In this document: positions 1-64,000 of the stretch, piece by piece
How the letters are laid out: each line of letters begins with the position of its first letter
Position numbering within the stretch: the stretch's first letter is position 1
Source: Catajapyx aquilonaris
Taxonomy: Eukaryota
Assembly (NCBI GenBank): GCA_000934665.2
Contig: KZ537997.1
Coordinates: 1 to 64,000 of the forward strand
Length of the DNA: 64,000 bases
Direction: 5' to 3'
Made by a program: the position numbers and the translations under genes
The notes under the pieces: generated by a model
Databases searched by the model: none
Told to the model about the DNA's origin: nothing
Seen by the model: only the letters and a program-made list of their open reading frames with translations

Positions 1-68
1 GCATTGATAGCTGAAATCATTCCATTTCCAATCCAAGGAGGAGGAATACCACCATGGACACAAAAAAT
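1..68 (-). CDS. Phosphatase exon 7 (partial)
   Basis: tttacag|[12 protein letters not shown]..., the conserved PPP HGG motif; continues beyond the window. Confidence 0.92.
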   Translation of the reverse strand, partial: MFCVHGGIPPPWIGNGMISAIN

Positions 69-3000
69 CTGTAAATAAGTTGATTTCTCTCAAGTTGGCT
101 ACTTTCATAATTATCTATTGTGCCAATGTCACATACTGTATGCTCTGGCAGAGCATAATATACTGGTACTGTAGTTGCTCTTAAAAACTACTTCATTCTC
201 TCACTTGGACTACCCCAATATATTGAGCAAAGTCAATGTCACTCACCTTTCCATCAATGACAGCAGCAACAGGCATTGAATCAAAGACCCCATTGATGGC
301 CTCCCATATCTCCTCTCCAAGCAGCTCCCCAAATTTCTGGTAACACTCCCTTTCAAAGCTGAACATGTGCTGTACATCCCTGATCTCATGGTTACCCCTT
401 AGCAGGTGGAACTTTGTTGGAGCTAGCACCTTCTGGGCAAGCAGGTAGGCAACAACTTCCACACCACAGTCACCACGGTCAACATAGTCACCCAAGAAGA
501 GGAAACTTGCAGGAGTTAATACCGGTCCCAGCCTCCACAGTGCCTTCTCAAAGCAAACCAGGTCACGAAAGTTGCCGTGGATGTCTCCCAGCACATACAC
601 TGGAGAGTGGAGTACCAAAAGGCGTGGTTCTTGCACCAGGATACCTTTAGCTTGTTTGCAGATACTAAGAAGGCAGCGACCCAGAGCAGGTCGGTCCACT
701 GCTCCCCAATCATAGGCCTCCTTGGAAGTTCGTCCTACCCCAAGACGCTCAGCAACCTCTTTCTTCACAGCTCGCTCAAAATACTTCAGACCATTGAGCA
801 TCTCATTGGGCTGTGACTTTTGGTTGAATGTATCCATTGAGGGGAGGCGTTCAAAGCGCAGCTTGGACCAGTTGTCTGATTGGTTCACTGCACCTGAGTC
901 TACAAATTGAAGAAAAAGCTATATAACTTTTGGGGTGCAAAGACAAGTTTAAACTGGGGCTCTGTTAGGCCATGCTTTAAACCCCAGTCTTTGGTTGCTA
1001 CGGCAGCATTTTGGCCTGAATGGGGGATTAAAAGACATCTTCATTTAGATCTGCATCTGAGATGGTTTAACCTGAGGTACAAAAATACAATGAGCACACC
1101 GAAGCAAGACCATGACCATGATTTTGATCAATTTCATCTTCATTGGCAATGGACATGTGGCCAAAATCCCCACAGATAATTTTCATCAAATTTGATGGGA
1201 ATGATGAAACACTCACAGGCCTATTCCTGATAATGATATTCATTGCAACTAGTCATTTTTATACTGCTTGTGAGAACCTCACATGAGTAAGGAGTGAATG
1301 ACTTCCTACATTGTCCACCTTGTCACCAAGACTTTTAATAGTACTGCATTGCATTATTTGCAATGGCATGTACTGTACCTTCCATAATAATTCATACAAA
1401 ATTATCTTAGTGGTCATTTCCCACCATTGGAACAGAACACTTGCTCTAAAACTAATGATGTCATACACAGCTATTGCAAGGAGAGTATCGGACTAGCTCT
1501 CCAACAATCTTTCCAACAGAAAAAATATGTCACTGGATGAATACTCATCTGGAGAGGTTCATTTCAGAATGACTTTTGAAGAGCATGTCTGATTATTATC
1601 AGGTATATGAATAGTGGCATTTCATCATGCATCTCACAGTCAGTCACTTAGGCAATGCAATATATGAGGGTTGGATTTTAAATAGTGACAACCTCTTTCC
1701 CCTTGTGCTCAGAAACGGGGTTGTGGCTTCTGTGCAAGAAGGGAGATCCAGACGGACATGGGGCTTGTTCATGTCAAGTTTGGACCCGATTGTGCTACTG
1801 GTGACAGTGACAGGGTAGTTCAAAGGGGCTGCATACTCATGCACCGCCCTACACCATGGCATCAAAGTTAAAACAGCACTCTTGGTGTCATATTGTGGTG
1901 GGCTGTACCTGAGGGCGGGACTATTAATGCCCAGTACTATCGCAAGTTCTTGAAACACCATCTGAGAGCAGCGATACGAGGCATACGACGCAAGCGACCG
2001 CACTACCTGAACAAAATCCCTATATCGTGTTGCATGACAATGTGCCTTGCCATGTCCCAGCTGCAGAGAGAGAATTATTGCTTCGTTGGCAATGAGAAAC
2101 ACTGGATCACCCTCCCTACTCTCCTGATATGAGAAGTTGCGATAGTACTGGACATTGACAGTCCTGCCTCGCCACCTCCATCTTCAACCAAGAGTGCTGT
2201 TCTAACTTCCATGCCATGGCTTAGGGTGGTGCATAAGGATGCGTCCCCTATGAACTACCCTGTCACTGTCACCAGTAGCCCAATCTGGTCCAAACTTGAC
2301 ACGAACAAGCCCCACATCTGTCTGGATCTCCCTTCTTGGGCAGAAGCCAGAACCCCGTTTCCATGCGCAAGGGGAAGAGGGTTGCCACGATTTAAAATCC
2401 AACCCTCGTATTTTAGTCAGGATGTTATGTATTTGAATATAACTTTCTAATGAGATATTACTTTTGCACATTTGTATTTAAGAGTAAGCTCCTAACTTAC
2501 GTTCGAGATCCCAGAGAGCGTTGACATCAACAACAGTCCCACTACGCTTGACCTTAACACAGTGTGTGGCTAATTCATACTCCTCATGACACATTACATA
2601 TGGCCCTGGAAACTCAGCCTGTCCACCACACATATCTGCCTCTTGCAGGTTCTCATCTGCCAGCAGCCTAGTCCCAATTAAGCTAGGCATACGATTCCGT
2701 TTTTGAGCTGATTCAGTTGCATCTGAAGAACTGATAAAATAATAACATAATATCAACTAATATTTACATTTGCATGGAAGTGCAATCTGTATCATGGTAC
2801 TCACCGCAACCGCTTCAGGAACACTAGGCATGATGATGGTAACCTGAGTAAGAGTGAGGTGCCCCTAAACTTAAGCTGGCCTACACCAGTCAGGAACTCA
2901 TTGAGGGTCAATACATCAGGTGAGTCAGCTCCAAATACCCTAGATGATAAGGACATAGGTTACAGAGGTAGTCAATAAAATCTTATGAAATGCTATGCTG

Positions 3001-5902
3001 CAGTGACCATGCTTTAATGAAGTGACTTCTCATGAATATATTATACTTGAGATATGAAGGCGAATCAGAAAGTAATTGAATACTTTTTTAATTCAGATGT
3101 TTCACTAAACTGAAACTGAGATAATCGGAGTTCTACTGTAGTTTAAGTGCCTTTTCCATATGCCAGGGGTCGAAATATTCAGAAGTAAAGGTGCAATTCC
3201 CATCCCCAAATTGTCATCTGCACTCCAAACTTTGCATTCCAATAATAATAATAATAATAATTTGGTATTGCTTTTTAACACAGCTAAGCCCAGTAATTAC
3301 AAATTAAGCATTCGTGTAATTTGCACTCCAGATGAATTGTCTGGAGTGCAAATTTGGCACCTGGACACAAAATTTAAGCTTAAACCCCTGATATGCTACA
3401 AATATTATACTGTATATTACAAATAGATCACATATTTGGCCAACTTACTTTGCACATTGATCTGCCTCCTTGTCCAGTTCTGAGTTGGCCATGGAAACAC
3501 CCCTGAGTTTGCGAATGTCAGCCACCATGCGTCTGAACTCATGGAACTCAATCCGATTGTCACAATTGTGATCATATAATCTGAAGATGTATCTACACCT
3601 CAGCTCTGCAGGAGGACCTCCATGTTGTGTACAGGGCTCCATAGCTGCCAGCCCATACATGAAGTCGCGGAATGACAAACCACCCCTGTTGTGGATGTCA
3701 AATGATCGGAACAAGTCACTCATACTGTCGTCAGGTGTGCCCAATTGCTTCATAAAGCATGAGAACAACGGGCGGTTCATCATTATGCATGGATAACATA
3801 TCCTGACAAACTCTCGGTATAGGAGGTCTTGCTCTGTAAATGATAAAATTAACAAGTTCATCATATGCAAGGCTCCCAAAAATATGGTCAGCAAGTGTTG
3901 GAGTTTTAAGGAGTCAAATATATCATTTTAAAAACCTTCCTGCATATCAGCACACTCTGCCATGTTATTGGTGCAACTACTACATGCATATTTGGAAAAC
4001 TCTGGTCACCCCATATTTAACAGCTTGCTGTTATTTTATATTTTCAAGCAACTTGAAATGCCAGAAAAACATGCAGTTATGTTAAGCTATGTAAAAATTT
4101 ATCCAAAAATTAAATCTAATTTTATTCATTTAGATTGAAGTGGTGACTCCCACTGACTTTAGGTAGCACTACTTTCAATTTGCACACAAATCCAAGATAA
4201 GAGTATCAGATATGATTATGCTTTCCAAAGTTATAGTGTGTGAATCTCTATATATCCATCTTCCTAACTCTCCTCATATGTCACTCCCTTCATCATATTA
4301 TATTCTACTTCACTCACCTACCCGCCCGAACTTGGCTGACTGCACCAGCATCTCATAAGAGCTCTTCCTTCCCTTGTTGGCTTCAGGCAAGACATACACA
4401 TTGGCAGCCCCAACTTCATTGAGAGAGTAGTTGGTTTGAAATTCCGTAGGGTCGTCCAACTTGCGGATCAGGTCCAATAACTCTGGGCTACGTAGGGAGA
4501 AGGAGCTGTGCAGGCGAGATATATCTGGTAGGCGCATCCATTGGCACAGCCTTTCCATTTCGTTGCTTAGGGTAATGTGCCGACCATTCTTCACAGTCAC
4601 GTGAAAAGTTACTATACTTGGTAGAAGTTCGACACCAGGGTACCATATCCTCTGGATCTTCACTGTTTGTTCACAATGAACACCTAAGTCTGAAAATATC
4701 TGCAAACAAAAATTTGCATAGAATTAGTCACCAATAATGTTTTTTTGTATTACGGGAGCATAGGAGTACACATCCACAAGCATGGTAGAGCCTACTTGTA
4801 ACAAGTAGTCACAGGAAAATATACAGGGTGGAGCAAAAGTCATGGGCGGATAAAACGACGCAGCATGGCGTAAGTAACGAACAATTATATATTTTTTAAA
4901 ATTACACTATGTAGAGAAAGATATGCCATTTATGGATCAAGGTCCAAAAACGTCACTTCTTGAAAACAACGCTGGATAGATGTCCATCTTTGCCAGCAAC
5001 ACATTCCTCCGAGTGCCGGATGAAACCCTTCATAACGCGCTCGAACACCAAACTCTTCAGGTACCCCCACAAGAAGAAGTCGGGGGTGGTCAAATCCAGC
5101 GACTGTGGCGGCCATGGAATGTCCACAAATCTCAAAATGACCTGCCCGGGAAATACACTTTACTTTTACTTTGTTTGGTGCTGTTCACCACACGTCCTCA
5201 GTCATTGGCTGATCTTAAGGATCAGATAAGAGACGCTGTGAGAAACATTCCCCTGGACATGCTGGAGAGTGTCATGAAGAGTTTCATCCAGCACTTGGAG
5301 GAATGTGTTGCCCGCAAAGGTGGACATCTATCCTGTGTTGTTTTCAAGAAGTGACTTTTTTTGGACCTTGATCCATAAATGGCATATCTTTCTCTGTGTA
5401 GTGTAATTTTTTTAAAGTATAATTGCTTATTACTTATGCCATGCTGCGTCATTTTAATCCACCCATGACTTTTGCCCCACCCTGTACTGTACATACTATA
5501 CCAATCATACCAATAAATGAATAATGCATTATTTTGTAAATAGGCTACCGAAGTAACCTATCTCAGTGATATGCATAATATCTGAATGCTTTGGCCTTTG
5601 GTTCATCGCACCTGCTTGAGAAGCCTATCCCCTGCCGACCTCCATGTCTCTCCCTCGAAGACCCTGGTGAATGGCAACCACCAGCCCTTCTTGTGCTCCT
5701 TCTCGTACATGAGGTACGACGCATCATCCCTGCTGCTGACCAGTATGCAGACGGCGTCCCAGATGCTGCTGGGATCCTCCCCTGTCATGGACTTCTCCCC
5801 TCGCAGCTCCTGCTGCAACTGGGCCACCCCGGTGTGCGATGCCAGTCCGGCGCCCAGCTCTTCCCGAGGAACCATGCCCTGCCCCATGGCCACCGAGGCC
5901 AT
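1..5902 (-). CDS. Multidomain PPP-family Ser/Thr protein phosphatase (Nudix-like N-terminus + EF-hands + metallophosphoesterase domain); whole gene span, 3' end runs off the window
   Basis: Exons 5612-5902, 4318-4699, 3449-3833, 2805-2939, 2501-2730, 247-899, <1-68. All introns are GT-AG with matching phases 0,1,2,2,1,0, giving about 714 codons in the window. PPP motifs GDIHG, GDYVDRG, RGNHE, HGG; EF-hand loop [12 protein letters not shown]. Confidence 0.92.
247..899 (-). CDS. Phosphatase exon 6 (PPP catalytic core)
   Basis: [22 protein letters not shown]; tttgtag| and AAG|GTGAGT. Confidence 0.95.
1665..2408. mobile_element. Non-autonomous mariner derivative with long inverted arms (two 5' ends)
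   Basis: TA on both flanks; termini (C/T)GAGGGTTGGATTTTAAAT; arms about 1665-1950 and 2132-2408; internal transposase relic [11 protein letters not shown]...LHDN...HPPYSPD. Confidence 0.9.
2501..2730 (-). CDS. Phosphatase exon 5 (linker)
   Basis: ttttatcag|, [11 protein letters not shown]...[33 protein letters not shown]. Confidence 0.88.
2805..2939 (-). CDS. Phosphatase exon 4 (degenerate EF-hand); absent from the ORF track
   Basis: catctag|[35 protein letters not shown]..., CG|GTGAGT; phase 2/2 fits both neighbours. Confidence 0.88.
3164..3390. mobile_element. MITE with CAGGGG...CCCCTG termini and a 6-bp direct repeat ATATGC
   Basis: ATATGC at 3158-3163 and 3391-3396; internal hairpin TTTGCACTCCAGA/TCTGGAGTGCAAA. 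Confidence 0.7.
3449..3833 (-). CDS. Phosphatase exon 3 (EF-hand pair)
   Basis: [22 protein letters not shown] and [18 protein letters not shown]; acceptor tttacag|, donor AA|GTAAGT. Confidence 0.92.
4318..4699 (-). CDS. Phosphatase exon 2
   Basis: Acceptor tttgtttgcag|, open frame IFSDLGVH...SAKFGRV, donor G|GTGAGT, phase 1. Confidence 0.85.
4824..5484. mobile_element. Tc1/mariner-superfamily fold-back derivative (two 3' ends)
   Basis: TA flanks; TIR CAGGGTGGRGCAAAAGTCATGGG; roughly 210-bp inverted arms; transposase C-terminal relics on both strands ([20 protein letters not shown]; ...[11 protein letters not shown]). Confidence 0.9.
5612..5902 (-). CDS. Phosphatase exon 1 (start; degenerate Nudix-box-like motif)
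   Basis: AAG-ATG-G start at 5902; MASVAMGQG...[26 protein letters not shown]; donor CAG|GTGCGA, phase 0. Confidence 0.8.
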
Positions 5903-6336
5903 CTTGGTGAATACCTTGGACCCAGCAATTTTGAACTGATCACCGGGGGTCAGACCCCGGCTACGGACACTTGAGAATTTTGCGTTTTCCCGCACTGCAG
6001 TAAACGAACAGCACACGACAAATTTCACAGCTGTCTTTTGTTCAGCTAGCGTAGTTCCGTTGCCAAGTGCAGAAAAAATAATCATTGCAGTCAGTTAGCA
6101 GCGTTAATATTACTTTTAAGAGTATTAATTTATAAAACGATATAAATGATATGAATGATGATTATTATATCATTACTTTCTCTTTTTTGGTAGTTCATGA
6201 CCTGGCCATCTTGGCGTGTTTTACCGCCATGTTGAGTTCCTGACCTCGTGCAACGCACATTGCACACTTGCACCGACTGTTAATCGTTCCTGCGTTTATT
6301 TGCCCTCAGCTGCACACCAGACTGCCTCCAGGTGAG
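5903..6336. promoter_or_regulatory. Probable bidirectional promoter shared by the phosphatase gene and ZNHIT3
   Basis: Start codons diverge 434 bp apart; YY1/Pho-like GCCATCTT (6205-6212) and CGCCATGTT (6225-6233). Confidence 0.6.
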
Positions 6337-6404
6337 ATGTCGACGTGCCAGGTGTGCCGGGAGAAGGACAGCAAGTACAAGTGCCCTGTCTGCAGACTCC
6401 CCTA
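6337..6404 (+). CDS. ZNHIT3: ZNHIT3 exon 1
   Basis: MSTCQVCREKDSKYKCPVCRLP, TA|GTAAGT. Confidence 0.92.
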
Positions 6405-8931
6405 GTAAGTATTGAACTTACAAGTTAGCTGACCTGACTTGAACCAGTTTCAGCATTATAGTTTGACGCCTTAATGAGGAGGTATCAAACTTTTTATAAT
6501 TTTTGCAATTGGGGCAAAAGGCCTGGCTGACTTTTCCCACCTTTGGCCATATAAAATTTTCCTTGTCGTGTGCTGCTACAGTCGACTGCGGATGTAAGAG
6601 ACTTCAAGGGACCGTGGAGGTCAGTATCATATAACTGAGATTTGCTATATCCAAATGCACAGGCCTATGATATTGGCAATAATTATTATGGGTTGCTTTT
6701 AGTATAGAGGCTCTCACATACGGAGTCGACTGTATTGCAGGGTGTTCCTTACTGAGAGACTGAAAATGTTATCAATTTCTGCATCCGACAGGTTACGCTA
6801 ATGGCAGATAATAAGGTATTGGAAATTCTCACTGCCAGCTCTGCAGAAAACTTTCCACAGCATACAAGTTTCTACTATACCTATAGGGTCCTCTATGGGC
6901 GGGTTTATTGTAATGTTGTTGACTTGTTGGCTTCAAAAACTTAAATGAGCATGGATTTAGTTGGATCAGTCACTCTCCGCATTAAGGCCCATTCACACAG
7001 GCCGTCGACGGTTTTGTTTTTTTGGTCTCGTCGACCCCGCGGACCAATCAGAGCGGGCCCTCACGGTATCCATGACGCGTTGTTTACGTGAGGGCCCGCT
7101 CTGATTGGTCTGCGCGGTCGACGAGACCAAAAACCAAAACCGTCGACGGCCTGTGTGAATGGGAATTATACAGGAATTTGGAAAATTTTAAAAAATTAGA
7201 AATGGTTATGGTATCCATACATTTGTGTTTTACATTATGGACTATCACTTTCCTGTCATTTGTCTCACTGTTTGATAACTGCATACTGATATTACATGAT
7301 CTAATTGCCTTGATGTAGTTGAGAACATGTTTGTCAGCTAGCAGTTAAGTTTGCTGTGCAATCTGTTTGTATATACTGCAATGTACACCTTCCATCCTGC
7401 TCATAGCTGTTCTCTAACCTGCTACAAGCAGCACAAGGAGAGTAAATGTGAACCTGGTAGTGAAGAAGCATCTCAAGCTCTACCTAATTTACAAGTTCCC
7501 GGGAGCCAAAATTATGAGGTCCCTGAAGAGGACACTGTATCTGAAGAGTTGCTCAACCAGCTTGGTGAGACACATTTAATATTGCATCCCTGTCTACTGT
7601 GCGGAAAACGAAACGGCGATCTGACGTCATCAAGGTTTCCATGGAAATACCCTCACAGAACAATATGAGTAAACCACGGTCTAATATAAGGTCTTGCAAC
7701 TCCCTCCCCTATGTGTGAGCTTAGTTGTGCACAGGTTTGGCGCTGTCATCTTCCACAGAACACAACTTTGACGTCACGTTCGGGTCACGTTCAGGTGGCT
7801 GGCTCTGTGACTTTCCCTACTGACCCAGCTGCATTAGAAAGAATGGTTCAGGTTGGTTCAGAAAAGTATCTGCCCAAATGTGACTCGAACATGACGTGAA
7901 AGTTGTGGAGCGACGCCAGGGCCAAATAGAACATTCTACCATGGGGGGCGGGGGGGGGGGGGGGGGNNNNNNNNNNNNNNGGGGGGGGCTGGAGTAAACA
8001 GTAGCAACAAAAAGCAATAATGTAAGAAATGATGACATCAGCTCGTCGTTTGGTTTTCCGCACTTTAGACCATGCCAACCCATGCTTTATACCAAGATAC
8101 CAATGGCTACCATGGTAACTCATGGGAAACTCCTTCATTGCTTTTGGTCAGTTTCACCATGGTGATGGGGAAACTACCACTGCAATTTTGGACTAGGAAA
8201 GGTATAACTTAGTTGTTTTATTGTAGTTGAATTGATGTACAATAATAGACATTACTGGAGATGTAGTTAAAAGTGGAACTTCTTATAATGCATTGACAAT
8301 ACAAGTTTATTTGATAGAGTTTATTTCGCAATCTAGTTCTCATTCACCTGTGTTGAAGTCAATGTACGTGACTGCTGTTTGAATGTCAGAAATCAGTAGT
8401 CGCTATTGTACCTGTTCCAACTTGGTAAAATTGGAAATGAGAGTTGAGAGAACTCATATTCACAAGATTGTGTAATGTGCATGTGCTTGTTTGTGCAACA
8501 AAGTACCGTGGCAGAATGTCCAAAATTTGACTCAGGTTTTTATGAAGGACAATTCAGAATACTGCCTGGATTATTTACACAATTCACATTCTCATTTAAA
8601 AAGACGACAAATATTTGAACATCAAGTTTGTGTCCACTTTATAATAATGATTTGTGTATCATCATTCATTAGGAAATGTTCTGTTAACTTTGTTTTTGTT
8701 TTTTTAGAGCAAAGTGAAGGAATTAAGCAAGTGCTGCGTAATCCACATTTGAGGGAAATGCTAGTGGCAGTGCACCAGAGTTCAAATCCAACTAGGGCTA
8801 TGCAGCTTGCAATGATGGAGCCTATTTTTGCAGAATTTGCAAATGAATGCATGCAAATAATAGAGCCTGGTGAGGGGACACCTGCAAGCACCCAGGTTGA
8901 GATTGAACCTTCATATGATGGAAATGTGTAA
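6337..8931 (+). CDS. ZNHIT3: Zinc finger HIT domain-containing protein 3 (box C/D snoRNP assembly factor), 149 aa; whole gene span
   Basis: Exons 6337-6404, 7407-7564, 8708-8931 (phases 2,1). zf-HIT CQVC...KYKCPVCRLPYCSLTCYKQH; C-terminal LRNPHLREML...AMMEPIFAEFANECM. AATAAA at 8959-8964. Confidence 0.92.
6579..6732. mobile_element. pogo/Tigger-like MITE
   Basis: TA|CAGTCGACT...AGTCGACTG|TA, imperfect TIR of about 21 bp. Confidence 0.8.
6985..7166. mobile_element. Hairpin MITE (near-perfect inverted arms of about 78 bp)
   Basis: Arms 6988-7065 and 7087-7163 with a 21-nt loop; CCCATTCACAC...GTGTGAATGGG termini; T/A-rich flanks. Confidence 0.85.
7407..7564 (+). CDS. ZNHIT3: ZNHIT3 exon 2
   Basis: catag|C, CSLTCYKQHKE...EDTVSEELLNQL, G|GTGAGA. 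Confidence 0.92.
7591..8071. mobile_element. MITE with TIRs of about 40 bp, possibly Mutator-like; spans an assembly gap (N 7967-7980)
   Basis: GTCTACTGTGCGGAAAACGAAACGGCGATCTGACGTCATCA (7592-7632) is inverted at 8030-8070; the 9-bp flanks match at only 5 of 9 positions. Confidence 0.65.
8708..8931 (+). CDS. ZNHIT3: ZNHIT3 exon 3
   Basis: tttttag|AG, QSEGIKQVLRNPHLR...YDGNV*. Confidence 0.92.
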
Positions 8932-10435
8932 CCTTTTGTCATTTTTTTGTCTCGTGTAAATAAAAAACATTTTGTAGGAATTTTTGGTAAGTGTAAGCAA
9001 TAGTGATTTAATACATTGTATTCCAGTTGAAGTTTATATAGTGGTGAGAAATAATTTAAGCAGCTTAGTGCCAAAAATTGTGGATCACTATGGACATTTC
9101 AATTGGATCACCCTGTTCATGTGAGTTGGAGAGGAGCATCTACCAGTATTGCATGGGACATATTCCAGTGTGAAGTGAGTAAAATCTTTGAATAAGTTGA
9201 ATAAGTGAGCATTGTGGTATGGTGGTGTTACTTGTTTGAATATGACCCTTCGTCAAGAGTACCAGTACCATATTTTGTTGTGGTCTTCTCCACTACTCTC
9301 GCCTTTGTTTTCATTTTACTTTTGTGTTAGTAGTTGTAGATTTAGACAACAGGTGACTTGAAGTTGATTAATTGGCCAGCCACATCCAGCATTGGTATTG
9401 CAGTGATGTGTGCTGGTAATGACCATCAGACCATGCCTTGTAATTTTTAATTGATTAACATTGCCAAAATTATTCATTTGGAAACCAAGCCCTGAAGCTG
9501 AAACTCACACAGCGGACGACTCTGATGATATGTACGCTGTATACCCTGTGGGCATGTTTTCCACCATGCCTGTGTGATTGCTTCAGTGGCTTGAAAGGTG
9601 TGTGAAAGTTGTGGATTTTTATTGCTCATGAAATTAACAAGTCAAAGCAATTTTTGGGCACATGGAATTCTTATATGGCCTTGCAGAGGTTTAGCTATCA
9701 CTTATTCAACCAATTCTGTACATGCTGGGCTCAGTTTTTAATGCTTCAACTAATAAGAGGTTATCAATAAAATTTTATAACCACTAATTCATGCTGAGGG
9801 GACCAGAGGGGGGTTAAGTTTAGTGACGGCGGACACAACTTGGTGTTACTTATTCTTCAACAAAATGTGACAGTGGAGCTGATACATGTTAGTTGCCCAG
9901 TATCGCTCCCATTAATGCCGAATGGTCAGCCTCTAGAGATGGTGATGGTGTTGTGACACTTTCCTGCCACTTGGAATGTAGGCAGAGGTTTGATTTTGTG
10001 ATGAACTGATGATCAATAAGTATAAAGATTATATTTGTCAACACACCTGTCAGTGACCAGCTGCTCATGTGATCAGTCGCAAGGCTGGGTGTTCCGATCT
10101 TGCCCACTTTTTATCACAATATCTGGCTAATGCGCATGTCTGTAAGACAACTTCATCTTTGTAGAATTTTCCGTACCACTTGTGACCAGCATGATTTATT
10201 TTTTTAAACTTTTAAACCAAGAAATGAGACTGACAACATTCTATGTCGTTGTTGTCCAATTTGAACTTCCTCGGCAATGAGAAAAAAGTCAACTCCAATC
10301 ACACTCACATGATTTGCCAATCTTGTTTTAATATAAGTGGAGATGCAAGACACTGTGAAGGTTAACAAGCAGTATACCTAGTCTTTATAGGATGCACTAC
10401 TTTTGATTCATACTTGATTGTTTAGTTGATTTAGT

Positions 10436-10524
10436 TTTTTTTAGTTTGATTATTGTTTAGTTGATTGATAGTGAGGCAAGTTTTTTTAGTTTGATTATTG
10501 TTTAGTTGATTGATAGTGAGGCAA
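10436..10524. repeat. Tandem duplication of a unit of about 45 bp
   Basis: TTTTTTTAGTTTGATTATTGTTTAGTTGATTGATAGTGAGGCAA twice, with a partial copy upstream. Confidence 0.85.
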
Positions 10525-13500
10525 TCCCTTCCACTGAACAATGTAAACCTTTTTTTTTTTTCTTACTTTCAGAATCCACATCTCCAGTGGAAAAGTACAC
10601 ATTTTTGGAAAGTGCCCACTAACAGTAATTAACAATTATTTTTTCAGATTTACGTGAACATGTTAACATTAGTGACAGTATATCTCCTACATTCAATAGA
10701 ATAATATAGAGAGCATCATGTGTCAGCCATCCATGCTGAGAATATCTTCAAAAGACATGGGGGTAGCTAAGCTATCTGCAGCATCCCAGCTGGCTTCTAA
10801 GCTTTGACAAACAGTCTGGGGGAAGGGAATACCAAATAAACAAGGGACTACCAATTTCTGTTGGTTCCATGGTTGTTTGCACTTCACCGTCTCTCGACCC
10901 CTCACACACTTTTTTCTGTGTTAGTCACGACGCGAAGTTAAGGACCTAAACCGTGCATTTGGTGAAAAAAACATGAAATTTGGTACGAATGTCCCAGAGA
11001 CCCCTGAGACCATACTCTCAAATCCAGATTTGGCTACCTTGAAGCCTGGGCATGTAAAAAAATACACGTGTTCAGACGGAATCAGACCATGCTGTGGGAG
11101 TTCAAAGTCAGAATGTCAAATAAGCTTCAAAAAAAAGTGTGTCTAATAATGTCTTCCGTGTTTACAGCACGTTCATTTTGGACCTCAGATGACCTCTCGG
11201 CTTCTTGGCCTTAGGGTGCCCTAAATGAGTTTTTATGGATGCATGGTAATTTGTGAACCTGTTGAGTGCTTGCTGCTGGGTGTATTTCCCTGATCCCGAG
11301 GTAGAACATCCATGAAAAGCAGGAGGCGTACTTTTAGAATGCGGAAGGCATTGTTATCAAAACATAGTGGACTCATTTACTGGAGCCAGTCTGGACCAGG
11401 TCCACTGCAACAGTTATAATAGCAATAACAATGCTATAATTTTGCTGTTCAGTGAAGTAGCGAGTATCACGAAATTTGATGGCAATCTAGTCAGTTGTTT
11501 ACCCAGTAAGGATAATAATTGCAAAAGCCACTAACACAAGCAAAACGTTATGGAATCAAAACAAAATTATGAAGCATGAACATAGGGGCCAAAAGTGTTT
11601 CCTCCAGAACTGGCTGGATTTGCGAACTACTGAAAAGGCCACGCCTGCAATTTATTCCGTTGTAATAGTTGAAGGTCCTTGCCGGCCTCAGGCATAGTTT
11701 ATTCAAATTAAGAAAATGACAAAGGAAAGAAAAGATTTTAAAGGAAACCCGGTAGTTGTAACTGACAGAGATGAACATACAAATGACATGAAGATAATTG
11801 CTACTTTTACGACACCTGCGTTTACATTTTAACATGACCTTTTCCTTCACAATGTAAGTAGCTCTTAGATTACGATAACAACTTGTTTTGAACAAACGCA
11901 ATGACATAGAATTATTGTAAATGAGGTAGGGGCACTACAGGTATACCCAGGAGTTGCAGTCTACACCTGCATAACCTTTGAGTACAGTACTAAGTTATCT
12001 GGGTGTTGCACTACAGGTATACCCAATTCAGGAGGAGGGTATATAGGTGAAGAGGCTACATATTGTCCTACTACTTATACATCGTTGTTGCAAGCTGTTA
12101 TATTTAGCAACTTCTCATTACATCACATTTTACCATCTCTGCTGTAGTTTTACATAACTCTGCATATACTATACAAGTAACACCACCATAGATGCATGTT
12201 TAAGATCACTAAAACCTGCGTCACCTCGTTGATAACAGCGATAAGAATGAAACGACCCCTTGACCTTAGTGGAAATTCGAGGTCAATGCCCCGTCTATAA
12301 TTAGATCATGGTTGCCCGGTGTTTGCATTTGGTTTTGTAGCCCCAGCAGACCACCAAGTCATGGTGCTGTGTACAGTCAGTAGTGTGTTTGAAAGAGGTG
12401 TTGAGGTAACGTTTGCCCTCAATGCACTACGTCACCCACCTCAAATCACCACAACTCCTACTCTTTCCGGGCATGCCATATAGGGAGTCCCTCTCTGCGC
12501 AAATGCAATTTTCCGAAACGGAAGTTATGATGTGAAAATGGTAAATTTAGTACAGTATTTAGTTGTGAAATATATTGACACTCACAGAGCAGCATATTCA
12601 GGGGAGCGGAAGAAAAATAAAATTTGAATCTCCGCTAGCATATTTACTTCCATTGCTTTCCACTATCGTATGTAGTTATCCTTGCCGTTCATTGACACGG
12701 TTTTGGCGGGGACATTAATGCAGTGCGCCTTGCACATTTCCTGTGCCTAATTAAAGTGGTCAGACTCGATAATTAAGCCAGCCGTCAGTGACGATAACAG
12801 CATGGGCTTAAACGTATCTAAAAATAGATGTCTCCTATGCATACGATTGTGAGAGAAACTGGACTCACTGTGTTAGCCCTGACTCATAGAGATGACTGGA
12901 GTTTCCATTCAGCTAGTAAACAGTACTGTGGAGGACGTCCCTTGACCCCAAGAATTGGGCAGGCAAAACACCCTCACCAGCACTTATGTGGTCATATGGG
13001 CGTGGGTTTGGATCTGAATAGGCGGGGGTTGATTGGGTGCTGTCTTTCCGGGAATCCTCGGAGAAGATGAAGACGGTGGTTGCTTGGCTGGTGGTCGTTG
13101 CCATCATCATCACCGCCTGTCATATGTTCGCTTTCAGGGCTGATGGACCTTTTCCGGAGAGAGCTTTCTTTGTCGCTTCGAGGTTTTTGGAGCCTGCGTT
13201 TTGTCACTTTTATATTTGGAACCTAGGCGCCAGCGCCAGGCTGGAGCTGCTGTCTACGTAGTTCGTATTGGGATTTTTGCCTTGGTCATGACTATCAAGA
13301 AGTTGCGAAGGTCTGTGCCAGACATCTGACGGAAGTGTTACAATGGTTGGCACAGGAGCTTGCATTAGATAGGCTGGTCAGGCTTGTGTTGTAAACATCG
13401 GTGGCAGCCAGCATAGGAGCAATATGCTGGACGTGATTCCGAGAATTAAAAACCAGTTATATAAATACAAATTGTGAATAAGTCCGCCAGTGAAAAGAAT

Positions 13501-16500
13501 TCTCAGCAGTATTGCGTGGTATTAAGATTACTGTACAATGTTGAATCGACAGACAGGAATGAGGAAGAGTCACTGCACCTATCTCATAGTGCACATGGGA
13601 AACTGCAGCAGATGCATGCATGTTGTCATTCATGCTATTCCACTCTTTTCCGGAGAGAGTTGTGCAGGAAGTGATGAGAGTGGATGAGTCAGACTTCATG
13701 ATGACCCAACCCATGGCTGTGGCCAGTAGAGCGCGAACCTGGCTGGCTTACTTGGCCAATTAATTAGGGTCATACAGGATGCAGCTGATGCAGGCTCCTC
13801 CACTATAACACTTGAGGCGAGGTCATATTGCAATTTCCTAGTGCTAGCTATTATCCGAGTACATGTGTTCCTCACTTCCACTTCCTCGATTGAAATTGCA
13901 TCCGTTTTTGCATACATTGCTGTTGTTTTCTGAATGTTGTATTGATACTGTAGACTTGACTATAGACAAATTGTATACAATTTTAGAGTTTAGCATGTTA
14001 TTCTGTAATGACGAATTAAACTAATCATTATATTTCCAGCACTTTCAAATCCATTGTTGCAGCCCTTTGCAGTTGGAAAATATTGCAGCTAGCTTGATTG
14101 GCATTATTTTACCATTCTGGTTAAGTTTCACTAATTCACTAATATTTTGCCACGTTTAAAAAAATCTTTCTGCCCGGAGCAACATAAGCACCCTATACAG
14201 ATCACCTACACCTCATACTTCCTCATATTCTTTGAATTGCATGTAAGTGCGATTTTAAAAGTATACGTCTAATTTGTAAGTTAGACAACCTGTCGGAATT
14301 CAGCCAAGCTAGGACCTTCACATACGGAAAGTGTTCCGGCGAAATTACAAGAGCTGCTGGTGGCCTAGAGGCTAATTTTATAAGCAGAATTAGCATAAAA
14401 ATAAAGACGTCCAGAGGATGGCTGTAATGTGTCATCACGAGCGGAAGCCCAAGACATAACAATCTGAAAGAAAGAATAAACTCTCCATACAATTGCAAGT
14501 CAGTTTCCGATTATCATCTGAGCTGTCACTCGGCATGTCCATTGCATGCATTCCAAGCAGAACACATTATTTCTTTGAACTTGTGAACCAGCATTTATAG
14601 CAAGTTTACTCCACCATCGTTTGCCCGAGATATATAACTGCATGGCCACGTGCATTTTGCGCAACAGAAAACAGACATCCGTAACCCCCTTCTGGCTGAC
14701 ATGTTGCCCCAGAGTAAACAAGATTCCCCCTTCGGGCACTTATTTTCCAATATCCCTAATTAAAATGAGAGAAGAAAGCCATTTTGAGAGTGATTGATGC
14801 CCGTCGTCAGCCTTATCGTCATGTAGCATGATTAGGATCCGTCAACTGGCAGACATATCCGGGTCTTTAACTTGACCATATTTCGAAGCTGAGCCATGTC
14901 GCTCGCCACGTGGAGCTGAAACTGCCCATAAACGAGTTCGCCGAAAACTTATGAGAGAAATAACGTTATGAATTGCTTTGGAGAGCCAATCATTGTGTTA
15001 ATTTATCTTGAATGTTAGGGACATTACCAGATGGCTGAAGCATTTTTGGAGCTTACCTTTCATGCATGTTTTTGTTTTTGTTTTAATTTCCACCATATGA
15101 ATAAGATGGATATCCTCCGTAAGCCAGAAACAATGATGAGAGATACCTCTGAGGACCGTACATGTCGCATGTATGGGCACATTGCATCGTGTAGTAAGTG
15201 AAACTAATGCCACGAAAATTACGACAAATGTGGAGGTATTTTATATATGAAAGCGCCATACCGTAGAACAGCACTATACTCTCTAATGTAATGAAGCGAA
15301 GTAGGCTACTGTACTGTATAGGACCGTCTCATCCCCCTTACATACCCGTTTTACACCTTTAAATCTGGATTTTTAGGGATTTACTTACGTTATTATACTT
15401 AGCTAATTAGCTGATTCGAATATCACTGCGTTAAGAGCAAATAGATGAGGTGGACAGACACTTATTAAGTAGTAGGCTACATCGTGCAGGATGCATATTT
15501 TGGCATTATGAGAATGGTGGACGAGAGCGATGACTCGTTAGGTTTATGGCCTTTTAAATAATAAAAAAGCACTTCCTGTGGCGACTTCCAGACTGACGGA
15601 AGTTCCTTCTGAATCACAATGTCGGTGCCACATTATTTAAGACAAGTCTTAGTAAAAATAGGTAATCACCATTAGAATGTACATCTTGCCTTTTAAATTG
15701 CTCCAGTATAGTAAGCATTTGTGGTGTAACTCTCGTAAAGAATCCGCATCCTCAGCAAAGGACTATGAACTGGTAGGTAGACATAACAAAGTGCTTTTTT
15801 GCATACATATTTGTTGATTTTTGGTTGTTTTTTTTTTTCCTGCCGTCAAACCTCTTCCGTCGGAAATAGGCTGTAAAATGAAATTTACAACTTTGCTGCA
15901 TTTTATACTGATTATGATGTTTGTAGAAAACCAGCTGATGCATTCCAAGCCTTTAGGAGCATGTGCCGGCTAGGCTTTGTGTTTTTGCCGACTATTGTGC
16001 AAGAATAGTTATGACAAACTTGATGGTAGGAGCCCATTCATTGCACATTTGAGATGCTCAAATAGTGCCATTTTAGTGCAAGATTTACCACTGAAAACCG
16101 ACTCTCAAAATTGCTTGATCGAGGCAGTAGCAATTTTTCGAAATCATTTGCAGAAAAAATACTCAAAATAATTTAAAGAGAAATTCCTGCATTTGCATAC
16201 ACCGGTTATTGTACATCGTACAGTGAGTCACCCTTCCGCTTGAGACACTTGAAACTGGTTATATTGAGAACATGTAAGTGGCTGATAGAGGTGTGTGTAT
16301 ATAGCAGGTCATCATGCGGAAAGTCCTACGGAAAAGAGCGGTCACCAACTCACCGCATAGTCGAAAAACGACTCACACATTAACCGGCGGAAAGTGACCA
16401 TATGTCTCCGCCAAAAAATTTGGACCCCCTGCTGATTCACCAATTCCGGGATTGACCACACGTATATTTATTTGCTCTTGTGGGAAGCCGCCAGGAGTCA

Positions 16501-18994
16501 TTCGTAATTTCCGTCTTGTCTGCCGCAAATGAGAAAAATAGTTTGTTTGGGGGTGGTTCATAATTAATTTGGTCGATTAGAGGTCTGGCCGCCTGCAGTC
16601 AAAATTATATCCAGTGTGGAACCCAAGTCGTTAAGGCAACCGGCGCAACCCCTCAGTTATTTTCACAAATGGGCATTCCAGGCAGTTTTAAACCCACAAA
16701 CTCCTTATTTCCCTTCCAAATGAAGATATACTGGCTTCTATCACTTGAGTCATTTTGAATTTTCCAAATGCAAGAGACTATTATGTAAAGTGTCAGTTAG
16801 TCAAGGCTGCAGTTAATTGTGATGGACACTTATACCTGACAAAAGTTGTGTTCTCGAGGGAGACCTTGATCAGAATTGAGAATCATCGACTTAGAATTAG
16901 TTAGTGGCCTTCGAGGATGTTAAGGAAAGACAAAAAGTGCGTGGTTTTCTATTTCCGTGTCTAGTTAATAGCGGATCTACAGGGTAGATCAGATTACCCA
17001 GGGAGTTTACAGAAGAATAGAAATGTGATACAATGTTTGGGTTGAGATTATCACAGTCGAAAATTTTCATTGTCAAGGTCTTCTGGGCACACTCTTTGTC
17101 ATTTAGCGAAAATGACCACCTAATGTTTGTTGCGTCTGTCTATAAACACTGAACAGTAATAAGACCGTAATTATTGGCGTGATAACATTCGGCATGCCGT
17201 ATCGATGTAGGGTGCTGATAATAATTTACTCGCACCTACTGACGTTTGGCAAAGCAATTTAGCTGCCAGAAGTCATAGCTTGGGGGTCTTATCCGTGAAC
17301 GCATGATCACGCAACAATTGGTTTGTGTCTATTTTGCACATACATATTAATTGCGTATAGGAAACACTAGCGACCTATTATTTTATGAGTGAGGAAATGA
17401 AAACGGCGTGCATTTTGAAGCAAGTTGCTCATCAGGATCAATGAATTGCCAACCCAGACCTTGCTAAATGTACCGTACCTAAAGTTTAGCGTGCTATTAA
17501 TATGACCGTATCGTACAACCTGAGGTGTTCAGCGTGTACTGTACCTCTGGCGTGTACCACGCAGTATACCGCAGTATACGTTGTCTCCGAGTATTTCTTG
17601 AGCATATAACCTAAACACGCAACTTCTTATTAATAATTATTATTCATACACCACAGCATTAGCTGCTATTATGTAGGTAGTTATATTATACGAGGAAAAG
17701 AAGTTTGCAATTTGAAAATAAATTATTGTGATTGCGTAATGAGCAGCTCTACTGGAATTTGACTGCTTTAGAGGCAGATATCTAACAGTGCTTGGACTAG
17801 GAATTCGGAAGGCGCGTTTATCGTCAATTATTCAGTATCGGTGATTCCTGAAAGTAAGTTACGAATAATATTTTTAATTGAAAGTAGCGAAACATCGTTC
17901 TTCAACTCTGCATACCTTTACGCCTACGTTGTTAGATCATTAGGTCGTTAGATGCATTTTTCGTGCAATTTTTCGTGCAATAGATGATAATGGGTTTTAA
18001 TATTTCTTGAGCTACACCGCCTGACAATTTGTTATATGCTTTAGCTATTACAAATGTTATGATATATTTTCTTGCGATTTTTCTACTATAAATTAGCATA
18101 ATGTTTCATTCCACTATTCATTTTGCATACTTCGGTACATGATTGATGAATCTATATCTCATGAAGGCCTGATGCATACTGTAAAATAGTGCTTGTACTG
18201 TATGGATATTAATTCATAAGTTTTGTCACGTAGCTCTGGCACATGCATAACTTAGCGCGTTCGTCTCTCGTTATACAGGTTGGCAACCAACTATTATTCG
18301 CACAGCAGCGTATTTTGCATCATAATATTTACGATATCAGCAGATCTAATAATGCCGTGCATTATGGGTTGCTTCAAGAAGTTTATTAATACCACGATTA
18401 CGTAAATCCCAATTTTAGTTATGCAAATCCTGCATAGATTACACTTTTCAATTTCATGGTTTTGATGACCTTCGAAGCAATTTCCTGACCGGAAAAAAGC
18501 ACATAAAATCTCCGTACAGTACCCATCCAACCAGTCTGATTGAATGAATCCAAAGTGCATGTAGGGCACAAATTAAGCTGCAATACATCGTTGGCCGAGA
18601 TTCAAAGACCGGCCAGCCTGTAGATTTGGCAACGCGTGGAACGGACCTCGCTTGGCGCGGCTAGGCCTCGTTGCTCGGCTCAGTCGAGTCTGGCAAGCGA
18701 CGGAAGGGAGTCGGTTGTTCTGGCTATGGAACCACGTGGTTCACGTGCATGGCCAACCGTACACTAGTGCACCGGGATGACGTGCCTCTGACGTCACCCA
18801 GAGTGGTAATTATGAGGAACTGAGGAAAGGGGGGGGGCCGAGTAATGTTAGGTGAAGGCAGGTGTTGTTGTCGAGGAGGTACGAGTGTGGTCTGCACATG
18901 CAACCTGTGTTGTTGTTGTGCCACTACCAGCAGAAGCAAGAGCAGCCACGTGGTGCTGGTAGTGGCGCCCTGGTAGAGCCAGAGTGTAGAAGAC

Positions 18995-19093
18995 ATGGTG
19001 CTGGCCGCCGTCCTGCTGCTGCAGATGGTCCTCCTCATCGTTGTGGTACAAGGGGCGCCGCACAACAGGCCGCAGCTCATTGGTGACAACGTG
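18995..19093 (+). CDS. Mmp2: Mmp2 exon 1 (signal peptide)
   Basis: GAC-ATG-G start with an in-frame stop upstream; [22 protein letters not shown]...; GTG|GTAAGG phase 0 matches exon 2, 11.7 kb away. Confidence 0.75.
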
Positions 19094-22000
19094 GTAAGGT
19101 CAACATCCTGAAGCAGCCACACTATTCAAATTTAGGAGAATATTAATTAATAATTTTTGTTAATTGTGCTTATGCACAGTACTGTACTGTACAATGCACT
19201 TATATAGCGGTATCTCTTGTTTATGGACTTGCAGCATGAATTTCCAAATGTATATCAGTCAGGAAACGTCAAAGCGATAAAGCTGGGAAGGGGAAAAAAA
19301 CGTATGAGAAGTAACAGGAACTCATCATAACAGGAGTTACTACGGCAGTAATCTGTAGGGCAGTAGGGGTGACTAATGATCCCACGCGATCAGCTGGAAT
19401 CAATAATGTGATCGATTGTGCATTAATGTGATCTATGCAAGGAGGGTGCAATCATTAATATTTTTTGCATGGTGATAGTCATTGTTGGCGTAAGATGTGT
19501 CGTAAATTCAAATAATGATTAATGGGTACGCTGCATTGTGTTGAAAGTGGTTACTGGTAAATTTGATTAGATAAATTTTTATAGCCGCTCTGCCACATTT
19601 GCCTCACGCTGCACATTGCGGCTGGGTTGACGTTACACTTTGCAGCTGCATTGTATTTTTCGAGGAAGATGCGCGCGGTTGCACTTTCGGATGATGATGA
19701 TGGTCTCATCTTATTTTCGTCTTCTAAGAAAAACCTCATGAACCGTCGCAGCCGTCACATGTCTGCACTCCATTTTTCATGTAGAAAGTAGTACAAGTCC
19801 GAAATGGCTATATAACTTTAGTGTACATTCGATCGATATGTTCCAAGGACTGTGTTTTTGGCTGTCGTTCCACGCCCTGTTTGTGGGGGAGATTTTATTT
19901 TGTCTGTCTGCATAGGACATTCACTCCAATGTATTGTGTCTCTAGGCGAAACAATTGCTGTGGACAGTTCATGACATACCAGAATGAATAATTCCAATGG
20001 CAAAGGTGCTGTCCTCATATTTGGCTGATGGCAAATATTGATGTGCAAGGCGGTCCCAAGGAGGCAAGAAACATTCATCAGCCTCGACCACATGTTCCTT
20101 TTAGCGATTCACCGCATGTGACGTGTCCATGTGCTGCATCTTTTGCCACCTGCCGACACAACAAAGAAAGGTCAGGGGGGAAAAGGGTGCAAAAAAGTAG
20201 CACCCTTCGGTCCTATCAGTGCAGTCCAATGGCCTTTTAGCGGATGAGTCAGCACACCTTCATGGCGCCTGTGTTTATACCTGGGAAGCATTGAATTCCT
20301 ATTTCCGGATACCCCAAATGGGTGCTTGGTCTCAGCTGGAGTGTGATATTTCCCACGCTTAGAGCAAGTTTGGGCACTTATATACGGCCTGAATATGGAT
20401 TGACAAAACAAATAATTGCTTCTAAGGACAAATCGCAAATTTTGGCAGTTCTTGGAAACTGGCACATCTAGCTAGAAATCAACCAAAAATTGGACCATTG
20501 CCATTGGAAACTAGCGTATTCCTGACTGCCAGCTATAACTTCTAAAAACAACAGTACTGGTGGCGACGCGTTATGAATCACCTTGTGATTGGAAGGTTGG
20601 AACTTTTATTTATGCAGATTGAGTGACAGATGGAATGGTGGGTCGAAGCATCGTATTGGCGTGTCATCACCTCGTTTTTGTCTGGCTAAAATCCAATATA
20701 TTACATAGAGCTAAGGCGCTTTTTTGGGCTTCCTTCCGATCCTCTTATCATGGCCCACCTCCATTACAGATTGCCAATCCATTTTATTCGGGGGGCCTTT
20801 ACTGCAGTTTCTCGTGTCTCGTGCACCGATATACCGTGTATTCGATGAGGACAGGGATGTCGACACGACTAGTACCAATCAGGATATTGCATTCGTTTAT
20901 CACCCCCAATTCACAGGAAATATTTGAATGACAGTAAATAGGGATAAATACGTCATTAGTAAAATATTGTTAGTTAGTTTGACATTATTGAAAGCCCCTT
21001 GTCAGTCGAATCAATAATATTTGTTCTGTAATCTTCACTAACCCATTCACGACCTGCCCTACCCTATTGACATACATGGAACGTAGGTACTGGTACGCAC
21101 CAATTTTTTCCCATGGATTATGGTAAAGTCGCAGGTCACGCATGACCTATAACGGAGCAGGCTGAGTCACCTGGCCTGAAAATAGCTGGGGACCATTGCT
21201 CTGGTTGGATTCAGCCTGTGATGTTACGTGAAACGAGGTATTCAAGGCCACGACTCCATTTCTCACCTGTAAACAAACCGAAGTTGACGTCCCCCGAAGG
21301 TTCACCTCGTTCAGGACAACAACGGTGCCACATCTATCCACCCCCGACCTACTTCGGCCACCAAAATTATAGATAATTTTTCTGACGGGACGAATTAGGC
21401 GGCCACATGAAAGGACCATTTAAATTGACACGTCTGGGTTGGTCGTTTGTTGTGGACAGCGCCTCATTTACAGATAGGGCTTCACATACGAATATGCCAT
21501 GGCCAGTACGTTCCCATCATTAACAGAGTACGACCTCATTTAGCAAATGATTAAATTATTTTATTGTAGGGGGGTCTATAAAAGTAGTTAACAATGCTTA
21601 AATGTAGAAAATTGATCTTGGACACATATGGGACGGAAGTTGTTTATATGATACATCCACTTTCGCACTTGTTACATGCTCGTGAGTCCCTTCATGTGTG
21701 AATGGGCTTGGCCAGACCTCTGTTTTGTAATGTAGACGGGTGTATGTAGTTGCATGTGGCAGTACATACGCCCCCCTTATGGATAGTGTACACACGCATG
21801 ATGATCTACCATGGTGACCTAGTAGTACTTTTTTTTATTTGCAAATAAGATGGCATGATTTATGGCAGATTTCAGGGATTAATGAAAGAAATATTAGATG
21901 GGTTAAAAAGGGTCATAACCCGAAGAAACTTGAGGATAAAAGCGGTCCTAAAGTGTGCTTGGCTGACACTAGAGTGATGATTCAGAATGAGGGCCGTATA

Positions 22001-25000
22001 CTTCGAGGAATGGCATCCGTTTATATCGTAATTAATAATTTAAGTGTTCTTCCACTGATGGCATAGAATTAGTAGCGGTTTTTTGTCGGCTTGTATTTGT
22101 GGCGGGGTTTATTTTAATCGCCAAGGCTATTTATAACCAATGCTGATTAGATTATGGATATTAGATGTAATACCGGTCGACATATTGCCTTATGGTATAG
22201 ACTAGTTGTGTGTGAAGTGGAATTGTATCTTGATCCTTATGGTACTGTACCTGAATACAACTGACATCATACTCTGAGAAGTGAGCAGTCTTATTGTCAG
22301 CATTGTCAAATGTTTAGCTAACTTTGCAGTTGAAGTTATTCGTGAAGAATTCGATTTTCCCAAGGAAACTCCGCTTCCCGATTTATTTTGGAACCTCACA
22401 AGGGACGAATTTGGTTGAAAATGAAGTTACGACATTCTCTTCCAAGTACCACAGTAGTAGGTCAATGTTAGTCGATACTCCGTTTTATCTGATGCAGACT
22501 GTTGGACACTTACACTTTGCTGTGGTTTCACTTGACTGACAAAATAAATGGTTTCAAATTTGATTTTTGTTTTGTTAAAATTCCATTTCATATTTTCTAA
22601 AGAAGTATGCCGACATTATTTTGGACGAAAATAAGTTGCGCTATACCAGTAACATTCTTATACTGTCTGTGCATAATAATATCCCCTTCGTCCGGTCTCT
22701 CCTCCCACATTTTCCTCTTGACCCGAATTAAATTTTTGCCTGGACAAGTCGCACCCAACAAGTATCTAGTCACCACCCACTCCCTAGTGTCCACCAAATG
22801 ACCATAAACGCTGGAAATACTTTTAGCCCCGAACACTCAACTACATTAGAACTATATGAGAGGAAATGTTTAAAATAAATACTACACATTATGCTACAGA
22901 CTTCGTTCTTGAATATCATCCATGTAATTACACCAGTGTTTTATTGTGCATCCAGACTTGACGAGCACCCTGCACCATTAGTGGTTGCCTAAATACAACG
23001 TGCATTTTTACTTCCCGTCGGTTGAGCCCGTGATTGCCCTGGGTCCTTCCCCACGTGGCCCCCCTCTTGATAGGATCCTCCCATAGAAACACTCACCCCC
23101 CCCCCCCCTTTCAGATCGATAGTCCACAACTGGAGGGGCAACTGCACTGTTGCCAACATTGTTCCTAGTGTCTAAGATATGCCACGATTTTTTTGGTCCA
23201 CGTGGATGAAAAAACTGGGGGATGCGAAAATAGGCTGTGGTTGCCTCCAACATGGTAAAAATAGGACAGGAGAAATATTCTGCGAGGTGTGCCTGCATTT
23301 TGCATTTTGTGCACCGAAGTAAAAATAGGGGCATTGTTTCCAAAAGGCTGCTCGAATTTTGGTTTAGAGCAGAAAATTTCACATTTGCACATTTTAAACA
23401 AAATTGTAATTTAAATGTGATATGGGCTCATCTATGCGAAAGGTTTCATATGGGAACCTTCGTATTGTTACAGGATGAATATATATCTGGGAGGCTCATT
23501 TTAATACGAATTGTTTAAAAATGATTGATGCGTTTAGGGGAGGGAATTTGCGAGGGTAATTGGTAGACGAGGTGAAAGGTGAGTTGGTGGGCAAGGTTTT
23601 TATTAAAACAGGACGGAAGTTCTTCTCCCGCCCCTCACATCCCTTTTCTAGGTTGACCTTTCGTGTTCGTTGGAACAAAACCCCCTCTTTTTATATCTGC
23701 GACTAGCCCCTCCCATGTGTCCACCAGCTTCCTTTCCCACTCTCCATTTTTTTGGAACTCACTATACCGAGTCCTACTCGGTTTTAGTGTTTGATTGACC
23801 TTCGCTTTGGTGTGAGTGAACGTGCATCGGTGGTTGGTTTAGAAATTTTGTTATTTAAAAAAAAAATATCTAAACTATTTGTAAGAGACACAAGATACGA
23901 AGATACATTCAAGGCAAGCATCATCTTTACTAGTTTTTTTTTTGCTCCTTTTTGCATGCATCATTATGCATGTCTGGTCCGCACCTTACAGTGACTGCGG
24001 CCTTATTCGTCACAGAATTTACGCGGACGTTTTTCCGCATGAAGAGCTTTGAGTGGGATTCATTGGCGCCTTTCAGACCCCCCATATACCTCCCATGCCC
24101 TTTTCCTTATCCATGGAGATATGACAAAGACGAGACTCATGTCCTGATAGGTTACACGCAATCAAATCCCATATACGTCCGAGTTAATTAATGGGGCTTG
24201 GGGATCATTAGGATGAATTACGTACCGTATGTGGAGTATTAGAATATTTGATGTGACACCCTGTACCGGATATATCTGTAGAGTTCCATGGACTGTGACC
24301 TTTGATGCTGAGAGATCAATCGAGAACAATGAGAAAGTATACTGATTGTGGGATGGTTATTCATAATTGTTACTGCATCATGGTCACGGTGAGTCACAAT
24401 GTATGTCCATTTGTCACTGTCTTGTGGGATAGGCGATGCGAATGTAGGAAGTTGTTTGGAAATTTTTTTGAATACTTTTGTCTCGCCCTGTCACACAGAA
24501 GTAGGCCACATCAACAATAAATATTCCAAGGTTCAATGATACACATGGGCTTATCAGGCTTTATGATATGCTCGAATTCCAAGCTTAAGATTAACATCAG
24601 TTGTCAGGGTTGGCAACAATGGATGTCGTGTTACACCGATGCTGACTTCTGGTCCTGAGAGAAACCCAAAGCCCCTCTGGCAATCAGGGTCGGTTGGGGC
24701 AGAGTTCCAGGAAAAGAGGGTCGCTCTTCGTCTTCTGATTATTTTCGGCTCCAGAAAACTCTGCCACCAGCAGGGAATTTTAGAAACCGATGCGCGAGAC
24801 TACATCAGTTTTCACAGATGTGCGCGAATTTTTGGTCATGACCACGAGATCAAAGAGGGTCATGGCATGTAATTTTAATGCGTTAATCTACCGTTTCATT
24901 AGGATATGTGCGACAGTCCTGTTTTTTATATGCATATTCTAATAGGTATAATGTGGGATATTTTTGAGCAGATATGAGGGTGTGAGCTTGAGGGTGGGGA

Positions 25001-28000
25001 AGAGCATAAAATTGTGCTCCTTTGTCGTCGGTTGACACCAAGCCAACTGCTAGAGTAGGCGCCGACACTGATGGATCAGTGAATATTTTTTTTGTCAATC
25101 CCAGTTTCCTTAGGGGTGAAATTACAAAGAATCCTGTCTGACTAATAAGACGACAGCTATTGGGAAGGGACGGGGTTGGATCACACAAAAAACTGACTTT
25201 GAAAAAGTAAAAGGTAACAAAAAAGTAAAAGGTAACAAAAAAACATATATAATACGATGGCAATGAAAGGGCTTAGCCTGGAGCTGCTTTGTATGTGGCA
25301 CCCCCCATATGTACACCTCTTCAAGCCTAGGATTCTGAGCCCTTGACTTTGGAAGCAGAGGTCAGGGTCAGATTTTCCCAAGGGGATCCTTTCAGGAATC
25401 CCAACCCCATCTCTTGCAACGCCCCCTCGGAAGCAGAGAACATTATAATTGAACGCGGTAACCACAGTTTTGGATTGCTATGGTCGAATGTAACATGCGA
25501 GGTATACATTTGTGGTGATATTGGCGGGAAGTTCCTTGTTTTCTATTGAAGGAAGCTGTGGTATGCTACATACCGGATGCACGTAACCATGCTGTAATTC
25601 ACCTGTTGGTTTGTATGGATCAAATAATGTGAAATTGTTGAGACACTCGCAAATCATTTTCAGATGTTCTTGTCAATATTACACATCACACTTAGAACAT
25701 CGGAAAATGATTTTCGGTCGTGACTGAAAGGGGTAATGAAGTACCGGCAGTGAGCCAGACTGAAGAGCCGTGTGAGGTGACCGAATAGGGTATTCTTAGG
25801 AAGCGGAAGTTATTATCTCTGTCTTCCGGGACTAAACAAGGCAGCAGACACAAGGAGAGGGGAAGGAAGGGACCAAGGGGCAGGAAATAAATAAGGATCC
25901 GTCCTTTCATCTGCATAATCTTGCAGGTTTGCAAATTACCAGGGTTCGCGGTGTTGTAAACGCGGTTGAACATGAAGAACCTCGTAACCGAGCATCGTAC
26001 AGGAAATAATTGCTCTTTGCATCGGTGAGCTGTAGAACCCCCTTTCCTGGCGGCTCGTTTGTTCAAAGTCTACGGTTTTTCTGCCGAAATTGGCTTGTGC
26101 TCGAAAGATGAATGGCCCTGGTTGGACTCCCTGAAAAAGGAAGTGAAGGCAAAAAGGTATGGTACCTATGATGAAAAATGTACAAGATGGTCTTTGTCCT
26201 TCACTAATTTGCTAACTGACACAAAGGCGCCTTGTCCTGTCTGTAGCCAGATATTAACGATGTCCATAGTTGATGACCTCCGGTCTCCCTACTTGTCAAC
26301 ATGATGCTCCTGTTTAGTTCCGGATCATTGAGTTTTAATATAAAAAAGTGGTGTCCGATTCATGAGGACTGTTGATTGTATGGTGTAAAACATCTGGCGA
26401 CTAGGAAATGTGTGCATCAGCGTGTGAAGACCTCGGAAACTTGTTGCACTCTCTCATTAGGAGGGTCCAGGATGCTGGTCTATGCTGGAGAAAAGGCTGA
26501 AGTTTCCCATAGCCCATAATGATAGAGGAGTTGACCACAAGCTGCTATATCCGGCACGCGATTTGCTTCATTTCGCCTGATTTTAGATACAGCTTCGAGC
26601 ATCATATCCTGAAACCTACCTATACTTTGAAGTCGCGTTTTTTGTTGCGATGGACCTTAAGGGGTTATTTGGCTATCCCATATGCAAGATTAGTTAGCAC
26701 AATGAAAGCTGGTGCGGGCCTGAGAGGAAGGAGTGATTGGGCTATTGGTCCGGTTTGAAAGGCAATGGATGACCTCATTACGCCCGTCATCAGTAATACA
26801 ACGGAACACAAAGGACCGGTCTGAAACGATGAACGGCCCCAAATTGCTGCTGCATTAACCACTTGAATTGCCAGGGGTTATTTTGAGTATTGCAGAGGTA
26901 TTTCAATAGCACACGCATTTTTATGCTGGTATGTGCTGAAGACTTAGAATCTGCTTGGAATTTCGCACATGTTTTGCGTAGGCAGAGTGACATTTGGTTG
27001 AGACAGATAGTTTAGACTGACCTTGGACACCGTGGATTGCTGTAACAACACTAAAAGCCGCCTACGACCCACAAAAAAATACCAGCGGTGGTGTCAATCA
27101 CGCTGTGGCCAAATTTTTTAGGTGTCGAAATTAACATGTTTCGCACTGGTATGACCGCTGTCTGACCTCTCTGAAGCAGTGTCAAGTGCCCAATTGGTGG
27201 CTTCGGTGATGCCCTTATGCATAGTGAACAGGAAGGTCGGATCTATATCCAGTGTGGTACCAATTAAGGTCATGACCTGTTAGGGGCCACCCTGGAGCAC
27301 TTCTCACGCCTCTTACTGGGGGGCATTGTTTTCGGAGCCAACAATCAGGCTCGATTCAACGTAAACCTCTGACGACACGAAGGTAATAAAGAGGGACATA
27401 CTAGTCAGATTCAGGAGCATATGGAGGAGCTGAGGAGGCCTCCCAGGAGCCATATGGAGCGGAAATACATGCAAAGGACCACCACATCTGCTTGGTGGAG
27501 GCAGCCCTCCTGGCGTCGACCTTCCAGATATATACAGTGTACACTAAGTACTGAGTATTCACTGTGTGAGCCGATGCAAATAGGCAAAACTATATGTACC
27601 CAGAAGTGATGCATATCTCTCGACAGGGATGGGGGAAACCTGTCTACAGGGGTAGGTTGTGGTGGTCGGGGATGGAGAGGGGGACATCTCCATGTTGTCA
27701 GGTTGATGACAGACCATTTGTTTTGGCGGAATGCGCATGGCTGGAGAAGCCATCGTGTCATTGGCGCCGAAGAACATGTTTCGCTGCTGCGGTTCTTGTC
27801 TGTCACGGTGTTTGGCTGGGGAGGACGTGCGTAAAAGAAGATGCTGTGGGTGTGGTGGAGGTAGAAAGTTGTTGGTAACGGAAGTGGATTGGACGACACC
27901 CACTGCTCTTGTTGGCAGAAACGGCCTTCACCCCCTCGCACACACCACTTTGCCATCTCTTCTGTGGGTGGATGCCATCAAGGTCCTTGCCGCGTAAACA

Positions 28001-31000
28001 CCCTTCCACGTGGATGGACGGATGGATGAATGAATGGATAGATAGATCAGGCAGCTAGCTGATGGTTTCCCACGAATGACGGTGATGACATCACATCAAA
28101 TGAGAAATGGCGGCGGTGATAAGGAGGTGTGTTTCAAGTGGAAAATTCCGGCGATAATGAAATCAGGGGGGGCCTCTTGACACATTTCTGGTGGAGTAAA
28201 TTCGGAAGGAAATGTTTTGCAAACAGCCAAACAGGACGTGGTGCTTGCCCCGAGTTATAGGCTTGTTTACAAATCGTTAAAGAGAGATATTTTAATAGGG
28301 CTTCATCCATCTGGCTCCTGGAATCACAATAATTATTCAGGCAATATCGTTTTGGCTGGCTGTTGACGTCATATTGGATCAATGCAGTACAAACACTAAT
28401 GTTGGGATAACGTGACTATTCCAATACAATCATGCTTTCGTGATGTCTCATGCAACGATCGTGGCTGCAAATTAATTATCAATATTAGGTTATTACTGTA
28501 GTAGGCTATGAAGCTGTATTTTATTTGGCCCAAAATTTGGAGCATGGTGCACTGCGCGTTAGAATTCAATCAGGAATATTTATTTTTAGGTCTGTAACCC
28601 TAAACATGTTTTTAAGCAAGCAGCAGATGTGCGTTAGGTACTAGGGAAAAACCGTGGCGAAATTATTCAGTTTGCGTCGAAATACTGCCAGTTCCCACTT
28701 CTTGCATACCGGTATATACATTCGGAGGAACACATGGGCCACATAAATCATCATGCTATCAGGTCGACCCTTGCGTGGTCCTTGTCTAAAGCTGCTGATA
28801 CGACGATATATACCAGAAAAGAGCGTCCTTGTTGAGGGTCTTCAGACACAGATTCAAGAGCTCGACCTCCAACCTCGCCGTCTCTGCTGCTTTTTCCCAG
28901 AAAGAAGAAGAGGAAGGATGGGTTCTGTGTTTGTAGAGGGTTGGCTGGAATATGACCTTTGACCCAACGTGGCGCCTGGGTACTAATCGAGCAGACACTT
29001 TCCATTTGTCGGGTACTGTATGACATGCATTGCATTTCAAATCACGAAACTCCCGCTGATTTCACCACGGCGCTAATTACGGCCTATCTCCCAGAGAAGA
29101 CCCGATGCACTCACAGTCTCATGTGGGTTATCCTGATATCTGTCTTATTTTGGGAAGGTTGAGGTTTATGGGGCAGTATATTTAGTTCGCGCCTGCTGGG
29201 ATTTCCTGGGGAGGCCCTGAAGAGCACAAGAGACCTTTTGTCTGATGTAAGACTTGGAGTCCATGCAATGTGTAGGCTACCTGGTACAATTGTATTGCAC
29301 CGTTTTTACGAGTAGGGCCTACCAAGAATGTGACTTGTAAGGATTTTCTCATGAGCTGATGTATACCTGGAACATCTTTGCCACTCCCACCAGATTTCAA
29401 GTGGCATTATATAGCACTTGTGACAGCTGCAAAATTGTTTTGGCTATACGAATCACTGGAAAGATTCCAACTGGAACCAAAGAACGGACGTTGACCTAAA
29501 GGACAGATTTTTTTAAAACCACCCAGTCCCCTCCACCCCCCTTTCCCTAGGGGATTTCCGTTTGGTCAACAATCTATTCGGTGTTGCCAAGTCGCTGTAG
29601 GCGAGGACACCCATTTCTCCTAAAATCCAGGCGCCTTGTAGACCTTGGGAATAGCGGCGCCGGCAATTCCTCTGGCGTCCCGACGGCGCCGATGCCAAAA
29701 GACCCCCCCCTCATCTCCAACCCCTCTCCCATGGTAACCATCGCCACCCACTTTCTCAATTCAGCATCCATTTCGGACCGAACATAACCATCCGAAGTTG
29801 ATGAGAGGAAGAGGATGAGAGGGAAATCCCAATTGCTGACCCTTTTCTCCCCCTCCTCGTTGCACTTAGGCCCACCCCTCGAGTAATTTGGGAACCACGT
29901 GCCTGGCAGACTACAACATCATTTTAGCTTATGAAATATTCATACTAATTAGGTGAATTATGGAGTGAGCGGGGCTTGAAAAGGGGACATTTGGCCCCGG
30001 TGTTGGCATTGGCTGTCAATGACCATTTTTCATGTTATCTATGGGCATGAATGTAGTGCTAGGGGATTTGACTCATGCAATCAAAACTTTTTTTTTTTTT
30101 GGTTGAAATTAGTTGGCACCATGCGACCCAGAAGTTCGCAAAATTTTGCGATTCAGGACCAACAAGAATTTATTGGAGCAAAATATTCATTTGTGTACGT
30201 CATCCGAGACATATGGCATAACATATGTTTTGTGACATATGTTTGCCTATAGAAACCTGCATTATTCCAAATTAAAGGTGGATCGTAGACCAGGGTTACG
30301 CCCTTCATTGTAGACTCGGTTTTTAAATTATGTATCCTGAGGGTCTTGTGGGTTCACTCTAGTGTGGCGTGATGAAAGGATGAATAGTGGGGCTGGGCTG
30401 GGTGCATTTATAGAAAGGCACATGCATCCTTTATACACGAATTTAAACGGGGGTTTTTCACCTCTCGAGTACAGGGATACAATGTGCTTGTCAATGATGA
30501 TAAACCCGTATGCTTGAGCCGTGAGAAAATTCACTAAAGGATATTGTGTCGTGGGATATTGTAGACAAATTTGAAGTGGTTAAAGTGCGACGTCCACTCA
30601 CTCTTTTAATGTCGCACGTGCCTTTTGTGTAAAATTTGACACTACTGAATTTTGTAGTGTCGGAAGCCCACTATTCCCAACCGGGCGTATCCTGACTGAT
30701 ATGCAACCGACCCTGCGGTTACATACATTGCAGGATACTCAATAATAATGGCTCATTCTCTTTTCAGCTGAACTACCTGATGAACTACGGCTACTTGCCT
30801 ATGTCGGACATGGAGACGGGAAACCTGAGGACTGACAAACAACTTAATGCTGCCATTCGCCAACTCCAGGTATACTTACATTATTATAGTTTGAGAGGTT
30901 AGGATTTTTTTACAGTAAAATTGTCCATGCTTTGTAGGGCTGGGGTAGTGAAGAGAGTATACACTCCACTTATTTTTCTGATGGTGTGGAATATTCTGTC

Positions 31001-34000
31001 ACCTTAAAGAGAGCAACTCATGAAGTGTATAAGCTATACCATGTTGTATTAGGCAGTGTTTATATTGTAACAAATTTTTTCAGACTTATGCTGGTCTCAG
31101 CCCTACTGGAGTGCTGGATGATAAGACACGGAAATTATTGAAGAGGCCCCGCTGTGGCCTTCCAGATGTGTTACCTCAGGAAAGTCATAGCCGCAGCAAG
31201 AGGTACACCTTGCAAGGGCAGCGTTGGCAGAAGACTGACCTCACTTGGAGGTAAGAGCTGTGGAAGATGTCTGATAACCATTTATAAGCTGGCTGCGTAA
31301 CTTGTAAAGTCAAATATGAAGTCCAGCTTGCCCTTCGTTAGTGTATTTATCTCTGCCTACTGCACATTTGATAGCAAAATGAGGCAGTTTGCAACCACAT
31401 AAATGCCTAAAAGCTTTTTTCGCCACCCTGATCTGGATAAGCAATGGGCCATCTGCATCCTGCCACACCCCATATAATGGAAAGGCACACATTTTGTTTG
31501 TTTATTTGCATTACTGCAGTACATTTAGTTGCTGCCTGACTAAATTTTGCTGTTCAGTGTAAATACGAATTAATTTGCTTGATCCTTTAAAAACTTTTTC
31601 ACTGTACAATTTCCTGTAATCTGTAATTTGAACCTGTGCTGTGGGTTAAAACTGTTTAGAATTATTATGTACTGGTATCATTTACATAGTCAGTATCAAA
31701 GGTCTCAGAATAACCATCATTTGCATACTGGTGTGTCATCTACAATGTCAAGAGTATGATAGAGCACATATATTAGTATCCTTTCACAGCTATAGGACCA
31801 TTAGTGTCGTGATGAGGAAAATTCCATTTGCCTTGCATAGTCACAGAACAATCGACTGTGTGCATGGATTGCATGTAAAAATATTAAGGAAACATGCATG
31901 TCATAAATCTGCAGCGCCAGTCTTGTCTGCCTGCAGAGTCATACCGACAGTTGTTTTCCTGTTTTTCTTGGGTCTATTATTATAGCCATTTTCACCATCA
32001 CAGCATGTCTGTGTGAAAGTATAAAGTGATGAAGCTGAATGTACAAACTGACAAATGTGCCTAATATGTGACCTACTCCAATAGGTGAAAATGAATACAA
32101 TTATAATAAAATGATTAATATAAACTGGTAGAATGAAGTAGGACATTTAATCAAGACATTAAAGTATGGAGCTATTGTCACATCTTTCAACAGTTCAAAC
32201 TCCAGAGGGATATATTTAGCAGAACTCCTAACAATTCAGCAAAGAGCAAAGTATATAATGACAATGATGTACAATACCTTCTCACTTTTTTCACATTATC
32301 CACCAAGGGTAGGGCAGATGTTTATGTCAGAAATGTTGCCTTATTTACTTACCCATTTGCAACATGGTATGGTAGCTTGTAACTTTTTTCTGGAGACATT
32401 CTAAACAGGGACCATTTAATATTTAATGAAGAGCTGCACAGGAGGGTATGAAATCGTAATTAGATCCAGAGGGCATTGTGTAACCTACATGATTAATTGG
32501 TGTACTTGAACGACATCATGCATTTTCCAACCTCGTGCTGTATGCAATGTAACGGTATGGTGGTGTGGACGTAGAAGAAAAAAAATAATCTGAACAGCAT
32601 TTCATATTCTGTAGTTGCATGCAAGTTCATCCTGATCCTGAGAGCTAGGCAACCCACCCGCTTCTTGCCAGATTGGCGTTTAGTCTTCCGCATTTACAAA
32701 TTAATATCTGATGTATGCGTCATGTTTTACATGATGTTTTATATCAATAAAGCAGGGGTCATGACTCGTGAACGACACATGCTGTACAGTCAGCCTTGTT
32801 GTGGATGTTGGAGGTGGCCGCCAATGGCGCGACAAACTGTCTGGCATGTATCTGGGGGTCCGATATCTACTCCCTCTCGCGAAGAGCTTGTCAAACACTA
32901 GGGATACAATCATGCAGGCCATGGTTATTGTCACGTACCGTACGAGGAGCGCCCTGGTGGAAGAGGCTGGCACTCCGACTCAATCGTGTTTTCAGATGCG
33001 AATTGAGCGCTGGGGAGGTGGTGGGGAGAGGAGAGGCAATAAATTAATGCTATATGGACACTTACAGGGTGCACTTACATTGAGGTTCTTTTACATGCTG
33101 TGAGCGAAGACATTAGTACATTGTACCGCGTTAGTAATGTTGTTTGGCGTTTCATGCCGGATGAGGTTTACAGTATATCAGTAATCACTACCACATTGGG
33201 CGCGACCAAATAAACGTCATTATTTGTTTCATGTACTGTATCTGATACATGTCGTTAAAAAAATAAACCAGATGATGCTGTCAGCATGTTAGTCATACAC
33301 AGGGTGATTGACCCAATTGGACAATTTCACACGAACATTAGTAATGAAGGCAGCACATGTGCGAGCCAGTATTCTCTGACTGGAAGCAGTACTTTATGCA
33401 GCATTAGAGGGCAGATGGGCTGAGCCCAAACGTCTCCCAGAAAAGGAGAGTGAGTCATAAGGTGGTGGTGTAGATATGCCTAATAGCAGCTACAGCGTGG
33501 TAGTTAACGGGATTGGAAACAGACCGCAAGGCAGCCACAAACCCATCTCCAGGATGCACTTGTTTAGGATGTGTTAGACACACCCCTAAGTATATCCAGA
33601 AATTCTGAGCCGTATCGTCGAGGAAGGTAGTGCTGACGAAGTGTGGCCAGGAGATACCCAGGCCAGTACCGGAAAGCGATACAGCTTCGTTGGTAATGGA
33701 CACAGGAAGAACGATTTGCTCAGTGAGGGGGGCATGACAAAGTGTGTAATTGCGTAGTGGGTAGAGTGGTTTTCCGGCCTGGTATCTACCATAGGGTGGG
33801 GTAGCACCCTCACTTATCTCAGGTCCTCCATAACGGTGTAGAAATGTACAGTGCTTGGATGGATGACGATGACCTTTGCTGGTGGTGTCCCCCCACCTCG
33901 CAGACCCCCGACGGCCCAGTTTCCCAAATGTCAACGGTTCCAGTGCCCAATTGAGTGCTAACGGCCACGGGGAAAGAGGGAAGCCATTAGAGAGGGGGAA

Positions 34001-37000
34001 GAAAAGGTCTCCAAGTGCGCGATGTCTGGCTCGATCAAAACCTTCTCCAAAAGACCTTCAAGGCTGGGTGTCTAGGGCTATTAGAAGTGCTTCTTTGTTG
34101 AGGTCGAAATTTTTTTGGACAATGGAGACGATTGTGCTGCAATAAAAAAATAACTGCTGATAATGCTAGCCTTATTGCAAGCACAGCGGCTACATGTAAA
34201 TGCGACATGTGTGACTGGGGCTGATGCAACACAAGAGCGCTCTTATTAGGCCAGCTGAATGATAAGACGCAGTAGACTTTGGTTCCTTCCAATTAAGTGT
34301 GAGGCTAATTGCAAACATGGAAAAAGGATGTTGATACTTAGTAGCGCTCCTGTCGCGGAGGTCAGAGGTCGCCGGAATCGTCCCGGACACAATGCGCGGT
34401 TGCCAATCCAGCCCGTTATGAAACTGCGTGCTAGCAAGTTTCATTTATGTGTCTTCTGAATGGCTATATCAGCTAGTTAAAAAAAAAACTATTCTTATCA
34501 GAGACGATAACCCAATATCTGGAGTAAATATTGCGATTTTAATTCTGGTATGTCGGGGGCGTTTGAAGCCGCATAATTGGGTACAGCCGACCCCCAAATT
34601 GTTGAGAAATATTTGAGACCCGCCTGGCCGGTGGGCGTCTATGCCTGGTTTCTAGCCATCTGTGAAATCTGATGCCTTCGTTTCTGGGTTGGAAATTGGA
34701 CACTGCAGGAGAGGGAGGGTTCGCTAGTGGGGGAGTCCGTGACTGGGCAAGATCAGTTTTTGAGAGTTTGGAACCGCTTCTAGGACCTGAAAAATGTTGG
34801 GTTGATCAACGATTCTGATGCGACAGACTTGCCTGCGGTTGTCATTGTACAGTCTGAACGATTTCTGGGTTGCGCGTCACTTGTTGATGAAATTCAGGAT
34901 ATATTTCTAGAGCGCTTAATATTCAGACACAGGTGTGTCTCCTTGACAGCCTGCGACTTCTGTGGACAATTTCACCTGCGTGGTCAGACATATGGTTATA
35001 TAAGATGTTGTTGCCTGATCACCAGATGCTGTGTAGCACTTTTTGATCAGTGACGTTAGTGGTCGACTATGCCGCCTGCACTGTGGTATCACCCATGTAG
35101 GGACGCATGCCACATGATGAGTCGCTGATAGAGTAATTGGCGTCACAGCGTTAGTTGGCTGGGCGTCCTGATTATAATTTGGGACTCGGAGGAAGAGGAA
35201 GTGGCAACTATCAAAACGGAAACCATGAGAGTGAGCGAGCGCGACTCTTCTGCTAGTGGTTGTTGGTCGCTTTTGCTGACCTTTTTGGGAACATCTTGAG
35301 AGGCTGGTGTAATAAAACGGACCGACGGCAATAAAGAGCAATGAGGGACCAACAGTGGAGGTTGTTGAAACCTCCAAGGGCGCGGAAGATGTGGAACTTG
35401 TGGAAAGTTGGGTGGGTTGGAGGGGGGGGGGGGATATGTTTCAGCTGGTGGGAGGGGGAAGGGTCTGAAAGGGCAAATGAGACACGGAGGGAAAACCTTC
35501 TGTCGAATATGTTTCGTGAGCCTCTCGACCTTTTCAAGGAGTCGGAATAGCAACGAGGATTTTCTAAGCATATTTTAGCGACAAGTGCGGGCAAAGACTT
35601 TCGTGGAAAGAAAAGCGTTGACCTCTCTGTGTTATGGAAAATGCCCTAATTGGCAAGTTAATATGTAGGTCAAGTCTGTGCATCAACAACGATTATGCAT
35701 ATCAGACAGTGCACCAACTCGGGGTCGAAAGTAGGCCTCGTCCAATATTGCGTATTTGAATTTATCAACAAAATTACATGGGGTCAATTGGTCAGCAAGT
35801 GTGACGATATCAGGTGACTCATTTACGATATGTAAATTTTCCGGATTTTCTGGATTTTCTGGACTTTGGTCATATTTGACCCCCATTTTTGTTCCATTCT
35901 TCCTCATTTCTTGGTATGGCCATCACCAGTATGTCCCCCCTGGAGAACCCCACATTGTTTCTTGTCCCTTTTTGCCAACCTTGGTTTGAAGTTCGGAGGG
36001 AGAATGTTTATGGGGGTGGGTTCGGTCTGGTGGGTGGCGGCTGGTGGCTGGTGGGGGCCTATTTTCCCATCCGGCCTGCTCTGAGATTAGGCGGGTGTCG
36101 GGAGGCCTGCAGGCCTGGATATGCGATACCAGTCGTGGAGGGAAGGGGGGGAGTAGGGGGCGGGGGAGGAGCTGGGGCTAGGGAGGGGCGTTGCTCGGGG
36201 TCAGCGTCGGAGGAAGCTGGGGGCGCGTCGGCAGTTGGCATCAGACCTTCGTACAGCTCGGTTCGTCCTCTGCTGTGATCCCGCCATCTTCCGACCTGTC
36301 ACCTGCCGGCCAACACCTGGAAGCAACTTGATTCAACGCGGGATTGTCCCCACGTGGTGGTATATCCGCTCCGGCCACTCACTCAACCTGGATGTGATGT
36401 GGTGTGTCTTCGTCACAACCTCCTTGAGTGAGTGATCGCGAGTTTGGATAAGACGTCGGTGGTGCAACTAGGAGGCCCAAAAAACTAGTGTCTGGCTAGC
36501 TGGTCCCCTCCAGAAAAGAAGTGAGGCGTCGTTGATGGAGATTAATGGGCGAGCCTGTGCTCTGATCCCCTCCGAGTGACCTCTGGGAAAGCCAACTAAC
36601 TGTCTCCATTCAACTCCCCTCCCTATCCTGGCCTAACCCATTCCCCGACCTTTTGGATCAAGATGGCCCTTATGTACTGTGGTTTGTATGGTGTAAAAAA
36701 CTTTTAATAAAATATGCTTGTTGTCTTATCTCGAGTTGTTTCCTTTTAGTGAGTGGACAGAGGAATGTGTTGAGCTTATCGGAATAATAGTGCGATGCAT
36801 GTTCACAGGTTATGCATTCCACTGGCTTGGCACTTTGAGAGGAATCTGAGACGATGCTTATGGAAGTTGTGACGTCTTTATATAGGGGCGGTGTTGCCAG
36901 TCTGTCGCTGTTTTTCTATGGTTTGGGTGACACGTCACTTTTCTGTCGCGACGACCTCGTGGGGATTTGGAGTCTGCGTTCCTGTTTACTCACCGGACGA

Positions 37001-40000
37001 TAAGAACTAACGAGGCAGTGCACTTAGTGCCTATTGTCTCAGTTGCCTGAACCCTAGTGTAGAGCATTCCGGCGATATGACGGGGATAATCTAGGTGCCA
37101 GTTGAACAATGTTGCTAGTATGCGAGCAATTTGGGTTTATTTCAGGAAGCTCCGGAGGTCAGGTATAAAACTATAAAAAAACAACTATAAAATTCGTCAA
37201 CGCCAACAGTCAAATGCTAGCATTTATAAAATAAGCGGTATGCTAATGAACCTTCGCAACCAACAAGAGTTGTGTTGGAAAGGTAGATGAATGGAATAAA
37301 GGCCACGCCTGGAAAAGTTTGGGGGCTGGTCTGAGATGTCATTGTGTGTAAATGTGTCGAGAGGGCTTGTCCGACTGAGGGCCACTCGGCGGAGATTACA
37401 AATGATTATGATAGCCCCAAGTGTATTTTTGTCCGGATGTATATTCAGGGGTATATGGGAGGTTTGAATCATCACTTAAAACCAACCATACTATCTCTTT
37501 TCACGTGCAGGTTGGATAATGGAAGCAGGTCGGGTCCGGCCAACGATCACGTGAGGAGAGAATTGAGCCGAGCTCTGGAGGTTTGGTCTCGCCATTCCAG
37601 GCTCAAGTTTCGTGAAACCCTTGGAGAAGCGGATATTGTGGTGCAATTTGCCAGGTAAGCGGTACACACATTGTTGTTGCCACACGTGACAGAAATACAG
37701 TGTGTATTTAGACAGCACCATCTAGGGTGATTTTAAGTTTAATTTTAATTTTATGTCCTACGTGACTTTCCACAGCCGGTACCACAACGATGGGTATCCT
37801 TTCGATGGTCCTGGGCAAGTGTTGGCCCACGCCTTCTTCCCTGGTAGTGGTCGAGGAGGGGACGCGCATTTCGACGACGAAGAGCGATGGGCAGTCAACG
37901 CCTACGTCGCCGACGGTGAGTCCAATGGGCGAATTAATGGTGACTCATCCTCTTGTCTGGAAACAACCCAGAGGATGTGGCACTTAATTGCCGCCAATTC
38001 GGAGGGCTGCGACATTTTCCGCGGGAGATTCTCGTAATCGTTGGATTCCTTGCGGCGTCTCTGGACGAATTGCAGCAGTAATTCTTACTCGAGGAATTTT
38101 GCCCATAAATATTGTTTTAACCCAGATATGCCTAGTGTCCTACATATAGGACACTTGCTTCCAAATTGCCCCATACATGACAAATATGTGTATTGTCTAT
38201 CAGGTGAGACCAGCTTGTTCGCCGTGGCCGCCCACGAATTCGGACATTCCTTGGGTCTGGCCCATTCGTCCAAGGAAGGCGCCCTGATGAACCCGTGGTA
38301 CCAGGCATTTGGGGAAGATTTCGATCTTCCGGATGACGACCGCTATGCCATTCAGCAGCTGTATGGGCGCGGTGGTGCCGATGGGGAGTTGGCCACGCTG
38401 CCCCCCATGCCCACCCCAAGGCCCACCAGACCCCCGGACCATAAACCCACCAGCAGGCCCACAAGGAGGCCCTCATCGGGTGGGGAGCATGGAGGGAAGC
38501 CTTCCACCTGTGACACTTCTTATGATGCTGTGTCTGTCATAAGGGGGGAGTTGTTTATCTTCAAAGGGAAGGTGGGTGCAGTTGTCATTGCATTCGGTCT
38601 TAATTGTCACTTATTATTAGTGGCAGTTGAAAAATTGGTATTACAATAATCATGAGGGAACTAATAATATTATTCAGATGGAACTGGCTGCAGGTGTTAG
38701 AAAAAGGTGCACCTTTACTGCTAATATTTATTCAATGAGAAAATAGACATCAAAATGAGCAACAGTTACTTTTAACAATGTCAGCAATGAAAGTAACAAG
38801 ACTAGTGTTTGTGATGTCAATACCAGTTTTATTCAGAGAAATGGAATAAGTAATCTCCAACATAGTGTAGACTAATTTACATTTGAGGAGTGTGGTGGAA
38901 AAACATGACAACCCTCAAAAGGGTAATTTTTCAGGAGAGCAAATTGAAGTTTGCAATTTTATCACAAATCATAGGGAATACTTTCAGAGAGTGGGCAGTA
39001 GTTGCAGAACGGCAGTCATGTAACTAGTGGGGCTGAATTGTAGGACATGTAGGGCTGGCATGATCCTGTACGTCCAGTACTTCAACATTATCATGGTCAA
39101 ATGAATTTTGCCACATAATGGTTTTGAGTAACAGTTGTGACTGATTAAGATAATCCTTGACATTCATTGCAGTATTTTTGGCGCATCAGTCGTGATGGAT
39201 TGAAGTCCAACTACCCTGTGGAGATAGAGCGCTTCTGGTATGGTATGCCTAAAAACCTTAGCCATGTGGATGCAGTGTATGAGAGGCAGGACATGAAGAT
39301 TGTTTTCTTTATTGGTGCGTACTTATAACGTTCAGGACCTGACTGACCACTAACTTTGAATTGTCCAACCAATAGGACAATATTTCTGGGTGTTTGAAGC
39401 CAACAACCTACTGGATGGTTATCCCCAGCCTATATCAGTCTTAGGGCTGCCCATGGACATTGAACAGGTGGATGGGGCCATGGTGTGGGGACACAATCGG
39501 AAGACTTATCTGTACAGTGGGACCATGTATTGGAGATTAGATGAGGATGGAAAGGCTGAATTGGATTATCCTCGTGACATGAGCATGTGGAGAGGAGTTC
39601 CATATGGAATTGATTCTGTTTTCCAGTGGACGGATGGTATGTAAAGTGTATAGGAGATAATAAGGTGCTGTACTTTTCTAGGTAGGCCTAGCGTTAATCA
39701 GGATTGATTAATCTGACATTGTGTGTGAAAGAAATATAATTATATTCACAAGTAACATTTAAAAGTAGCAGCTTACTGCCAGAAAATATTTAACTACAAC
39801 ATTGACTTAAGTGGAATAACCTGCACATATTTTAGAGATTTTTATGCAACAAAAAGAAATGGGCATCGTCTAACACTATAACATTTCCATAAAAATTAAA
39901 ATACAATTTCTGGAAGATACCTAGTGAAAATGTCAAGCTCAAAAAATTGAAGATGCACTAGTTTGAAGCTCATTTCTATAACTCCAGGAACAGATATTGA

Positions 40001-40981
40001 CAAACTGAGTTTCACTCTTTCATCCAATATTACTAGGAACAACTCCCACTGAAAGTTAGTGATTCACAGAGCAAAATCAATCCTTGGGGCTCAGTTGTTT
40101 TCCAGATTACATTACATAATTATGTGGTTATGGTAATATTGTTTCATACAAATATTTCAATTTAAGGTGTGACAAGAAAATGTACATTCCTCTTACAGTG
40201 TTGTGCAAGATGCTAAATGTTACACCTGCTTGGTAGCTTGCTCGTGTTTACTGGTGTAGCAGCTAAAGGCACCTTTGAACAGGCCCGATCCATATGAACC
40301 AACAACTAACGCATTTCTTCCCCTTGATTAGAGCTGCAGTAGCGGAATTGCAACTTTGGCTTATTCCCATTCTCGCTTGTCAGTTGAGGGCAAGGAGTTC
40401 ACAAGGAAAAATTTAGTACTGTGGGATTTATTCTCCCTAAGTTTTTCTGTCACTCCCTCTTCCACTGCTTCCTAATAGAATTACTGCTGCCTTTAAACTG
40501 GTAAAATGCTTAACTTGTGCAGGTTAGCATTACTTAGATGGGCGGGAGGGGAGATGCAATACTGAGTAAGAAATTTGTTCATGCCATACACAGAAAGACT
40601 GCTTGTTATCAAATAACCTGCAATTAAAAAGAAATTTTCAAATACTGAAGATATAATACAAAGGTTGAAGCTTTGAAATGCTGTGTTTCTGCACATGTGT
40701 AATGATAATTTTTCTTTTCAGGGAAGACATACTTCTTTAAGGGAAAGGTATTTTGGCGCTTTGATGACATGAGGATGCGAGTGGAGAGCAAAACCCCATC
40801 CCTCTCCGCCCCATTTTGGATGGGCTGCCCCACCAAGATAACAGGAGAGGAGAGGATGCAAGGTGACCCTATCCCAGAGCAGCCTCCAGTTCCATCATCG
40901 GCCTCAATAGCTGACAGTTTTGTGGCTCTTCTGGTGATAATCTTAGTGCTGCCAATTTGGAGGAAGAATGTTACATGCTGA
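18995..40981 (+). CDS. Mmp2: Membrane-anchored matrix metalloproteinase, insect Mmp2-like, 560 aa; whole gene span
   Basis: Exons 18995-19093, 30768-30869, 31084-31250, 37511-37654, 37776-37915, 38204-38571, 39173-39314, 39376-39636, 40722-40981; phases consistent. Signal peptide, PRCGLPD cysteine switch, RSKR furin site, [11 protein letters not shown] zinc motif, ALM Met-turn, Pro-rich hinge, hemopexin repeats, hydrophobic C-terminal tail. Confidence 0.92.
30768..30869 (+). CDS. Mmp2: Mmp2 exon 2 (prodomain)
   Basis: [34 protein letters not shown]; ttttcag| and CAG|GTATAC. Confidence 0.93.
31084..31250 (+). CDS. Mmp2: Mmp2 exon 3 (cysteine switch, furin site)
   Basis: PRCGLPD...[27 protein letters not shown]. 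Confidence 0.95.
33560..34920 (-). mobile_element. Heavily decayed non-LTR retrotransposon RT, L1/Tx1-like, in Mmp2 intron 3
   Basis: Minus-strand fragments in correct RT order despite frameshifts: [16 protein letters not shown] (about 34070-34093), [23 protein letters not shown] (about 33932-33986), YLGV (about 33581-33592). No intact YADD seen. Confidence 0.55.
37511..37654 (+). CDS. Mmp2: Mmp2 exon 4 (catalytic)
   Basis: [22 protein letters not shown]...[15 protein letters not shown]. Confidence 0.93.
37776..37915 (+). CDS. Mmp2: Mmp2 exon 5 (catalytic)
   Basis: [36 protein letters not shown]. Confidence 0.95.
38204..38571 (+). CDS. Mmp2: Mmp2 exon 6 (zinc site, hinge, start of hemopexin domain)
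   Basis: [15 protein letters not shown]...[28 protein letters not shown]. Confidence 0.95.
39173..39314 (+). CDS. Mmp2: Mmp2 exon 7 (hemopexin)
   Basis: [26 protein letters not shown]...VDAVYER...IVFFI. Confidence 0.93.
39376..39636 (+). CDS. Mmp2: Mmp2 exon 8 (hemopexin)
   Basis: QYFWVF...[20 protein letters not shown]...[12 protein letters not shown]. Confidence 0.93.
40722..40981 (+). CDS. Mmp2: Mmp2 exon 9 (end of hemopexin domain, membrane anchor, stop)
   Basis: [15 protein letters not shown]...FWMGC...[21 protein letters not shown]. Confidence 0.92.
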
Positions 40982-41759
40982 CTGGGGACACATTAGTGCA
41001 ATTGTTCCGGCAACCATTTTAAACACAAATAGAAGGAGTTGATGCTGCAGTTATTTACGACACGGTTGAATGAGATGCACTCGACCATAATTACCATCTA
41101 CTGCAGCTACTGCATTTTTTTTTTTTACATTGGTATTTATTTTTGTGTGTGTTGCTTTGTATGCCTCTTACCAGATATTCCTCAGCATCACTTATTTATT
41201 TTGGTAATAACTATGCCCAGTGTTTGAAATTATTATGTAGGATATGTTATGCAATCAGGTGGCATAGAATGATTTTTACTCTCCTGTATTGGAACAATTT
41301 ATTGTATATCTTGTAATTTTAGTATTTTGCCTACTCTGCACCAGCTGTCATAGGACTTGTCTTTTTAAAGAGGAAACTAGGAAAACCCTCGCATTTTCCT
41401 AGGGCGCAGGCCTAGAAAACCACTCGCTTCGCTCGCTCTTTTCTAGGCCTGTGGCCTGGGGCACCTATTCGGCGCACCATATCGCCGGGGGAGGGTGTAA
41501 CATTAGGCCTCCGGCAGTCTTCGAACGGCCTGATTAGTGAGAAGTGAGAACATAATTATCTGTCCTGTGTGTGTCTTTCTGTAAAGGGAACTGTCTCTGT
41601 AAACAACTTCACGGTAGTACCAACTGGGCAACAATACAGAGAAGTAATGGACAGTTTCCCCAGCAACCCAACAGGGGAGTTGTTTACACCCCATGGCGCA
41701 TAAGTATAAAGCAGGCCAATGGGGAGGTGGCGGGTGGTAGAAAAGTGAGAGTGCGCCTT

Positions 41760-41916
41760 CCTTCGGAGGGGAAGTAAAGCCGTCGGTCCCGCGTGCTTGT
41801 GACTTTGCGCGAGTGCACGTTAAAGATCCCCAGAACTAAAAATTTCCGGGAGGAGGACCACCCCCTGGCGTCGGTGTTCGGCCTTAGAGGCAGAAATAGG
41901 CCGACGTTAAGCCCCA
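41760..41916 (+). mobile_element. SINE relic with a Deu/Nin-like conserved domain and tail
   Basis: CCTTCGGAGGGGAAGTAAAGCCGTCGGTCCC...GTGCACGTTAAAGATCCCCAG...AATTTCCGG...GACGTTAAGCCCCA resembles, from recall, Deu/Nin-domain SINEs including tick SINE tails. No tRNA head recognised. Confidence 0.6.
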
Positions 41917-42189
41917 CTGATCAGTGGTAACAATATGCGGCTGACCAATCAGAGGGCTTGGTCAAACACCGCAATGATTTTATTATGATAGATACACATT
42001 TTCCCCATTCTCTGTAAGTACTGTTGCAGGCAAAAATATGGGGATGATTTAGGTTCAGCGGCTCAATCAAGTTCAATGTGGAACTGGTGATGTCTCTTCT
42101 CTAATGTGAATATTCAGTAGCAAGTATCACAGTCTGCTCCGAGACAGTAGCATGGAATGGAGTCAGTGAGTGGATGAGTTCGTGAGGTT

Positions 42190-42700
42190 TTTTTTGGCGC
42201 AACAGTGGCAATGGGTATACTGCGCCAATCACCTGTGACGTTGTAGGGCAGGGCAGGCGATTCCACCCCAACCCCAATGTTAAATGAAGAAAAGGTTTTA
42301 GAGAGGAAATTAATTAATTACTTGAGCATTAATTACAGTTGCGACTATAAATTCCAATAGTGTAACAAGTGAAACAAAATGTTACAAGTATATATTTGAA
42401 ATGCAACTGTTATAGATCTAGCTGTACATATTGGCTCTTTTCAAAAAAGAGAAGAGAGCCAACATAACGATAGGGTCCGCAGAGTCGTACAGCAGACGAG
42501 GTCTTTCCACCCTCACTCATAGAGTAGAGCATGGAGTAGAGACATGACTGGTTTTACAATGAGCATGTTCACTCTCCTGGCATTGGCAAGTCCCATTCTT
42601 TTTGCTCACAACTGTATCTACAGTACTTTCATGCAACGAATTGTTATGAACTCTTTATAGAGGACAACTTGTGTGACGGCTAATGTGGGTGGGCAAAACG
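42190..42700 (-). mobile_element. Possible 3' end of an I-group LINE
   Basis: Minus strand reads CQCQESEHAHC...LALFSFLKRANM (CCHC-like C-terminus), followed by a TTGGCGCA...TTGCGCCAAAAAAAA stem-loop tail. Confidence 0.35.
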
Positions 42701-42821
42701 CAAGAACTCTTCTGGAAGCAATAGAGAGAATATAATTTTTGCTTACAACAAGCTAAGCTAGTGAATATGAGATTTTAAGAGCAGATATTCATCCAGTGAG
42801 ATATTAGCATAATATTATGCC

Positions 42822-43326
42822 CAGTGCTGGATTTACCCCCTCAGCCGCCCCTAGGCAGTTGAGATCCGCCCCCCCCCCCNCCCCCCCCCCCTCCCCTCCC
42901 CAATTCCGCTGAAAAATTCATTTTTTTTTTGTCGAGTTCTCTCCTTCATTTCATTTTATTTTATACAAATTTTATATTCCAACTCTTTAAACTTATGGCC
43001 GCCCCCCGGAGGGCGGCCACCCTTAGGCTTTTCTGCCTAGTGGCAAATCCGGCGATAAGAACCCCCCGACGAAATTTTTGGAATTTTTAAAATGGTTTCG
43101 CCTTTATTTCTTATTATTGTAGCCTATTTGAAAAATATTTATTGCAACTTGCGGCCCCCCTAGGCAATTTCCTACTCTGCCCAATGGTAAATCCGGCACT
43201 GCTTCCAGTCACGTAATTATTTATTATAAAGTTTTTGTTTACTTTTTTGTATGCCTAAATTTGCCGCCCCTTGAAATCTGCCGCCCTAGGCAACTCCTAG
43301 GTTGCCTTGCCGTAAATTCGGCGCTG
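42822..43326 (+). mobile_element. hAT-like MITE with 8-bp TSD ATTATGCC and three successive right ends
   Basis: CAGTGCTGGATTTAC left end; TSD at 42814-42821 and 43327-43334; right-end motifs finish near 43054, 43201 and 43326. Confidence 0.85.
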
Positions 43327-43502
43327 ATTATGCCTTGTTGAACCCACTTTAAAAAAAAATCCAAGGCATATTTTGGTGGGCCATATTGCTTGATTATTTA
43401 AAGATGATCCTTGATACCAGACAAGAAATGATCAAGGAGATCCTTAAGTAAAATATTAGAAAATCTTAGCAAAGTATTCCCATTATGCACGGCGCCGATT
43501 TC

Positions 43503-43570
43503 GATGGGTTCTCAACCTGTTTGCGTGGGTTTTCTCGGGGTTCTCCAATTTCCTCCCCCTACCAAAAAGC
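43503..43570 (+). mobile_element. SINE central-domain relic (V/Meta-domain-like)
   Basis: GTTCTC...TGCGTGGGTTTTCTCGGGGTTCTCCAATTTCCTCCCC resembles the recalled V/Meta SINE core TGCGTGGGTTTCCTCCGGGTGCTCCGGTTTCCTCCCAC. Confidence 0.5.
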
Positions 43571-46559
43571 CACTATACGATTGCCAGATAGCCTTAGTTA
43601 CTTTGGCATAACCAAGAAACAAACAACTTCATGCTCAGGACTGTACCTGCTGTCAAATACATGGCATATGACAACACCTTGTTTTTACGAGCTTCAGTTA
43701 TCAGTGTGGGTGCTCAGTGGGATTCAGATTAGATGGGTGGGGTGGATACACCTTTACAAGGAAAACAGAATCTGAGAAACTCATTGATTAAGCCATTTAT
43801 TAAGTACACCTTGAGTTAGAAACAAAATGCTTCAATCAATTATTTTACAAGTCCTGTCAATCAGTAGTAGAGTTGTTATTGTACACAGTAAAGTACATTA
43901 TTAATATTTTGCACCGTGTGCATTCTAGCATTCTCTGTTATTATTTCCAGAAGTCTCTTGTGACTGTTAATGGTGCTATGACTTCAGTCTCGGTGATTTG
44001 TGTCACGTACAAGTATGTTGTTTTATCAATGGGCTATTATAATTTTCTTATAAGTAGTATTTTAATTCATGGACAACAAGTAGGAATGTGAATCCAATGA
44101 GAACGCCGAAAATTTTACATGACAATGCACTACTAGTTATTGAAACAAATCAAGCTTATGCTTCACTACTGTATTTCTGTGATATGCTCCAAATACTGCG
44201 CCATTGCAATTCATCCAAATACATTGCCCAATGTCCAGTTGTCCATGTGTTCTTTTGGACCAGTATGTACAGTGCTTTTCACTGTCAGTGTACACTTTTG
44301 AACTGATGGAATGACATTGTTGGGAAGAGTGCAGCTTTGTTGTACTTAAGTCTCCAGTGTACTGCCGAGATCTCAGTGAATATTTATGAAGTAAGGAAAA
44401 TTATTGACCTTTTTTGTCCTGCAGTTTAATGTTTCTGAATTTCTGTGCATGAATGTGATTCAAGTGTGTTACGAATATAGATTACATTGCAATATTACCA
44501 ATGTGATAGACTTTTTTTCCCTACTGCAAACTGAAGTGAAGCTGATGTAGTAATTGTGCTATTTGTTATTAATAATTATCACTTTTTTATGTACTGTGTT
44601 TTGTCTTCATAGTCACCCTTTCCACTGGGGATAGGTTTCAAATCTTTCTATGTACAGTACGGTATTAGTATTTCTGCTTTTAATGCTGAATATTTGAAAC
44701 ATTAGTGATAGGTTCCTGGTTGAGGGTCATTAGGTTCTGAGGGTTTCTTTCCCTTTTGGTCAAGAACTGCAGTAGAGTAGAGTAGTGTATTACAACAGCT
44801 ACAGCATTTCAGAGAGGGCTGAAACTAATAATACGACACTGTCTAGTGTGCATATCTATAGATCCTGCCACAATGCACCATGAGTCCATGACGAACAAAA
44901 GCACCTATTGTGTGTTTCGACCATAGTTTGGACTCCCGTCAGGTGTTGCAGCTATGTGCTACTATGTACCAATTTTTTCACATTCTTGATCTTTTAGATA
45001 ATTTTGAAAAGCAGAAAAGGTTAGGTGAAAATTTTGTAAAAGTGACCAGGCTACCTGTACAGTACAGATAGTCAGATACTGTTGTTTTGTTGGCTGGCAA
45101 GGATTTAAAAAAGTACAATAATGTCAAGTGGTTCAAACAGAATCAGAAATTGGATTAAAATTTTCATACCCCTCAAGTGACATTATTGAAATTAATTTCA
45201 TCACAGAAAGTGGAAATGTGGACATGTCAAAATGGCCACATTTTGTTATGGGCCATCGACAGTGAATTCATACATTGCCTCTGTACTGAAGAGGAGGGAT
45301 TGGTGGATGGATGAGCTCAGAGTAGTCATCATAGTGTCAGTGCCAATCAGTAGTCAATTATGACATTATCAAAGTATCCAGAAAAGGTTTATTAATATTT
45401 GTGTGTGCAGCCTGCCTGGTGCGTATAGGGATGATCAAACAAACCCCCATGACGCCATGAGGCAGATGCACTTTAAAAAACGTCATTTATAAAGTTTTGA
45501 CTTGTCTTAATATTACGCCAATTGGTTACTATAGCCTATATAGTAACCATATAATTTTCTGGCAATGAATGACTGCAACATCAGCAACTTTTGTTGAGCA
45601 CTCTAGGTGAAGGCCCATTTTGCGTAACATTTTAATGCAACACTAATAATAATAATGCTTGCAAATAGATAGTTGCTCAAGTCAATGTAAAAACAGAAGC
45701 CAATTTACATGATTTATCGGTGAGAATTTTCTTGACTTTTTTTTACAGCAAGTGGTAAGTGGCTCTAACAACAATGCTTATACAAAGTCAGACTTTTTTT
45801 TGTTCTTGTTGCCTCTAAAGCTAAAAAAAAACTCCTAATTTATTAAAATTGGGAAAAAATTACTATTTTTTTGACACTGCACTGTAAAGTAACTACTAAT
45901 TGTGCAATTAGGAAAATTCTCGAGCCTTAATAACAGTTATTGGCGTTGCAACAAGTGTGCGACTCCAGCTCCCCGCATTTTCTCGCATCGCAAATTCGCG
46001 AGAGAGAGGCGAGAGAGAGGACACGACATCCTCGGGTACGTATTCTGGCGCATCACAACCCGGGAACCAAAAGTGGCTCCCAAGAGGTGTCCCAAAAGGG
46101 GGTGGCACCAAGGCCACCTCCGTCCCACTTCTGCCCACCTAGCGAGGAACTGTCAAAACATGCGCCTCGGAAACCGCAGCCGAAGCTTTGCCCTCCAAAC
46201 ACAGATGGCGAATATGACGTCTCCCCGTCATCACACCTACTTTTCTGACCTCCTCACACCACCATCTCGCCCCATTTTAAGCCCAATAATAGACCATCAG
46301 TGTTGGACAAAAATATCAAAAAATTTAGCCAACGTTGTAAAGTTAATGTTCCGTCAGTTAAATTATCAAATAGTGAGGTTGCGGCCGGTTGCGGCTATAT
46401 GCACCATTTTTGATCCGGTATTTTACGTTGTGGCAAGTTTTGTTGGTACACAATCGCACTGCTATTGTGTGTTTCTGCATAAATTGTAACTGTTGTCGTG
46501 TCCAAGTATCCAGTATGTTCATAATTAACACCAATTTCGCAGAACGCATCGTGGCCAAA

Positions 46560-46905
46560 TTGAAACTCCCGCGAAGTTCGGATTCAAAATGGCGCCTGCT
46601 ACACCAAACCCCGAAGATTAACATGGCCACGTCTAGTAGTGACGTAACCGCAGGGTGCTGTGGTGGGGAAGTGTGGGCGGATAGGGGAGGGGTGTAAGTG
46701 GGCTTGGCCTTCCTTGGGAGCCCTCGGATTGGCTGCCGGCAAGGGTGGCGCCACCACGCGTCCATCCAAGGTCGCCCCCGGCTCCCCTCCCGCCGACCAT
46801 GGGCGCCCAGTCTCCCAAGGAGCTTCCCTACATACGCGTCACCCCTTATCTTCCTCCTACCAGATAATATACGAGTGGTGGTCAAGCGCCCCTGGCTAGC
46901 CCTGA
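46560..46905 (+). promoter_or_regulatory. CpG/GC-rich promoter and 5' leader of spinster
   Basis: YY1-like CAAAATGGCGCC (46585-46596), CRE-like GTGACGTAA (46639-46647), GGGCGG box, inverted CCAAT (GATTGG, 46727), directly upstream of exon 1. Confidence 0.45.
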
Positions 46906-47278
46906 ATGCCAGCCCAGAAGCTGCCGGACCGACAACCGCTGCGACTCCTCAAGGTAGACGCGGCATCCCCAGCCAGCATGAGCGTGGTGGCAGTGGGCAG
47001 CGGAGGAAACCTCCCGCCTAATGCCTCGGCGCAGGGCCTCGTGGACCAGGCGGGTGGGGACGACGACTCGGACAGCAACGGCGGTGTGCCTGTGGCAGTC
47101 AGTATCGTCGGTATGGGAGGACGCCCCGGAGGGGACGCACCCGACGGGATACCGGTCAGGAACAGGCGGCTGACCGGCCCAACCGACATCGGAGGGGTCA
47201 CCCGGTGGGAGTGGGTCACGGTCCTCGTTCTCTTCTACGTTAACCTCATCAACTACATGGACAGGTTCACCGTCGCAG
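46906..47278 (+). CDS. spin: spin exon 1
   Basis: ...[29 protein letters not shown]; start uncertain (46906 or 46978). Confidence 0.85.
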
Positions 47279-50200
47279 GTACAGTACACTCTTGTCATAT
47301 ACGCCACGTGCTTATCGGCCCGGTTGTTTAAAATACCAAGAGTCAAGTAGGGCGCAGTCCAGTTCAATCAATGCCTCGTGACATATCAAGAGTGATAGCA
47401 GGTACAAACAGCCATGTTTACATCAACTGACCAGGATCCCATTTAACATTGTGATGCATTGAAATGCATGCCTTTGCTTGCCATCAATAATATTGAAGAC
47501 CTCAAGGTCCACCTCAGGTGAAACTTGAGATATTCCAATTTTAAATTTCGAAAGGCCCATAAGGTTTCATTGTAAATCCCACTTACGGATCCTTCCATAG
47601 TGACCTATGATCATTACTCCACAACCACGACCAAACCATCGTATGCGATATGTAACTCTTTTTTAACAAAAAGTGAACCTTGGTTGTTCTTAGATGCCAA
47701 GATATTGCATGCAATTCCTATACTGATGAGGCAAGAGAGACGTGATTTTTAGATAAAAATATGGAAATATGCAGGCCTTGAATTTTTTTGCTGTTACGAG
47801 TAATTAAAGTGTTGTAGCACATCACCTGATAGCAAGAATGACAAGTTAATCAGTGACTTTCATTTAATTCTGCAGGATTGCATAGTTGTGAAATGATGGT
47901 ATACACACTGCGTGTATTTACATAACAGTGGCTACACCCATACTTTGCATACATTCAGACAGCTCTCACATGCAGAATATTCATGCACGTATTGTGCCGA
48001 GACCTTCCTCACTTGACTACTGGTCCATTTTTAATTCCAAGTTCACAATGCCACTGCATACCAATCCCACTGAGAAATTGCCAGAAGTGGCCCACAAGTG
48101 CATCTAGAAACAAAAAAAAAAAAAAAGCTATGCAGTTAACTGGTGAAATAAAGAAAGTCAACATTTGTCCTACTTATGGCAAGGCCACTGTCTAAAAGTG
48201 TGCATCCAGGTTCACCGCCAATTAACAATTTCTGCCTATTTGATACTATGTGGTAACAGTATATGAACCCATTTCACAGTCTAGACGTGCTATGTACATA
48301 ATAATGTCACCGGTGTCAACAGTCTGCTGACAGGGGGAAGTTGCGCTCCATTGGAATGCAAGTTGAATGTATTGTGTTTCACACTGGAAGACATTGCCCT
48401 CCATAAGTGACCACAACAAACAGTAATTGCCTCACAGACCGGATGTCGAAAATTACCTTCACCAACAATTAGAGCCATATCTTCAAATGTAATCGGCCTG
48501 GAAATTACGGGCCGGAAGAATCAACCGATACCGTGACCAATGGTCAGTTTGTGATTGGAGATCCGGATGTTGCGAAAATATTCTGGTGATTGACATGGGA
48601 ATACCCTAGGTGTGAGAATGGGATTTTGTAATTCATGTGAGGATTTTTTTTTTTTCGGGGTCGCGGGAAGTGGTGGAGGATATACACGCGTGGCCTGTGA
48701 CGTCATCGTATGATCCGGCGGCCCACCAATCCTGGCCCAGACCACCTTTCGATTCATTCCACCCGGCCGGTTACTCATCAACAATCATGGTGATTATTGT
48801 TGTAATTGTGGTCAATCGGATCAGGGACTATTTAGTGATTCAAGGATGAGTAATGGCAAGTGCAGCTGCGGTTATTAATCCCAATTAAAATTTTTTTTTA
48901 AAGGGCCACGTGGGTTTAGGATGTTCACACGGGGATGCATTTGGTTAATGGTTCCCGCTCGTTAATTCTTATAATGCGGATAATCGATCACTTCGGATCT
49001 CATCAGCTGACATGCTAAGATGCGATAAGTGAGGGTCGGCACGAAGTCGCTGCTTAAAGAATCGGGTTATAAGCAACGTTTTGACTAACGTCAGTTGCGC
49101 ACAATTATGAGTCACGGAGATTAGGGTCAGGTATTAATATTTGGCATTCAAATGACGTTCAAGGCCACGGGTAATTGTGCAGTGCGATTCTTACGCAAAA
49201 AGGGACTGCATAAATTCTTGCTGCATATAACTATGCAAAAAGCTGGGGGAGATGCAGAAATGTAATTTTTGAGGTGTTCTTTCCGTATCGTATGATCAGT
49301 TCGTGTTTTCTCTCCCATGTTATTACGTAATCATTATAATTTGCGTGCAATTGCATGCTGGAAAAGTCTGTGAATATTGCGGATATATTGCAATGAGCAT
49401 AGTATCGGATACATTGATATTCGGTGTAATTTTCATTTCGGGGAGTCCCTGTAGGTGGACAGAACCGGATATTGCATGTGGGGGCTAATAACAGCAATTT
49501 GGAAACATGTAGTGAAAGCTCCTCGCGTGCCCAAATTTACATGCACTTGTACCCTAATATGCGTTGTACATTTTTGACGTACAGGTCAACAAGGCAGGTG
49601 CGATAACATGAGCAGCTGGGATTCGCTTATCTTGGCACCAATTTGTTATCGCAAATTTTCAGCGACGCAGCCTTAACTTGCGATTAAAAATAACGCCATT
49701 TACGACTTGTGATTAAAGCGGATTATTAATTTTAGTATGCAGAAATGGGGGGTGATGCGAGCCTCTTTACTACGTCTTTCCGTCACTGACCTTGCTCACA
49801 ATGTCAGTGTTAGGAATAATTAATCATGAGAAACGTGAAGGGTGAAAAATCGTGTGTTTTGGTGGGAACAAATTGCGTCATCCATTTATTTTCGTTAAAA
49901 ATGTCCCAAGTTTGTGTAATGGATGGGGTTGAATGGAACAATTGCCCCTTTGTGATGGATGTCAACATAGCTTGATGAAGCGCGTTTTTTGTGTGCAAAT
50001 TATTACGTAATTTTCACAAGGAAAGTCACCAGTTATTAATTTTTTTGTGGTCTCAGTGACGGAATTCCCGGGTTATTTACGACGTCAGTTATTAACGACA
50101 GGCCAATATTAAGATCACGGTGTTTACTGCCTGGATGCAAAGGGCTGCAGCTTGCCAGGTTACGTGAACCTGCATAAATAGACTGCGTATTCGCAATCAC

Positions 50201-53200
50201 TGGCGGGGTGTTTATGCAGCGGCTGAGTAGCCCACACCCTATGTTGGTCATGAGGTGAAAGCACTATTGTAATACCCCGTGTCTAACACCGGCCCTATCT
50301 GAGAAATGTCGCAAATGTGGCATTAAGACAATAGGGGTAGCCCCTGCCAATCTATAGAAATACTCGCATTGTACTTTTTGTGTATAGCTAAATATGGATC
50401 TTTCACATATTTCAATACTTTGATGGTATGACCTTTCCTAACGGTTGTTGTGCTCAACCTGTTGCCTTGTATGTAGTCCACATTGGCGGCTAGGGGGTTG
50501 CCAGATGGCCCCCACCATGAGGTAGGAAAAGGTCGGTGATTAATGTAAAAAAAAAAAAAAGTCACGCAGTATGTACGTCGTGGAGCCATAATGAGGGGGC
50601 CGCACGTGGGTGTAACAGTGGGGTGACGTCGGTTGTTCGATATTACGGGCAGTACGCACCTGAGTCCCGGCCAATTGGGATGGACCGGAGGTGTACTGTA
50701 CCCTAGGAATGTGTGGGTTGACGTCAACAATTTTTGCGCATCGGGAAATTGGCAAAATTTTTGTATGACCCCCACGAGGTGCCGTTACCGTACTTGCGGG
50801 CACTTGCGGGTACGGCGTGGGAAACCTGCGAGGGGTCAGAGGCCTTGTGAATTATTTGGGATGAACAGCCCATGGGCGAATAATGCATGCTGGACCTTGA
50901 ATTTGCGTAACATAATACCGCTATCGGATTCACCAAGCATGAATGATATTTTTTTTTAAAGTAACTGGTGTTGGCAGACTGAAGCAAATTGCTTGTCTGG
51001 TCAGTTATAGATAACCCCGACCCCGGGTTGACATCTGCCACCAGCTGAACCTATTCATATCCTCGTTGACATTATAAACGTGTGTCGGCTTTTGATCCAG
51101 GAATTGAGATTGGGAAATAATATAATCAGGCGGCACACATTCTTGGTGTTACACAACCAGGCAATGAGCCCCACTGTAATTACGTGTCGATTCAGTTCTG
51201 TAGGTTGTGGCCCACAATCAACGGGTGGTATGGAATGAATTTTGCATTGCCAGCTGAGTTGTAATGGTGTTATTACAAGCATTAGTTGAATCTTTCTGCT
51301 ACAGGCATCACTGGGTTATTTTAGTTGAGGCCACTAAAGAGCTCAGACCTTTGTCACCCTCTGAACAATAGTGGGGAGAAAGGGTTGCTGGCTGAATTGG
51401 GTCTGGAGGATGATCAGATGGTCCTTCCCCTCACACCCAGTGTCAATGCCATTTTATTTATGGTCCACCCACACTGTGCCAAGGGGACCTAAGTATCCTT
51501 CAATCATATGGATTAGGACCTTTTCTGCTCTGTTGGGAGCCTTTATTCTTGCACAGGAAATGAGCATGTGTAGGACCCTGCATGAAATGTAGGCTCTGTG
51601 GGCAATAATATTTAAATTATAATGGTCATTCAGTATCCAAATGGATGAGTTTCTTCCCCAGGGTATTAGCGGTAATGGGTGTGGGAAGGAGAGAAAAACT
51701 AGACCTTGAGAAAAAAATCTTGATGCTGTTCATTGTGGAATGTTCCCGATGGAAGCATGCAGACAGAGCAAAGAAATGGGAAGGGATCCTGAGGAACATG
51801 TGGTGCTGAAGAGTAGGCAGTTTTATTTTCAGTCAGATTCTCCCACCTATTTGTAGTCGCAAGCGCTGCGCCCTAAATCCCCTAGGGGGAACTTGGCTCT
51901 TGGTAATGAACTACTTGGCTTGCAGTCTGCGTACAGTTTTTGTTTTTGACTATTTTTATGTTGTGTTACTGAAAATCACTTTTGTTACAGGAATTCTTAC
52001 AGATATCCAGAGCTACTACCACATAGGCAATGATGAAGGTGGCTTGCTTCAAACAGCATTCATTATCAGCTACATGCTTTTTGCCCCCCTTTTTGGCTAC
52101 CTTGGTGACCGCTACAGTCGCAGGGCCATCATGGCTGTTGGAGTGTTCCTTTGGTGCCTCACAACTCTCTTGGGCTCTTTTATGGAAGTAAGTAGGCTAC
52201 CTAGCGAAGGATTGTGGTTAGAACTGATCGCAATAATTTCAAGTTCCTAATAATATTTGCTGAAAAGTTAAGCTTAAAGTTTTGCCACCTTTCCAACTTC
52301 ACGTGGCTGCATTAGAGAACGTTTTGTATAATTTGTTATGCCAATACTAGGAAATGCTCAATTAGAAGGATTTTAAAATGGTCCTAACACCTTCTGTGGC
52401 CATTTGAAGTTTGAGAAAGTTGTTTCAAATACAGAGTTCTCAGTTGGAGATTTCAGTAGGTAAAAAAGCTGGTTTAATTTATTTTTTTTTCTAGTAGGCT
52501 ATAGGAACACCCTCTTTAAAAATTATTTTGATTGGAGCCAATAACGATCCTGGAAGGGATCCTTTCATATTGGCACGCAAAAGTAAGGAAAAAATTGCAA
52601 TTGCTTGATGACTTCTAAGTTGCACTTGACATGAAGAAATGAAGCTAATTTTGTCCTCAAGTGGAGAGCAATGAGTTAATTGCTGCAAGATTGCACATAC
52701 TTTGGGCAATATTGACCTTAAGAGTAATGATGTGTAAGTGACACTTGCACTCTTGGCCATGACATTGAAGATAAATGGTTGTTGTCCCCTGGGCGACTAG
52801 AGGAAATTGTGCCAACAGGAGGAAAAAAGTGCTTCCCAGAACATGTCAGGAAATAAACATCAATCCATATAATTATGTTGAAATTTTAAATAAAATGCTG
52901 AAGCATCCTGGTGGAAATGGCCAACCTAAGGAATTTGTACCATGGTCAATGAGCCCTTCAATCCAAGCCTGATATTATATCAGATATTGCAGTTAGTGTT
53001 AATCATGAGGCCTGTCATTGGATTGGATGATTAATTTGTCCTAAGGAGAGGGATGATAAAGGATCCAGCATGTGTTGAAGTGACCTTATAAAAATATACA
53101 CCTAGGACTCTGTCTACCAGTCATGACAATAATTTTTTTTGTTAATTTCAGCAATTTGAGTGGTTTTTGGTGTGCCGTGCTCTTGTTGGGATTGGAGAGG

Positions 53201-56200
53201 CCAGTTATTCCACCATTGCACCTACCATCATCAGTGACCTTTTTGTGAAGGATGTTAGGTCCAAAATGTTGGCCATCTTCTACTTTGCAATTCCAGTGGG
53301 ATGGTAAGACACCCTCCTTTCAAATTTCATTTTGTGACAACTAGATGGGAAAGGAAGTGGGCAGAAGAATGAGATTGCATGCGGGCAACACTTGGGAGTT
53401 GAGAGCCACACATTCCCAGAATTTAGCATCCTAATTCATTCATTCTGTGTGAGAGCTTGAGGAGGTTTAAGAGTCAAATTGAAGTTCTGAGTTCAACTCC
53501 TAAGGCTAAACTTGTTGTTTAGGAATCATCAGAAAATATTATTGTCAAGCAGAAAGTTGTTTTACTTCTTGATAATATGACACTGATGGTGGGGCTGTTG
53601 TTTAGAAGATAACATTAATGCTGGTTTTTCTTTCAGTGGATTGGGTTATATAATTGGTTCTGAGACGGCACATGGAGTTGGCCAGTGGCAATGGGGTCTA
53701 CGAGTGACGCCAATCATGGGTGCAATTGCCGTTCTTTTAATTTTGATGGTGATGATTGATCCTCCCCGTGGAGAGAGCGAAGGTGCCAACCTGAGGGTCA
53801 CCTCTTGGGGAGCTGATCTATGGGCCTTGATTAGGAAGTCAGTACATTCGACATTTTTTGTTTATACTAATGAAGTAACAATGACATTTTTTTCTCATGC
53901 CCACAGCAAGAGCTTCGTTTTCTCAACCTTGGGATTCACATGTGTGGCTTTCGTGGCTGGAGCACTATCATGGTGGGGTCCAACTGCCATCTACTATGGT
54001 CGAATATCACAACCTGGGATGGAGGATACAACACAGAACTCGTATGTTTGTTTTCTTTTCAATGTTACATGTGCACTGTCTAAATTGAATGTTGAAGTAA
54101 TATATGCTATGCATGACTGGAATATTGTTTTTTAGCAGGTTTTTAGCATTTTGTGGAAATGAGAAGGCTTGTGCAGGGTGTATACTGATTTAAAAACACC
54201 CATTGTCATCAGTGTCATCTGTCTTCGTTTAGTGTGTATGTAAAGTGATTGATGAGGAGCCTGAGATTCCTTTTGCCAGTATTTTTAGGTTTCTCAAACC
54301 ATCTCCTGTAATGAACCAAGAGCAGTATCCTTGGAATAAAACATACAAATAATGGCACTTCAAGTTACCATTAAAAAGTGTAGATGCAATGTACCAGAAG
54401 TACCATTATTTTGAAGTTTAGTGTTGCTTCCATTCAGTCTCATAAGTCCAAGTGATATCTCACTGCTCAATTAACTTATCATGATAATAACTGAATTGTC
54501 CCTTTCATGTCAAATACAAATGGGACTTCCATTTTTGTTACCTGATATAGATTCTGATAATTCCCTACATTCAAAAGCTGCACATGCACACAGAAGCAAT
54601 GGGAAATCCGAGTAATTATTATTTATGGAATGAATTGGTTATATGTATAACATATGAAACATAAATTATATCTCGATTCATATCAGTCGAAATGTTACGT
54701 ACTGTCTGCTAAGTCCTGTTGACTCAGCATTACACTGTACTCTCGATTATCCAGGCTAATGGCTGCAAGGGTGTCGCCGAAAATCGGAAAACCCAGATAA
54801 TTGGAAAATGCTCCTAGATACCGTTAAATGCTCTATTCACAGGTTTTTAATGAATGACTGTACATACTGTAATTTGCTTTCAATAAGATTGAATCCAAAT
54901 TAGAAAAGTTTCCATAGACTTTTAGTTTGACTTCTGAAAAAATTCTTATAATTTCTTTGTTAGTGAGAAAAATTGGCATTTTTTCGGACTTTGTTTTAGC
55001 CATGCATGGATAATCCGAAACACGGATAATCCACACCCAGATAATTGGGATTACAGTGTATATGGAAAGTTGTGCTATCAGCACTATTATTCAGAATACT
55101 TTCACATCCTTTTCTTATGGGAGAGTGTCCACAGTAATACTCTGCTGGTAGCACATACTATTGGAAGCTCATGAAATGAGCTTTTCACCACTGTGTATCA
55201 TCAGTTCAAAAAGTTCTTTTTGCACTGTTGATACATAGTTTTGGTCATGCTTGACAGTGGGGTACCGAGAGAGTGGAAATGAAGATCTGTGAAAATTGAT
55301 ATGGATCTGAGCTGATTTTGTTTCATGGGCAATCTACATATTATGTGTTTATGTCCCTTTTGTAAGGGTTGAGTTTTCCTTGTTTTTATGTTCTTTGCTG
55401 CTATGTTTGGTCTGAAACGCCTTTTGTGTTAGTGGTGCAGAGACGGATTATTGCTGTGACAAGCACTTAAAAATTATTCAGATCATCTGTAGTCAGGAAA
55501 AATACCTTATCTGGAATGTGCAGTAAGGTTGTCTCCATTATTAAAGTACTGTGGCTGGAGTGCACTACAACCAGTGCCGGATTTACCAAGAGGCAGAAAA
55601 AGCAATTGCCTAGGGGCGACCACCGTCCGGGTGGCTATCATAAGCTGGAATATAAATTTTTTAAATTACGTTAAATAAAATAAAGGCGAAAACACAATGG
55701 AAAAATTGAATTTTTAAGCAGCATACTTGGGGATGGATCTCAATTGCCTAAGGGTGGTCAGGGGGTAAATCCAATGCTTACTACAAGTACAATAGTCTAA
55801 TGGCAGTAAACTACTACTATTGACCTCGCTGCACATATCCAATGTGGCATTTTTCCTGATTTCACAGCTATGTGGAAGGCATGTGTCATTACATGATTGA
55901 TCAACATGTAACAGTGTATCCATTGATGAGCCATTTTCAAAGTTAAAACTGCTTACCTACCTTGGAAGAATTGGAAAAAATAATCAAACTTCTTGATGAG
56001 TTAATTGGGTAGGGAACAGTTTTCTCCAGGAGGTAATATCCATTCCTGCACGTGCATATAATGGCTGGATGTCAGATTTTGAAAAGGGAACGTGTAGAGA
56101 TTTTTCACTAGCCACATGGCAACTTTCAGTTTCACATTTTCTATGTGAAAACGTCAACCTAATTTGTGGCACTTTTCAAATTGAAGATTTACTTGTTTGT

Positions 56201-59200
56201 AACACTGAGATTGTTGCTGCTTTAATTAACCTTCTTTTCTTTCCATCCCCAATTTCTTCACCCCACCCCTTTCAGCATATCATACATCTTTGGCATCGTA
56301 ACCATGTTGGCAGGATTGTTGGGTGTACCTGTAGGATCATACCTGGCCCAGGTTCTACGAGTTCGCTACCCAAGGGCAGACCCGCTCATATGCGCCTTTG
56401 GCCTCTTGGTCAGCACCCCTTTCCTGTTTCTGGCCATGATCCTAGGTGATACCAACACAGATGCTGCCTTTGCCCTGATCTTCTTTGGCCAGTTTTTTGT
56501 CAACATGAACTGGGCCATCGTGGCTGATATCCTGCTGGTATGCAAAAGTTGATTTATTCTTGTTCCCAAACTGTTGCAGAGTGGCCTTGATTTGCGGAGT
56601 AGTGGTAATGTGTGCAGGGCTGGTGGGCGTCCCTCTTGGGTCGTGGATGGCCTCATACCTGAGAACCAGAAGTGGCCCTCGGGCAGATGCAGTGGTGTGT
56701 GCCTTGGGAATGGCAGTATCCCTGCCCCTGCTGCTCCTGTCCCTCGCCACCCCGCAGTACAGCACGACCGCTTCCTACTGCTTCATGTTGCTTGGCTTGA
56801 TTGCGCTTAACCTTAACTGGGCTATTGTGTCTGATATCTTGTTGGTAAGCTCAGTTTGACCTGCCCACACAGTAGAGAGAAATGCAAGCTACCTTTTTAA
56901 AAGCCAACATGATATTGTGTTGTATTGCATTGCAATAATTATACTTGGTCATTACAATGGGAGGGGGAATTAGTTGTCCACTAGCCTCAGAAGTGGTAGC
57001 GGTGTTGCACATAGGTGTTGTACTAGATCAGTGTAACCTGGTGTAACTTATTAATTGAATGCATGATATTTTTGCTCATAATTTATGGCATTAGTGATTG
57101 AAGATTAGTGTTGCGTAAAAGTCCAGCTGCTGAAGAGTTGGTGCAGGTATTGAATATTTCGTTTTATTGAATCACATTACATTGGGCATTACATGCCAAT
57201 CTGCTGATTGAGCAGTTGTCAACAAGGATGCTACATCTATTGTGGCTGGTGGACTTGCATTGTTTCAACTTAATGCCTTACGTTGACATGGCACAAGAAG
57301 CTATATAGTAAAAGGGTAGCTTGTTATATTAATCACACCTGTACAGGGGTGTTTTACAATTTGTAGGTCAGTTTTGTGAGGAGTTTTGTCTAGTGTTGGG
57401 GTATGTACACAAATATTTGAAGAATTTAAATTTTTATTCACTGTAGATTAACATCTCTGGTATTGGGAACTCATGACATGCCACTTTATATTCCAAAAAG
57501 TTTGCTATCTTTAGTATGCATTATCTCTTCGTGAAGCATTTAGCATACAACTTGCATTTTTGAATGCGGTATCTGGAGAAAATACTGCCCTACCAAACAT
57601 TCAGACTCGAGTCTAAAGAATGCAACAAATGATTACAGAAAATCACTCTTTACATCCTATGATTTTTTTTCCTTTTGTGATAGGCCTCAGGCATGTCGGA
57701 TTAGTCTTGAAAATTCAAATCCAAGTTATGCACACCTTGATTACAGTGCCCAAATACTGGTACTGCTTTTCAAAACTACACTCAAAAATCTACTTGTGTG
57801 AGTGCCCCACCAGTGAACTTATGGGGAGGAAAATAACACTTACCTGCATGTTGAGCTGTCCCGCCTGACCTTAGCAAACCTTGCATGCATTAAGCCCGAT
57901 GCTTGCCAACACGTGTACATATCTGTTGCCTGTATGTTATGCCTTACCTGTTGCATGTTGTATGTTGCATGTGTAGTTTGCACTGTTGTACTACAAGCAC
58001 TAGGTTTGGGTCTGGCTTGCATTTCAATTGGCCACTCAGCTGTCCTAATGGGGTAACATAACCTTTTCCTTTGTTACATTGTTGAATTGGAGTCAGGGAG
58101 GAACTAATTGTAAATGGGATGATAATTACAAAAATAGAAATCAACTGGTTTCAAAAGTACAATAAGTTTTGGAGTGGGCAGCCACGCGTCAGGATGAAAG
58201 GAACCAGTTAACTGGTTCCTTTCATCCTGACGCGTGGCTGCCCGCTCGAAGCGATGGGACAATTCTTTTTGAACTGTTGATACACCCATCTCCTGCTTTA
58301 TGGACACCATTGACGAATTTAAAAAGTGGGGTTTACACTGCAGTTTAAATCCTGCATCTAGTAGCAAAGATGGAGTTTAACCTGAGATAGGGTCTAACAG
58401 GGTTGTTAGACCTGCTCCAGGGATGCTTCACTGTTTCACTGGATCATAATATATAAACCCCTGGCTAAATATGCTGCAAACCTGAGTAATGATCAGGTTG
58501 TTGTAGACTTTTTTATCATTTCAATTGCTTGCCAAATCAAGTAACTGTACTCCCGATTATCCAGGCTAATGGCTGCAGGGATGTCGTCCCAGTGAAGCAT
58601 TTTCAATGTATCTGTGCCACCCACACATTAAATGCAGAAAAAAATTTGCATTACAGATTGACTCCATTATAGATGGGTGTCCCTTCATTGTGCAAGTGCT
58701 TAACTGATATTTGTCTGTAATGTGATTCTTGCTTTCTCCAGTATGTAGTTATTCCAACCAGGAGATCGACAGCAGAAGCTTTCCAGATACTCGTATCCCA
58801 TTTATTTGGTGATGCTGGAAGCCCATATCTTATAGGCATGGTAAGCCCATTTTTCAAACAGTTCATTAGTTCAGTTGGTCACTTCATGTCCTAACTCAAG
58901 GGTTGGATGCTGCACAGCCAGGCTTTAATTTGTTAGAGTAAACGTGTTACCCTTCATTAGCACCAACCCAAGTTTGGTGATGGAGTGTATAAACACTATG
59001 AGTATGTGTGTGACAAACATACACATATCTAAATTAATAAGTTTAATCTAAAATGGATCACCATATAATCATGTTCTAAATAGTATGAAGTAGAGGATTT
59101 GTTGGAACCTGACATTGCAGGCTGAAGGCCATCCAAGTACCAGTGAAGTTATTGAATATTTGTTTTCAGGTGTCAGTATTTATTCAGGCAATGCTGAAGT

Positions 59201-61264
59201 CACAGCACATGGCCGTGTCCAGCACATTGATGCCCAACACTACATTAGCTAGTGTTACAAATGCTACTTTATTAGCAACTGAAGTTACCACCGAGGCTTA
59301 CCTTACCGGTGCCTCAACCACAGTCTCACCAGCTATTGAGTACAAGAGCCTGGAGTATGCGTTATTTATCACCTCATTTGTGGAACTCCTGGGTGCCGTC
59401 TTCTTCTTCATCACAGCCTATTACTTGCTGGACGATAAGAACAAAGCGGACAGGATAATTGCCAGTAAGTAACTGTTCATGGTTATAACCACTCCTCTTC
59501 ACAGTGATCAATTTTGCAATGTCTGAATCTTCAGAAGAAGAGACTCAGGAAATGAAGCCACTGCCGAAAGAAATAACGTCCATTTAGAATTGGTCAGTTG
59601 GGGTCAGAGTTCAAAATTAACTGGTTGCGGATTTTATCAGCACATTATGTAGATACTTGACAGAAGTGATACACAGAGTTCAAGCTTCCCAGTATTTAGG
59701 TGGCACCAGAGTTGAGGAGGTTTTCTGCACAATATTAGTGGATGTAAATAATTGGCTCCTGTAATTTGTGCTAGTTATTGACAGGTTTTCTTAGACAACT
59801 CTAAGTAAAGATATTGAAGTCTGCCTTATGGGTGATATGATATGCCATTCAGGGAAAACCTGAATTTGTACAGTTATGACTGTCTACTTTGCTGGAAAGC
59901 TTCTCACTCAAACTGGTCTGGGGTAACCTTTACTAATGTAAGATAAATCTGATGTCAAAAACCACTTGAAGACCACATTATATTATAGTCGATATATAGC
60001 CTCTTGCCTACACACTCATATATTGAGCTTTTGAGTGTTCCTCCGAGATACAGGCCAGCTCAGATAAAAACTAACTCCTGAATAAGAACTTGATAAGCGG
60101 TTAATTTTTGCTGCTTTTCATAATCAATGTGTTTGTTTTCGATCAATTTTTAACAATATTCGAGGTTCATACATTAGCTCACATCTGTATTGGTTTAATC
60201 TCACATATATGGAATTTATTTCCTCCTGTTGCCTCACTTTTAGTTTTGGAAGGGAGTTACATGGTTGGAAAGCCATTTTTGGTATTTTCAATGACATGTT
60301 TCCACATGAAACTTGAAGGTGAGGTCAGACGCAAGTGGAAATAAAAATGTCCACAAGATTTTTACTATCACAGATAGATGTGAGTTAACATATGAGATAC
60401 ATGGTACATACTCATATAATTATGTACAGTACATAGGGGGTTGATCTGACAGGGCTTTTCAACTGATTGTCATCCCGTGGGTGTGCATTGGGAGTAATGA
60501 GGCAATAGGGAAAGCAAATGGGGGGAGTCCTGAGGGGGTCAGGACGACAGCAAAAAGTATTGCATATGGCACCCCGCACTTAACTCCTGCTAGGAAGTGG
60601 TCAGTACTAATTTAAAAAATAATAAGCTGATAAAGCATAAAGATGTGGTTTTTGGTGATTTTTGACATGGTTTTAAATTTTGGTAAAATCAGATAGTTGT
60701 GGTATTATGATTAACGATATTTTACTATTGGTGCATTAACATGGTGGGTGTTACATGTTCAACAAACTTAAATGTGCTCTTTAAATTAAATACTGCATAA
60801 AAACTTGGCACATTTATAAATATTAGCAACAGAGGTTTTTGGTGTGGATGAAGCTTGAACCATACATGTAATTTCTGCTGGAGAAAGTGTACAGTGTTGG
60901 ACATTAATTGCGTCATACTGCTAGCGACATTTTCCGAAGCTGCAGAAGAAGGACTCTTTGCTTCTCTTCTGTCACTTCGGAAAATGTCGCTAGCAGTATG
61001 ACGCGATTAATGTCCAACCAGTACCAGTAACAGATGACCACTATTCCAGCAGAATCTAGTGTAGTTTATGTTGGGAATTGTTATTGTCACTTGGTGTAGT
61101 TGTCATTGCTAACTTGTGCTTGGGTTTTCTTTTTTTTTTTCCTACCCCCTGATTTCCCTCCAATCATAGATGAAGGACTTCTCAACGAGCACATGCCACA
61201 ACCCACGCATCTCTACGCAGATGACCCTTCCTACAGTGAACAATGCCAGAATCTAGTCACGTAG
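46906..61264 (+). CDS. spin: Protein spinster (SPNS-family lysosomal MFS transporter), about 602 aa; whole gene span
   Basis: Exons 46906-47278, 51991-52187, 53152-53303, 53637-53837, 53907-54041, [56276-56537 or 56580-56844], 58742-58840, 59170-59464, [59535-59587 or 61170-61264]. Signature motifs [50 protein letters not shown]. Start could be 46978 instead. Confidence 0.93.
51991..52187 (+). CDS. spin: spin exon 2
   Basis: ILTDIQ...[38 protein letters not shown]. Confidence 0.95.
53152..53303 (+). CDS. spin: spin exon 3
   Basis: [50 protein letters not shown]. Confidence 0.95.
53637..53837 (+). CDS. spin: spin exon 4
   Basis: GLGYIIGS...WQWGLRVTP...DPPRGESE...DLWALIR; AA|GTCAGT. Confidence 0.92.
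53907..54041 (+). CDS. spin: spin exon 5
   Basis: [33 protein letters not shown]. Confidence 0.92.
54733..55058. mobile_element. pogo/Tigger-like MITE; truncated second copy at about 58544-58587
   Basis: TA|CACTGTACTCTCGATTATCC...GATAATTGGGATTACAGTG|TA; repeated subterminal GATAAT. Confidence 0.8.
55572..55779 (-). mobile_element. hAT-like MITE, same family as 42822-43326, opposite orientation
   Basis: CAGTGCCGGATTTACC...TGCCTAGGGGCG...GGGGGTAAATCCA; flanks ACTACAAC / ACTACAAG (7 of 8 match). Confidence 0.8.
56276..56537 (+). CDS. spin: spin exon 6a (mutually exclusive with 6b)
   Basis: [21 protein letters not shown]...[11 protein letters not shown]...[12 protein letters not shown]; phase 2/0. 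Confidence 0.92.
56580..56844 (+). CDS. spin: spin exon 6b (mutually exclusive with 6a)
   Basis: [21 protein letters not shown]...[11 protein letters not shown]...[12 protein letters not shown]; same phase 2/0; TTG|GTAAGC. Confidence 0.85.
58176..58243. repeat. Perfect 68-bp palindrome with no spacer
   Basis: GGGCAGCCACGCGTCAGGATGAAAGGAACCAGTT|AACTGGTTCCTTTCATCCTGACGCGTGGCTGCCC. Confidence 0.95.
58742..58840 (+). CDS. spin: spin exon 7
   Basis: [33 protein letters not shown]. Confidence 0.95.
59170..59464 (+). CDS. spin: spin exon 8
   Basis: VSVFIQ...[40 protein letters not shown]. Confidence 0.92.
59535..59587 (+). CDS. spin: spin candidate proximal terminal exon 9a
   Basis: cttcag|AA in phase 1 after a 70-nt intron; [17 protein letters not shown]. 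Confidence 0.4.
60896..61018. repeat. Hairpin inverted repeat (arms of about 45-55 bp), probable MITE
   Basis: GTTGGACATTAATTGCGTCATACTGCTAGCGACATTTTCCGAAG is inverted at 60975-61018 with one mismatch. Confidence 0.85.
61170..61264 (+). CDS. spin: spin distal terminal exon 9b
   Basis: Long polypyrimidine tract then catag|, phase 1; [37 protein letters not shown] at 62253-62258. Confidence 0.7.
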
Positions 61265-63074
61265 CTGTGCCAACCAAACTGTTTCCAGTAGGATGAAAAT
61301 TATGTTTTGTTTGCTGTCCTCCTTGCATCAGCTCCTTAAAGAACACCTGAAATCAAGAGGCATCTGCAAAACAAACTGTGCCCCATATGCTGTGCTTTTA
61401 TCAGGGCAGTGGAAGAGAACGGGTTTTATAAGTTCTTGTTTGGCAAATTGTTGGGCTGGACCCGTGTGGTGGGGTGGGGTGTTAATGGACAGAAATTGTA
61501 TACAGATTTATATATTGTACAGGCCTATATATTTTGATATGTTAGTGGAGGGTATAACTGTGTTCGAATGCGGATTTTTTTTTCTTTCTGTCTGGTGAAG
61601 CATGTCTCTGTTTTTGTGTGAGCGAGTGTGGGCAAGGCCAATGACCCAGCAATAGTTCTCGCAGCTCATAGTTTTCTAGTCATTCCAATATAATTGAAAA
61701 AAAGAAAGTGTTAACTTTTCATCCACTTACGGCAAAACTGGCAAGCCAATGATTTGCCCACACTTTGCTACCAAGACTGACTTTTTGAAAGGCCAACCCC
61801 ACCCACGTCACATTCTTAACCAGAATGCTCATGTTAATCATGTACCTAAAGGGTCATGTAGGCCCCATCATGAGCGGTACTGTTTGGTTGTGCATATTTC
61901 TTAAATATTGTTTTCGTCCACATGGAGATATCCATTATAATTTATACACTTAAGACGAGAGTCTGGGAAATCAGTGCATGTTATATGTATGGCTGGTGTT
62001 TGTTTTTGGGAACCGAGATCTCAAGCATATTGTGCCTTTTTGAGAAATTTTTTGCACTGTTCTGAGGAAGTGTGCTCGTTATTTATGTCCTGCATTGTCA
62101 CAAGTCTCATGGTGATCTTTTGTAAAAAATGGGAAGCAAGTACCTCCTCCACTTCGTGTATGTTACTGGTGGAGTTTCTTTGTAACATATTTGACCTTCC
62201 CCTCGTCTTCTGTTCAAATGTGTAGTGGCTTCCATTATGTGTGAGTGAATGAAATAAATCGACTTTTTGCAGAGTAGTAGTAATTCATTTTCAACTGATA
62301 TACTCTCTAGAGTAGTGCATGTGGCATCAAAATTGCATGTATGTGTTTCTTAATGTTCTGTTTTCTAGTTATCGAACTGGAACGTAATGGTCACGATGTC
62401 AAATCTGAAGTCTGTTCAGGCACAATACCCGAGAAGCCGGAAGTGCTGTCGAATGAGAAAAGCTGTGAAAACACAAACTCAACATGAAGTCCTACACAGA
62501 GACAGCTAAATGCGTTGGTATGCTGTGATGATTCCTGAACATGGAGGGAAATTTCATGCCAGGATGTATATAAAGTGTGCAATATTATTTGGGTGACTTG
62601 AATTGTCTGTTGGGTCTCCAGAATACTTAGATTATTTAATTCATATACACCATAACATGAGTATTGTTGTTAAGTCGAATGTTACCTTCCATCATGGCAT
62701 TCCTGCAGTTTCAGGAACCGTGGCCATTAATAATACAACTTGACAGGTTCAGCAGAGCATGCTCTGCCTTCCTTTAACGTAAGCACTGGTTGGGTGCTTT
62801 TATTCCAAAAGCAAATGTAATCATGGATGCCTGTTCCCTAGTGACATGTGATACTATTAAATCAAACAATATTTGGAATGATTTGGAAGGACAAATTCAA
62901 ATGCTTGCATCAAAATTCAGAATGAATTCTTTTTCTGCATTGTTAGTATGGTACTCCTGTTTTCACAGGCTTTTGCAAGTTATCTGTACAATCGACTGAA
63001 ATTGCAGCTTGTTAAACATTTGTAATACCAGGGGTGTAATTATAGTGTAAACACAGACCTGTGTTATTCATGTA

Positions 63075-63828
63075 CAGGGTTTGGCAAAATTTATAACAGG
63101 ATTTGAATCACGTGGTATGGGGTGCTATTTGCACATGAGCGAGAGATTGGGATGTGCTGGAGTGGGGAAGGTATGCCATTTGCAAAAATAGCGTCGTGGT
63201 CAGCAGAAAACCATGCTTTCGTCGTGGAGGATTATTTTGAAAATAATGAGTCCCCCATAGCTGTACAAAGTATCTTTCTTCGTCTTTTTGGGCTGGAACC
63301 TCAGGACAAAGTCCCTGACCACCGGACGTTCATAAAGTGGGTGAAGCAGTTCTGGGACACAGCTTCAAGCCGGGACCAGACAGCACTGGATGTAAAAGGA
63401 CACATCAGACCCCTCAACGGAGCTTCAAATGGCCTATCGCTGAGAACTTCAGAGTAGAGTATTGCTTACCTCTTGTACCCGTTGAGGGGTCCTGTGTTCT
63501 TTGACGTCCAGTGCTTTCTGGTCCCGGCTTGAAGCTGTGTCCCAGAACTGCTTCACCCACCTTATGAACGGTCTGGTGGTCGGGGACTGTGTCCTGACGT
63601 CCCAGCCCAAAAAGACAAAGAAATATCCTTTGTACAGCTACGCGGAACTCATTATTATTTTTTAATGTAATTCTCCACAACAAATGCATAGTGTTCTGCT
63701 GACCATGACGCTATTTTTGAAAATGGCATACCTTCCCCACTCCAGCACATGCCAATATCCAACTCATGTGCAAATAGCACCACCGTACCATGTGATTCAA
63801 ATACTGTTATTCATTTTGCCCAACCCTG
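63075..63828. mobile_element. Tc1/mariner-superfamily fold-back derivative (two 5' ends)
   Basis: TA|CAGGGTT...AACCCTG|TA; arms of about 345 bp (63075-63420, 63479-63828); transposase N-terminal HTH relic WSAENHAFVVEDYFENNESPIAVQSIF...VPDHRTFIKWVKQF in both orientations. Confidence 0.9.
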
Positions 63829-64000
63829 TAAATGTATGCTAAATTATGTAAAGGAAGTGCCTGGTGGTTGCAGGAGAAGTCTGCGGGAAAGAAATTCCAT
63901 GAGAATTATTCATGAGAAGGAAAATTAGGCATTCCCTTTGTAGTGATTGGTTCTCGTATAAGTTCTGCTCCAACTTTCACTACCACCATTGAGAGTCTAT

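Follow-up and report, generated by a model that had tools for sequence, protein, structure and literature searches.

The textbook PPP phosphatases of animals are PP1, PP2A, PP2B, PP4-6 and PPEF; enzymes of the Bsu1/PPKL type are usually presented as a matter of plants and alveolates. Two groups with EF-hands ahead of a PPP domain have been described. Section 8 of Kerk, Mattice, Uhrig and Moorhead 2021 (Sci Rep 11:13681; PMC8249667) deals with EF-hand-bearing, kelch-less sequences among the Bsu1s. These 'Bsu1s with EF hands' are listed there from Thecamonas, Monosiga, Salpingoeca, Basidiobolus and Nannochloropsis, together with one Cryptosporidium entry. The second group is the apicomplexan EFPP, or PP8, whose PPP domain is preceded by an extended N-terminal stretch containing EF-hand motifs (PMC8355824; PMC8785970). 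According to the passages on it in PMC8355824, EFPP is specific to apicomplexans, has a mass of 218 kDa in Toxoplasma, and carries mutations in the catalytic domain which call its activity into question.

Here we compare with these systems a gene of Catajapyx aquilonaris which lies at the start of contig KZ537997.1 (GCA_000934665.2). The analysed stretch comprises 64,000 nucleotides and is referred to as the window. Very probably the gene is the animal counterpart of the EF-hand-bearing Bsu1/PPKL-type PPP phosphatases and codes for a single polypeptide of about 800 aa, 714 of which are in the window. It is located on the minus strand and consists of seven exons (Table 1). Bases were read at each junction and the exons were joined by script: all six donors are GT, all six acceptors are AG, and the phases agree. 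The spliced frame of exons 1-7 comprises 714 codons and no stop, and the consensus of the homologues is reproduced across every exon junction. Genomic DNA and homologues together predict a genuine animal gene, spliced and read in a single frame. Position 5902 is a choice of start, identical to that made in the first-pass annotation; a second in-frame ATG is present upstream at about 6085. Transposon remnants are found in the introns, and a metalloproteinase exon neighbours the gene.

Table 1. Features of the phosphatase gene, in positions of the window, with the homologue matches of individual exons.
Feature	Position	Strand	Content	Boundaries	Homologue matches
Exon 1	5902-5612	-	97 codons; proposed ATG 5902-5900, poorly conserved N-terminus, first Nudix-like strands, degenerate Nudix box at ~5612-5668	donor GT at 5611-5610	P0050, P0032, P0099, P0005 at 5609-5758 (tblastn); aligns with 23 homologue N-termini
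Exon 2	4699-4318	-	382 nt; remainder of Nudix-like domain and tail up to the conserved SAKFG..EQ that opens the EF module	acceptor tttgcag/AT, donor G/gtgagtg; phase 1 end	aligns with second half of N-terminal domain in homologues
Exon 3	3833-3449	-	EF-hand module: EF1-like (C.P motif), degenerate EF2, canonical EF3		
EF3 loop	3538-3573	-	sole loop matching D-x-[DNS]-x-[DNSG]-x6-[DE]		
Exon 4	2939-2805	-	fourth, degenerate EF-hand-like helix pair and conserved motif	phase 2 in and out	8 of 8 homologues at 2807-2947 (tblastn)
Exon 5	2730-2501	-	linker with conserved YELATH.VKV.R.G...LWDL		7 of 8 homologues at 2457-2729 (tblastn)
Exon 6	899-247	-	N-terminal helices and first half of PPP catalytic core		
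GDIHG	574-588	-	catalytic motif, exon 6		
GDYVDRG	472-492	-	catalytic motif, exon 6		
RGNHE	385-399	-	catalytic motif, exon 6		
Exon 7	68-1	-	cut by window edge	acceptor ttacag/ATT	P0003, P0011, P0005 at 3-71 (tblastn)
HGG	48-56	-	catalytic motif, exon 7		

The first-pass annotation had proposed a single chain of three parts on one continuous spliced frame, and this architecture is borne out: a Nudix-like region of about 224 aa is followed by EF-hands and these by the PPP domain. All motifs which it quoted, including the EF loop and the four catalytic motifs, are found on the minus strand. The frame is continuous as claimed, although exons 4 and 5 had been missed. A phase mismatch forbids a direct join of exon 3 to exon 6; the two exons between them were located by tblastn searches with eight homologues.

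The domain pattern was probed with profiles made from 60 homologues and scored against the joined product. The Nudix-like profile scored 70 bits (residues 46-190), the EF module 237, the linker 124 (matching exons 5-6) and the catalytic half 307; therefore the domain pattern is not a product of chance. In Pfam, exon 3 matches EF-hand_7/6/1 (E 1.8e-9 to 4.8e-9). Across 60 full-length members Pfam finds Metallophos in all 60, EF-hand_6 in 57, NUDIX in 5 (best E 2.2e-13) and Kelch in none. The linker is partly disordered and has one conserved short segment. A PP1-type RVxF docking motif was looked for in the linker consensus by eye and rejected, as none was seen. The full-length model reached a pTM of only 0.51 and hence gives no confident view of the contacts between the domains.

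Within the catalytic domain all 60 homologues carry GDxHG, GDY[VI]DRG, GNHE and HGG; the window has all four and retains every family-invariant catalytic residue that falls inside it. These motifs, a Metallophos match in exon 6 (E 2.4e-17) and a homologue model agree in assigning the protein to the PPP superfamily with a metallophosphoesterase fold. The model core aligns with PP1/PPZ1 over 289-291 residues (Z about 40, rmsd 1.9 A). This alignment of the full-length homologue model (VIA-align) covered residues 483-815, i.e., the catalytic core only, and the exon 6 region corresponds to the core start. The gene leaves the window at position 1, 15 codons past HGG. About 100 residues known from homologues, the final third of the catalytic domain, lie beyond the edge, among them the second Arg clamp, the His of RAHE and the beta12-13 loop. 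The C-terminal elements R739, G740 and H766 of homologue P0008 are at least 90% conserved in the homologues and are beyond the window here. The 'intact PPP domain' of the first-pass annotation thus holds for the motifs, yet not for the domain, which is incomplete in the window; an intact gene is not proven because this last third is outside. Since all metal-binding motifs of this PP1-like core are intact, the protein is very probably an active Ser/Thr phosphatase.

To which catalytic lineage does it belong? The top solved match of exon 6, which covers the N-terminal half only, is Arabidopsis BSU1 with 103 bits versus 99 bits for PP2A. With the full catalytic domain of P0008, PP1 scores 193 bits and slightly exceeds BSU1 with 185 bits; solved calcineurin matches P0008 in the core only, with 150 bits. 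A tree was calculated from 59 rows (IQ-TREE, LG+G4; support as ultrafast bootstrap/SH-aLRT) with calcineurin A as outgroup, the outgroups being taken from mis-fused long proteins. It was built without PP2A, PP4-6, PP5 and plant BSL, and its kelch-type sequences number only two, each with a long branch; very long branches led to the removal of a protein from Caenorhabditis nigoni and of one from Peronospora (second domain). The family groups with EF-bearing and bare protist relatives in a single 40-row clade (100/99). In the alignment underlying the tree, the nearest catalytic half is that of Haliotis, with 71% identity. The clade is joined in a group of 44 rows (100/96) by two proteins with kelch repeats (Babesia, Monocercomonoides), by P0425 from a metagenome and by a Besnoitia protein of 2720 aa. 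PP1-type sequences are a separate clade of 7 rows (99/100), and the node which unites PP1 with the Bsu1-type group is weak (44/94). BSU1/BSL of plants and PPKL of alveolates are accordingly the nearest named catalytic lineage, a grouping which holds for a 59-row tree with two kelch sequences and neither plant BSL nor PP2A. In contrast to BSU1/BSL/PPKL the animal family has its own clade and lacks the kelch-repeat propeller: no kelch match was found in the 4 window exons scanned, in the 60 members, or in 61 representatives from 150 listed relatives.

The N-terminal domain had been called Nudix-like by the first-pass annotation, and the fold has been corroborated. For the N-terminus of P0008 (197 aa) AlphaFold gives a model with a pLDDT above 90 over residues 20-160. 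When compared with the PDB by Foldseek, all listed matches were Nudix-fold proteins with a probability of 1.00; in total, 432 matches had E <= 0.001. Those listed include the Ap4A hydrolase 3i7u (E 2e-7), RppH, NUDT12, MutT and CFIm25 (E about 1e-5); the highest-ranking folds are those of ordinary Nudix hydrolases from bacteria, at only 12-20% identity. Together with the five Pfam NUDIX matches in the family, this identifies the alpha/beta/alpha sandwich of the Nudix fold. The Nudix box GX5EX7REUXEEXGU with its catalytic glutamates is a different matter. Not one of 60 members has kept all three Glu of REUxEE. The position of the first Glu is mostly hydrophobic (L in 32, I in 11, V in 5, F in 4 and W in 4 of 60), and the window sequence at REUxEE is RLLKQI. 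Judged from its sequence, this is a Nudix-fold domain without catalytic glutamates that is unable to act as a classical Nudix hydrolase. Most likely, it is a binding or regulatory module; a ligand-binding role as such is proposed only tentatively. Precedents exist. CFIm25 is a non-catalytic Nudix protein, and the NUDT9-homology domain of TRPM2 has a Nudix fold without a working box and is used for binding. CFIm25/NUDT21 chains are among the fold matches; the likeness to CFIm25/NUDT21 and TRPM2 is one of a Nudix fold lacking a working box, i.e., in fold only, and no specific relationship is shown. The phosphatase would be a further case of a Nudix fold retained for a non-hydrolytic role.

The EF-hand module had been labelled recoverin/calcineurin-B-like. 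Of the two labels the former is the better: the best solved relative of the EF exon is NCS-1/frequenin (E 3.3e-10), hippocalcin, GCAP and KChIP are also found, and calcineurin B matches only with E 1.4e-3. NCS proteins possess four EF-hands, a degenerate EF1 with a Cys-Pro, functional EF2 and EF3, and N-terminal myristoylation. EF1 of the phosphatase is likewise NCS-like and degenerate; its C-P aligns with that of NCS-1, and 52 of 60 members have the Pro. EF2, however, is degenerate in all 60, and the module cannot be myristoylated because it is internal in the chain. By these sequence features the module is better called NCS-like than a member of the NCS family. The earlier description of one near-canonical loop with degenerate neighbours fits well: EF3 alone matches the consensus in the window, and EF2 and EF4 are canonical in none of 60 homologues.

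Does this module sense calcium? A canonical EF3 loop is present in 44 of 60 homologues from distant phyla as well as in the window sequence; of the 60, 56 have Glu at position 12 and 47 have Asp at position 1. This is the pattern expected of a site selected for Ca2+ binding. The possibility has to be weighed that the phosphatase is active and its EF module is a fixed structural or targeting domain without a part in calcium signalling, regulation being exerted via partners or phosphorylation. Degenerate EF-hands often are structural or targeting elements, and EF1, EF2 and EF4 are degenerate in every member examined. Further, 16 of 60 members have lost the EF3 consensus and kept the remainder of the module; Ca2+ binding is therefore not universal in the family. 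Against this stands the preservation of EF3 in the majority of members over such distances, and we consider a purely structural module conceivable, if rather doubtful. Whether the phosphatase is Ca2+-dependent appears evenly balanced on these data.

A second alternative holds that the gene is an artefact, i.e., exons of two neighbours misjoined, or a pseudogene. The introns do contain transposon remnants, the window edge truncates the gene, and the model is a prediction from genomic DNA. These points are outweighed by a frame open over six junctions in correct phase, by the retention of the catalytic residues, and by the family. Using our own profiles, the order Nudix-like, EF, linker, catalytic was found in 111 of 382 collected proteins from many phyla. 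A homologue search with exon 6 gave 2680 matches. The 120 listed were animal proteins or fragments of 391-990 aa, mostly about 800 aa, with identities of 56-68% to exon 6; P0001 (1168 aa, 52% identical) is set aside from this description. The survey of taxonomic distribution which the first-pass annotation had proposed yielded at least 17 animal phyla among the named matches listed, with sponges and ctenophores at one end of the range and amphioxus and tunicates at the other; vertebrates are absent among these. Eleven named clusters occur among 30 representative relatives (mites, a moth, cryptophytes, MMETSP transcripts). The orthologues of about 800 aa have the same architecture and are annotated "uncharacterized" in nearly all cases. 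Several homologues (e.g., P0004, P0005, P0014) are on contigs of 2.7-4.4 kb in which the reading frame runs unbroken for about 2.4 kb, as would be expected if they derive from spliced mRNA and if the other species make one transcript. That the gene is artefactual or dead is thus very improbable.

A divergent PPEF/RdgC or calcineurin A can be dismissed: apart from NCBI pipeline names (one orthologue is a 'phosphatase with EF-hands pef-1-like', another a '2B catalytic subunit', in a set of conflicting automatic names that also includes PP1, PP2A, SIT4, BSL1 and BSU1) and a chordate PPEF cluster in the Atlas with a feature score of 0.75, a lead only, architecture and tree contradict it: the EF-hands are N-terminal, the homologues end with the catalytic domain, the match in P0008 reaches residue 815 of 815 and so leaves no room for a C-terminal EF-hand or a calcineurin-B- or calmodulin-binding tail, calcineurin A is the outgroup of the tree, and three proteins, two with EF-hand Pfam matches and one of these also matching PPP5, are in a separate clade (100/97) far from the family. 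PPEF/RdgC is marked by an IQ motif at the N-terminus, EF-hands behind the catalytic domain and a catalytic domain of the PP5/PPEF/PP7 group, calcineurin A by a C-terminal helix that binds the B subunit, a calmodulin-binding site and an autoinhibitory peptide. Unlike PPEF/RdgC and calcineurin, the animal family has no calmodulin-binding, autoinhibitory tail, and no sequence beyond the catalytic core is present in the homologues, as a calcineurin A C-terminus would demand. The claim of the first-pass annotation that the protein is outside the textbook animal PPP classes is well founded: PP1 is a separate clade, the N-terminal EF-hands are unlike PPEF, and a calcineurin-type tail is absent from the homologues.

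The gene is then best read as an EF-hand-bearing phosphatase of the Bsu1/PPKL type, and this bears on its novelty. The first-pass annotation had regarded it as an undescribed system. This cannot be maintained, since N-terminal EF-hands on a PPP domain are in print for EFPP/PP8 (PMC8355824) and for the EF-hand Bsu1s (PMC8249667), and the class is therefore not undescribed. As far as section 8 of Kerk et al. goes, its EF-hand Bsu1s and the animal family have in common an N-terminal EF-hand accessory domain, the absence of kelch, and a Bsu1-type catalytic domain (PMC8249667). Compared by eye with the family consensus, the sequences in passages of the Kerk supplement also share the EF-module signatures ..AM[ED]P.T.HGG...R..YIF..YD...DG......F and ..[KR]..G[TS]..LFR... 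Section 8 and these supplement passages name no animal and no Nudix domain, and the main text does not contain the word 'Nudix' (PMC8249667). The Thecamonas and Monosiga N-termini given there pass directly into EF-hand sequence, whereas in the animal family a Nudix fold of about 150 aa comes first. With EFPP/PP8, as characterized in the passages cited above, the animal family shares the layout of EF-hands N-terminal to PPP; it differs by its size of about 800 aa and by catalytic motifs intact in 60 of 60 homologues, and is thus no EFPP. The Besnoitia protein, which scores 37 bits with the EF-module profile and 149 bits with the catalytic profile and branches beside the family clade, is a candidate EFPP orthologue.

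In the open-access literature we found no paper on a Nudix + EF-hand + PPP protein or on animal members of the clade. What appears to be new, then, are the animal members and their Nudix-like domain, both without description in the open-access literature searched. With respect to a ciliary link, the proteomics preprint 10.1101/153437 mentions no phosphatase.

The classification of Chen, Dixon and Manning of 2017 in Sci Signal may already name this subfamily. How could such an enzyme operate? Ca2+ binding at EF3 would change the shape of the sensor module, and this change would affect, in cis, how active the linked catalytic core is or how substrates reach it. Such regulation would parallel that of PPEF/PP7 and calcineurin, where EF-hand Ca2+ sensing is likewise tied to a PPP core, in cis in PPEF and through the B subunit in calcineurin. 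In the animal family, however, the sensor is on the opposite side of the catalytic domain, belongs to an NCS-like EF subfamily, and is joined to another catalytic lineage. One may go further and envisage an unrecognised eighth kind of PPP, carried by animals other than vertebrates, which needs two signals at once, a nucleotide-type metabolite bound by the Nudix-like domain (for example, ADP-ribose, Ap4A, NAD(H) or a capped nucleotide) and Ca2+ at a single-site sensor, jointly gating a Bsu1-type core in cis. We regard this as an unlikely, speculative extension.

The absence of vertebrates among the named matches may explain the lack of study; a vertebrate loss of the gene, if true, would account for its escape from attention. 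The practical value is modest pending figures for activity and Ca2+ dependence. For the biology of the PPP phosphatases the family offers a compact test case for the cis regulation of a PPP core, and it indicates a wide occurrence among animals of a Bsu1-type lineage that brings its own calcium sensor.

The phosphatase gene lies on the minus strand, as stop-to-stop frames and a reading of the sequence of the window demonstrate, and all motifs quoted by the first-pass annotation are present there. The single spliced gene which it had proposed holds insofar as seven joined exons, beginning at a proposed ATG at 5902, form one open frame of 714 codons with zero stops. Two exons had been omitted, however, and the 3' end is truncated by the window: the gene exits 15 codons past the HGG motif, and homologues extend about 100 residues further. 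Exons 3 and 6 cannot be joined directly, their phases being incompatible (end of exon 3, phase 2; start of exon 6, phase 1). The missing exons, 4 and 5, were located by tblastn with eight homologues. All six donors are GT, all six acceptors are AG, and the phases are 0, 1, 2, 2, 1, 0 in sequence. The joined product agrees with the family consensus at every junction without gaps. Against profiles from 60 homologues it scores 70, 237, 124 and 307 bits for the Nudix-like, EF, linker and catalytic regions, respectively. The predicted splice junctions are based on sequence logic and homology.

Features of the phosphatase gene and its surroundings; splice sites of all seven phosphatase exons were read base by base
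Feature	Position	Strand	Remarks
Phosphatase exon 1	5902-5612	-	
Phosphatase exon 2	4699-4318	-	
Phosphatase exon 3	3833-3449	-	
Phosphatase exon 4	2939-2805	-	also tblastn; absent from first-pass annotation
Phosphatase exon 5	2730-2501	-	also tblastn; absent from first-pass annotation
Phosphatase exon 6	899-247	-	
Phosphatase exon 7	68-1	-	gene leaves window
Transposon-like remnant, phosphatase intron 5	1644-2183 paired with 2133-2450	- and +	related ORFs, opposite strands
Transposon-like remnant, phosphatase intron 1	4930-5184 paired with 4980-5354	- and +	related ORFs, opposite strands
ZNHIT3-like gene, zf-HIT exon	6244-6405	+	E 1.3e-5
ZNHIT3-like gene, ZNHIT3_C exon	8476-8928	+	E 4.8e-17
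Matrix metalloproteinase gene	37335-40978	+	Peptidase_M10 and hemopexin-repeat ORFs
Metalloproteinase, Peptidase_M10	37335-38646	+	three exon ORFs
Metalloproteinase, hemopexin repeats	39360-39641 and 40709-40978	+	ORFs
Exon-like ORF	51810-52247	+	Major Facilitator Superfamily / OATP matches, E 1.3e-12 and 3.6e-6
DUF4817 helix-turn-helix ORF	63107-63454		

The ZNHIT3-like and phosphatase genes are arranged head-to-head. As the likely ATG of the former is separated by about 430 bp from that of the latter, the two genes may have a bidirectional promoter in common. An assembly gap of 15 N at about 7940-7960 adjoins a proline/glycine-rich simple stretch.

In the catalytic core, every one of the 60 family members examined carries GDxHG, GDY[VI]DRG, GNHE and HGG. 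The 'intact PPP domain' of the first-pass annotation stands for these first four motifs; the remainder is beyond the window edge. Among the homologues, conservation of the later Arg-Gly and RAHE positions is 90% or more. Residues 483-815 of the full-length homologue model superpose on PP1 and PPZ1 with Z of about 40 and an rmsd of 1.9 Å over some 290 residues, at 33-35% identity. The product is expected to be an active Ser/Thr phosphatase.

The EF-hand module is encoded by exons 3-4, and exon 3 matches Pfam EF-hand families at E of about 1e-9. Its nearest solved relatives are neuronal calcium sensors, with yeast NCS-1 first (E 3.3e-10), followed by frequenin, hippocalcin, GCAP and KChIP, whereas calcineurin B reaches just 1.4e-3. 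The alignment with NCS-1 begins at the Cys-Pro of EF1, which is degenerate, and extends through EF3, the third of four EF-hand-like sites. EF3 is the only loop which fits the canonical pattern, in the window ([12 protein letters not shown]) as well as in 44 of the 60 members; at EF2 or EF4 the pattern occurs in none of the 60. The subsequent linker comprises exon 5 and the beginning of exon 6. In the full-length model of the tick homologue P0008 it is mostly predicted to be disordered (pLDDT <50 at 382-428 and 442-484), except for a conserved short strand-and-helix segment, YELATH.VKV.R.G...LWDL.

The N-terminal 224 residues (exons 1-2) of the window yield zero Pfam matches. A NUDIX match appears in five of 60 full-length homologues, the best with E 2.2e-13. 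For the 197-residue N-terminus of P0008, AlphaFold gave a model, computed with 25 aligned rows, whose pLDDT is >90 for residues 20-160. In Foldseek this model has 432 matches at E <= 0.001; every match listed is a Nudix hydrolase, the top one at 2e-7. The Nudix box itself is degenerate: RLLKQI stands in the window where REUxEE is expected, and the three glutamates are intact in not one of 60 family members. Thus, the label 'Nudix-like' was well chosen; the Nudix fold is retained and classical catalysis is lost.

Plain similarity leaves the lineage of the phosphatase undecided. Among solved structures, the N-terminal half of the catalytic domain scores best against BSU1 (103 bits), followed by PP2A (99), PP1 (96) and calcineurin (96); for a whole homologue PP1 (193 bits) is slightly above BSU1 (185), with calcineurin at about 155. 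Therefore, a catalytic-domain tree was built with IQ-TREE (LG+G4, 1000 ultrafast bootstraps and SH-aLRT; support is given in this order) from 59 rows, two very long rows having been dropped; a quick tree of 61 rows was also made. Of these rows, 19 are family members, that of the window among them, and 21 are relatives that are unnamed or from protists; the named outgroups were excised from long fused proteins. The family and its EF-bearing and bare protist relatives form a clade of 40 rows (100/99). Together with kelch proteins from Babesia and Monocercomonoides, an unnamed protein and a Besnoitia protein they constitute a group of 44 rows (100/96), in a sampling which has only two kelch-type rows, both long-branched, and no plant BSL, PP2A or PP5. 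PP1-type sequences segregate as a separate clade of seven rows (99/100). A distant group (100/97) consists of three proteins, two with EF-hand Pfam matches, one of these also with PPP5. In the 2720-aa Besnoitia protein the match to the EF-module profile lies on the N-terminal side of the catalytic domain, which is the layout described for the apicomplexan EF-hand phosphatase EFPP. Three cryptophyte/MMETSP proteins (P0279, P0283, P0157) are located inside the animal clade on a long stem; the trio is firm (100/100), its position weak. The P0279 cluster includes records of Hanusia phi and Guillardia theta. This placement may stem from gene transfer, from contamination or from an artefact of long branches.

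A similarity search with exon 6 retrieved 2680 longer relatives. Leaving aside P0001 (1168 aa, 52% identical), the best 120 share 56-68% identity with exon 6, and most have a length of about 800 aa; the named proteins among them are exclusively from animals. Counted from species names among the matches listed, the family is present in at least 17 phyla: arthropods (mites and a moth among the carriers), molluscs, a priapulid, nemerteans, echinoderms, annelids, a brachiopod, cnidarians, hemichordates, amphioxus, tunicates, a bryozoan, a ctenophore, sponges, tardigrades, a flatworm and rotifers. No vertebrate was seen among the named matches listed (best 120-150), which is not proof of absence. 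Most named members are annotated as 'uncharacterized protein', and the few automatic names of orthologues conflict (PP1, PP2A, SIT4, BSL1, BSU1, 2B, pef-1). Searched with a profile, 1.84 billion cluster representatives yielded 4182 proteins at E <= 1e-30, a count which includes PPPs generally; the best 150 are all below 1e-87. With our own domain profiles the order Nudix-like, EF, linker, catalytic was found in 111 of 382 proteins, and in 31 more without a linker match. Astigmatid and oribatid mites possess several divergent copies per species (P0284, P0297, P0298, P0316, P0280); in Dermatophagoides farinae, for instance, and also in Blomia tropicalis they fall into two separate clusters. Some copies have lost the match to the Nudix-like profile.

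An uncharacterised phosphatase class had been proposed for this gene. It is indeed outside the textbook animal PPP classes, yet the lineage has already been noted in protists and choanoflagellates. EF-hand Bsu1s were reported from Thecamonas, Monosiga, Salpingoeca, Basidiobolus and Nannochloropsis (Kerk et al., PMC8249667). By eye, the supplementary sequences covered and a Cryptosporidium entry have EF-module signatures in common with our family consensus. The portions of that paper covered place no animal in the EF-hand Bsu1 group, and its main text does not contain the word 'Nudix'. EFPP/PP8 is described as specific to Apicomplexa, with EF-hands at the N-terminus and a questionable catalytic site (PMC8355824; PMC8785970). 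In the open-access full-text literature searched we found no description of a Nudix, EF-hand and PPP protein or of animal members of the clade. As far as this literature goes, what is new is that the family occurs widely in animals and carries an additional pseudo-Nudix domain.

A single chain combines a Nudix fold devoid of catalytic function, an NCS-like module in which one Ca2+ site is good, and a PPP active site that is complete in the homologues. The full-length model has a pTM of 0.51, and its domain arrangement is unreliable. The Nudix-like domain may serve as a binder of a partner protein or, less probably than not, of a nucleotide-type ligand. Regulation by Ca2+ we consider an even chance, given that of the four sites only EF3 survives and that this one, too, is lost in 16 of 60 members. 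If so, Ca2+ occupying EF3 would alter the sensor module, and this would in cis shift the activity of the catalytic core or the access of substrates.
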